NCBI GenBank assembly: GCA_039805285.1
Contig: JBDLUO010000057.1
Location: forward strand, 1-40,415
DNA: 40,415 nucleotides
Direction of reading: 5' to 3'
DNA from: Bacteroidota bacterium
GTDB lineage: Bacteria; Bacteroidota; Bacteroidia; Chitinophagales; Chitinophagaceae
The notes under the pieces are model-generated. The model saw only the letters and a list, made by a program, of their open reading frames with translations, had not been told where the DNA came from and did no database searches. Both the position numbers and the translations under genes were made by a program. Each line of letters opens with the position of its first letter. Positions within the stretch are counted from its first letter, which is position 1. Below are positions 1 to 40,415 of the stretch, in pieces.

Positions 1-93
1 CTGATCTAAAACGGAATCAATTGCTCTTTTGACGTACGTAAAATCTGTATTGTACAGCGCCATCAACACGGATACTTTTCCTTTCTTGAACAT
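1..93 (-). CDS. Glycosyltransferase family 2, N-terminus only (runs off the left edge)
   Basis: Manual translation from ATG at 93 gives MFKKGKVSVLMALYNTDFTYVKRAIDSVLDQ, matching the GT2 start 'VSV.M..YN....l..ai.Svl.Q'. Not in the ORF track. A -7 box TACCTTTG lies on the minus strand at 164-171. Confidence 0.85.
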   Translation of the reverse strand, partial: MFKKGKVSVLMALYNTDFTYVKRAIDSVLDQ

Positions 94-475
94 AAGTTGT
101 ATGGTTTAGGTTTCCCTAAACACTAAATTTTTCCTGAATGATTAAACTTTAAAATGCTTTATTCAAAGGTAAACTATAAAAATAGCAATGAAAGAAGATT
201 AGATGAATTTGCTGTTAATACTTAAGGATTGATGCAATCATTTTTTAATGCCATTTTTGATGTTAATGCATGTGACTCATGCACTTTCTTTGGCTTCATC
301 AATGAGCATCTAAATGTGTTTTTAAATATGTACTTAATTGTCGCTTTGTAAGTATGTGATGCTAAAGGCTGTATTTGCAATAATTGGCAGACTTTATTTT
401 CGTGAATGGTTTATACATTCAATTTCTAATGCTAAAAAAGTCGAGTAATATTGAAGTAGTCTATCGTGATAGTTC

Positions 476-763
476 TTAATTTTTTGAAGCTATTCTTTTT
501 CTTCCCAACAAAAAATAAATGAGACCCGTAAACCCACCCATAAAAATAAAACCAATGGTCCACATGGTCTTTTCTCTATGGTCAATGCGATTAGAAGTCC
601 TTATTTCATAGATAGCACTAACGATGAAAATCAATGTCGCTAAAATCCCAATCATTAAAGCGTTATCAGAACCATCTGCATGGGTTATTTTCAGATAAGC
701 CCCAATGATCGTGATGATGAAACTGATTACAAAACTCCATTTTACAAGGGTTCCTAATTTCAT
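476..763 (-). CDS. Small membrane protein with a C-terminal PLDc_N-like segment
   Basis: 95 aa with 3-4 hydrophobic helices. The C-terminal 'EKTMWTIGFIFMGGFTGLIYFLLGRK' resembles the PLDc_N pattern K..W......p..G...Y...G. Confidence 0.6.
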   Translation of the reverse strand: MKLGTLVKWSFVISFIITIIGAYLKITHADGSDNALMIGILATLIFIVSAIYEIRTSNRIDHREKTMWTIGFIFMGGFTGLIYFLLGRKRIASKN

Positions 764-795
764 GGTTTGTTTGTTTTAGTCGTTTATTTTAAACC

Positions 796-1536
796 TTATT
801 TATTATGGAAGTCATCAAGGCTTTCACCAATTGTATAACCGGAAATCAACAAAGGCAGCGTATCAGGAGCCGTTTCAAAAAAAGACAATTTTCCCAATTC
901 AATTTCTTTATCCAGTTCAGGTTTGGATAAAAATTGATGGGCAACATCAAGGTAGGTGCCATTTAATAAATGCCTGAATTCATGCTGAAAAATTACGGCA
1001 GCAAAACCGTCCAGTCTACCAGTAAGCGTTTCTCCTGTTTCACTTTGTGCCTGATATTCAATCCATTCATATGTGGCAACATTTCCTCTTTTTTCACCGT
1101 GTGCACTCAAGCATCCATGCCAGAAATTTTTCTTTCCAGGCGATACATTGGTAATTACCGGATTGATAAAGATTTGTTTGGGAACCGGACCCAACACCTT
1201 GTAACGTGGATTATCGGCCTTCGCTTCGATGATGAAAATCTGCAACCTTTTTCCGATCTGATTGGCCGCAATACCTACTCCCGATTTTTTTGTCATAACC
1301 GCATACATACTATTTATGAATGCGCTCAAGATCGGTGTATTGAATTCATCTTTTGTTATTTTTCGCGGAGGCAAGTACAATGCACTTTTTTCTCTTCCGT
1401 TTTGATTCGCTGGTATTTGTTGAAGCACTTCCATTTCATCTTTTGAAACATTCAGCGTCAACGATTCATCGATTGTGTTACAACTTTTTATTCCCATTGC
1501 AGTTATTAGTGTTAGAATAAGGATAGCGTTTTGCAT
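796..1536 (-). CDS. Atypical peptide deformylase-family protein with a possible lipoprotein signal
   Basis: PDF motifs GVGIAANQIG, HGCLS (canonical EGCLS) and QHEFRH (canonical QHExDH). The likely start is ATG 1536 (MQNAILILTLITAMGIKS-C); the track's TTG at 1575 is an alternative. A -7 box TATGTTTG lies at 1631-1638. Confidence 0.8.
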   Translation of the reverse strand: MQNAILILTLITAMGIKSCNTIDESLTLNVSKDEMEVLQQIPANQNGREKSALYLPPRKITKDEFNTPILSAFINSMYAVMTKKSGVGIAANQIGKRLQIFIIEAKADNPRYKVLGPVPKQIFINPVITNVSPGKKNFWHGCLSAHGEKRGNVATYEWIEYQAQSETGETLTGRLDGFAAVIFQHEFRHLLNGTYLDVAHQFLSKPELDKEIELGKLSFFETAPDTLPLLISGYTIGESLDDFHNK

Positions 1537-1790
1537 GTTGGTATACGAAAGTGTTTGTTTGATATTTGAAGACAATTATCGATTGGCTTGTTTTCCAATC
1601 GTTAGATATGTCGTTGAATCTTTATTGCGTCAAACATAGAAATTATCTTTGAATTGGATGGATCTTTTTTCCGAAGCTTTGGGGATTAATTAATAAAGTG
1701 TTCTATTTTTTATAACTCAACTTTAAAAAATACATAAAATGATAGCTGTTTACATTTCTGACCTGTCGCATTGAATATATCAATTCTCAT

Positions 1791-4109
1791 CTAGGTAATA
1801 CCCATCATTTCCGAAACAATCGATGCCACTTCTTTAGCAGCATCATTAGGTAAATATGCCGTATCACTAATGCCAGAAACAACGCGTGTAATGTCGTGAT
1901 CGACCTTGCCACGAGAATGCCAATTTGATGCTGATGTAGCAGTAATATAGACTGAAAAATTGCGGTGTATCGTGCCAGGACGCTCGCCTATTATATGTAT
2001 TACACTGTGCTTTTTCAATTGTTCCTTTCCAAAAAGATGCTCTCCAATTTCGTACCCTGCTCGTACACGTCCGTTGCGAATCACAATAGGCGATTCAGCA
2101 ATAGATAAATTCTGTGAAGTCAGATTTTGGTAAAGAGAAGGAAGAAATGTTTCGAGATGTCCTTCATCCATAAGCGATTGGGCATTCAAACCTTCCGAAA
2201 TGATGATCTGCACATCTGGTAAACTCTTTTTGAACTTTTTACGTAACCCTTGAATTACCCTTACGCTTTCTTGTGAAATGCGCTCTCCGCTAGCAGGATG
2301 ATAAACATAGTCAATTCTGTTCGTCGACTTAGACTGTATCACTACAGCATTTCTTATGGACTTCAAATAAGGCGTCTCCCATTCTGTCCATAAACAATAT
2401 TTGGCGTCTTTGTATAGTGCCTGTATTTCGCGATCGAGTGAAGGTTGCAATTGCCAGATCTTTTCTCCAAATCCTTCAGCAATAGGAACTCCACGTTTAC
2501 GAACCCGCTCAATGGCAGCTTTGCCCTCCAACAATATTGTTTCATCGCTGCGTAAATCGCCTTTTGCCCTACAATAGCGCAAATAGACTTGGGTGGGTTG
2601 ACCAAAAAAAGCTGTTGGTTTATTGTCTGCGCCAATCACATCGATGCGCTTAAAAAACGCCCACATCGCATCATTTACTTTGTAACCAAATTGCTCACGC
2701 ACCCGAACGTGGTCGGCAAATGAAGTGGTAAGATAGCTGAGCATTGGATCATTTTTCGTAGGCAGCGCCATCAGATAGGCTGGATTCGCTGGCATAACCT
2801 GATCGATGCACCAATCCAAATCATCCAGACTCACATCCATATGAAGCGTTGTGCAAATGTCGAGTCCAATGGTAAGTCCATGAAGCTTGCCCATTACAAG
2901 ATCTTCGAGGCAACAACGTACGAGTTGTTCCTTGGTACGAAATACTTCTGGACCAATGAAACCTGCTACATTATTGAGAAATACCCAGGGTTCCGTATTG
3001 TTATTTTTTTGCTTGATGATGCGTTGCTTCAATGCACGTAAGAAGCCGTATTTGCGTGACTCGTGTACAACCATATCAAACCCCTCACCGTGTCCGTTAG
3101 TGGCATCGGCACCTTGTCCTGTTTCTGCATAGAGTCCATACAGATTTCCTTTTCGGGCATCGGCATGCGCCTTCATTTTTTCTATGGTTACATCAAAGGT
3201 TTGATTGGCCTTCACAGTACCAGCCAGACTCTGAAACCAAACTCCAGTTGTACCTGGTTGAACCCCTTCTACTTTTGATTGTATATCTATATGTGAAAGC
3301 ACACAATTGGGCATTGTTTTTTCCAACTGAAAGGTCGTTAGCAAATCATGTAATGCTGCTTCGATACGAGCAACCATGACCGAGTCACTGGAAACAGGGT
3401 TTGTTCCAAGTACCAAATCTCCCACCCCATAAGACCAGGCATCAAATACCTGCCAAACAATATCTTCGATGTTGTCGGTCGGCGAGTTTGGTTGCACTCT
3501 TGCACTAACGTATCCTTTTGCGCCAATGTTACTGTTTGGTAGTGGATTAAAGACTTTGCTGCTGATGGTTATGAGTTCGTTATTGGACAAAAGTTTCACG
3601 ACCATAGCAATAAGATCACTTGAAAGCGATGGCATGATGCGCTTTATGGCATCTTCATCAGATTCCAAGAGGAAGTTTTTTAATTGACGGAAGTTCATAT
3701 CAATAACCTCTTTTTCAAATACGGTAGTGTTTTGAATGAGGTCATATTGTTCGTCTTTAAAAAGCGGATGAGCTAGAACGTCTGATAGTTTTGTGTTGGA
3801 AATAAGTCCGCGTGCCATTATTCTGGCAGACTCGTTTGCCGCTGCAATACCCGCAATTTCATCGCCTTCTTTAAATTCATTTGCAGCACCAACCAACTGT
3901 CTGTATAATTTTATGTCAAATCCGCCCTTAATCCGACGGATGTAAGTAAAAATATCTTCCTCATTAAGCGCGTCCTCAAAATCAATCCGCTGATGTGTTG
4001 GAAAGACTGGCATACCAAAAACTTGAGATCTGGTAAGCATCATGGAGATGCTTGCAACTCCCAATTGAAGCAGGAAATTTCGGCGTGGGTTTGGGTTTGA
4101 AATGGTCAT
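1791..4109 (-). CDS. eutBC: Fused ethanolamine ammonia-lyase large and small subunits (EutB-EutC) with a twin-arginine signal peptide
   Basis: EutB motifs RVQPNSPTD, GDLVLGTNP, FQSLAGT, ETGQG, GFIGPE, GLDICTTLH, MLSYLTTSFAD. EutC motifs EGLNA, GRVRAG, IGERPG. N-terminus PRRNFLL is followed by a hydrophobic stretch. A -7 box TACATTTG lies at 4150-4157. Confidence 0.9.
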   Translation of the reverse strand: MTISNPNPRRNFLLQLGVASISMMLTRSQVFGMPVFPTHQRIDFEDALNEEDIFTYIRRIKGGFDIKLYRQLVGAANEFKEGDEIAGIAAANESARIMARGLISNTKLSDVLAHPLFKDEQYDLIQNTTVFEKEVIDMNFRQLKNFLLESDEDAIKRIMPSLSSDLIAMVVKLLSNNELITISSKVFNPLPNSNIGAKGYVSARVQPNSPTDNIEDIVWQVFDAWSYGVGDLVLGTNPVSSDSVMVARIEAALHDLLTTFQLEKTMPNCVLSHIDIQSKVEGVQPGTTGVWFQSLAGTVKANQTFDVTIEKMKAHADARKGNLYGLYAETGQGADATNGHGEGFDMVVHESRKYGFLRALKQRIIKQKNNNTEPWVFLNNVAGFIGPEVFRTKEQLVRCCLEDLVMGKLHGLTIGLDICTTLHMDVSLDDLDWCIDQVMPANPAYLMALPTKNDPMLSYLTTSFADHVRVREQFGYKVNDAMWAFFKRIDVIGADNKPTAFFGQPTQVYLRYCRAKGDLRSDETILLEGKAAIERVRKRGVPIAEGFGEKIWQLQPSLDREIQALYKDAKYCLWTEWETPYLKSIRNAVVIQSKSTNRIDYVYHPASGERISQESVRVIQGLRKKFKKSLPDVQIIISEGLNAQSLMDEGHLETFLPSLYQNLTSQNLSIAESPIVIRNGRVRAGYEIGEHLFGKEQLKKHSVIHIIGERPGTIHRNFSVYITATSASNWHSRGKVDHDITRVVSGISDTAYLPNDAAKEVASIVSEMMGIT

Positions 4110-4364
4110 ATGCTGCGGTCCTGATTGATTTGTTCTTCTTTGTTTACAACAAATGTAGTTTTATTCACTTTCTATGTGTGCTTTTTGTTTTTTGGGGGTA
4201 CTAAAGATTTGCCGTTTCACCAAGTGATTGAGCTTTAGCATTTAAATAGTTATCTCAATTGATGTAGAGAACTAAATACTGATCGACCTAGAATTTATCT
4301 GTAAAGCACTCAACCGCAACTTTTTATTTATTCAGTGTTAATAGTTGTTTGTTTTACTATCACA

Positions 4365-4874
4365 CTACTGTTGTATTATGAGTTCCCATTTGAATGAAGT
4401 ATCGGATGCTCCAACTTTTATGAAATTGTTTTTTTGAAGCACCTTATAAGATGCAATATTCGTTTTATCTGTTGATGCAATGATTGATTTTACTGTTGGT
4501 TGTGATTTTACCCACTCGATAATTCCTCCTACAATTTCTGTCATAAATCCTTTATTCTGGAATTCCTCATACGTTCCATAGCCAATCTCAATTTCTCCAT
4601 GTGAATTTGGTTCGCCAATTATGCAAAGGTCACCAATCATTTTATTCTCTGTTTTTGAAATTGCTGTCCAAAGTGTAGAATACAAATAGTTTCTTGTTTT
4701 GTCCGCCACATTTGGAAGAATGGTTTGCTCTAATGCCTCTTTTAGTTCAGGAGAAATTGTTCTTGAAGATGTATTCAAATTTAGTTCAGCTTCCAATGAA
4801 TTGTCACATATAGCGTATTTCACCAATTGATCGTAGTTCAGTGGTTTTAATATAAGACGTTCTGTTTCTATCAT
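4365..4874 (-). CDS. GNAT N-acetyltransferase, RimJ/RimL type
   Basis: IETERLILKP start, EIGYG, FQNKGFMTE acetyl-CoA motif and NIASYKVLQKNNF. Confidence 0.88.
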   Translation of the reverse strand: MIETERLILKPLNYDQLVKYAICDNSLEAELNLNTSSRTISPELKEALEQTILPNVADKTRNYLYSTLWTAISKTENKMIGDLCIIGEPNSHGEIEIGYGTYEEFQNKGFMTEIVGGIIEWVKSQPTVKSIIASTDKTNIASYKVLQKNNFIKVGASDTSFKWELIIQQ

Positions 4875-4976
4875 TTTATAAATGTCTTTGCTGTTATATC
4901 GTTTCTTACAATGAGCGTTAATGGTTTGCGGTTTTGTTTAGTATTGATATAAGGTTAATTTATTTTTATAGAGCAA

Positions 4977-5450
4977 TTAAATAGATGTCTCTCTATATGT
5001 TAAAATCCTTTGGTCATAGTCAATCGTTAAACTTGAAATGAAGAAAGTATATTCGCTTGTGGAAGAATGTATGTGCTTTGCCTCGTAGTCTTTTACAAAA
5101 CAATTTGTCTGCTTTCTTATGTGTTCAACATACTTGATTTCTTTATCTTGAATTATGGTTTCTTTCGAACTACTTTCAATTTTATCAATAAAATTAAATA
5201 CTTCATTAAATGATTCTTCAGAAAATAGTATAGAAATATGTAAAGGACGATCAGGATGATTATTTCGTGAAATGTGTTCAATTATTTTGTATCCATCTTT
5301 AAAGTCAATTCCCAAGAATTTTTTTATTGTATTGATCGAATCAATTTCTTCATTAGGACTCATGAAGCTTCTAAATGCGAAAATCAAGCCTAAAAAAATT
5401 AACACTACTAGTAAAATCAAAATCACAATTATCCAAAGTAATGTTGCCAT
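4977..5450 (-). CDS. Hypothetical protein with an N-terminal membrane anchor
   Basis: 157-aa ORF with about 25 hydrophobic N-terminal residues. No family recognised. Confidence 0.65.
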   Translation of the reverse strand: MATLLWIIVILILLVVLIFLGLIFAFRSFMSPNEEIDSINTIKKFLGIDFKDGYKIIEHISRNNHPDRPLHISILFSEESFNEVFNFIDKIESSSKETIIQDKEIKYVEHIRKQTNCFVKDYEAKHIHSSTSEYTFFISSLTIDYDQRILTYRETSI

Positions 5451-5519
5451 TTTTTAATATTTCTTTTGCTGTATGAAATTTGCTGCTTAACGGTTTGCGG
5501 CTGCTTTATTGTTTTCGTA

Positions 5520-6044
5520 TCAGTTTGTTAGTATTAGTTTCATCATAATGTCCGTTTGTTCGTCTTCTCCAAGTTTGAAAATATGTTTATCAAACTCTAC
5601 GAAACCATTTTTTTTATAGAATCTTATTGCTCTTGGATTATATTCCCAGACTCCCAACCAAACATAGTCCGCTTTTTTGTACTTTGCTATTTCAATTGCT
5701 TTTTCATATAAAATCTGTCCTACCTTTTTGCCTTGAAATTCTTTGAGAACATAAATGCGTTCAATTTCAATAGCTTTATCGTCTTTTCGTTCGGTTTGAG
5801 ATTGCCCGAAATTGAGTTTTAAATACCCAATTATTTTTTCGTCAATTTTCGCAAAATAAAATTCTGCATTTTCATCACTCAGTTCATTTTTTATTTTGTC
5901 CGCCGAAAAAGCATTTTCCAAATAACTTTTCATGTCTTCTACTGTGTTACTTTCAGAAAATGTTTCGTAAAAAGTTTGTCGACCGATTTTTTGTAATTGG
6001 TCAACATTGTTTATTGTTACTTTTTCAATGTCAATATATTCCAT
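5520..6044 (-). CDS. GNAT N-acetyltransferase, PaiA/spermidine acetyltransferase-like
   Basis: TFYETF, GYLKLN, EIERIYV, FQGKKVG, WLGVWEYNPRAIRFYKKNGF, F.LG.D.QTD. Confidence 0.9.
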   Translation of the reverse strand: MEYIDIEKVTINNVDQLQKIGRQTFYETFSESNTVEDMKSYLENAFSADKIKNELSDENAEFYFAKIDEKIIGYLKLNFGQSQTERKDDKAIEIERIYVLKEFQGKKVGQILYEKAIEIAKYKKADYVWLGVWEYNPRAIRFYKKNGFVEFDKHIFKLGEDEQTDIMMKLILTN

Positions 6045-6079
6045 TTTATCTTTGTTAGTCGCTGTAGTAATAAGGTTTT

Positions 6080-6213
6080 TACCAACGGTTTGAAACTGTA
6101 ATAAGTTGACAATTTCGAAGTACTACACTGTCAACCAAACACAAACTTTAATAGATGTACAAAGCTTGATGTAACTGCAGAACCGCCAATTTCTTGTAGG
6201 GGCTGTTAACTGC
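6080..6213 (-). repeat. Most intact attC-like imperfect inverted repeat (about 134 nt)
   Basis: The minus strand reads GCAGTTAAC-AGCCCCTACAAGAAATTGGCGGTT ... AATTGTCAACTTATTACAG-TTTCAAACC-GTTGGTA. It has AAC/GTT core ends and imperfectly complementary arms, and sits between a stop codon and the next start. Confidence 0.7.
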
Positions 6214-6221
6214 TTTGGTTT

Positions 6222-6965
6222 TTATCGCATCCATCCTTCTATCTTGTAATTCTTACTCAATAATTTTCTTTCTAGTACTCCATTTTCGGGCTTAAACCAA
6301 ACTTCAAATCTTGCCGCATAGGGCTGACCCCAATCTCCTTCGTAAATGGTAAAATCCGATGTTGTTCCAAATTTTTTAATACTGTCTGTCGGATTAAAAA
6401 CTTTAACTGAGCTACTCTCGGTAAGTCTATCAGTTGATAAAGCAAACTCTTGTGTAATTTCAAACGCCTTCAAATAAATGGTTCCACGCTCTAATTTGTT
6501 AGTCCAAAAGTCAAATTCATATAATCCGGGTTGAAATGAATTGTATAATTGAAAGTCTATTTTATTTACAGGTCTATTTGTTATACTGTCTGGTCTATGA
6601 TCATCAAAACCAAAGTCTACTGGATTGTCTAATTGAATGTTTGTCGGGATTTTTAGATTCTTTGCCCATTCGTCTGGTCGTTCCTGTTCAATCCAAAACA
6701 TTGCTATTGCATAAAAAATGAAAGCAATAATTGTCCCGCCGAAAATGCCTAAACTTAATAAACCAGACAACCACTTCTTTCTGGTAAAAAGTTTAATTGC
6801 TGAAATGAAAACAACAAGTAACCCAAGCCCGAATAATGCAAAAGCAATATTTCCGAATGTCCTGTTTCTAAAAATTTCTGAAAGTCCATAGGTCATACAG
6901 CAAGCAAGCCAAAATAAAATGGGTCGCCACCATTTATCAAAACAGAATGTTAGAAATTTTTTCAT
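6222..6965 (-). CDS. Hypothetical membrane protein (3 N-terminal TM helices plus a soluble domain)
   Basis: 247 aa with a hydrophobic N-terminal third. The C-terminal IYEGDWGQPYAARFEVWF...KIEGWMR looks like a conserved domain, but its function is not recognised. Confidence 0.7.
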   Translation of the reverse strand: MKKFLTFCFDKWWRPILFWLACCMTYGLSEIFRNRTFGNIAFALFGLGLLVVFISAIKLFTRKKWLSGLLSLGIFGGTIIAFIFYAIAMFWIEQERPDEWAKNLKIPTNIQLDNPVDFGFDDHRPDSITNRPVNKIDFQLYNSFQPGLYEFDFWTNKLERGTIYLKAFEITQEFALSTDRLTESSSVKVFNPTDSIKKFGTTSDFTIYEGDWGQPYAARFEVWFKPENGVLERKLLSKNYKIEGWMR

Positions 6966-7139
6966 TTACTTTTAGTTAGAGGTTTGTCTACCCGCCAAAG
7001 CGTTTAAATTTGTGTGACTTGTCGTTGTGGTAGAAAAACACTACCAATACCTGGTATAATTACAATTCTTATATTTAATACAAAAGCTTCATAGATTTAC
7101 AACTCTTGCCGTATTGCCAAGTCGATGTTAGCAGCCGTA

Positions 7140-7892
7140 TTATTTCCAGAAGATGTAACTGTATTTTTCTTCAATAGTTAAACCACCTAAATCCACTTTT
7201 ATTTTAAAGGTTTTACTTTTCAAAAAACCATCCTTGTCATAGGAAAGAATATAATCAGGCTTTCCCGATTGCATAACGACAGAAATATTTCCTGATTCAT
7301 CATATTTGAATTCAGTCGTCCCTGCGCTAACGGGAGTAACAATATTGGTTTCTATGTAGGTTTCCTGAATCCCTTTTAATTTTCCATTTTTGTCATAGCT
7401 ATAAAATGAAACTCTTTTTGAACTTAATGCCGTGTCCTTAGAAAGAAATGTGATGGATTGAACTTTTCTTTTGTTTTCGTTGTAGATATTTTTCGTCAGG
7501 AATGGCAGTTCGCTTGATGTCTCTTGAATTAAGAGTGGTCCGTCATATGTTTTATAGAATATTACAGTATCAGTTCTATTAACGTCATAAGCGACATTTA
7601 TTCGTTCAATTTGGTCTCCTTGATTATTGTAAATGAAAGTGTAGTCATTCACATTTTTTAAGTTTTTGTCAAGTATTGTTTGTTTTATCAAAAATCCATT
7701 ATTATCGAAATCAAATATGGAAAATGAGGTTTTGTTACTGTCAATATCGTTTGTGACATAAACCTGTTTGATTTTATGCTCAAGAATGTAAGTCTTGTCA
7801 TAACTACCGTTAAAAAAAGCATCGGAGTCATTTAACTGACCGAAAAGTGTACCCGATAATAAGCTAAAAATTAAAGAAATACAGTATCTCAT
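7140..7892 (-). CDS. Secreted protein with YD-like repeats
   Basis: Signal peptide MRYCISLIFSLLSGTLFG. Recurrent (Y/F)D..G.L units: FDNNGFL, YNNQGDQ, YDKNGKL, YDESGNI, YDKDGFL. Confidence 0.65.
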   Translation of the reverse strand: MRYCISLIFSLLSGTLFGQLNDSDAFFNGSYDKTYILEHKIKQVYVTNDIDSNKTSFSIFDFDNNGFLIKQTILDKNLKNVNDYTFIYNNQGDQIERINVAYDVNRTDTVIFYKTYDGPLLIQETSSELPFLTKNIYNENKRKVQSITFLSKDTALSSKRVSFYSYDKNGKLKGIQETYIETNIVTPVSAGTTEFKYDESGNISVVMQSGKPDYILSYDKDGFLKSKTFKIKVDLGGLTIEEKYSYIFWK

Positions 7893-8011
7893 AGTAGAAT
7901 TTGGCTGCTAACTAGCTATCCCTACAACTCATCTCGCATATGCACATTTAGACAAGCAATATGGAGGATAGGCGAATAATTTTGTAATTGCTAAATCTAT
8001 CAATTATTTTA

Positions 8012-9226
8012 CTACCTCCTACTGGCTATCAATAAATTCAAGTCGGTGTACTTGAGGTCGAATCTTTCGCTGATGAAGAAATTGGTCAGACTGCCTTTGA
8101 ATAAGTAAATGCCACTGCGCACGTTTACTTTGTGCCAGACGATGTTTTCAATGCCTCCGTCTTCTCCGGTTTCGAGCAGCAAAGACATCAACACGTTGCT
8201 TATGGCCTGAGAGGCCGTTCTCGCAAATCCACTGGGTATGTTGGGTACACAATAATGAATCACATCGTATTTGGTAAATACCGGATTCTCATGTGTCGTT
8301 ACTTCACTCGTTTCAAAACAACCTCCATTGTCGATGCTCACATCCACAATTACAGTTCCTGCTCTCATCTGACTCACCATCTCCTCCGAAACCACAATCG
8401 GGGTCCTTCCGGATGCGCCACTCAAGGCTCCAATCGCTACATCGCAGGTCTTTAGCTGCTTCCCCAAGATCTTGGGTTCCATTACCGAGGTCCACATCCT
8501 TACTCCGATGTTGTTCTGTAATCGCTTCAGTCTATAAATGCTGTTGTCAAATACTTTTACACTCGCTCCCATAGCCAACGCCGTTCGGGCAGCATACTCA
8601 CCAACAATTCCCGCACCGATGATGATTACTTTGGTCGGCGGAATCCCACTAATGCCTCCCACCAACACACCTTTCCCCTGATTCGCATTGCTCAGGTATT
8701 GTCCGGCAATCAACATAACCGCAGATCCCGCAATCTCACTCATGCTCCGAACAATCGGATAATGTCCGCTATCGTCTTTCAGGTTTTCGAAGCTGAGGGC
8801 TGTCACTTTCTTCTCCATCATTTTCTCCAAAATGCTTTTCTTCAAAATCGCAAGGTGTATCGGAGAAATGATGGTTGTATCCGGATTCAATAATTCACAA
8901 TCTTCTTCGCTGATCGGTGCACTTTTTACTATGATTTTACACTGAAAAATCTCTTTTCTGTGATATACAATCTTTGCCCCTGCCTCCGAATAATCCTTGT
9001 CGGTATAATGAGAACCATGTCCTGCATTGGTTTCAATGGCTACTTCGTGCCCGTTTGCAATCAATACCCCAACCGCTTCTGGTGTAAGCGCAATTCGATT
9101 TTCGACAAATTGTGTTTCTCTTGGGATTCCAATGGATAATGACTCGCCTTTGGGTTTGATGTCGAGCTTTTCCTCTAGTGTTTCATACGTAAACGAGGAT
9201 GAAACAAATGGTTTGGTGGTGGCCAT
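8012..9226 (-). CDS. ald: Alanine dehydrogenase-family protein (Bacteroidota long form)
   Basis: IGIPRE..ENRIALTP, MSEIAG, Rossmann IIGAGIVG, VDVSIDNGGCFETS and HYCVPNIP. Confidence 0.82.
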   Translation of the reverse strand: MATTKPFVSSSFTYETLEEKLDIKPKGESLSIGIPRETQFVENRIALTPEAVGVLIANGHEVAIETNAGHGSHYTDKDYSEAGAKIVYHRKEIFQCKIIVKSAPISEEDCELLNPDTTIISPIHLAILKKSILEKMMEKKVTALSFENLKDDSGHYPIVRSMSEIAGSAVMLIAGQYLSNANQGKGVLVGGISGIPPTKVIIIGAGIVGEYAARTALAMGASVKVFDNSIYRLKRLQNNIGVRMWTSVMEPKILGKQLKTCDVAIGALSGASGRTPIVVSEEMVSQMRAGTVIVDVSIDNGGCFETSEVTTHENPVFTKYDVIHYCVPNIPSGFARTASQAISNVLMSLLLETGEDGGIENIVWHKVNVRSGIYLFKGSLTNFFISERFDLKYTDLNLLIASRR

Positions 9227-9273
9227 GGTGCTGGTTTCGGAATAAGAAAATACCGACTGAAGTCGGCTTGAAT

Positions 9274-9693
9274 TTAAATATACGATTTAATCTTCAGTGT
9301 TCGAGTGTCCTCATCTACGTTTCTGATTTCAATCACCGGCCATCCTGGCTCAAACAATCCAGGGGCTCGCTCCGGCCATTCAACAAAACAATAAGAGCCT
9401 GAATATAAACAATCTTCCACCCCAGCAGTAACCGCTTCCGCCTCACTTTTTAACCGGTATAAATCCAAATGATAAATGGTCTTGCCGGTTTCGGTAGCAT
9501 ATTCATTGATAATAGAAAAGGTTGGACTCCCTGTTTTATCTTTCACACCCAGTGCTCGGCACAGCGCTTGCGTCATCGTGGTTTTACCCGCGCCCATCTC
9601 CCCTTGCAAAATAATGCATCCCGGTTTGTCTAAGATTGACAATACCTGGGCCGCAATCTGCTGTATTTGTTCCAATTTGAAACTGATTTCCAT
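9274..9693 (-). CDS. tsaE: tRNA threonylcarbamoyladenosine biosynthesis ATPase TsaE
   Basis: GEMGAGKTT, SPTFSIINEY, HLDLYRL, VEWPE. Start moved to ATG 9693 (MEISF) because the track's extension overlaps the divergent ATPase gene. Confidence 0.95.
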   Translation of the reverse strand: MEISFKLEQIQQIAAQVLSILDKPGCIILQGEMGAGKTTMTQALCRALGVKDKTGSPTFSIINEYATETGKTIYHLDLYRLKSEAEAVTAGVEDCLYSGSYCFVEWPERAPGLFEPGWPVIEIRNVDEDTRTLKIKSYI

Positions 9694-9755
9694 AATGCAA
9701 ATATAATTTTCATCACAACGCCATCCACCAATTTTCAAAGCAATAAATTTGTAGT

Positions 9756-11870
9756 ATGGAAAAGACTGAATGGAAAGTGACGGGGATGACTTGCAGCAAC
9801 TGTGCACTCGGAGTAACGCGTTTTCTGGAAGGAAAGGGCATGGAACAAGTGTCGGTTAATCCCATAGATGGTCAAGTTTCTTTTCTGAATACAAATTCAA
9901 CAGCAGATGATTTACTGAAAAAAGGAATCGAAAAACTGGGTTACGCAGTGGCGAGCGATGCGATTGAAAATGTTGATTCCAAAAAACAAAGTAGCAAGAA
10001 TAAGATCCGGTTTTTCATCACCCTTCCTTTCACTTTGGTGTTGATGTTGCACATGCTGCATCCCTGGATTCATCTTCATTTCTTAATGAACGGTTGGGTA
10101 CAATTGGCGCTTTGTTTGCCTGTGTTCGCCATCGGTATTTTTCATTTCGGAAAAAGTGCTTGGAATAGTTTGATGAGCGGCGTTCCCAACATGAACGTTC
10201 TTGTTGCCCTCGGCGCATTGGTCTCTTTTATTTACAGTCTTTCAGGTCTTTTCATATTCAATGATTCCAATTACTATTTTTTCGAAACCACAGCGTCTAT
10301 CATCACCTTGGTTCTATTTGGAAACTATCTGGAAGAAAAAACGGTAAAAGCAACCCGAAGTGCATTGGATTCGCTGCTCATCCCTCAAAAAGCAATGGCC
10401 AATATGATTGCTTTCGATGATGCCTATCAAGAACAAATCTTCGCGGTAGAAAGCATTCATCTAAGAACAGGAGACCTCATCCTGATCAACTCCGGAGAGC
10501 TGGTTCCTTCTGATTGCAAAATTCTTTGGGGCGAATGTCTGGTAAATGAATCGCTGCTCACGGGAGAAAGTTTGCCCATCAGCAAGCATAAAAAAGATAC
10601 ATTAATTGGTGGCAGTATTTTAGAAAGTGGTTCCGTAAAAGCACAGGTTACTGCAACGGGAGAGAACACGGTTTTAGCAGGCGTCGTAAAACTTATACGA
10701 AATGCGCAACAAAATAAGCCGAAGTTGCAGCAACTCGCAGATCGAATCAGCGCCGTCTTTGTTCCAGTGGTTATTGTTTTGTCGCTCTTGTGTTTTGGAA
10801 TAAATTATTGGGTTGCTTCCGTACCCCTCGCCCAATCCATCATGCGTTCCATAGCCATGCTCGTGATTTCTTGTCCATGTGCCATGGGTCTTGCAACTCC
10901 CGCCGCCATTGCTGTCGGACTCGGAAGAGGTGCAAAAAAAGGAATTCTCTACACGCAACCCGATGTGTTGGAACAATTCAAAAACATCAAACAAGTTGTA
11001 TTCGATAAAACAGGAACACTCACTACCGGTCGCTTCGAAATACATCGTTTCGAAAGTGAAATTCCCATTCCCGAATTTCAAAATTATGTTGCCGCACTCG
11101 AAAAATATTCAAACCATCCGCTCGCAACTTCCATCTCTCGCATATGGCCCATCACAAACGCCATACCTTGGAAAAAAGCAGAAGAAATAAAGGGTATGGG
11201 CATCCGTGCCGAAGATAAAGAAGGTAACCTATTCGAACTTGGTGCTTCGAAAATGAATCCTGATGCAGGAACAAACGAACCACACAGCATGTACTTGTGG
11301 AAAAACAAACATCTGATTGGTTGGATTGATATGCAAGACGAATGGAGACCCGAAGCAAAATCGGTGATTGATTTCTTCCGGAAGAAAAACATAAAAACAA
11401 TTTTGTTGACGGGAGATTCTGCTGCAAAAGCAGCCATTGCCACAGAACAACTGGGCATCGAAGCTTTCCATGCCGAATGCAGTCCGGAAGAAAAATACAA
11501 AAAAATAGAAGCACTCAATCTAATTGCGCCAACCATGATGATTGGCGATGGTATCAATGATGCACCCGCACTTGCCAAAGCCACCATTGGCGTGTCTTTA
11601 AGCGACGCTTCACAACTTGCCATTCAGCAATCTTCGGTTGTACTTATGAAGCAAGGATTAAGCCGATTGCCCGAGGCATTCGGACTTGGCAGGCACATTC
11701 ATCTTACCATCCAAAGAAATCTTTTTTGGGCATTTGCTTACAACATCATTGCCATGCCAATAGCCGCAATGGGATTATTGAATCCAACGTTTTCGGCGAT
11801 GGCCATGGGATTGAGCGATGTGATGCTGGCCCTTATCTCTCTGCATCTTTACATCAAAAAAGTGAACTGA
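9756..11870 (+). CDS. copA: Heavy-metal (Cu+-type) P1B ATPase
   Basis: HMA motif GMTCSNC, TGES, CPC, DKTGT, HP, GDGINDAPALA, and TM motifs YN and MGLSD. Confidence 0.9.
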   Translation: MEKTEWKVTGMTCSNCALGVTRFLEGKGMEQVSVNPIDGQVSFLNTNSTADDLLKKGIEKLGYAVASDAIENVDSKKQSSKNKIRFFITLPFTLVLMLHMLHPWIHLHFLMNGWVQLALCLPVFAIGIFHFGKSAWNSLMSGVPNMNVLVALGALVSFIYSLSGLFIFNDSNYYFFETTASIITLVLFGNYLEEKTVKATRSALDSLLIPQKAMANMIAFDDAYQEQIFAVESIHLRTGDLILINSGELVPSDCKILWGECLVNESLLTGESLPISKHKKDTLIGGSILESGSVKAQVTATGENTVLAGVVKLIRNAQQNKPKLQQLADRISAVFVPVVIVLSLLCFGINYWVASVPLAQSIMRSIAMLVISCPCAMGLATPAAIAVGLGRGAKKGILYTQPDVLEQFKNIKQVVFDKTGTLTTGRFEIHRFESEIPIPEFQNYVAALEKYSNHPLATSISRIWPITNAIPWKKAEEIKGMGIRAEDKEGNLFELGASKMNPDAGTNEPHSMYLWKNKHLIGWIDMQDEWRPEAKSVIDFFRKKNIKTILLTGDSAAKAAIATEQLGIEAFHAECSPEEKYKKIEALNLIAPTMMIGDGINDAPALAKATIGVSLSDASQLAIQQSSVVLMKQGLSRLPEAFGLGRHIHLTIQRNLFWAFAYNIIAMPIAAMGLLNPTFSAMAMGLSDVMLALISLHLYIKKVN

Positions 11871-11874
11871 TTCC

Positions 11875-13791
11875 ATGAAAGATGCGCTCGAAATATTGAA
11901 ACAGTACTGGGGTTACGACTCGTTCCGTCCTGGACAAACAGAGATCATCGAAGCGGTGATGGAAGGAAATGATGTTCTGGCGTTATTGCCTACGGGCGGA
12001 GGAAAATCAATTTGTTTTCAGGTACCAGCGCTTGCTTCTGATGGATTATGTCTAGTGATTACGCCGTTAATCGCACTGATGAAAGACCAGGTAGAAAATT
12101 TATTACAAAGAGGCATAAACGCAGATTTTATTCACTCCGGACTTACCTCGTATGAGGTAGAAAAAGTGCTGCAACGTGCAGCTCGTGGCGATATCCATTT
12201 TTTGTATCTGTCTCCAGAAAGAATCTCAACGCGTATGATGGATGAGTATCTTTTGGATTTAGATGTTTCACTTATAGCCATCGATGAAGCGCACTGTATT
12301 TCTCAATGGGGTTACGATTTTAGACCCGCTTACCTCAAGATCGCTGAGCTAAGAGAAGAACTTCCCGATGTTCCAGTAATTGCTTTATCTGCATCCGCCA
12401 CACTCGAAGTACAACATGATATCTGTGAAAAATTAGCATTCAGAAAAAATCAAAAACGCTTTCAACAATCCTTTCACAGACCCAACATAAAATACATTGT
12501 TGAGCAACCAGCATCAAAATCGGCAAGACTCATACAATGGCTGGAAAAAAGCAAAAACAGTACTGCTATCGTTTATGCAAAAACGAGAAAAGAAACCATG
12601 CAGACAGCAGAACTGCTGAAACAACATGGTTTTTCTGCAGACCATTATCACGCTGGTTTAAGCAGCGACGAGCGTGCCGAAAAGCAACAGCATTGGATTG
12701 AAAACCGAACACGAATCATGGTTTGCACCAATGCGTTCGGAATGGGCATCGACAAGCCGGATGTTCGTATGGTCATTCATTCTGGTATGCCAGAAAGTTT
12801 AGAAAATTATTATCAGGAAGCAGGTAGAGCAGGCAGAGACGGTAAGGAATCAACTGCCATTTTGTTGATCGCACCTCACGAAGAAGAAAACCTGTATAAA
12901 TTGAATGCTCTACGATATCCCGAACCCGAGGAGTTGAAAAAAGTGTATTTGAATTTGATGGATCATTTACAAATTGCTGCAGGTTCCGGAGAAGGACAAA
13001 GACACAATTTTGATATCCATGCCTTTTCAGATTCTTTTCAGTGGAACCCTTTACAAGCTTCCTATTTTATTCAAGCACTCGCGCAGGAGGGACTGATTTT
13101 TTTAACCGAAAAAGACACTCGTCCTTCTCGTATTGAATTTATTACAGACAAAGAAACCTTGAGAGACTATGGAGAGCAGAATGTTGACATGGATAAATTA
13201 ATAAAGGGTTTGCTAAGAACCTATGAGGGCATTTTCGATTATCATACAAGCATCTACGAAACGCATATCGCAAAATTTCTTTCCACACCCATCGGAAAAA
13301 TCAGAGCTCAATTGGTGGAGCTTCATCGTGCAAGAATCATCCGTTATGAAATAGCACCAGAAAAACCTCAATTGTTGCTTTTAATGAACCGGATGTATCG
13401 CGATGACCTTCGATTCAACTTAGATGCATTAAAAGCCAGAAAACAAAGACATCTCGAAAGAATCAAATCCATGATTGGTTTTGTGAACAACCAAAACGAA
13501 TGTCGAAGCGTGATGATTGGCAAATACTTTAATGATTTGGAAATTAAGTCATGCGGGATATGTGATGTTTGTGAAAAAAACAGAAGTGAATCCAAAATAG
13601 ATCTTCAAGTTCTTAAAGAGAAAATGGTTGACTATCTGAAAGACTGGGCAGATTTTGATAGCATAGTAACTCATTTCGGCATGCAATATGAATCCGAAAT
13701 AAAAATGACTTGCAGATTCCTCATTGAAAACGGAATCATAATCGAGGATGAATGGGGAAAGCTGAAGGCAAAAAAAAAGGGACCAAGATAA
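11875..13791 (+). CDS. recQ: RecQ-family ATP-dependent DNA helicase
   Basis: PTGGGKS, DEAHCISQWGYDFRPAY, SASAT, QEAGRAGRDG and Zn motif CRS...CGICDVC. No HRDC domain evident. Confidence 0.93.
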   Translation: MKDALEILKQYWGYDSFRPGQTEIIEAVMEGNDVLALLPTGGGKSICFQVPALASDGLCLVITPLIALMKDQVENLLQRGINADFIHSGLTSYEVEKVLQRAARGDIHFLYLSPERISTRMMDEYLLDLDVSLIAIDEAHCISQWGYDFRPAYLKIAELREELPDVPVIALSASATLEVQHDICEKLAFRKNQKRFQQSFHRPNIKYIVEQPASKSARLIQWLEKSKNSTAIVYAKTRKETMQTAELLKQHGFSADHYHAGLSSDERAEKQQHWIENRTRIMVCTNAFGMGIDKPDVRMVIHSGMPESLENYYQEAGRAGRDGKESTAILLIAPHEEENLYKLNALRYPEPEELKKVYLNLMDHLQIAAGSGEGQRHNFDIHAFSDSFQWNPLQASYFIQALAQEGLIFLTEKDTRPSRIEFITDKETLRDYGEQNVDMDKLIKGLLRTYEGIFDYHTSIYETHIAKFLSTPIGKIRAQLVELHRARIIRYEIAPEKPQLLLLMNRMYRDDLRFNLDALKARKQRHLERIKSMIGFVNNQNECRSVMIGKYFNDLEIKSCGICDVCEKNRSESKIDLQVLKEKMVDYLKDWADFDSIVTHFGMQYESEIKMTCRFLIENGIIIEDEWGKLKAKKKGPR

Positions 13792-13833
13792 AAATCTAGT
13801 CCCGCTTTAAAATCCAATATCCTATGAAAAACC
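13770..13833 (-). ncRNA. Candidate small RNA, copy 1
   Basis: A -7-like box TATCTTCG (13838-13845) lies 4 nt before GGTTTTTCATAGGATATTGGATTTTAAAGC, followed by hairpin GGGACTAGAT-TTTT-ATCTTGGTCCC and a T run. 58/61 identical to 23269-23329. Confidence 0.75.
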
Positions 13834-13982
13834 AAAACGAAGATAGTTCAATTTTTGACTATTGATCATTTCGGTTTCAAAAAGAAAAAAAATTAACATT
13901 GAAGGTTTGTATTTTTGCAACTAGATAATAAGGGTTGATTTTCTAAATCATAGAAAGAAAATCTGCCGATAATGTAAACAAA

Positions 13983-14936
13983 ATGAAAGGATTGAAAATA
14001 AAGTTTGTCTTGTTTTCCTTTTTAGCAATCGCCTTTTTTGCTTTACGTTCTTCCGAATCTGGAAAGAAAAAATACAGCAAAGAAAAGTTGGGTGAACTGT
14101 TGTTTAATGAAAAAATCTTATCTCTCGATTCTACAGTCAGCTGCGCAAGCTGTCATAAACCTGAATTTGCATTTTCAGACACAAGTGCCTTCAGCATTGG
14201 AATTGGCGGAAAACCAACAAAACGAAATACCCCTTCTGTATTGAACATGAAAAATCGTCCATACTACTTTTGGGATGGACGAGCATCTACATTGTCTGAA
14301 CAATCTTTAATGCCAATCCAAAACCCCGACGAAATGAATTTGAGTATTCGGGAAGCTGTAAAAAGATTGAATCAAAATGCATTTTATGTGGATTATTTTA
14401 AAAGCGTATTCAAGCGCGCACCAGACAGTTTGAGTTTAGCAACTTCTTTTGAATCTTATGAAAATACGTTGGAAACGGTTGACAGTAAATTTGATGATTG
14501 GGGAGAAAATAAATTGGAGCTCTCTGCTCAAGAAGAAAGAGGCAGAAAAGTATTTCTGAGTGATAAATCCCGTTGCTTCGATTGTCACTTTTTAGTCGAT
14601 TTCACCAACGACGATTTCAAAAACATCGGTCTATACAACGGGATTCTCCTCAACGACAAAGGAAGATTCAACATCACCAAAAATCCGGATGATCTGGGTA
14701 AGTTTAAAACACCCGGCTTAAGAAATATCGCCGTTACTGCACCTTACATGCACAATGGTATGTTTAAAACACTCGAAGAGGTGGTTGATTACTACAACAA
14801 TCCTTCTGCCGTCGTTCCAGACAGAATCAATATCGATTCCACTTTATTGAAACCACTTGGCTTAACAACATCAGAAAAAGCAGATTTGGTTGCATTCTTA
14901 AAAACACTGACTGATAAAAAATTCTCAAAAAACTGA
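13983..14936 (+). CDS. Di-heme cytochrome c peroxidase/MauG superfamily protein
   Basis: Signal peptide, two CxxCH motifs (CASCH, CFDCH), RNTPS, FWDGRA and FKTPGLRNIAVTAPYMHNG. A -7 box TATTTTTG lies at 13910-13917. Confidence 0.9.
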   Translation: MKGLKIKFVLFSFLAIAFFALRSSESGKKKYSKEKLGELLFNEKILSLDSTVSCASCHKPEFAFSDTSAFSIGIGGKPTKRNTPSVLNMKNRPYYFWDGRASTLSEQSLMPIQNPDEMNLSIREAVKRLNQNAFYVDYFKSVFKRAPDSLSLATSFESYENTLETVDSKFDDWGENKLELSAQEERGRKVFLSDKSRCFDCHFLVDFTNDDFKNIGLYNGILLNDKGRFNITKNPDDLGKFKTPGLRNIAVTAPYMHNGMFKTLEEVVDYYNNPSAVVPDRINIDSTLLKPLGLTTSEKADLVAFLKTLTDKKFSKN

Positions 14937-15062
14937 ATCTGGTCATCTTCGAAGATCGTTTTTTGAATTTAATTGCCTTTTTTCCTTTAACAAAAAATTA
15001 GTTTTGGTTTTGTTCCTTTCTGTAAGCATTACCCTAATTTGGAGTTACTAAAACAATTCATC

Positions 15063-15761
15063 ATGGAAACAACAAAAACCAAAGTGCTGCTGTGCGAAGA
15101 TGACACAAATCTTGGCATGGTTCTCAAAAACTATCTGGAACTGCATGATTTCGACGTTACCTTGGAAAGAGACGGCCGTTTGGGTTTGGCTGCTTTCCAA
15201 CGTGAAAAGTACGACATCTGTTTGCTAGACGTAATGATGCCAAACATGGATGGCTTTCAGGTTGCTGAAGAAATTCGCGACATTAATCCCGATGTGCCGC
15301 TTTTCTTCCTTAGCGCGAAAACCATGAAAGAAGACATCATTCAAGGCTATAAGCTAGGCGCAGACGATTACATTACAAAACCGTTCGACAGTGAAGTGCT
15401 GCTCCATAAAATCAAAGCCATCATCAAAAGAAATGAAGAAGTACATCGCGAAGAAGCGAATGCAGAATTCGACTTGGGCGGCTATCATTTCAATCCGAGA
15501 CTGCGCGAGTTAAGCTTTGCTGGAAAAATGCAAACGCTGTCTCCAAAAGAAAATGAGCTTCTAAAAATGCTTGCCGAATACAAGAATGATTTGCTACCAA
15601 GAGAATCGGCGTTAAAGAGAATTTGGGGCAGTGATACTTACTTCAATGGAAGAAGCATGGACGTGTATATTGCAAAGTTGAGAAAATACCTGAAAGAAGA
15701 TCCAAAATTGGAAATCGTGAACATTCACGGTAATGGTTTCCGACTTGTGGTTACAGAATAA
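15063..15761 (+). CDS. rprY: OmpR-family response regulator, RprY-like (no adjacent kinase)
   Basis: Receiver motifs EDD, LDVMMP and GADDYITKPF, and wHTH WGSDTYFNGRSMDVYIAKLRK...NIHGNGF typical of Bacteroidota RprY. ATG 15063 preferred over TTG 15039. Confidence 0.85.
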   Translation: METTKTKVLLCEDDTNLGMVLKNYLELHDFDVTLERDGRLGLAAFQREKYDICLLDVMMPNMDGFQVAEEIRDINPDVPLFFLSAKTMKEDIIQGYKLGADDYITKPFDSEVLLHKIKAIIKRNEEVHREEANAEFDLGGYHFNPRLRELSFAGKMQTLSPKENELLKMLAEYKNDLLPRESALKRIWGSDTYFNGRSMDVYIAKLRKYLKEDPKLEIVNIHGNGFRLVVTE

Positions 15762-15770
15762 TTATAAACC

Positions 15771-16808
15771 CTACCCGCTGAAAAGATCAAACCCAGTGCC
15801 GCCTTTGTGCGGCACTTTTCCTAAGTGGCGGTATGCTTTTTCTGTCGCCTCTCTGCCTCTTGGTGTTCGCATGATAAATCCTTCCGCAATTAGAAAAGGC
15901 TCATACACTTCTTCAAGTGTATCGGGTTCCTCTCCAACGGCAGTGGCAATTGTGGTCAATCCTACAGGTCCGCCCTTGAATTTTTCAATGATTGCACTCA
16001 AGATGCGATTGTCCATTTCATCTAATCCATGTTCATCAACATTCAGTGCTTTAAGAGCATGAACCGTAATTTCAAGATCAATCACACCCGTGCCCAACAC
16101 TTGTGCGAAATCTCTCACGCGTCTCAATAATCCATTGGCAATTCTAGGTGTTCCCCTGCTTCTTCGTGCAATTTCAAAAGCAGCATCCGTCGTAATTTTT
16201 GTCTGAAGTATGTTCGCACTGCGAATCAAAATGTTTTTCAACGTCTCCGAAGAATAATATTCCAATCTCGATTTGATGCCAAATCGGGTAAGCAAAGGTG
16301 ATGTAAGTAAACCACTTCTCGTTGTGGCGCCTATCAAGGTAAACGGATTCAATGAAAGTTGGACACTCCTTGCGTTTGGACCACTGTCTATCATAATGTC
16401 GATTCTGAAATCCTCCATTGCTGCATAGAGATACTCTTCTACAACGGTACTTAACCGGTGAATTTCATCGATAAACAACACATCATTCGGTTCCAAATTG
16501 GTAAGAAGGCCCGCAAGATCCCCTGGCTTTTCAATCACGGGTCCGGAGGTTTCTTTGATGTTCACCCCCATTTCATTGGCTACAATCCTGGACAATGTGG
16601 TTTTTCCGAGTCCTGGTGGCCCATGAAAAAGTACATGATCCAAAGCTTCACCCCTGAGCTTCGAAGCACGGATGAAAATGGTCAGATTCTCAATAATCTG
16701 TGCTTGCCCACTAAAATCTTGAATATAACCCGGACGGATATTGTTCTCAAATTCCTTATCGGGGGAACTCAGTATATTTTTGGGATTGTTGGGATCGGGG
16801 TTGGACAT
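15771..16808 (-). CDS. ruvB: Holliday junction branch migration helicase RuvB
   Basis: [36 protein letters not shown]...RTPRGR. Confidence 0.97.
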
Positions 16809-16881
16809 AAATAAGTTGTACGTTAAAATTAATCAATTCTGCTCAACGAAAACAGCAAATTGATTTTCCATTTGGATATTG

Positions 16882-16915
16882 CGCCTCTGATACAAGCATT
16901 TCGCCCTTTATACAA
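16882..16915 (+). promoter_or_regulatory. Imperfect direct repeat upstream of the lytS/lytTR promoter (candidate LytTR operator)
   Basis: CGCCTCTGATACAA (16882-16895) and CGCCCTTTATACAA (16902-16915), 20-bp period, upstream of the -7-like box TAGATTTA at 16946-16953. Confidence 0.5.
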
Positions 16916-16958
16916 TCAAATTAAGGTGAATTAAAGAATTGAATTTAGATTTACATCG

Positions 16959-18017
16959 ATGAAACTGAAAAAGAATTTTATTTACTGGTGCTGTCAAATA
17001 GGTGGATGGTCTGCAATCGCCTTTATATCCATTTTTCTAGGCTCGATTTTCGGAAAGCCCGAATTTTTGTACTATGTAAGTATCATTCTAACATGCGTTA
17101 CGGGCATTCTTGTAACTCATGTTATGAGGATAGCCATAATTCGAATGGAAATATTAAGTAAACCTCTGGGAAAACAGATTCTCTACCTCTTGTTGTTTAC
17201 AGTCCTATTCTCGATTTTGTTGGCGGTTGTAAGTGAAATCTTAGATAGAATCATAGCATATTTTCCAAAAAGATTGGAAAATATCAGTCTCTTCAGAAAA
17301 CTATTCATCGGCACTTTCAATAGCATATGGCTTTTATTGATTTGGAATCTCTTGTATGGCTTATATCATTTTGTAGTAAAATCAAGGCGCCAACAAATGA
17401 ACACGCTCAGACTCGAAGCCATGGTTAAATCCCTTGAGCTTAAAACCATTAAAGCGCACATCAACCCACATTTCATTTTTAATGCGTTAAACAGCATCAG
17501 AGCATTGGTAGATGAAAATCCAGAACGAGCCAGAAATGCCATTACCGCATTGAGCAGTATCCTACGGAGCAGCATGCTCGCAGAAAAAATGGAAACCGTT
17601 GCATTAAAACAAGAAATCGAAATTGTGAAGGATTACCTTGGATTAGAGCAAATCCGTTTCGAAGAGCGGCTAAAAATAGAATTATCACTGGATGAATCGA
17701 GTCATGAACTTCCCATACCTACCATGATGCTTCAAACGCTGGTAGAGAATGCCATCAAACACGGAATCAGCAAGCAAGTTAATGGCGGAATAATCAGAAT
17801 TACTTCTCTAGTGAAAGAAGATTCTTTTGAAGTAAAAGTAGAAAATACCGGAAAGCTAAATGAGAGAAATCCCAATGATGAAGGTGGTTTCGGACTAAAA
17901 AGTACAATGGACAGACTCACTCTGTTATACGAACAAGATGCACAATTCAGCATTTTCAACGACATTGAAAATAAAATGGTGGTGTGTAAAATTGTTTTGC
18001 CCCTTAACGCTAATTGA
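16959..18017 (+). CDS. LytS/YehU-type membrane sensor histidine kinase
   Basis: About 4 TM helices, KAHINPHFIFNALNSI, QTLVENAIKHG and GFGL. Confidence 0.92.
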   Translation: MKLKKNFIYWCCQIGGWSAIAFISIFLGSIFGKPEFLYYVSIILTCVTGILVTHVMRIAIIRMEILSKPLGKQILYLLLFTVLFSILLAVVSEILDRIIAYFPKRLENISLFRKLFIGTFNSIWLLLIWNLLYGLYHFVVKSRRQQMNTLRLEAMVKSLELKTIKAHINPHFIFNALNSIRALVDENPERARNAITALSSILRSSMLAEKMETVALKQEIEIVKDYLGLEQIRFEERLKIELSLDESSHELPIPTMMLQTLVENAIKHGISKQVNGGIIRITSLVKEDSFEVKVENTGKLNERNPNDEGGFGLKSTMDRLTLLYEQDAQFSIFNDIENKMVVCKIVLPLNAN

Positions 18018-18033
18018 TCCAAAATAGAATACC

Positions 18034-18762
18034 ATGTACAAAGCAATAATCATAGATGATGAAAGATTGGCAAGAACTGAACTAAAAAAAATGCTTGCGG
18101 AATTTCAGGACATAGAAATTATTGCTGAAGCCGCAAATGCTGGCGAAGGCATCGAAAAAATTGAAACACTACAACCCGATTTGATTTTTTTAGACATTCA
18201 AATGCCCGACAAAACGGGATTTGAACTTTTGCAAGAATTAGATAAGGCACCAAAAGTGGTTTTCACTACAGCGTATGATGAATTTGCTTTAAAAGCATTT
18301 GAATTTAATGCGTTGGATTATCTGCTTAAACCGATTGATAGAAAACGACTTTCTGATGCCATCCAAAAACTGATTTTGTCTGAAGAAAAAGAAGCATTGG
18401 TGCAATCGGTTGCAAACAGAAATATATTGACAGAAAACGACCAAGTGTTTGTAAAAGACGGTGAAAAATGTTGGTTTGTCAAGCTCTCCGAAGTAAGACT
18501 TTTTGAAAGTGCAGGAAATTATGCCAAAGTGTTTTTCGGTTCTAATAAACCCTTGATTTTAAAATCGCTAAACGCATTGGAAGAGAGATTGGATGATAAA
18601 ACATTTTTTAGGGCCAATAGAAAGCACATCATAAATATGCGAATGATTGTTAAAGTAGAACCCTATTTCAACAATGGACTGATGCTTGAATTACAAGGCG
18701 GAGATAAAATTGAAGTAAGCAGAAGACAATCGGTAAAGTTCAGAGAGATGATGAGTCTTTAA
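18034..18762 (+). CDS. LytTR-family response regulator
   Basis: IIDDE, FLDIQMP, TTAYD, DYLLKP and LytTR motifs FFRANRKHIIN...VSRR. Confidence 0.93.
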   Translation: MYKAIIIDDERLARTELKKMLAEFQDIEIIAEAANAGEGIEKIETLQPDLIFLDIQMPDKTGFELLQELDKAPKVVFTTAYDEFALKAFEFNALDYLLKPIDRKRLSDAIQKLILSEEKEALVQSVANRNILTENDQVFVKDGEKCWFVKLSEVRLFESAGNYAKVFFGSNKPLILKSLNALEERLDDKTFFRANRKHIINMRMIVKVEPYFNNGLMLELQGGDKIEVSRRQSVKFREMMSL

Positions 18763-18784
18763 TCAAATCTACATTCTCATCATC

Positions 18785-18826
18785 AATCACTAATTACCAA
18801 TCACAAATCACTAATCATTAATCGAT
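18785..18826. repeat. Degenerate 7-bp tandem repeat (6 units, consensus AATCACT)
   Basis: aatcact aattacc aatcaca aatcact aatcatt aatcgat. Confidence 0.8.
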
Positions 18827-18836
18827 TTCGGTAATT

Positions 18837-19508
18837 ATGACTCCCAAAAATGTACTCATAACAGGCACCAATGGAATGATTGGGAATGAAATACTGCAAC
18901 TTTGTCTGCATTCAACGGATGTGAAAAGCATCATCAGCATCACACGAAAAAAAATAGACGCAGTATCACCAAAACTGAAGCAAATCATCCATTCAGATAT
19001 GTTACATCTAGATGGCATATCTGATGAATTAAAAAATATAGATGTTGTTTTTTATTGTTTGGGTGCTTATACCGGAACGGTTTCAACTGAAGAACTTTTT
19101 AAGATAACGGTAAACCTCACACGGAGTTTCACCGACTGCATTGTCAAACAGAATCCATCCGTTGATATTTCTTTTTTAAGCGGTCAGGGAGCTGACAATT
19201 CTGAAACCAGCAAGATTCCTTTTGCAAAAGCCAAGGGTATGGCAGAAAATCATTTATTGAAATCTGGGTTAAAAAATGTCTTTTTATTTAGACCTGGATA
19301 TATTTATCCTGTAACCAAACGGAAAGAGCCAAATGCGATGTACCGAATTTTTAGGGCTATCTATCCAATTGTTTCATTGATCTATCCCAATATTGGATTG
19401 GACTCTAAAACTCTTGCAAAAGCAATGTTTAAAGCGGGGTTAACAGAAAATGGCCGACGAATTTTTGAAAATAAAGACATTAAGAAATACGCAAAAGAAG
19501 GCATCTAG
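18837..19508 (+). CDS. NAD(P)-binding oxidoreductase, YraR/TIP30-like atypical SDR
   Basis: ITGTNGMIG, FYCLG, FLSGQGAD, KGMAEN and FRPGYI. Confidence 0.8.
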   Translation: MTPKNVLITGTNGMIGNEILQLCLHSTDVKSIISITRKKIDAVSPKLKQIIHSDMLHLDGISDELKNIDVVFYCLGAYTGTVSTEELFKITVNLTRSFTDCIVKQNPSVDISFLSGQGADNSETSKIPFAKAKGMAENHLLKSGLKNVFLFRPGYIYPVTKRKEPNAMYRIFRAIYPIVSLIYPNIGLDSKTLAKAMFKAGLTENGRRIFENKDIKKYAKEGI

Positions 19509-19511
19509 AAA

Positions 19512-20270
19512 CTATACTTTTTCTGTGCCAGCGGCATGAACAGCAGATGAAATTTCCGAAATTAAGGAACGATCTTTTTCTATGGCATTGCCGACAACAA
19601 TGATATCGGCTCCTGCATTTGAACTTAGAAAAGCTTGCTCCGGACTAACGATTCCGCCACCTACAATCAAAGGGACATTTATTGATTTGGATACTCTTTT
19701 TATTAACTCTGCAGATACCGGACGCTTCGCTCCGCTACCAGCATCCATGTAAATCAATTTCATACCCAACATCTCGCCCGCCATTGCCGTGCACATGGCA
19801 ATATCTGATTTGTCTGATGGTAAAGGACTCGCATTGCTGATGTACGACACCGTTGTTGGCGCGCCTCCATCAACAACCATATATCCGGTAGACATTACCT
19901 CTAGTCCACTTTGTTTTACAAAAGGAGCAGAAATTACATGCTGTCCAATAAGCAACTCAGGATTTCTTCCGCTAATCAATGATAAATATAAAAGCGCATC
20001 CGCTTTGCGAGAAAGTTGAGACGGGCTTCCAGGAAATAATATAACCGGAAGGTCAGAATTTGCTTTGATCGTTTCCACGCAAGATTCCAAATAATCTGAA
20101 ACCACCAAACTGCCTCCAACAAAAATATAATCCACTTTGGCTTCTTCCGAAAGTTCAATCAAACGCGTTAGAGATTCTGCATCCATTTTATCGGGGTCTA
20201 CCAAAACGGCAAAAGACTTCTTGTTGAGAAGTTTTTGTTGTGTCATATTTTGATAAATGCCCTTGTTCAT
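19512..20270 (-). CDS. pcrB: Geranylgeranylglyceryl/heptaprenylglyceryl phosphate synthase (PcrB family)
   Basis: LVDPDK, VGGS, LFPGS, LISGRNP, YMDAGSGA, VGGGI, GADIIVVGN. Start moved to ATG 20270. Confidence 0.9.
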   Translation of the reverse strand: MNKGIYQNMTQQKLLNKKSFAVLVDPDKMDAESLTRLIELSEEAKVDYIFVGGSLVVSDYLESCVETIKANSDLPVILFPGSPSQLSRKADALLYLSLISGRNPELLIGQHVISAPFVKQSGLEVMSTGYMVVDGGAPTTVSYISNASPLPSDKSDIAMCTAMAGEMLGMKLIYMDAGSGAKRPVSAELIKRVSKSINVPLIVGGGIVSPEQAFLSSNAGADIIVVGNAIEKDRSLISEISSAVHAAGTEKV

Positions 20271-20540
20271 GCAAATAAAGAATTCATGCAAAAATGTGCT
20301 TTTTTTCGCGCACAACGAAATAATAAGAAGTCCTTATCTCCACAGCCCCGAAAAAACAGAAAAAACTCAGATTTATGAATACGTATATAACTAAAGTAAA
20401 AACGCTGTTTCTCCTTTCAAATTCCCATAAAATAGGTACTATTGATGTGCTTTCATACCATTTTTAACATAAGCCCATTAAATTCCATCGAATCATTAAC
20501 GATTTTTGTATTCCGGTTTCCGATTTTTTACCTTTAGTCT

Positions 20541-21602
20541 CTGAAAACACGAATTACCATATCCATTCTTCTACTTTTGGGCGTTTCGGTATTGTTGATC
20601 GGCTCCGAATCTGCCATTCCGTTCGAACAACATCCCATCTCATTCAAAGTGCCTAAAGGATGGCCCAAGCCAATCTACAAGTTTAAAAACAACAAGCTTA
20701 CAGAAGAAGGATTTGAGCTAGGTAAGAAATTGTTTTACGATGGGAGACTCAGCAAAAATGGGGAGTTCAGTTGTGGATCCTGTCATCAGCCCTTTGCCGC
20801 TTTTGCTCATTTCGACCACGATCTGAGTCATGGCGTAAACGACCAACTGAGTAATCGAAACGCACCTGCGCTCATCAACGTGGCATGGATGAAAGAAATG
20901 CATTGGGACGGCGCAATCAACCACATCGAAGTTCAACCCCTCGCTCCGATTACCGATCCTAAAGAAATGGGAGAACAACTCGATTCCGTTTTACATAAAC
21001 TGAAAAACGACACTTCTTACGTTCGCATGTTTAAAGAAGCTTTCGGAACCCCAGAAATTAACAGCCAGAAAATGTTGAGAGCTTTGGCTCAATTCGTTGC
21101 CTCGCTTGTAAGTAGCAACAGCAGATTCGATCGCTTTCAAAGAGGAGAAGCCACACTCACCAACTACGAACTTAAAGGCTATCAACATTTTAAAACCCAC
21201 TGCTCATCCTGCCATAAAGAACCCTTATTCACCGACAATAACTTCCACAACAACGGACAAAAATTGAACCGATTCAAGGATATTGGAAGAATGAAAGTAA
21301 CAGGCAATCCAATGGATTCACTCAAATTCAAAACGCCGACACTGAGGAATGTCCAAATTACCTATCCTTATATGCATGACGGACATATTTATTCTCTCTC
21401 ACAAGCAATAGACCATTATGCTCAAGGCATAGACACTGGAATGATAAATCTAGATCCGGCTTTGAGAAAGAAAATTGTACTCACCAAAAAAGAAAAAATG
21501 GAACTGGTCTATTTTCTCTACACCCTCACAGATAGCAGTTTCATCAACAATCCCAGATTTGCTGCCCCAAGACCACTCACAATCGGACACGATCATCGTT
21601 AA
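20541..21602 (+). CDS. Di-heme MbnH/MauG-like cytochrome c peroxidase superfamily protein
   Basis: CGSCH, CSSCH, RNAPAL, HWDG and FKTPTLRNV..TYPYMHDG. An in-frame CTG at 20541 restores a full signal peptide (MKTRITISILLLLGVSVLLIG), with an in-frame stop at 20535. Confidence 0.88.
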   Translation: MKTRITISILLLLGVSVLLIGSESAIPFEQHPISFKVPKGWPKPIYKFKNNKLTEEGFELGKKLFYDGRLSKNGEFSCGSCHQPFAAFAHFDHDLSHGVNDQLSNRNAPALINVAWMKEMHWDGAINHIEVQPLAPITDPKEMGEQLDSVLHKLKNDTSYVRMFKEAFGTPEINSQKMLRALAQFVASLVSSNSRFDRFQRGEATLTNYELKGYQHFKTHCSSCHKEPLFTDNNFHNNGQKLNRFKDIGRMKVTGNPMDSLKFKTPTLRNVQITYPYMHDGHIYSLSQAIDHYAQGIDTGMINLDPALRKKIVLTKKEKMELVYFLYTLTDSSFINNPRFAAPRPLTIGHDHR

Positions 21603-21646
21603 GCTTTGAAAAATAGGATGTAAATTACAGTCAAACTTATTTTCAG

Positions 21647-23176
21647 TTGAGCGGAATAAAAAAACTGGCCGGACAAACTTTATGGTATGGTTTGCCAACT
21701 ATTGCAAGCCGATTCCTTGGTTACCTAATGAATATGGCCCTTCCATTTTTTATTGACTTGCCAGAAAAAACAGCTGACCTCGTTCAAGTTTACACCCTTA
21801 TTCCTTTCCTGAATGTCATTTTCGCTTACGGTATGGAAACGGCTTATTTTAGGTTCTCCCAGCAGATAGAAAAAGAGAAATTATACAACACTTTATTTCT
21901 TTCGTTGTTTTCCAGCACCATTTTATTTAGTGCCATACTTTGGCTCATTCAGCCTTGGATTGTTTCAGCCGCAGATTTAGCAGCGCATCCAGAATATGTG
22001 TGGTGGATGATTGCCATTATTGCGACAGACAACCTAAACACGTTGCCTTTTGCCAGACTTCGTCAGGAGAACAAACCTAAAAAATATGCATTTGTGCGAA
22101 TCAGCGGCATTCTAGTGAATCTGGCGCTGGTTATTTTTTTTCTGGGATTCGCTCCGAAAATGGCAGCAGAAAACAACAGCTGGCTTTCTGCCTGGTATAA
22201 TCCGGATTTTGGATTGGGATACTACCTTGTTGGAAATCTTGCGGGAAGTGCAATAACCATGCTACTGCTTTTCGGAGAATGGAGAAGCGTAAAGCTGAAA
22301 TTCAGTTTCTCGGTTTGGAAGGATGTGATGAAATACAGTTCTCCACTCATTATCGTTGGTTTGGGAGGGATGGTAAATGATGTACTGAGCCGAATGATAT
22401 ACAGGCATGCGGTAAATCTACCAGTTGAACAAGCCAATCATGAACTTGGCGTATTTGCAAATATTTTTCGTTTAGCCCTTCTCGTTACCATAATGATTCA
22501 GGCTTTTCGTATGGCAGCAGAGCCTTTTTTCTTCAATCGGAGTCAGGATGAGGACGCGAAGAAAACATACGCCAGAATCATGAAGTTCTTTGTAATCGCC
22601 TGCTGTTTCCTTTTCCTTTTCATTTCGCTTTATCTTGATGTTTTTCGCTGGATTTTTCTGAACCTTGCCAACGAAAGATGGACCGAAGGTTTAGAAGTAG
22701 TGCCGTTGCTCACATTGGGGAATATTTTTCTCGGTATCTATTACAACCTCAGCATTTGGTATAAACTCACAAACAAAAACAATTATGGCGCCATCATCAC
22801 ATTGATGGGTGCGGCAATAACCATCGGATTAAACATCTGGCTGATTCCAATCTTACATTATACCGGTGCTGCTTTGGCAACAGCAGTTTGCTATTTTTTC
22901 ATGATGGTCAGCAGCTACAAATGGGGTAAAAAGCATTATCCCGTTCCCTATCCTATAAAGAAAATGACTTCATACCTTGTAACAGCAGTCTTGCTCTACC
23001 TCGTACATTTTGCATTGCGCAGTTGGATTTCACCACTCTGGTTCTCTATTGCCAGTGCATCATTTTTCATTTATCTTTTTACCCGATTGGTTCTTAAAGT
23101 AGAAGAGCAAGAACTGATGAAATTGCCGTTGTTGAAAAAATGGTATGAAAAGAAAAAATTACAAGCTGAACCATAA
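21647..23176 (+). CDS. Polysaccharide flippase (Wzx/MATE-like polysaccharide biosynthesis protein)
   Basis: TTG start MSGIKKLAGQT..YG, YGMETAYFRF, QAFRMAAEPFFF and about 13-14 hydrophobic helices. Confidence 0.85.
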   Translation: MSGIKKLAGQTLWYGLPTIASRFLGYLMNMALPFFIDLPEKTADLVQVYTLIPFLNVIFAYGMETAYFRFSQQIEKEKLYNTLFLSLFSSTILFSAILWLIQPWIVSAADLAAHPEYVWWMIAIIATDNLNTLPFARLRQENKPKKYAFVRISGILVNLALVIFFLGFAPKMAAENNSWLSAWYNPDFGLGYYLVGNLAGSAITMLLLFGEWRSVKLKFSFSVWKDVMKYSSPLIIVGLGGMVNDVLSRMIYRHAVNLPVEQANHELGVFANIFRLALLVTIMIQAFRMAAEPFFFNRSQDEDAKKTYARIMKFFVIACCFLFLFISLYLDVFRWIFLNLANERWTEGLEVVPLLTLGNIFLGIYYNLSIWYKLTNKNNYGAIITLMGAAITIGLNIWLIPILHYTGAALATAVCYFFMMVSSYKWGKKHYPVPYPIKKMTSYLVTAVLLYLVHFALRSWISPLWFSIASASFFIYLFTRLVLKVEEQELMKLPLLKKWYEKKKLQAEP

Positions 23177-23268
23177 AATCTTCCAAGTTCTACCGTAAAC
23201 ATCGCGTGTTCGTGAGGATGATGTGTTTTATCAATGCATCATATCATTGAACAATCAATTCCGGACGT

Positions 23269-23329
23269 AAAAAAGGGGCCAAGATAAATATCTAGCCCCG
23301 CTTTAAAATCCAATATCCTATGAAAAACC
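23269..23329 (-). ncRNA. Candidate small RNA, copy 2
   Basis: A -7-like box TACTTTTA (23334-23341) lies 4 nt before the same 5' sequence as copy 1, followed by hairpin GGGGCTAGAT-ATTT-ATCTTGGCCCC and TTTTTT. Confidence 0.75.
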
Positions 23330-23436
23330 GATATAAAAGTATATCTAAAATTCGTTTCGGCTTGTTTCAAGTTTGTTCAATTGACATACGCGCCATATAC
23401 CCCATATATGAGCATATATGTCTTGATTTATAACAA

Positions 23437-26400
23437 TTACATGTTTCTACGGTATTGTCCTCCCACTTGATACAATGCCTGGGTGATTTGTCCTAAACTG
23501 CAGTATTTAACCGTTTCCATCAACGCTTCAAAAATATTTCCATCCTCAATCGCTACCTGTTGCAACTTTCTTAGCATTGTTTCTGCCTGCGCCTGATGTC
23601 TTTGTTTAAAAGTTTCCAACGTGGCAATCTGAGCCTCTTTTTCTTCGGTTGTAGATCGAATCACTTCAGAAGGTATGATGGTTGGAGAACCTTTCTTGCT
23701 TAAAAAAGTATTTACGCCAACAATTGGATATTCTCCCGTATGCTTTAAGGTTTCATAATGTAAACTCTCCTCCTGAATCTTATTGCGCTGATACATTCTT
23801 TCCATAGCACCCAAAACACCACCACGCTCCGTGATGCGATTGAATTCCGTCATCACCGCCTCTTCTACCAGATCCGTCAATTCCTCGATCAAGAATGAAC
23901 CCTGATTCGGATTTTCATTTTTAGCTGTTCCCAACTCTCTGTTGATGATCAACTGTATGGCCATGGCTCTGCGCACGCTCTCTTCGGTAGGTGTAGTGAT
24001 GGCTTCATCATATGCATTCGTATGCAGCGAATTGCAATTGTCGTAAATCGCATACAATGCCTGCAAAGTCGTTCTGATGTCGTTGAAATCAATCTCTTGC
24101 GCATGCAGACTTCTTCCGCTGGTTTGGATGTGATATTTGAGCTTCTGGCTTCTTGAATTCCCTTTGTATTTGAGTTTCATGGCTTTGGCCCAAATTCTTC
24201 TAGCAACCCTTCCTATCACGCTGTATTCAGGATCCATGCCGTTGCTGAAAAAGAAAGACAGATTCGGAGCGAAATCATTGATGTTCATTCCCCTGCTCAA
24301 ATAATATTCAACATAGGTAAATCCATTGGCGAGGGTAAAAGCTAGCTGTGTTATCGGATTGGCTCCTGCTTCAGCAATGTGGTAGCCACTTATACTTACA
24401 CTGTAAAAATTTTGGACATTTTGGTCGATGAAATATTGTTGAACATCTCCCATCAATTTTAAAGCAAACTCGGTAGAAAAGATGCAGGTATTTTGCGCCT
24501 GGTCTTCTTTCAATATGTCTGCCTGAACGGTGCCCCTTACTGTGCTCAATGCCTTTGCACGAATTTCTTTATAAACATCCTCAGGCAAAACATCAGCTCC
24601 GCTGAGTCCGAGCAATCGAAGTCCGAGTCCGTCATTGCCCTCAGGCAATTGTCCTTCGAGGTTTCCGTTTAATGGTTTTACCATTGTTCCATCTGCCCCG
24701 ATATATTTCGGAAGCTGCTCTAGATTGTATTTCGATTCAATAAGGGCATTAACAGTTTCTCTAAGATTATTTTCTATGATGTACTTCTCGCATTGTTGAT
24801 CAATCGCGGCATTCATGAAAAAAGCAAGGATAATCGGAGCGGGTCCGTTAATCGTCATGCTCACCGATGTTTTCGGATCGCAAAGATCAAATCCGCTATA
24901 TAGTTTTTTAGCATCATCTACGGTTGCAATGCTAACGCCGCTGTTTCCAACTTTTCCGTAAATATCCGGACGCCAAGCGGGATCTTCTCCGTAGAGTGTA
25001 ACGCTATCAAATGCAGTACTGAGGCGCTTTGCAGGCTGACCTTGACTCACATAATGGAATCTTCTGTTGGTTCTTTCTGGCCCACCTTCTCCGGCAAACA
25101 TTCGGGTTGGATCTTCTCCTTCACGCTTCAACGGAAAAACGCCCGCGGTAAATGGAAATTCACCGGGCACATTTTCTTGCATCTGCCAGGTAAGTAAATC
25201 GCCCCAGTCTTTAAACTTAGGAAGATACACTTTTGAAAGTCTTGTTCCAGAAAGGGTATGGTGGGTTAAAGGTTGTTTGATGGTTTTATCTCTAACTACA
25301 AATTCGTAATGATCTGCAGCATATTTTTCTTTTACGTTTTCCCATCCGGTAATCATGTTTTTACATTCGTTAGAAATGGCTTGCATGATTTCATCCGCTT
25401 TACGCTTCAATTCTGTTTGAAGTGCTGGGGATGCTTCTTGCAAATGCTCTAAAACACCGTTGAGTTGATACCATTGAGAAGCAAGGTTAGATTGTTCGCT
25501 TACCCATTGGTTGTATTGTTTTGCAGATTCCGATATTTCTGCCAGATATCTAACTCTTGATGGAGGAATTACGGTTGTATTCTGACCCGATTTAAGAATC
25601 GTTTCACCAACCGAAGCTTGGATGGAGAATGAATCCGGAAATTTTTGATTGATTTTTTTCATCAAGATGTCGAAGAGTGTATTTACCCCCGAATCATTGA
25701 ATTGAGCGGCTATCGTTCCTACCACTGGCAGCTCCTCATCCTTGGCATCCCACAATCCATGGTTTCTTTTGTACTGCTTTTTTACATCGTGCAAGGCATC
25801 TAATGCGCCTGCCTTGTCGAATTTATTCAAACAAATTACATCCGCATAATCGAGCATGTTTATTTTTTCGAGTTGCGAAGGAGCTCCATATTCAGGCGTC
25901 ATAACGTACATGCTTACCTGACAATAATCAAGTATTGAAGCGTCACTCTGTCCCACACCTGCGCTTTCCAAAATAATAAGATCAAATGATTCTTGCTTGC
26001 AGATATCTATGGCATCCTGAACATATTTGCTTAGTGCTTTGTCGCTTTCGCGTGTAGCCAGACTGCGCATGTAGGCTCTTGACGAAGAAATGGCATTCAT
26101 TCGAATTCTGTCTCCTAGTAAAGCTCCGCCTGTTTTTTTCTTGGAAGGATCTACGGAGATGACTGCTATGGTTTTATCTTCAAATCGATTTAAAAATCTT
26201 CTTACAATTTCATCCGTTACCGATGATTTACCAGCACCACCTGTTCCTGTGATGCCCAAAACGGGCACTACAGAAGGACTGTCTGATTGGACCGCAGAAA
26301 AACTACCATTCTCTGCTAGTGTGATATGTCTGGCTATTTTGCGGATGTCTTTCTTTTCGTCGATAGACATTTTTCCTGTACCAATTGGAAGCTCCAATAA

Positions 26401-26826
26401 CGAATAATCACATTGTTTTACTACATCTTCAATCATTCCTTCTAATCCCATCGTTCTACCATCATCTGGGGAATAAATTCTGCTGATGCCATACGCATGG
26501 AGTTCATCAATTTCTGTTGGCAAAATGGTTCCGCCACCACCGCCGAAAATTTTTATATGTCCGCAACCACTTTCATCTAAAAGGTCTTTCATGTATTTGA
26601 AAAACTCCACATGACCACCCTGATAGCTGGTGATGGCAATGCCCTGAACATCCTCTTCTATGGCACACTCAACAATATCAGCCACACTTTGGTTGTGACC
26701 AAGATGTATAATCTCTGCTCCTTTACTCTGAAGGATTCTGCGCATGATGTTGATGGCAGCATCATGGCCATCAAATAAAGCCGCAGCGGTTACGATTCTT
26801 ACTTTGTTTTGGGTAGAAAAAGACAT
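23437..26826 (-). CDS. icmF: Fused isobutyryl-CoA mutase / MeaB-like GTPase (AdoCbl-dependent)
   Basis: B12-binding DGHDAAIN, P-loop [13 protein letters not shown], and mutase motifs [41 protein letters not shown]. 1129 aa. Confidence 0.93.
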
Positions 26827-26932
26827 ATGTTGAACTTTTCGTGAGGCGATTCAAAACACAACCCAATACGGGTATGCTAATCGCCGCAAATTTACAACAT
26901 AAAAGGTCTAAAAAATACGTTTTCAAATAGAC

Positions 26933-27685
26933 TCAACGCATAAGATGGGTAAGTTCTGCGAACTGTTGAATGGTAAGTTGTTCTGCTCTTTTATTGAAGA
27001 TTTCATCATTCAATACCTCTGGATCAAAGATCCCTCTAACTGCATTGCGTAGGGTTTTTCGTCTTTGATTGAAGGCTGTTTTCACCAAACGAACAAAGCT
27101 TGCCTCCGACTTATAAGAAAGTAATTCTGATTTTCTTTTCAATTCAATAACGCCACTCATCACTTTGGGTGGTGGATTGAAAGAATCTGGTGGCACATCA
27201 AAAAGATAACGTACATCGTAGAACGCCTGAATCAATACGCTCAAAACGCCGTAGGTTTTCGATCCGCTTTTTGCTGCAGCGCGTTCAGCCACCTCTTTCT
27301 GAAACATACCAATTACCACCGGAACCTGCTCTTTCCATTCAACAACTTTAAAAAGAATCTGCGTAGAGATGTTGTATGGGAAATTTCCAATCACATGGAA
27401 ACTGCCGGAGAATGGGGATTCTATGCTCAAAAAATCAGCAGATATGATTTTATCCTCCAAAACAGGATACTTCTTTTTTAGGTAACTGATTTTTTCTTCG
27501 TCCAACTCAACGGCCTTAAAGTTGATTTCCGGAATTCGAATCAAATGTTCCGTAAGTGCTCCCGCACCAGGTCCAACTTCTAGTAATTGCTCAAACTCAT
27601 GGATTTTTAGAGCCGCAAGTATCTTTTCAATCGCCTCTTTGTCTTTTAAAAAATGTTGGCCAAGGGATTTCTTCAATGTGTACAT
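26933..27685 (-). CDS. rsmA: 16S rRNA m6,2A dimethyltransferase RsmA/KsgA
   Basis: KKSLGQHFL, EVGPGAGALT, GNFPYNIS, MFQKEVAER, FNQRRKTLRN, RAEQL. Confidence 0.97.
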   Translation of the reverse strand: MYTLKKSLGQHFLKDKEAIEKILAALKIHEFEQLLEVGPGAGALTEHLIRIPEINFKAVELDEEKISYLKKKYPVLEDKIISADFLSIESPFSGSFHVIGNFPYNISTQILFKVVEWKEQVPVVIGMFQKEVAERAAAKSGSKTYGVLSVLIQAFYDVRYLFDVPPDSFNPPPKVMSGVIELKRKSELLSYKSEASFVRLVKTAFNQRRKTLRNAVRGIFDPEVLNDEIFNKRAEQLTIQQFAELTHLMR

Positions 27686-27809
27686 AGGTCAAAGGTAAGA
27701 GGATTGGCTTCAGATTAACCAATACAACCTCTATGCCAAACAGGATTGACTCAGCGTGCTGCCCAACTTGCTTAAATAATCGTACTTTTACACCTCAAAT
27801 TGAATTGGA

Positions 27810-28907
27810 ATGAGTGCGAATCATGAAAATAAACCGATTATTGGTTTCAGTTGTGGAGATCTGAATGGCATTGGATTGGAAACCATCATCAAAACCCTGG
27901 GCGACAGCAGAATTTTAGAGTGCTGCACCCCAGTCATTTTTGCCAATAATAAAGTCATCAATTTCTACCGAAAAACCTTGCCCGAAGTGAATATGCACCT
28001 TGCGGCATTAAAAGACAATGACTTATCCAAAATCAATCACAAACAGATTAATATTTTTACCTGCTGGGAAGAAGAGGTAAATATCACTCCAGGGGAACTC
28101 ACAGACCAAGGCGGAAAATACGCCGTAATCAGTTTACGTGCAGCGGCAGATGCGCTGAAAGCGGGAAAAATTGATGGTCTTGTAACCGCACCCATCCATA
28201 AAAAAAATATACAGTCAGACTCCTTTAATTATTCTGGACATACCCCATTTCTAAAAAAGCATTTTGGGGTATCTGATGTTTGTATGTTGATGGTGGCAGA
28301 CAACATGAAAATTGGTTTACTTACCGAGCATTTACCGGTGAAAGACGTAGCCAACTTTATCACCAAAGAAAATATTGCCAGCAAACTCAACCTCATGAAT
28401 CAGAGTCTGAAAAAAGACTTTGATGTTGCTAAGCCAAAAATTGCCATCTTAGGATTAAATCCACATGCGGGCGACGAAGGACTGATTGGAAAAGAAGAAA
28501 TTGAAATCATCAAACCCGCGATACAAGAAGCGAAGCAAAAAGGAATCATGTGCTTTGGGCCTTACAGTGCAGACGCGTTTTTCGCTAGAGGACAATACGA
28601 AAACTTTGATGCTGTGCTCGCACTATATCACGATCAAGGACTTATACCTTTTAAATCTTTATCGTTGGGAGAAGGCGTAAACTTTACTGCCGGACTCAGT
28701 GGTGTAAGAACATCTCCAGACCACGGAACAGCATTTGATATTGCAGGAAAAGGCATCGCAGACGAAACATCAACCAGAAAAGCGGTATTTACCTGCATAG
28801 ATATTATCCATGCACGAAACGAATTTTCGGATCAACGAAGAAATCCGCTGAGAAAGATGAGCAGACACGTAGTTGCCAATGCAGTAGACGAGCGTATTTC
28901 GGATTGA
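27810..28907 (+). CDS. pdxA: 4-hydroxythreonine-4-phosphate dehydrogenase PdxA
   Basis: GDLNGIG, TAPIHK, GHT, GLNPHAG, YHDQGL, RTSPDHGTAFDIAGKG. Confidence 0.95.
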   Translation: MSANHENKPIIGFSCGDLNGIGLETIIKTLGDSRILECCTPVIFANNKVINFYRKTLPEVNMHLAALKDNDLSKINHKQINIFTCWEEEVNITPGELTDQGGKYAVISLRAAADALKAGKIDGLVTAPIHKKNIQSDSFNYSGHTPFLKKHFGVSDVCMLMVADNMKIGLLTEHLPVKDVANFITKENIASKLNLMNQSLKKDFDVAKPKIAILGLNPHAGDEGLIGKEEIEIIKPAIQEAKQKGIMCFGPYSADAFFARGQYENFDAVLALYHDQGLIPFKSLSLGEGVNFTAGLSGVRTSPDHGTAFDIAGKGIADETSTRKAVFTCIDIIHARNEFSDQRRNPLRKMSRHVVANAVDERISD

Positions 28908-28908
28908 T

Positions 28909-29604
28909 CTATTTAAAAACTTGGTCAGAAACCCCTTTGTTTAACTTATAGCTTTTGATGGTGATTTCTGCCATCCCTTTTGTTGGATTCTTTTTGATGC
29001 CACTCGTTTTTTTACCATCATCAAAATCAAAAGTTAGTCCCTTAGGTAATTTATAATCCTTGGTGTGAAAAGTGAAATTGATTTTATCCGGCAGTGCCAT
29101 GCCGATGTATTTTCCATATTTCATTTCCAATTCGAAACTTCCATTTTCTCTTGTTGTGGTTTTGCTTTTTAATATCACTCGATTGTTTGGATCGATGTAT
29201 AATGTAGACAAAACAATATCATCCTCATCATTTTGTGGCAGCAGTTTGGCTACACGAACATTAACCCCCTTCCAAACCTCTGTTCCCTCATCAATGATGG
29301 TATAATTGTCGTCTTGCAACAATTGATTCATGTTGATGTTAACGGCACCTTTAGGTAAAAAAGAGAAACCGCTTGCGCTTTTAAGCTTGAGTTTGTTTGG
29401 CTTTTTATAATACATGGTTACTTTAGAAACAGGAATTTTCAGAAAACTCACATTGGTTTTCATGATCCCATCCGCTTCGTAGTCTACCACTTGATCCAAC
29501 CTTTCCCTCACCTGCTTAACCAACTGTTCGATCGATTGCGCGTAAGATTGAAAGGAAATAAATAATAAGAAAGCCAGTAATCCGTATTTGATATTTGTTT
29601 TCAT
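28909..29604 (-). CDS. Periplasmic LolA-like protein
   Basis: Signal peptide from ATG 29604 (MKTNIKYGLLAFLLFISFQSYA), and YYKKPNKLK and LYID motifs reminiscent of the LolA fold. Confidence 0.6.
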   Translation of the reverse strand: MKTNIKYGLLAFLLFISFQSYAQSIEQLVKQVRERLDQVVDYEADGIMKTNVSFLKIPVSKVTMYYKKPNKLKLKSASGFSFLPKGAVNINMNQLLQDDNYTIIDEGTEVWKGVNVRVAKLLPQNDEDDIVLSTLYIDPNNRVILKSKTTTRENGSFELEMKYGKYIGMALPDKINFTFHTKDYKLPKGLTFDFDDGKKTSGIKKNPTKGMAEITIKSYKLNKGVSDQVFK

Positions 29605-29615
29605 TTTTGCAGGTA

Positions 29616-30509
29616 TTAGGATAAAATGTCTTTTTTTCTGAAAGCATATTGAGCCCATCCAAAGAACAAAACGATGTGTGCCAAAAGAATGCTTATGCTG
29701 TTTCTTATGGAAGCCCAGTTTTCTACGCTACCCGAAATCGGCATTCCATCCGCATCGGTACCAATGTAGAAAAAACCTTTCCAGCCAACCATATAGGTGG
29801 TGAACAACCAAGGCTTAACATTCTTGTCGATTATCGGAACATTTATATTCGAAACGATGGTTAAAAAAACAACGATACAAACCGTGGCTACAATGGGACC
29901 AATTGAGTTTTCGGCATAGACAGACAATAAGATAGACAAAGAGGCAATAACCATCAAGGCAACTGCGGCGTAAGCAAAAGCAGCAACATATCTCCAAAGC
30001 ACATCATTTGCTGCTATCTGAAGTATTTGAGATTCATCCCCTTTAACCCGAAAAATCAGCATGTCGTCAACACCAAAAATCCAGGTGCTAACCAAAAGAG
30101 ATAAAAATGCCATCCAAATCAACAAAGCAACAGTAAAAATTCCGGAGGCAATGAATTTCGCCCACAAGAACTCGCTTCGACTAACCGGACGCGTGAGTAT
30201 GAGTCTGAGTGTCCCCATGTTGGCTTCTCCCGAAATGGAATCGCCTGCCACCAAAGCAACGAGTATCGGAACTTGAACCAGCAAGGTATTCAGAATCAGG
30301 TAGCACATAAAGTACCCGTTGATGGCTAGTTTTTTATCGACCTCGAAATTGTCTTGTATGTTTTGCAACATAAGATCCATGTAGCTTTTTCCATCTGCTT
30401 TAAAAGCAAACTGAAAAATCAGCACAATGGCGGCAATGGCAGCAAAAGCAATATAGGTTCTTGGCCTTTTTGCGATTTTGTAAAGTTCAATGGATAACAG
30501 TCCCCACAT
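29616..30509 (-). CDS. ABC-2 type transporter permease
   Basis: ELYK..KR start, GEANMGTLRLILTRPVSR..FLWAK, FRKKDI end, about 6 TM helices. Confidence 0.88.
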   Translation of the reverse strand: MWGLLSIELYKIAKRPRTYIAFAAIAAIVLIFQFAFKADGKSYMDLMLQNIQDNFEVDKKLAINGYFMCYLILNTLLVQVPILVALVAGDSISGEANMGTLRLILTRPVSRSEFLWAKFIASGIFTVALLIWMAFLSLLVSTWIFGVDDMLIFRVKGDESQILQIAANDVLWRYVAAFAYAAVALMVIASLSILLSVYAENSIGPIVATVCIVVFLTIVSNINVPIIDKNVKPWLFTTYMVGWKGFFYIGTDADGMPISGSVENWASIRNSISILLAHIVLFFGWAQYAFRKKDILS

Positions 30510-30510
30510 A

Positions 30511-31419
30511 TCAGTCGTTTTGAGTAAGTTGAATGAAATAATCTTCTAAGGAATGATTCGGCTGAACCGAAAGCACCGCAATGTTCTTTGATACTAAAAA
30601 TTGGATCAGATCAGGAACCAGATTGCGATCCATAATCAAACGAATATGGTCGTCGGTAGGCGCGAAAGAAACCAATCCGGGAAATTGATCTAAAACAGAC
30701 AACGTATTTTCTGGATGGGTGGTTTTTAGTTTAACCAAAGTTTGAGCCGGATCTAACAATTCAGACACCTTTCCTTCTACAACACAAGATCCTTTATGAA
30801 TGATGATCATTCGATTGGCAACCATTTCAATTTCATTGAGCAGATGAGAAGAAACAACGATTGTTTTGCCATGATCTTTATTGAGAGAAAGAATCAGTTT
30901 GCGCATATCAGCGATGCCTTGCGGATCTAATCCGTTGGTTGGTTCATCTAGGATGATGATTTCTGGGTTGTGGACCAAGGCCACTGCAATACCCATGCGC
31001 TGTTTCATACCCTGACTAAAACTGCCCACTTTTGATTTTTTCCGCTCAACCAAACCAACTCTTTCCAAATGGACGTCCACATCCTTTGTACTTAGCTTCA
31101 TGCCATTCATGCGAGCGAAAATGCGGATATTGTCTTCTGCTGATAAGTATTTGTATAAATCGGGTTTTTCGATGATGGCACCGATGCCGGAGAGTGTTTC
31201 TTTTCTATGACTGAGCAAGGATTTGCCCCAGTAATCTACGGAGCCACTGTCGGGAGAAATCAGAGACAAGAGCATTCTGATGGTCGTTGATTTACCCGCT
31301 CCATTTTGTCCGAGGAATCCGTAAACATCTCCTCGATTTACGGTAAAAGATAAATTTTTAACCGCTTGAAAATTTTTGTACGATTTATTGAGTTGTACTG
31401 CCTTGATCGCCGCTTCCAT
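30511..31419 (-). CDS. ABC transporter ATP-binding protein (BcrA-like)
   Basis: GQNGAGKST, FSQGMKQR, ILDEPTNGLDP, SSH, SLEDYF. Confidence 0.93.
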   Translation of the reverse strand: MEAAIKAVQLNKSYKNFQAVKNLSFTVNRGDVYGFLGQNGAGKSTTIRMLLSLISPDSGSVDYWGKSLLSHRKETLSGIGAIIEKPDLYKYLSAEDNIRIFARMNGMKLSTKDVDVHLERVGLVERKKSKVGSFSQGMKQRMGIAVALVHNPEIIILDEPTNGLDPQGIADMRKLILSLNKDHGKTIVVSSHLLNEIEMVANRMIIIHKGSCVVEGKVSELLDPAQTLVKLKTTHPENTLSVLDQFPGLVSFAPTDDHIRLIMDRNLVPDLIQFLVSKNIAVLSVQPNHSLEDYFIQLTQND

Positions 31420-31735
31420 ATGTTAGTATAACACCATCATCGTTGCTTTGTTCTATAGATTTTAAAGAATCAATCATTTCGAAAAAAGCAAGCAATGCCG
31501 TTTTCCCTTGTTTGGTGATTTGAAAAGAAGTAGAAGGATAATTTCCTTTGAAACGCTTTCTGATTTCCAAATAACCGGCTTTTTTCAATTTTAGCGCCTG
31601 TAAGCTGAGGTTGCCAGAGGAAAAACCCGTGTTTTTCTGGATCCAAATAAAATCCACCTCTTTTTGATGCAAAAGGCGACTCATCAGCTTTAAGCGCATC
31701 TCATGGAGAAATATGGGATCTAAAATAGCATCCAT
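31385..31735 (-). CDS. Winged-helix transcriptional regulator (HTH_34/MarR-like)
   Basis: LDP.....RLKLMS.L...VDF......G.SSGNLS....KL..AGY....K.F.G..P.T...IT..G. Start moved to ATG 31735. Overlaps the ATPase start by 35 nt. Confidence 0.8.
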   Translation of the reverse strand: MDAILDPIFLHEMRLKLMSRLLHQKEVDFIWIQKNTGFSSGNLSLQALKLKKAGYLEIRKRFKGNYPSTSFQITKQGKTALLAFFEMIDSLKSIEQSNDDGVILTYGSGDQGSTTQ

Positions 31736-32136
31736 ACCATTTTGTTTTAATCTGTTCAATCCAGCTAAAAAATGACCATTTTTTTGGAAGATTTAAAGAA
31801 AAAAGCAGATTATGCCCCTGATATTTGATAAAAATCATGACGATCCGTTCATTTTTACCTCCAAAATGGGTAGAGCCACCCTTCAGAACTCGAATGTACA
31901 AACTAAATTATTTTATAGGCTACTTAATTTATTTAACTTTATTGTTTTTCAACGGGTTAACGTATACGAATACACGAAAGTGCTTGCTAAAATGAAAATA
32001 AAACGAATCTATCTATTTGTTTTACAGCGTTTTATTTATTTATATTTTTATTATCTATAATTTATTGAGTCGTTAAACTTATTCACATTTTTGAAATTTT
32101 ATTTTTTTTTATGGGGTCAATTTGTAATTTAGCAGT

Positions 32137-32196
32137 AGAATTTAATGGGTTAGTAAGTACAAAGGGTCGACAGCAATGTTGACCCTTTTACTTTTT
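32137..32196 (+). ncRNA. Candidate orphan small RNA ending in an intrinsic terminator
   Basis: A -7-like box TAATTTAG lies at 32125-32132. Hairpin AAAGGGTCGACA-GCAA-TGTTGACCCTTT (32161-32188) is followed by TACTTTTT. No credible plus-strand gene ends upstream. Confidence 0.55.
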
Positions 32197-32317
32197 ACAC
32201 CTCTCCAGAACCTAGATTTTCATTCTTCTTTTTTCATCCACTCGTTTGTTTTTTTTAGAAAAATAAATTTCATTTCAACAAAAATTTCTTTCCGTTAATT
32301 GCTGTTACTTTTACCAC

Positions 32318-33688
32318 ATGAGCAAAACGAAAACATCATTTTTTTGTCAGCACTGCGGATATGAAAGTGCAAAGTGGCTTGGCAAATGTCCAACCTGTCA
32401 AGCATGGAATGGTTTTGTGGAAGAAGTAATTTCTAAAGGGAATGATTCGGCTGCAAAAGAGGACTGGTCTGCATTTCATGAACATGAAAAATCAAAAACC
32501 ATTTTGCTTGATGAGGTAAGCAGTGCAGAAGAAAAAAGAATGGTCACAGCCGACAATGAATTGAATCGTGTGTTGGGCGGAGGAATTGTTCCTGGTGCAT
32601 TGGTTCTTGTAGCAGGTGAGCCCGGGATAGGAAAATCAACTTTGTTTTTGCAAAATGGTCTTCAGCTTACCCAAACCAAAACTTTATATGTTAGTGGCGA
32701 AGAAAGTGAACAGCAAATCAAAATGCGCGCCGACCGTTTGGGCATATCAAATCCGAATTTCTTTCTGATTACAGAAACCGACACCCGGATTATTTTTAAG
32801 GAAATTAAAAAACTGAAGCCAGAATTGGTTATTATCGATTCCATTCAGACGTTGCAGTCTCCTTTTGTGGAATCTGCACCGGGTAGTGTTAGTCAGATCC
32901 GTGAATGTGCGGCCGAGTGGCAACGCTTTGCAAAGGAAACGCAAACTCCGGTTTTCCTTATTGGTCACATCACCAAAGACGGAACAATTGCCGGACCTAA
33001 ATTATTGGAACATATGGTAGATACGGTTTTGCAATTTGAAGGAGACCGTCATTATGCATATCGAATCCTTAGAACATTGAAAAATCGTTTCGGTTCCACA
33101 TCCGAACTCGGCATTTACGAAATGTCTGGACAAGGTATGCGTCCGGTTGAAAACCCTAGTGAAATATTAATAACGCAAAAAGAAGATCATTTAAGCGGCA
33201 TTGCCATTGCTGCAACCATGGAAGGCATGCGTCCTTTGTTGATTGAAACGCAGGCCTTGGTTACACCCAGCGTTTATGGAACCCCTCAGAGAACTGTGAG
33301 TGGTTTTGATCTAAGACGATTACAACTTTTACTAGCCGTACTTGAAAAAAGAGGTGGTTTTCATTTTGGAATGAAAGATGTTTTTGTCAATATAGCAGGA
33401 GGAATAAAAGCCGATGACCCATCCATCGATCTGGCCATTGTTTCCGCCTTGTTGAGCAGTTATGAAGATGTTGCATTGCCTCAAAAAGTCTGCTTCAGCG
33501 GAGAGGTAGGGTTGAGCGGTGAGATTCGTGCCGTAAACAGAATTGAACAAAGAATCGCAGAAGCAGAGAAACTTGGTTTCGAAAAAATCATCATAAGCAA
33601 GTACAATAAAATGGTAGAGAAATCATCTCAAAATATTCAGATTGTTGCATTGTCTAAAGTAGAAGAACTATATCAATTGTTGTTTTGA
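32318..33688 (+). CDS. radA: DNA repair protein RadA/Sms
   Basis: C4 Zn finger CQHCG...CPTC, GEPGIGKST, KNRFG and Lon-like C-terminus GEVGLSGEIR. Confidence 0.97.
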   Translation: MSKTKTSFFCQHCGYESAKWLGKCPTCQAWNGFVEEVISKGNDSAAKEDWSAFHEHEKSKTILLDEVSSAEEKRMVTADNELNRVLGGGIVPGALVLVAGEPGIGKSTLFLQNGLQLTQTKTLYVSGEESEQQIKMRADRLGISNPNFFLITETDTRIIFKEIKKLKPELVIIDSIQTLQSPFVESAPGSVSQIRECAAEWQRFAKETQTPVFLIGHITKDGTIAGPKLLEHMVDTVLQFEGDRHYAYRILRTLKNRFGSTSELGIYEMSGQGMRPVENPSEILITQKEDHLSGIAIAATMEGMRPLLIETQALVTPSVYGTPQRTVSGFDLRRLQLLLAVLEKRGGFHFGMKDVFVNIAGGIKADDPSIDLAIVSALLSSYEDVALPQKVCFSGEVGLSGEIRAVNRIEQRIAEAEKLGFEKIIISKYNKMVEKSSQNIQIVALSKVEELYQLLF

Positions 33689-33701
33689 TAAATCGGACCC
33701 G

Positions 33702-34391
33702 ATGATTCCTTCTTTATTCAATACATTGGGCCAAATGTTTTTTCCGCATCATTGCCATTGGTGCGGACATGACTTGGAAAACCGAAAAGTCATGCTCTGC
33801 TTTTCTTGTACACGTGAATTACCGAAAACCCGTTTCTCTTCCATAGCAAACAATCCGGTCGAAAAGATTTTCAATGGCAGATTGCACATTCATGCTGCTA
33901 CGAGTGCCTTTTATTTTTCTAAAGGCGCAAGCTTACAGAAACTGATCCACGAACTTAAATACAAGGAGAATCAAGCTGCAGGAAAATACCTGGGCAGATT
34001 GCTAGGTGCAGAAATACTTGGCAGCGATAGATTTCAAAACATAGACTTTATTGTTCCTATGCCTATGCATAAAACAAAAGAAAAAAAACGAGGATACAAT
34101 CAAGCCACTTGTATTGGAGTTGGTTTGTCTGATGTGCTGGGCATTCCCCTAAAAACAGATGGCATTCAAAAAATGAAAGCCACAGAAACGCAAACCAAAA
34201 AAGATAGGGCTGCGCGATGGCTCAATACAAGTGATGTTTTTCAGGTGTGCGACAAACATATTTTTGAACATAAGCGTATACTGCTAATTGATGATGTGGT
34301 AACAACCGGGGCGTCGCTCGAAGCATGTGGTTCAGAAATCCTGAAATCTAATGGAGCGAGCCTATTTCTTGCCACCATTGCTGTAGCTTAA
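33702..34391 (+). CDS. comF: ComF-family phosphoribosyltransferase-like protein
   Basis: CHWC...CFSC, LKY, RGYNQ, LIDDVVTTGAS. Confidence 0.9.
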   Translation: MIPSLFNTLGQMFFPHHCHWCGHDLENRKVMLCFSCTRELPKTRFSSIANNPVEKIFNGRLHIHAATSAFYFSKGASLQKLIHELKYKENQAAGKYLGRLLGAEILGSDRFQNIDFIVPMPMHKTKEKKRGYNQATCIGVGLSDVLGIPLKTDGIQKMKATETQTKKDRAARWLNTSDVFQVCDKHIFEHKRILLIDDVVTTGASLEACGSEILKSNGASLFLATIAVA

Positions 34392-34538
34392 TGTTTAGCG
34401 TAAATCATAAAAATATTTTTTATACCATTTTGATATGCTGCTCAATAATCTATAATGAAGTCTAATTCACGCAATTCATTTTAGGGTTTATTGCGATTTG
34501 AACTTCATCAATGCCGTCCGAATGATTTATTTTTGAAT

Positions 34539-35951
34539 ATGCGTTTATCCTACCATAAAATCATCATCTTCATTTCTTGTCTTGCATTGATGCTGAATAG
34601 TTGCAGCAAAGATGGATTCACTACAGATGCTGATGCCCAAGTGTCATTCAGCAAAGACAGCATAAAGTTCGACACCGTTTTTGTTTCGTCTGGATCGGTT
34701 ACACAATCCTTTAAAATTTACAATAACAACAACCAAAAAATACGCATCAGTCAAATTCGTTTGATGGGTGGGAATGCCTCCCCTTTCAAAATCAACATCA
34801 ATGGAATTCCTTCTGTTTCAACCACCGATTTTGAGTTGGATTCTGAAGACAGCGCCTATGTTTTTGTGACTGCAAACATCAATCCCAATCAACAAAACCA
34901 ACCTTTTCAAATTCGAGACAGCATCCGCTTCGACTGCAACGGGAAAACAAAATTTGTTCAGCTTGAGGCCTACGGACAAAACGCAAGATTCATTCGCGAC
35001 CTGAACATATCATCCAACACCACTTGGAACGATTCGTTACCCTATGTGATTTTAGGTCAACTATCGGTTGATAGCAATGTCATTTTGCGTCTGCTCCCCG
35101 GTTGTCGAATTTATGTTGGTGCAAGTGCTCCCATTATCATAAACGGCACATTGATTTCGGAGGGAACTCAATCCAATCCTGTCGTTTTTCGCGGAAACAG
35201 ATTGGATGAATATTATAAGAATCTGCCAGGGTCATGGCCAGGAATCTATTTTCGTGCTTCAAGTAAAAACAACCAGCTAACCTACACCCATCTTCTCAAT
35301 GCAAACGACGCGATTAGCCTGATCAATCCCTCGCCTCAATCCGCTACTCCGAAATTGACATTGCAACAATGCATCATCGATAATGCATTTCAATCTGGTA
35401 TTTACGCATATTCAAGTAGCTTTAACGCGACCAATTGTTTAATCAGCAATTGCAGAAAAAACATACAAATAGAAAAAGGTGGCGTTTACGAATTGGAACA
35501 CTGTACCGTTGTAGCTTACTCAAATGCCTTTATCCTTCACCAAAATCCCGTGCTTGAAGCAAGCGACTTTGCTGTTTCGGGAACGAATGAAACATCAGAC
35601 TTAAATCTACTCGTTAAAAATTCTATCCTCTGGGGCGAAGGCGGAACCAATCCGAATGAACTTAGGTTAAACAAAACAGGCAACGGACTTTTTAATGTTC
35701 GATTCAACAATTGCATCCTTAGATTAGATGTTGATCCTGCAGAGCTGATTGCCACCAATGTCATCAGAAACATTGATCCTTTGTTCGACAACATTGACAC
35801 CTACGAAAACCGTTACAATTTCCGAACATCAGAAGATGCTTCTGCACCAGGAATCGACAATGGCGCACCTACTTCTGTTTTGATCGATCTCGATGGTTTA
35901 CCTCGGGTCGTGAACGGAACCCCTGATATCGGTTGTTATGAAAAACAATAA
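34539..35951 (+). CDS. Lipoprotein with Ig-like and beta-helix regions and a choice-of-anchor-Q-like C-terminus
   Basis: From ATG 34539, MRLSYHKIIIFISCLALMLNS-C forms a lipobox. Also FDTVF, PGSWPGI and terminal DLDG.PR....PDIGCYE. Confidence 0.7.
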   Translation: MRLSYHKIIIFISCLALMLNSCSKDGFTTDADAQVSFSKDSIKFDTVFVSSGSVTQSFKIYNNNNQKIRISQIRLMGGNASPFKININGIPSVSTTDFELDSEDSAYVFVTANINPNQQNQPFQIRDSIRFDCNGKTKFVQLEAYGQNARFIRDLNISSNTTWNDSLPYVILGQLSVDSNVILRLLPGCRIYVGASAPIIINGTLISEGTQSNPVVFRGNRLDEYYKNLPGSWPGIYFRASSKNNQLTYTHLLNANDAISLINPSPQSATPKLTLQQCIIDNAFQSGIYAYSSSFNATNCLISNCRKNIQIEKGGVYELEHCTVVAYSNAFILHQNPVLEASDFAVSGTNETSDLNLLVKNSILWGEGGTNPNELRLNKTGNGLFNVRFNNCILRLDVDPAELIATNVIRNIDPLFDNIDTYENRYNFRTSEDASAPGIDNGAPTSVLIDLDGLPRVVNGTPDIGCYEKQ

Positions 35952-36000
35952 GTTTGGAAACAATTTATTCCTTTTGTTGTTATCCCATAAACCATTCGAA

Positions 36001-36579
36001 ATGAAATTGATTCTATTTTCAATTTGGTGCTTGTGTTTGATCTCCTGCACCACACCCGAAAAAAAACAAAATAATACAGAAATGAGTACCCTTCAATCCA
36101 GCGATTCTCTGCCAACCATACATACCCTTCAAGTGGAATCTTTACAAGGAGGTACCATCAATCTTGCCGATTTCAAAGGAAAGAAAATCCTTATTGTAAA
36201 TACAGCATCCGAATGTGGATATACGCCTCAATACAAGGCTTTGCAATCCCTCTATGCTTCCCACAAGGATAAATTGGTTGTGCTTGGTGTTCCGTCTAAC
36301 GACTTTGGCGGACAAGAGCCTGGCTCCAATGCTGAAATAAGCAGCTTTTGTGAGAAAAATTATGGAGTAACCTTTCCTTTGGTCTCCAAATCGATCGTAA
36401 CAGGCGATCAAATGTGTCCACTATATCAATGGCTCACACAAAAAACGAAAAACGGCATATTAGATGCCACTATAGGCTGGAATTTCAATAAATTTCTGTT
36501 AGACGAAAACGGACATCTCATCAAAAAATTCGAAAGCAAAGTAGCTCCAGAAGATCCTGAAATTCTGAACGCACTGTAA
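36001..36579 (+). CDS. Glutathione peroxidase-family lipoprotein (Cys type)
   Basis: NTASECGYTPQY, PSNDFGGQEPG, WNFNKFL. ATG 36001 gives a lipoprotein signal MKLILFSIWCLCLIS-C. Confidence 0.9.
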   Translation: MKLILFSIWCLCLISCTTPEKKQNNTEMSTLQSSDSLPTIHTLQVESLQGGTINLADFKGKKILIVNTASECGYTPQYKALQSLYASHKDKLVVLGVPSNDFGGQEPGSNAEISSFCEKNYGVTFPLVSKSIVTGDQMCPLYQWLTQKTKNGILDATIGWNFNKFLLDENGHLIKKFESKVAPEDPEILNAL

Positions 36580-36629
36580 TCTGTCAATATTGATCCCTGA
36601 GCCATGATTTTTTGGTTAATTTGCACCCT

Positions 36630-37856
36630 GTGCAATTCAAAGACATCATAGGACAAGAAGAAATCAAGCAAAAACTGATCGGGCTTTTCAGTCAAAACCG
36701 ATTGAGTCATGCTTTACTTTTTCTGGGAAAAGAAGGAAACGGTTCCCTTTCATTAGCTAGGGCATTCGCACAATATGTACTTTGCGACAGAACAAACGGT
36801 AAAAAACAGCCATCCTCTTCTATGGGTCTGTTCGGAGAACCCGAACCAGAAACAAACGATGAATCGCAAGATTTGAATGATTCCTGCGGCATTTGTCCTT
36901 CTTGTCAGAAATCAGCTCGTCTGGTACACCCCGACATCCATTTCACCATTCCTACCATCAGCGGGATAAACAAAACTAGGCCCACAATATCATCGGATCT
37001 TATCGAACCTTGGCGAAAGTTTATTCTGGAAAATCCTTACGGCAATACCTACGACTGGCTTCAATACATTGATGCAGAAAACAAACAAGGTAATATTACC
37101 TCAGAAGAATGCAACGACATCATTCGAAGAATGAATCTGAAGAGTTTTGAATCTGGGTATAAGATATTGATTGTTTGGATGACTGAATTGTTTGGAAACG
37201 AAGGAAACAAATTATTGAAGCTCATAGAAGAGCCACCTCCACAAACCCTGCTCTTTTTTGTTGCAGAAAACGAGGGGCAGATTTTACAGACCATACTTTC
37301 GCGCACGCAATTGATTAAAGTTCCACTGTTATCGAAGCAAGACATAGCCTCATCTTTGATTTCTAGGGAAAAGGCAGAAGCTGGAACCGCTGAAATTGTT
37401 TCTGCGTTTTGCGATGGGAATTATCGTGATGCGCTGTTGCAACTCAAACACAGAGATGACCAATGGGAGGTCATGTTGCGCGACTGGATGAACAGTATTT
37501 TAAAATCGGGGCCAATGGCTCAGGTAAAATGGGTTGAAGAGACTTCTAAGTTGGGAAGGGAAAAGCAAAAACAATTTTTACAATATTTTCTTCACCTGAT
37601 TGAGATGGCCATTACCGCCGAATTCAAAAATTCGGTATCAGCAGTTGAAGATGGCTCGCCACAAGCTGCACAGCTTGATTTTGCAGTCAAATTGAGAAGA
37701 ATTTGTCAGTTTCCACAATTGGAAGCCATGGTTTCGGTGTTGAGTGACTCTATCTACCAAATAGAGCGAAACGCCAATTCCAAAATGCTTTTTCATGCAG
37801 TTACGATTCGTCTGTTTCACATTATTAGCAACAAATCAGTAATTTTGGTACACTGA
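36630..37856 (+). CDS. holB: DNA polymerase III subunit delta'
   Basis: GTG start (MQFKDIIGQ), HALLF.G, CGICPSC, HPDIHF, NKLLKLIEEPP, TILSR. Sits upstream of ricT. Confidence 0.9.
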   Translation: MQFKDIIGQEEIKQKLIGLFSQNRLSHALLFLGKEGNGSLSLARAFAQYVLCDRTNGKKQPSSSMGLFGEPEPETNDESQDLNDSCGICPSCQKSARLVHPDIHFTIPTISGINKTRPTISSDLIEPWRKFILENPYGNTYDWLQYIDAENKQGNITSEECNDIIRRMNLKSFESGYKILIVWMTELFGNEGNKLLKLIEEPPPQTLLFFVAENEGQILQTILSRTQLIKVPLLSKQDIASSLISREKAEAGTAEIVSAFCDGNYRDALLQLKHRDDQWEVMLRDWMNSILKSGPMAQVKWVEETSKLGREKQKQFLQYFLHLIEMAITAEFKNSVSAVEDGSPQAAQLDFAVKLRRICQFPQLEAMVSVLSDSIYQIERNANSKMLFHAVTIRLFHIISNKSVILVH

Positions 37857-37921
37857 GCCTTTTGAAGCAGTAGCTTCGAATGGCATCAGCATTCATTTCA
37901 TTCATTAAAGACACTTGATAT

Positions 37922-39292
37922 ATGGGTTGTGGAAGTTGCGGAAGTAAAGCGGATGGCAGTCCATCGGGCTGTCAGAGTCATGGCCATTGTGCCAGTGGAG
38001 GATGTAACCGGATGAACGTGCACGATTGGTTATCCAATCTGCCCTTAGGCGATGCCGAGAGCAGTTGTAAAATAGTTGAGGTTTCCTTTAACAATGGTAG
38101 CCGAAAAGACTATTTCCGAAATACTACGGTTCATTATTATTCCAAAGGAGATATGATTGCCGTTGAAGGCGTGGCAGGGTTTGATGTAGGGATGGTTAAT
38201 TTAACCGGAGAACTCGTTAGACTGCAACTCAAGAAAAATAACATAGACGAAAAGAGTCCAGACATTAAGAAAATTCTGAGAAGAGCGACAGAATCGGATA
38301 TTGAAAAAATGATGGAGACTAAGGCACGTGAGGCGCAGGTATTGATCAGAAGCAGGGCCATAGCACGACATTTGAGATTGGAAATGAAGATGGCAGAAGT
38401 AGAAATACAGGCAGACGGAAAGAAGGCGACATTTTTTTATATCGCTGACGACCGGGTAGATTTCAGGGAATTAATTAAGCTGTATGCCACAGAATTTAAG
38501 GTTAAGGTAGAAATGAGGCAGATCGGAGCTCGTCAGGAAGCTGGAAAAGTAGGTGGAATTGGAAGCTGCGGAAGGGAGTTGTGTTGCAGTACCTGGTTGG
38601 CCGATTTTAAAAGCGTGAATACCAATGCTGCTCGATATCAAAACTTAAGCATCAATCAAACCAAGTTAAGTGGACAGTGTGGAAGGCTGAAATGCTGTCT
38701 CAATTTTGAATTGGACACTTATATGGATGCGCTTCAATATTTCCCGAATGACGCCGACGTACTTGAAATGGCAAGAGGAAGAGCGTTTTTAGCAAAAAAA
38801 GACATTTTCAGAAACCTGATGTGGTATACCATGCCCGAAAGCAACAAGCAATACCCATTGAGTTTAGATACAGTTAAAAAAATCAAGGCACAAAATCGCG
38901 AAGGAATTCGTCCGGAGGAATTCGAAACCGTAGAAGTAACCAGTTCGAAGCCGAAAGAAGTTGAACCAGAATATGCTGATCTTGTTGGACAAATCAGCTT
39001 AAAAAGTCTTGAAAAAACAACAAGAAAAAGGAGGGAAAAAGAAAGAAGTCAGCAAAGACCCCCTCAGCAGCAACAACAGGGAAGGAATAATCCACAAACC
39101 AGAGCTATTCCTTCTGGGCCACAACAGCAAGCTGGAAGAAATGCACCTTCTGGACCACAAGGACAGCGAGGACCGCAGCAAACTGGTGACAGGCAACAAA
39201 GACCAGGCAATAGACCAGGAGGTGGAAACCGTGGACCTCAACGTGGACCGACAAATAGAAACCAGCAACCACCTGCCGATAAGAAAGACTGA
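37922..39292 (+). CDS. ricT: RicT/PSP1 (YaaT)-family Fe-S protein with a low-complexity C-terminal tail
   Basis: RVDFRELIK, QIGARQEA..GGIGSCGRELCCSTW, KLSGQCGRLKCCLNFE. Cys-rich N-terminus and Q/G/P/R-rich tail. Confidence 0.9.
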   Translation: MGCGSCGSKADGSPSGCQSHGHCASGGCNRMNVHDWLSNLPLGDAESSCKIVEVSFNNGSRKDYFRNTTVHYYSKGDMIAVEGVAGFDVGMVNLTGELVRLQLKKNNIDEKSPDIKKILRRATESDIEKMMETKAREAQVLIRSRAIARHLRLEMKMAEVEIQADGKKATFFYIADDRVDFRELIKLYATEFKVKVEMRQIGARQEAGKVGGIGSCGRELCCSTWLADFKSVNTNAARYQNLSINQTKLSGQCGRLKCCLNFELDTYMDALQYFPNDADVLEMARGRAFLAKKDIFRNLMWYTMPESNKQYPLSLDTVKKIKAQNREGIRPEEFETVEVTSSKPKEVEPEYADLVGQISLKSLEKTTRKRREKERSQQRPPQQQQQGRNNPQTRAIPSGPQQQAGRNAPSGPQGQRGPQQTGDRQQRPGNRPGGGNRGPQRGPTNRNQQPPADKKD

Positions 39293-39330
39293 TCTGGCTA
39301 GGTTTTATCATAACCCTAACCCTTTGTACA

Positions 39331-40251
39331 TTGTCTATTCAGGTTAAGAATCTTACCAAAATATACGGCGAACAAAAAGCCGTAGACCATATTTCATTTG
39401 AAATCGGGAAGCCCGAGATTGTCGGATTTTTGGGACCAAACGGTGCCGGTAAGTCTACAACAATGAAAATGATCACCGGTTTTTTGCCGGCAAACGAAGG
39501 AAGCATAGAAATATGTGGTAACCCGATACATCCTGGAGACATCACAAGCAAAAAAAAGATTGGCTATCTCCCCGAATCCAATGCGCTGTATACAGACATG
39601 TATATCAGAGAATATTTACATTTCATTGCTGGAATACACGGATTAAAAGATTCGGAAGCAGCGATAGCCCGCGTTATACAACAAGTTGGACTTACTCCTG
39701 AAGCCAATAAAAAAATACATCAACTCAGTAAAGGATACAAACAGCGCGTAGGACTTGCAGCAGCTTTGATACATGATCCGGAAGTATTGATTTTGGATGA
39801 GCCCACCAGCGGACTGGATCCAAATCAATTGATAGAAATTCGTGAGGTAATCCGCTCGCTTGCCGAAACAAAGACCATCCTATTTTCTTCACATATATTA
39901 CAAGAAGTTGAGGCCTTGTGCGACAGGGTGATCATCATCAGCAAAGGAAGTATTGTGGCTGATAGCAAACTTTCCGAACTAAAAAGCAGTTCGCACAAAA
40001 AATCGACCATCCGAATTCAATTTAGAGATCCAGTTTCTATTTCATCTTTAGAGGCCATAGGACAGGGAGATAAAATCATTGCCATTACACCGGTTGTTTT
40101 TGAATGGGAAACCATGGATGCGGATCAGACCCAAAAAAGAGTATTGGAATGGAGCCTCAAACAATCCGTTCACATTGAATCTTTACAAAACATAACACAA
40201 GACTTAGAGTCTGTTTTCAAATCATTAACGTTAAACAACAGCAAGGAATAA
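39331..40251 (+). CDS. gldA: Gliding motility-associated ABC transporter ATPase GldA
   Basis: TTG start MSIQVKNLTKIYGEQKAVD, GPNGAGKST, GYLPESNALY.DMY, LSKGYKQRVGLA.ALIHDP. Confidence 0.82.
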   Translation: MSIQVKNLTKIYGEQKAVDHISFEIGKPEIVGFLGPNGAGKSTTMKMITGFLPANEGSIEICGNPIHPGDITSKKKIGYLPESNALYTDMYIREYLHFIAGIHGLKDSEAAIARVIQQVGLTPEANKKIHQLSKGYKQRVGLAAALIHDPEVLILDEPTSGLDPNQLIEIREVIRSLAETKTILFSSHILQEVEALCDRVIIISKGSIVADSKLSELKSSSHKKSTIRIQFRDPVSISSLEAIGQGDKIIAITPVVFEWETMDADQTQKRVLEWSLKQSVHIESLQNITQDLESVFKSLTLNNSKE

Positions 40252-40287
40252 TTTCAAAGATTGGTTAACTTGCAATATCATCATTAA

Positions 40288-40415
<128 letters not shown>

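What the first reader, a model, noticed from the sequence alone, without database searches (positions are those of the whole stretch)
1791..4109. Single-chain EutB-EutC ethanolamine ammonia-lyase with a Tat export signal
Seen: both subunits are in one 772-aa ORF, preceded by MTISNPNP-RRNFLL-QLGVASISMML-TRSQVFG. Residues in the motif positions of the EutB substrate contacts appear retained (R and Q in RVQPN, N in TNP, E in ETGQG, D in LDIC, Y in SYL). No eutA, eutH, aldehyde dehydrogenase or microcompartment genes are nearby. Established: characterised EALs are cytoplasmic two-subunit AdoCbl radical enzymes, and Tat exports folded, cofactor-loaded proteins. Inference: a periplasmic B12 radical enzyme that releases ammonia from ethanolamine while keeping acetaldehyde outside the cytoplasm. 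Fusion would allow export on one signal. This would be an alternative to the Eut microcompartment.
Basis: partly seen in the sequence, partly recalled or inferred. Interest (0 to 1): 0.8.

Follow-up and report, generated by a model that had tools for sequence, protein, structure and literature searches.

The report
Exported single-chain B12 ethanolamine lyase
This gene fuses the two subunits of the vitamin-B12 enzyme ethanolamine ammonia-lyase behind a conserved export-type leader, so a radical enzyme class studied only inside cells likely works in the periplasm here, probably after being loaded with its cofactor in the cytoplasm.

Summary
Observation confirmed. ORF 1791-4109 (-), 772 aa, is EutB (68-499) plus EutC (562-769) with EutB active-site columns invariant in 182 of 182 close relatives and a confident EAL-like model. 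The twin-arginine leader is conserved (109 of 117 full-length top hits; 38 add a lipoprotein Cys). A sister clade has plain Sec leaders (107 of 114), and 0 of 39 canonical EutB have any leader. Swapping of export routes is the best evidence for export. Route tracks partner: Sec forms travel with a 260-aa membrane protein (19 of 20 genomes), not found in 52 Tat carriers, which suggests Tat forms leave cofactor-loaded. The fusion is in print (Pelobacter genome paper); export was not found in eight literature searches. This scan flagged the same family on other DNA at least eight times. No localisation or activity was measured, and the window's own leader misses the TIGR01409 model.

The parts
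1791..4109 (-). Fused eutBC gene, 772 aa
   Evidence: AlphaFold model mean pLDDT 91.9, pTM 0.89
4014..4109 (-). Predicted Tat signal peptide, residues 1-32; cleavage after V-F-G32 is inferred by eye
   Evidence: sequence; pLDDT under 50 at 1-5 and 22-37; identity to 79 relatives is 74% at residues 9-13 against 15% at 1-8 and 18% at 34-50
4068..4085 (-). Twin-arginine motif RRNFLL (residues 9-14)
   Evidence: twin-basic motif in 109 of 117 top hits and 56 of 63 genome loci by regex
3924..3989 (-). Conserved mature N-terminal element (residues 41-62, EDIF-Y-R), where the Sec-type relatives begin their mature chain
   Evidence: 71% identity at 51-62; high pLDDT; Sec leaders end about ten residues before this motif
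2613..3908 (-). EutB domain (residues 68-499) with R204, Q206, N237, S294, E329, D417, M447, Y459
   Evidence: PF06751; columns invariant in 182 of 182; Foldseek 3abo_A target TM 0.87, rmsd 2.4
2427..2612 (-). Structured helical linker (residues 500-561) joining the two subunits; no EutC-type N-terminal stretch of about 30 profile positions
   Evidence: helices H505-515 and H522-538 at pLDDT above 90; EutC profile match starts at position 32
1803..2426 (-). EutC domain (residues 562-769)
   Evidence: PF05985; Foldseek 3abo_B / 7xrm_B target TM 0.73
4106..4168 (-). Out-of-frame 20-codon remnant (GTG start) of the longer n-region of relatives; its stop overlaps the ATG at 4109
   Evidence: DNA alignment; two contigs of a second study show no indel here (run X3)

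Best explanation
The gene encodes a one-chain ethanolamine ammonia-lyase that likely folds and binds adenosylcobalamin in the cytoplasm, is likely exported by Tat, and is predicted to split ethanolamine into acetaldehyde and ammonia in the periplasm. Shown: fusion, EAL fold, invariant EutB active-site columns, conserved leader, host tatA, tatC, PduO-type adenosyltransferase and a riboswitch-controlled BtuB-like receptor. Inferred: export, cleavage near G32, cofactor loading before export, and the substrate. Most likely purpose (inferred, weakest step): a one-gene bypass of ethanolamine uptake. Ethanolamine freed outside the inner membrane (for example by the PafA phosphatase this genome encodes) becomes acetaldehyde and ammonia, which can cross membranes with no transporter. 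That would explain why the gene moves alone between lineages with no permease, regulator, reactivase or shell.
For: Domains and fold. Active-site columns invariant in 182 of 182 near relatives (the residue roles are recalled, except R160, whose role appears in a reference title). Leader: 109 of 117 and 56 of 63 with a twin-basic motif; lipobox Cys at a fixed position (21 from the first Arg) in 38 of 117; Sec-type leader in 107 of 114 of the sister clade, with SxA, CxA or AxA before the mature start in 103 of 114; none in 39 of 39 canonical EutB. Leader-bearing group is one clade (UFBoot 100), and the Tat forms of G176 and S. meliloti nest inside the Sec clade (98, 99, 100), so the route has switched while a leader was kept. 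The n-region extension is broken by stops or frameshifts in 5 of 21 close loci and in the window, upstream of a second Met, while the RR motif stays in frame. Host machinery: tatC, tatA (125), PduO (45), cobalamin riboswitch before a TonB receptor whose best model is TIGR01779, below cut-off on a cut ORF (46, 53, 80), IcmF in the window (80), PafA (107); TatC in 46 of 50 and PduO in 43 of 50 carriers (103, 102). The 260-aa membrane partner follows Sec forms (19 of 20 genomes) and was not found in G176, G000 or 50 other Tat carriers. Precedent for Tat export of a cobalamin enzyme: RdhA (PMC6095959, passages).
Against: No experiment on location or activity. The window's leader does not match TIGR01409; 7 of 25 RR-type leaders are listed for it and 3 pass its cut-off. 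23 of 117 have RK, not RR, and one member (P0063/L025) has a decayed leader. No SignalP or TatP was available. E. coli/Salmonella EAL is an [(EutB-EutC)2]3 oligomer (reference title), probably too large for Tat if assembled first; the oligomeric state here is unknown. EutC scores far below its NCBIfam equivalog cut-off, and I did not map cobalamin contacts in EutC. No conserved neighbours tie the Tat form to ethanolamine, and no GDPD-family gene was found in this genome. Periplasmic repair of damaged cofactor by an ATPase is not possible. The partner correlation rests on related genomes and one query, and G178 (Sec-type leader) lacks the partner.
Confidence: 0.62

Rival explanations
1. Exported AdoCbl radical eliminase for another amino alcohol (2-aminopropanol, serinol, N-methylethanolamine or similar) or with broad specificity.
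For: Only about 30% identical to characterised EutB, on a long branch. Duplicated copies in Pelobacter were suggested to differ in substrate (PMC3543383, passages). Sec-type modules include a PotD-like binding protein. PDB entry 5YSR shows EAL with 2-amino-1-propanol (title).
Against: All examined substrate-contact columns equal E. coli EutB in 182 of 182.
Confidence: 0.13
2. One reading: exported EAL kept for nitrogen, with acetaldehyde held or lost outside as a substitute for the microcompartment.
For: Stand-alone gene, no aldehyde dehydrogenase nearby; freshwater oligotroph-type hosts. Acinetobacter uses ethanolamine mainly as nitrogen source (PMC9426561).
Against: Amt not found in this genome and not enriched in carriers (25 of 50 vs 20 of 40). 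The inner membrane is a poor barrier to acetaldehyde (established knowledge). Shell-free cytoplasmic-side EAL already works (PMC9426561).
Confidence: 0.12
3. Exported as apoprotein that captures or stores adenosylcobalamin in the periplasm, with catalysis secondary.
For: Sec-type relatives must load cofactor outside and lie beside BtuCDF-like, MoxR/DUF58 and cobalamin synthesis genes. One Tat-lipoprotein member (P0131) has a remodelled active site.
Against: Substrate-side residues are invariant; no cobalamin riboswitch in the window; no B12 uptake genes among 134 neighbours of mostly Tat-type loci, apart from one TonB receptor of unknown cargo and one MerR/B12-binding-domain regulator.
Confidence: 0.07
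4. The leader is not used for export: the enzyme stays cytoplasmic or tethered to the inner face of the membrane.
For: TIGR01409 misses this leader; Acinetobacter EAL localises to the membrane without a signal (PMC9426561); AdoCbl supply and repair are cytoplasmic.
Against: Three classical leader types (Tat, Tat-lipoprotein, Sec) occupy the same position; basic N-terminus then hydrophobic stretch points the chain outwards; leaderless members exist, so the leader is not structural.
Confidence: 0.06

Closest known systems
Ethanolamine ammonia-lyase EutB/EutC of E. coli, Salmonella and Listeria (PDB 3ABO, 7XRM, 2QEZ)
   Same: Both domains, fold (target TM 0.87 and 0.73), active-site columns.
   Different: Two chains, no leader, microcompartment and EutA reactivase in enterics; here one chain, export-type leader, stand-alone gene, about 30% identity.
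Fused eutBC1/eutBC2 of Pelobacter (Syntrophotalea) carbinolicus (PMC3543383)
   Same: Described there as an unusual fusion of the two subunits, with no eutA. A named EAL record of this species (P0399, ABA87751.1, 753 aa) belongs to the same clade.
   Different: That record begins with a Sec-type leader, which the passages read do not mention. It lies in a module with a binding protein, a membrane protein and cobalamin genes; the window's gene has a Tat leader and no module.
Acinetobacter baumannii EutBC (PMC9426561)
   Same: Works without microcompartment or EutA; host salvages cobamide and has a PduO-type adenosyltransferase.
   Different: Two chains, no predicted N-terminal signal on EutC, co-transcribed aldehyde dehydrogenase.
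Reductive dehalogenases RdhA/PceA (PMC6095959)
   Same: Cobalamin enzyme exported pre-folded by Tat.
   Different: Different fold and chemistry (reduction with Fe-S clusters, not Co-C homolysis of adenosylcobalamin); has an RdhB anchor.

Membership tests
Ethanolamine ammonia-lyase (EutBC) | EutB TIM-barrel subunit | tested here: met
   PF06751 440.6 bits; NF011649 567 vs cut-off 554; Foldseek 3abo_A
Ethanolamine ammonia-lyase (EutBC) | EutC cobalamin-binding subunit | tested here: met
   PF05985 105.5 bits vs 25.8; Foldseek 3abo_B TM 0.73. NCBIfam equivalog cut-off not reached (77 vs 230)
Ethanolamine ammonia-lyase (EutBC) | Substrate and adenosyl contacts R160, Q162, N193, S247, E287, D362, Y404 (roles recalled) | tested here: met
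   identical in the query and in 182 of 182 near relatives
Ethanolamine ammonia-lyase (EutBC) | AdoCbl-dependent conversion of ethanolamine to acetaldehyde and ammonia | not testable with these tools
   needs an enzyme assay
Ethanolamine ammonia-lyase (EutBC) | [(EutB-EutC)2]3 oligomer | not tested
   only a monomer was modelled
Microcompartment-associated Eut system | Shell genes, eutA, eutH in the genome | tested here: not met
   not found in a 95% complete genome
Tat substrates | RRxFL motif, moderately hydrophobic h-region, conserved in relatives | tested here: met
Tat substrates | Match to curated Tat signal model TIGR01409 | tested here: not met
   no match for the window's leader; 3 of 25 RR-type relatives pass the cut-off
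Tat substrates | Host encodes TatA and TatC | tested here: met
   TatC in 46 of 50 carriers
Tat substrates | Tat-dependent export and processing | not testable with these tools
   needs fractionation and mutants

The most novel reading that the evidence does not exclude
A multi-phylum clade of adenosylcobalamin radical enzymes works outside the cytoplasm and has solved cofactor delivery twice: stand-alone Tat forms (this gene) leave the cytoplasm as holoenzymes, while Sec forms fold in the periplasm and are supplied by a dedicated, uncharacterised 260-aa membrane protein that exports or loads adenosylcobalamin.
Probability: 0.3. Interest if true: 0.88.

Novelty: new variant of a known kind. 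Interest (0 to 1): 0.7.

Why it matters
Adenosylcobalamin radical enzymes are treated as cytoplasmic because their cofactor is made and repaired with ATP (own knowledge; no exported example turned up in the searches). A periplasmic one would show that Co-C radical chemistry can run outside the cytoplasm, would change how ethanolamine turnover is read in lake, marine and sediment genomes, and makes the open question of how cobamides cross the inner membrane outwards (PMC13532332 reports excretion with no known mechanism) testable through a named candidate protein. Tractable hosts exist: several Sinorhizobium meliloti and S. fredii strains and Echinicola pacifica.

Tried and rejected
Rfam scan of the window: no match, so no cobalamin riboswitch at the gene. 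Promoter and terminator scan: counts equal to shuffles. Conserved neighbours: none across 68 loci beyond local synteny among close kin; 134 flanking proteins (one per cluster, nearest genes only) gave no eut family. Sequencing runs: no RNA holder listed. The EutA hit is FtsA. CobS not found, so the host is probably a B12 scavenger. Downstream starts at M23, M24, M33 rejected as ancestral: M33 is not conserved and the RR motif is; 4 of 117 database proteins are called from such internal starts. Assembly error at the upstream GTG: not supported by X3 contigs; X4 differs by one base and has lost that start. Fold of the 260-aa partner: model pLDDT 71.7, no Pfam or PDB sequence match, Foldseek no E under 0.001, VIA best Z 9.1 to a designed helical bundle; MFS likeness is only a lead (atlas scores under 0.8). 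Tsoy 2009 and Shibata 2010 were not held, so their content is not checked. PMC10703272 has no mention of ethanolamine or cobalamin. A word search of earlier scan notes for a refutation gave nothing. No complex prediction was run: a two-copy EutB job would pass or fail on likeness to solved EAL. Branch support printed along the re-rooted path is shifted; only the values are used.

Full report
Observation. Pfam finds EutB at 68-499 and EutC at 562-769. NCBIfam passes EutB (567 vs 554) but not the EutC equivalog (77 vs 230). An AlphaFold model from a 120-row alignment is confident (mean pLDDT 91.9, pTM 0.89) except at residues 1-5 and 22-37, and matches E. coli EAL chains A and B best (target TM 0.87 and 0.73). 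Against E. coli EutB taken from NC_000913.3, R160, Q162, N193, F245, S247, E287, V326, F329, D362, M392 and Y404 are identical in the query and in 182 of 182 near relatives. The roles of these residues are recalled; the structure paper was not held, and only R160 is backed by a reference title seen.

The leader is real. Of 120 top hits, 3 partial ones were dropped; 109 of 117 carry a twin-basic motif 30-62 residues before the conserved EDxF element (84 RR, 23 RK, 1 RQ, 1 RN). Of the 8 misses, 4 are called from an internal start, 3 show the motif by eye and 1 has CR. Of 68 genome loci, 5 partial or split ones were dropped; 56 of 63 pass, 6 more show RR by eye and one is Sec-type. These loci come from Bacteroidota, Planctomycetota, Myxococcota, Acidobacteriota, Halieaceae and a deltaproteobacterium; Sinorhizobium plasmids add Alphaproteobacteria. 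Identity peaks at RRxFL (74%) between variable flanks (15% and 18%). 38 of 117 add a lipobox-like Cys at one fixed position. My rule fires on 13 of 1759 ORF starts of this genome and 4 of 5036 internal windows, and on 0 of 39 canonical EutB. Against this, TIGR01409 misses the window's leader and passes only 3 of 25 RR-type leaders, one member has a decayed leader (P0063/L025), and no dedicated predictor was available.

Start codon. Many relatives have a 20-residue longer n-region. In the window its GTG lies 59 nt upstream, out of frame; in 5 of 21 close loci it is broken by a stop or frameshift ahead of a second Met, while the RR motif stays in frame. Contigs of a second study show the same spacing. 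ATG 4109 is therefore the likely start, with RR at residues 9-10.

Route switching. A search from locus L049 returned 120 relatives; 107 of the 114 full-length ones have a hydrophobic leader without RR, and none has RRxF in its first 35 residues. In an IQ-TREE of 55 EutB domains (421 columns), the fused superclade has UFBoot 100, the leader-bearing group 100, and the Tat forms of G176 and S. meliloti nest inside the Sec clade (98, 99, 100). Tat, Tat-lipoprotein and Sec leaders replacing one another at one position is hard to explain except by export. Leaderless fusions branch below the leader-bearing group, and other fusions sit among canonical EutB; 14 of 15 such fusions show no leader. Fusion came first.

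Context. The gene stands alone: no shared neighbours across lineages. It is patchy: 0 of 24 same-genus genomes, 2 of 301 in the family counting this one, 4 of 400 in the phylum, all four with RR or RK leaders, yet 81-85% identical copies occur in MAGs labelled Flavobacteriales and other Bacteroidota. It lies between stretches of 32% GC. This fits horizontal spread (inference). The host has tatA, tatC, a PduO-type adenosyltransferase, a cobalamin riboswitch before a BtuB-like receptor, IcmF and PafA; EutH, BMC, EutA, Amt, GDPD and CobS were not found (genome 95% complete). Among 50 of the 63 carrier genomes, TatC is in 46, PduO in 43 and Amt in 25; Amt is in 20 of 40 non-carrier relatives, so nitrogen scavenging gets no support from co-occurrence.

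Cofactor supply. In the class of G001, 22 of 251 genomes hold this clade. Leaders were read in 21: 20 Sec-type, 1 Tat (G176). A 260-aa helical membrane protein lies directly downstream in 19 of the 20 Sec-type genomes and in the one whose leader was not seen; it was not found in G176, G178, 14 genomes with canonical EutB, 5 with leaderless fusions, 20 without EutB, 50 Tat carriers or G000. The Sec module also has a PotD-like binding protein, a TorF-like porin, and at L049 BtuCDF-like and MoxR/DUF58 genes. These genomes are kin and one query was used, so this is a lead: Sec forms may need a partner to get AdoCbl outside, while Tat forms would carry it out themselves. The partner could equally move ethanolamine or a product; its fold stayed unresolved.

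Mechanism, with odds. Export about 0.9; AdoCbl-dependent ethanolamine cleavage about 0.8; loading before Tat export about 0.75; all together about 0.6. The purpose is least certain.

Literature. PMC3543383 (passages; supplement 3, part 1 of 2) reports the fusion in Pelobacter carbinolicus, the absence of eutA and the gene order; its three mentions of signal peptides concern other proteins. A named EAL record of that species starts with a Sec-type leader. PMC9426561 (passages): EAL without shell or EutA. PMC6095959 (passages): Tat export of RdhA. PMC13532332 (passages): cobamide excretion, mechanism unknown. PMC2667541 (passages): only MetH, MCM and RNR II then known in eukaryotes. PMC5821096 and PMC10440813 (passages) say nothing on export. 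PMC9746703 (one supplement row): an 836-aa EAL detected by 5 peptides in Paratrimastix. Searches listed no paper reporting an exported EAL; most listed papers were seen only as listings. Subscription papers (among them Tsoy 2009) and bioRxiv supplements could not be seen and may bear on novelty.

Earlier scan notes. Eight notes on other genomes reach the same reading. They are not independent evidence. One gave the S. meliloti lead, which I confirmed.

Verdict. A real, widespread variant of a known enzyme with a location not found in print; untested at the bench. New variant of a known kind, interest 0.7.

Noticed in passing
window 796-1575 (-); L016:8444-9205, L017, L018: Peptide-deformylase-like protein (PF01327; below NCBIfam cut-offs) with a hydrophobic, lipoprotein-like N-terminus, directly downstream of the fused eutBC here and in three Flavobacteriaceae-type loci. 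An exported deformylase would be unusual.
   Followed up: partly
proteins P0125, P0126, P0127, P0133: The fused clade has eukaryotic members (Paratrimastix, Anaeramoeba, Andalucia, Blastocladiella). The Paratrimastix protein starts at the mature N-terminus with no leader, and an EAL of the same length is in a published proteome table.
   Followed up: partly
proteins P0131 / P0393: Tat-lipoprotein member with a remodelled active site (E. coli numbering Q162R, N193D, S247R, F329A, Y404L): possible new substrate or non-catalytic B12 binder.
   Followed up: no
protein P0224; L131, L132: A separate leaderless fused clade; P0224 has Ala at the D362 column, suggesting another substrate.
   Followed up: no
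L049:8479-9261 and 27 further matches: Uncharacterised 260-aa membrane protein that tracks Sec-type EutBC; 315 database hits, no Pfam; candidate cobamide or amine transporter.
   Followed up: partly
proteins P0123, P0182: P0123 has a long N-terminal extension resembling C2 domains (by eye) fused to EutBC; P0182 has an N-terminus resembling an organelle transit peptide (by eye).
   Followed up: no
G000:C10:9401-10156: A superoxide-dismutase-like protein (by eye) with a strong RR leader, among 13 ORFs that pass the RR rule.
   Followed up: no
L003:1565-3981: The fused gene is split into two ORFs in this MAG.
   Followed up: no
window 23437-26826 (-): IcmF (NF045497 above cut-off), a second AdoCbl enzyme in the same window.
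   Followed up: yes

What the first reader, a model, noticed from the sequence alone, without database searches (positions are those of the whole stretch)
13770..23341. Two paralogous ~61-nt small RNA candidates with a 5' end complementary to start-codon regions
Seen: 13773-13833 and 23269-23329 are identical at 58 of 61 nt while their flanks are unrelated. Two of the three differences form a compensatory pair in the hairpin stem (GGGAC/GTCCC versus GGGGC/GCCCC) and the third is in the loop. The stem contains a U-G wobble and is followed by a U run only on the minus strand. Each copy has a different TAnnTTTG-like box (TATCTTCG, TACTTTTA) exactly 4 nt before the shared 5' end, the same spacing as at several gene starts in this window. 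The invariant 5' part GGUUUUUCAUAGGAUAUUGGAUUUU is the reverse complement of AAAATCCAATATCCT-ATG-AAAAACC, an A-rich leader plus ATG-AAA-AA. Inference: a multicopy trans-acting sRNA family that could block translation of many MK(K/N)-starting genes in a phylum that largely lacks Shine-Dalgarno pairing. It is conceptually similar to the paralogous FopS sRNAs of Bacteroides, but I cannot establish homology from here.
Basis: partly seen in the sequence, partly recalled or inferred. Interest (0 to 1): 0.88.

Follow-up and report, generated by a model that had tools for sequence, protein, structure and literature searches.

The report
FopS-like small RNAs with matching sponges
These two spots are copies of a short, highly conserved multicopy gene family of Chitinophagaceae bacteria whose predicted ~60-base RNA mirrors the commonest start of genes for predicted exported proteins and so likely dampens their translation, as the FopS RNAs of gut Bacteroides do, while longer non-coding units in the same genome carry clustered matching sites and would likely soak it up.

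Summary
Observation confirmed. The two 61-mers are 2 of 8 copies in this genome, and the family occurs in 44 of 60 genomes sampled from its family (Chitinophagaceae). The copies look like genes for a ~60-nt RNA. The terminator hairpin covaries at 10 of 10 pairs, loci are syntenic, and sigmaA-, ECF- and sigma54-type promoter motifs all point to the same first base. No transcript was seen. The first 10 nt complement AUGAAAAA, the commonest gene start, which is enriched 5-fold in signal-peptide-like genes. The 5' block matches Bacteroides FopS with a 2-nt insertion but fails the Rfam cut-off (16.9 vs 56 bits), so it is a sister family. They do pair with clustered sites in stand-alone non-coding units (3 clusters vs at most 1 in 99 shuffles), which are candidate multi-site sponges. 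Phages carry their own versions. My paper searches did not find the family in print, but this scan had already reported the family, its sponges and phage copies from other DNA; the sponge test came from one of those notes.

The parts
13770..13833 (-). Copy A, predicted ~61-64-nt sRNA gene; its 3' end overlaps the recQ stop codon on the opposite strand
   Evidence: model R1 85.4 bits; beside recQ in 11 of 19 loci from other genomes of the genus
13838..13845 (-). Copy A sigmaA-type -7 box TATCTTCG at -12 to -5
   Evidence: same position in 80 of 125 upstream regions
13824..13833 (-). Copy A head, nt 1-10, complementary to AUGAAAAA(CC)
13808..13823 (-). Copy A tail, nt 11-26; with the head it pairs with clustered sites in non-coding units
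   Evidence: no excess pairing with mRNA leaders
13770..13803 (-). Copy A terminator hairpin (13803-13779) and U run
23269..23329 (-). Copy B, predicted sRNA gene, about 108 nt downstream of icmF on the same strand, with its own promoter box
   Evidence: R1 84.7 bits; downstream of icmF in 2 of 19 relatives' loci
23334..23341 (-). Copy B sigmaA-type -7 box TACTTTTA at -12 to -5
23269..23299 (-). Copy B terminator hairpin (23299-23275) and U run

Best explanation
The two copies belong to a conserved multicopy family of Chitinophagaceae and are predicted to be genes for a ~60-nt small RNA whose first ten bases complement the commonest gene start (AUG AAA AA) and would likely block translation of many exported and outer-membrane protein mRNAs, as FopS does, while longer non-coding units with three or more matching sites would likely act as sponges that switch it off. 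Shown from sequence: the family, the covarying terminator, synteny, three promoter-motif classes aligned on one first base, the complementarity to starts, the bias of such starts to signal-peptide-like genes, and the clustered sites. Inferred: transcription from G1; pairing with mRNA and repression (by analogy with FopS-10 on susC BT_3983); different sigma factors feeding one RNA pool, so that several stresses raise the same brake; and sponging, in which many copies and many sites hold nt 11-26 nearly invariant.
For: Gene-like anatomy: 10 of 10 stem pairs show changes on both sides, 91% of cells pair against 30-60% in slid controls (87 sequences). Of 125 upstream regions, 80 have a sigmaA box at -12..-5 (shuffles: mean 1.8, max 6), 12 an ECF-type CAAY..CGTY motif (max 2) and 6 a sigma54-type motif (14 of 199 in the wider set; shuffles max 1). 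These classes match the mapped promoter types of Flavobacterium psychrophilum, where a -7-type box lies at -12 to -5 (PMC9723704, passages). Paralogs keep their neighbours. Head: ATGAAAAA is the top start octamer (117 of 1540 genes); 0.2% of seed shuffles contain its complement. 78 of 117 such genes are signal-peptide-like against 383 of 1418 others. In two relatives ATGAAAA starts 85 of 342 signal-peptide-like, 11 of 48 SusC and 29 of 610 other genes. TTTTCAT is kept in 53 of 55 model hits, while the full 20-mer is kept in 38. The same core is in FopS, shown to pair with start regions and block translation (PMC11697453, Results parts 2-3). Sponges: 11 non-coding sites at -20 kcal/mol or better against mean 3.0, max 9 in 38 tail shuffles; 3 clusters of at least 3 sites against max 1 in 99 shuffles. 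Similar non-coding multi-site units occur in 5 of 17 loci examined from other genomes. Only 7 of 27 sites keep AUG.
Against: No transcript, 5' end, duplex or repression was observed. The whole 26-nt seed hits start codons no more often than shuffled seeds (16.3% vs 14.9 +/- 4.4%; 400 of 1535 genes, 25 shuffles). Nt 11-26 add nothing over shuffled tails on 306 ATGAAA leaders, on 48 SusC leaders (71% of shuffles as good) or in contiguous helix length. Predicted mRNA duplexes are weak (mean -8 to -9 kcal/mol) beside the sponge sites (-20 to -27), so the mRNA role rests on a U-rich 8-10-mer plus analogy. Only 117 of 450 ATGAAAAA words in genes are starts. Gene starts and signal peptides come from my own simple callers. 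The clusters were seen before the shuffle tests were set up. The multi-site units are poorly conserved in sequence (one BLAST homologue in 27 genus genomes). Copies in related genomes are not independent.
Confidence: 0.6

Rival explanations
1. The multi-site RNAs are the effectors (decoys for a protein or for initiating ribosomes, CsrB-like in layout) and the short RNA mainly serves to mask or destroy them; its match to mRNA starts follows from the decoys imitating starts.
For: The strongest and only tail-dependent pairing is to the multi-site units. They are AUCC-rich, and the one unit folded is largely unstructured. mRNA leaders show no tail signal.
Against: FopS, with the same head, represses mRNAs directly. 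The short RNA is far more conserved than the multi-site units. Phages carry the short form.
Confidence: 0.17
2. The RNA titrates an RNA-binding protein, such as an RbpB-like RRM protein; the 5' block is invariant because a protein reads it.
For: FopS binds RbpB through its 5' part. RRM_1 genes are present here (2 copies) and in 23 of 24 family genomes. The 5' block holds two GGA words.
Against: CsrA, the known GGA reader, was not found in 5 of 5 genomes searched. Protein binding does not explain complementarity to start codons and to the clustered sites. It can coexist with the best explanation.
Confidence: 0.1
3. A small mobile repeat (REP/MITE-like) or a phage attachment site, with no RNA function.
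For: Variable copy number (0-15) rising with genome size (rho 0.64, n=60), tandem copies, and two phage types with the block upstream of an integrase.
Against: No target-site duplications (mean shared flank word 4.18 vs 4.26 for mismatched flanks, 117 copies). Stable synteny. Strand-specific promoter motifs outside the repeat. The 9 copies found in 10 fetched partial-match loci are all complete genes with divergent hairpins, not bare cores.
Confidence: 0.05
4. A cis element: a terminator or attenuator of the neighbouring gene, or the start of a small protein on the plus strand.
For: Copy A's hairpin overlaps the recQ stop and could also end recQ transcripts. The plus strand reads like a leader plus ATG AAA AAC.
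Against: The next gene downstream is on the same strand in 17, the opposite strand in 20 and absent in 2 of 39 loci. The plus-strand frame is short and unconserved (median 19 codons; 11 of 156 open for 50 codons).
Confidence: 0.04

Closest known systems
FopS, family of paralogous sRNAs of Bacteroides thetaiotaomicron (Rfam RF04319; Ruettiger et al. 2025, PMC11697453)
   Same: Multicopy; single-stranded 5' part plus intrinsic terminator; about 60-70 nt; sigmaA box just upstream; shared 5' block GUUUUUCAUAG then UAUU(A/G)GAUUU; also carried by phages; RRM proteins in the same genomes.
   Different: 2-nt insertion after the core; shorter linker and an unrelated hairpin with its own conserved loop; below the Rfam cut-off; Chitinophagaceae, not Bacteroidaceae; ECF- and sigma54-type promoter motifs on some paralogs (FopS: sigmaA only); a second seed class; candidate multi-site RNA sponges, whereas the known FopS antagonist is the protein RbpB.
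CrfA sponge and the four sibling sRNAs SisA-D of Caulobacter crescentus (PMC12559287; abstract and section list seen)
   Same: An RNA sponge that inactivates a family of paralogous sRNAs.
   Different: Hfq-associated and in Alphaproteobacteria; one sponge is described, whereas here several units each carry 3-5 start-codon-like sites; sequence relation not tested.
GibS of B. thetaiotaomicron (PMC7366714, passages)
   Same: Unstructured 5' seed that pairs across target start codons in a phylum without Shine-Dalgarno pairing; shares R1 with FopS.
   Different: Single copy, second seed R2, PM2 promoter; not aligned here.
Envelope-stress sRNAs MicA, RybB, MicL of enterobacteria (recalled, no call)
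   Same: ECF-driven small RNAs that curb outer-membrane protein synthesis; a functional analogy only.
   Different: Hfq-dependent, single-copy, target-specific seeds; no homology claimed.

Membership tests
FopS (RF04319) | Scores at or above the Rfam gathering threshold (56 bits) | tested here: not met
   Copy A 16.9 bits; copy B not among 11 matches at E<=10 (150 of 307 candidates scored); no RF04319 hit. Control: 16 of 17 FopS-type loci pass.
FopS (RF04319) | R1/R1' seed at the 5' end | tested here: inconclusive
   11-nt core identical, then 9 of 10 after a 2-nt insertion. Convergence nulls reach the score in 308 and 706 of 100000 trials and in 0 of 1553 real starts. R1 gives FopS 14-23 bits at 22 of 22 loci, no more than antisense strands of real MKK starts (23-26 bits).
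FopS (RF04319) | [quoted passage not shown] | tested here: met
   the hairpin sequence itself differs from that of FopS.
FopS (RF04319) | Multiple paralogs per genome | tested here: met
   8 copies here; 4-13 model hits in each of 7 relatives.
FopS (RF04319) | Canonical sigmaA promoter upstream | tested here: met
   Both window copies; 80 of 125 family copies; others carry ECF- or sigma54-type motifs.
FopS (RF04319) | Expressed as a discrete 65-70-nt RNA, bound by RbpB | not testable with these tools
   No reads could be laid; RRM_1 genes are present.
FopS (RF04319) | Pairs with and represses susC translation-initiation regions | tested here: inconclusive
   SusC starts pair slightly better than other genes (-8.5 vs -7.7 kcal/mol, p=0.013) but not better than with shuffled tails; repression not testable.
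REP/MITE-type mobile repeat | Target-site duplications and unstable positions | tested here: not met
CsrB/RsmZ-type system | CsrA/RsmA in the genome | tested here: not met
   PF02599 found in 0 of 5 genomes; controls ring.
Base-pairing sRNA sponge (for the multi-site units) | Non-coding unit with sites complementary to the sRNA seed | tested here: met
Base-pairing sRNA sponge (for the multi-site units) | Binds the sRNA in vivo and relieves its targets | not testable with these tools
   Needs experiments.

The most novel reading that the evidence does not exclude
Chitinophagaceae run an RNA-only rheostat on export-protein translation. One near-invariant anti-start-codon RNA is made from many loci under at least three sigma factors and is titrated by several multi-site decoy RNAs that imitate start regions and mostly lack AUG. 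Phages have captured their own versions, possibly to turn down receptor synthesis. It shares an ancestor with FopS, so the circuit spans distant Bacteroidota lineages.
Probability: 0.35. Interest if true: 0.85.

Novelty: new variant of a known kind. Interest (0 to 1): 0.62.

Why it matters
Bacteroidota lack Shine-Dalgarno pairing and Hfq, and how sRNAs control translation there is known from a few Bacteroides cases. FopS was described as conserved within Bacteroidaceae. A sister family in a distant, mostly environmental family would show that pairing over AUG AAA, which marks many exported proteins, is a general strategy in the phylum. The multi-site decoys and the mix of sigma factors give a testable answer to why bacteria keep many identical sRNA copies. 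Phage copies suggest a way for phages to tune host surface proteins.

Tried and rejected
Expression: no RNA holder was listed, so no reads could be laid; this is no evidence either way. Rfam: no hit for the window or for five stretches holding multi-site units or an RRM upstream region. Whole-seed and tail pairing with mRNA leaders: no gain over shuffles. Feedback on an RbpB-like gene: the strongest sites lie upstream of an RRM gene on C2, but 0 of 79 other RRM upstream regions have a site at -20 or better (0 of 25), so this was rejected as a conserved feature. Phage attachment site: suggested by integrases next to two phage copies; no bare cores were found in hosts; left open at low odds. Phage self-targeting: of 13 pattern matches in 5 phage records, 5 are the RNA itself and 2 of the other 8 open a frame of 70 codons or more; no support. 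Relatives in other families: the loose architecture pattern over 301 class genomes found this family, FopS and otherwise no clear family among the listed rows (262 rows unlisted; 10 genomes re-read). R1 gave at best E 1.5e-4 outside the family in 150 class genomes, with one better single hit in the order. The palindrome upstream of some paralogs did not define a recognisable regulon. Annotated phage collection: one weak chance hit. Pairing with the 16S rRNA end was considered from recall and dropped (4 nt only; not computed).
Full report
Observation. The two stretches are as described: 58 of 61 identical, one compensatory stem pair, one loop change, unrelated flanks, and a different -7-type box ending 4 nt before the shared G1. 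Copy A is convergent with recQ and overlaps its stop codon. Copy B lies about 108 nt downstream of icmF. No Rfam family covers them.

Extent. The genome (2.17 Mb, 95% complete) holds 8 copies: two here, one on C106, three in tandem on C172, and one each on C206 and C251. BLAST found matches in 35 of 36 genomes of the genus. The exact 5' 20-mer occurs in an estimated 5200 stored stretches of the species collection (2 of 64 parts scanned). The 80 record titles shown name Chitinophagaceae genera, Chitinophagales, or unresolved Bacteroidota, Sphingobacteriales or uncultured bacteria. A covariance model (R1, 109 sequences) hit 49 of 60 family genomes at E<=0.05, 44 of them at 1.2e-5 or better. Outside the family only weak hits appeared, several being antisense strands of real signal-peptide gene starts. 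The invariance is by construction. In a model-based set from 7 genomes, 38 of 55 hits keep the 20-mer, 53 keep TTTTCAT, and 8 form a second seed class, 7 of them at one conserved locus.

It behaves as an RNA gene. All 10 stem pairs show changes on both sides, and 91% of cells pair against 30-60% when partners are slid (the alignment was fitted to the model). Copy A's orthologue sits beside recQ in 11 of 19 relatives' loci and copy B's follows icmF in 2. There are no target-site duplications and no fixed orientation to the next gene, and the plus-strand frame is not conserved. The most telling point is upstream. Of 125 distinct upstream regions, 80 carry a TAnnTTTG-like box at -12 to -5, 12 an ECF-type CAAY..CGTY pair and 6 a sigma54-type TGGYA-N6-TTG motif ending 12-13 nt before G1, each far above shuffles. 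RpoN is present in 4 of 4 genomes checked. A palindrome TACCC-N6-GGGTA is centred at -42/-43 in 18 of 162 regions. The three promoter classes are those mapped in F. psychrophilum (PMC9723704, passages). Single genomes mix classes. Related copies are not independent, so these counts overstate significance. Transcription itself was not observed.

The head. Nt 3-10 complement ATGAAAAA, the commonest start octamer (117 of 1540 called genes; 104 with naive first-ATG starts); 0.2% of seed shuffles contain its complement. Such genes are signal-peptide-like in 78 of 117 cases against 383 of 1418 (a definition that ignores residues 1-4). The same bias holds among 1000 genes called in 79 stretches from two relatives. 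Gene and signal-peptide calls are my own heuristics.

The whole seed lands on start codons no more often than shuffled seeds. With the head fixed, the real tail does no better than shuffled tails on ATGAAA leaders, SusC leaders or helix length. Predicted mRNA duplexes average only -8 to -9 kcal/mol.

The tail has other partners. An earlier scan note (e1-9338947) mentioned a long RNA with docking sites, so I looked here. Non-coding stretches on C2 (about 7065-7400 plus; two units at about 10920-10750 and 10620-10460 minus), C156 (about 9290-9090 minus) and C67 (about 1840-2075 plus) carry runs of sites complementary to head and tail. Four of the five end in a terminator-like hairpin, and several follow sigmaA- or sigma54-like motifs. 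Genome-wide in non-coding DNA the real seed has 11 sites at -20 or better (38 tail shuffles: mean 3.0, max 9) and 3 clusters of at least 3 sites (99 shuffles: mean 0.05, max 1). I had seen the clusters before fixing these thresholds. A two-site pattern over 61 family genomes gave 17 distinct loci other than the sRNA genes, against 2 for the reversed control. Of 17 loci examined from other genomes, 5 are non-coding multi-site units; the other 12 lie in long frames or have at most one site. Only 7 of 27 sites keep AUG, and a FopS seed finds 0 sites on 10 units where this seed finds 26 (units partly selected by a tail-matching pattern). The units are poorly conserved in sequence.

Relation to FopS. 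The FopS-10 transcription primer (PMC11697453, supplementary file 4 rows) and the RF04319 consensus begin with the same 11-nt core and match 9 of the next 10 nt after a 2-nt insertion. Of that paper I saw the abstract, Results parts 2-3 of 4, one Methods section, the Discussion and supplement rows. Its Supplementary Fig. 5a on distribution and its target table were not seen and may bear on how widely FopS was traced. Membership by the Rfam cut-off fails. Convergence nulls reach the observed likeness in 0.3-0.7% of trials, and two viral contigs carry halfway forms, one with a 1-nt insertion. Against that, R1 scores FopS no higher than antisense gene starts, and the two families were found in different lineages with nothing between them in the genomes sampled. 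I put common origin at about 65%.

Phages. The 20-mer is in 5 viral contigs and the 16-mer in 55 stretches, 31 distinct contexts. Five of 31 have both a sigmaA box and a hairpin with U run, against 0 of 142 control sites; 9 have the hairpin against 8 of 142. Neighbours include terminases, endolysins and integrases. The FopS-type 20-mer is in an estimated 470 viral stretches; the paper mentions one phage. A role in lowering receptor synthesis is inference only.

Print and prior notes. Nine paper searches were run. None listed a description of this family; the exact-sequence search and the Chitinophagaceae small-RNA search returned nothing. The library lacks most subscription papers, and a comparative-genomics paper on Bacteroides sRNAs that I recall (Prezza et al. 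2022) was not read. Other papers seen: PMC13750123, PMC7366714 and PMC12205990 as passages; PMC12559287 as abstract and section list. This scan's own notes already report the family, the sponges and phage copies from other DNA; they are not independent evidence.

Verdict. A real, conserved, apparently unpublished sister family of FopS: a new variant of a known kind. Most likely it is an anti-start-codon repressor biased to exported proteins, fed by several promoter types and titrated by multi-site decoys (0.6). Interest 0.62.

Noticed in passing
G000:C2 about 7065-7400 (+), 10920-10750 and 10620-10460 (-); C156 about 9290-9090 (-); C67 about 1840-2075 (+); loci L669-L672: Five non-coding AUCC-rich units with clustered sites complementary to the sRNA 5' block; candidate sponges. 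The C2 plus-strand unit has a sigma54-like motif, no terminator found, and runs into an RRM gene in this genome only.
   Followed up: partly
G000:C172 4593-4897 (+): Tandem array of three paralogs just before a predicted sugar-kinase-like gene (named by eye, no family scan). Two read CAC in place of CAU, which would pair with GUG. CAC and CAA variants recur in L587, L583 and L211.
   Followed up: partly
G000:C206 8640-8697 and C251 5964-6021 (+): Second seed class with the same hairpin signature; the C206 locus is syntenic in 7 of 7 relatives checked and the seed also occurs in 2 viral contigs.
   Followed up: partly
Upstream of paralogs, e.g. L030, L081, L105, L125, L617: Palindrome TACCC-N6-GGGTA centred at -42/-43, the position of a class II activator site (recalled); rare elsewhere; regulator unknown.
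   Followed up: partly
L400 (viral contig) 42-1520: A TROVE/Ro60-like RNA-binding protein gene ends 10 nt before the phage copy of the 5' block, followed by an HNH nuclease and an integrase.
   Followed up: no
L406, L418, L420, L433, L437, L438, L442, L443 (viral contigs): Phage-borne versions sharing the 16-nt 5' block, most with their own terminator, several antisense within terminase or lysis regions.
   Followed up: partly
L459-L578 (viral contigs); G087, G130, G166, G200, G283, G334, G359: FopS-type 5' ends are common in viral contigs (about 470 estimated), many with phage-specific hairpins, and FopS occurs under several different family labels of the class, wider than one family.
   Followed up: no
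L645 (G139), L254 (G038), L179, L183, L184: Single sRNA-like units with a UUUUCAUAG-type 5' end and a terminator in other families, not antisense to long frames; possible further lineage variants or chance.
   Followed up: no
window 1791-4109 (-): One 772-aa frame carries both ethanolamine ammonia-lyase subunits (EutB then EutC), an apparent fusion.
   Followed up: no
window 13983-14936 and 20577-21602 (+): Two di-haem cytochrome c peroxidase/MauG-family genes lie within 7 kb; the first is next to copy A in 2 relatives as well.
   Followed up: no
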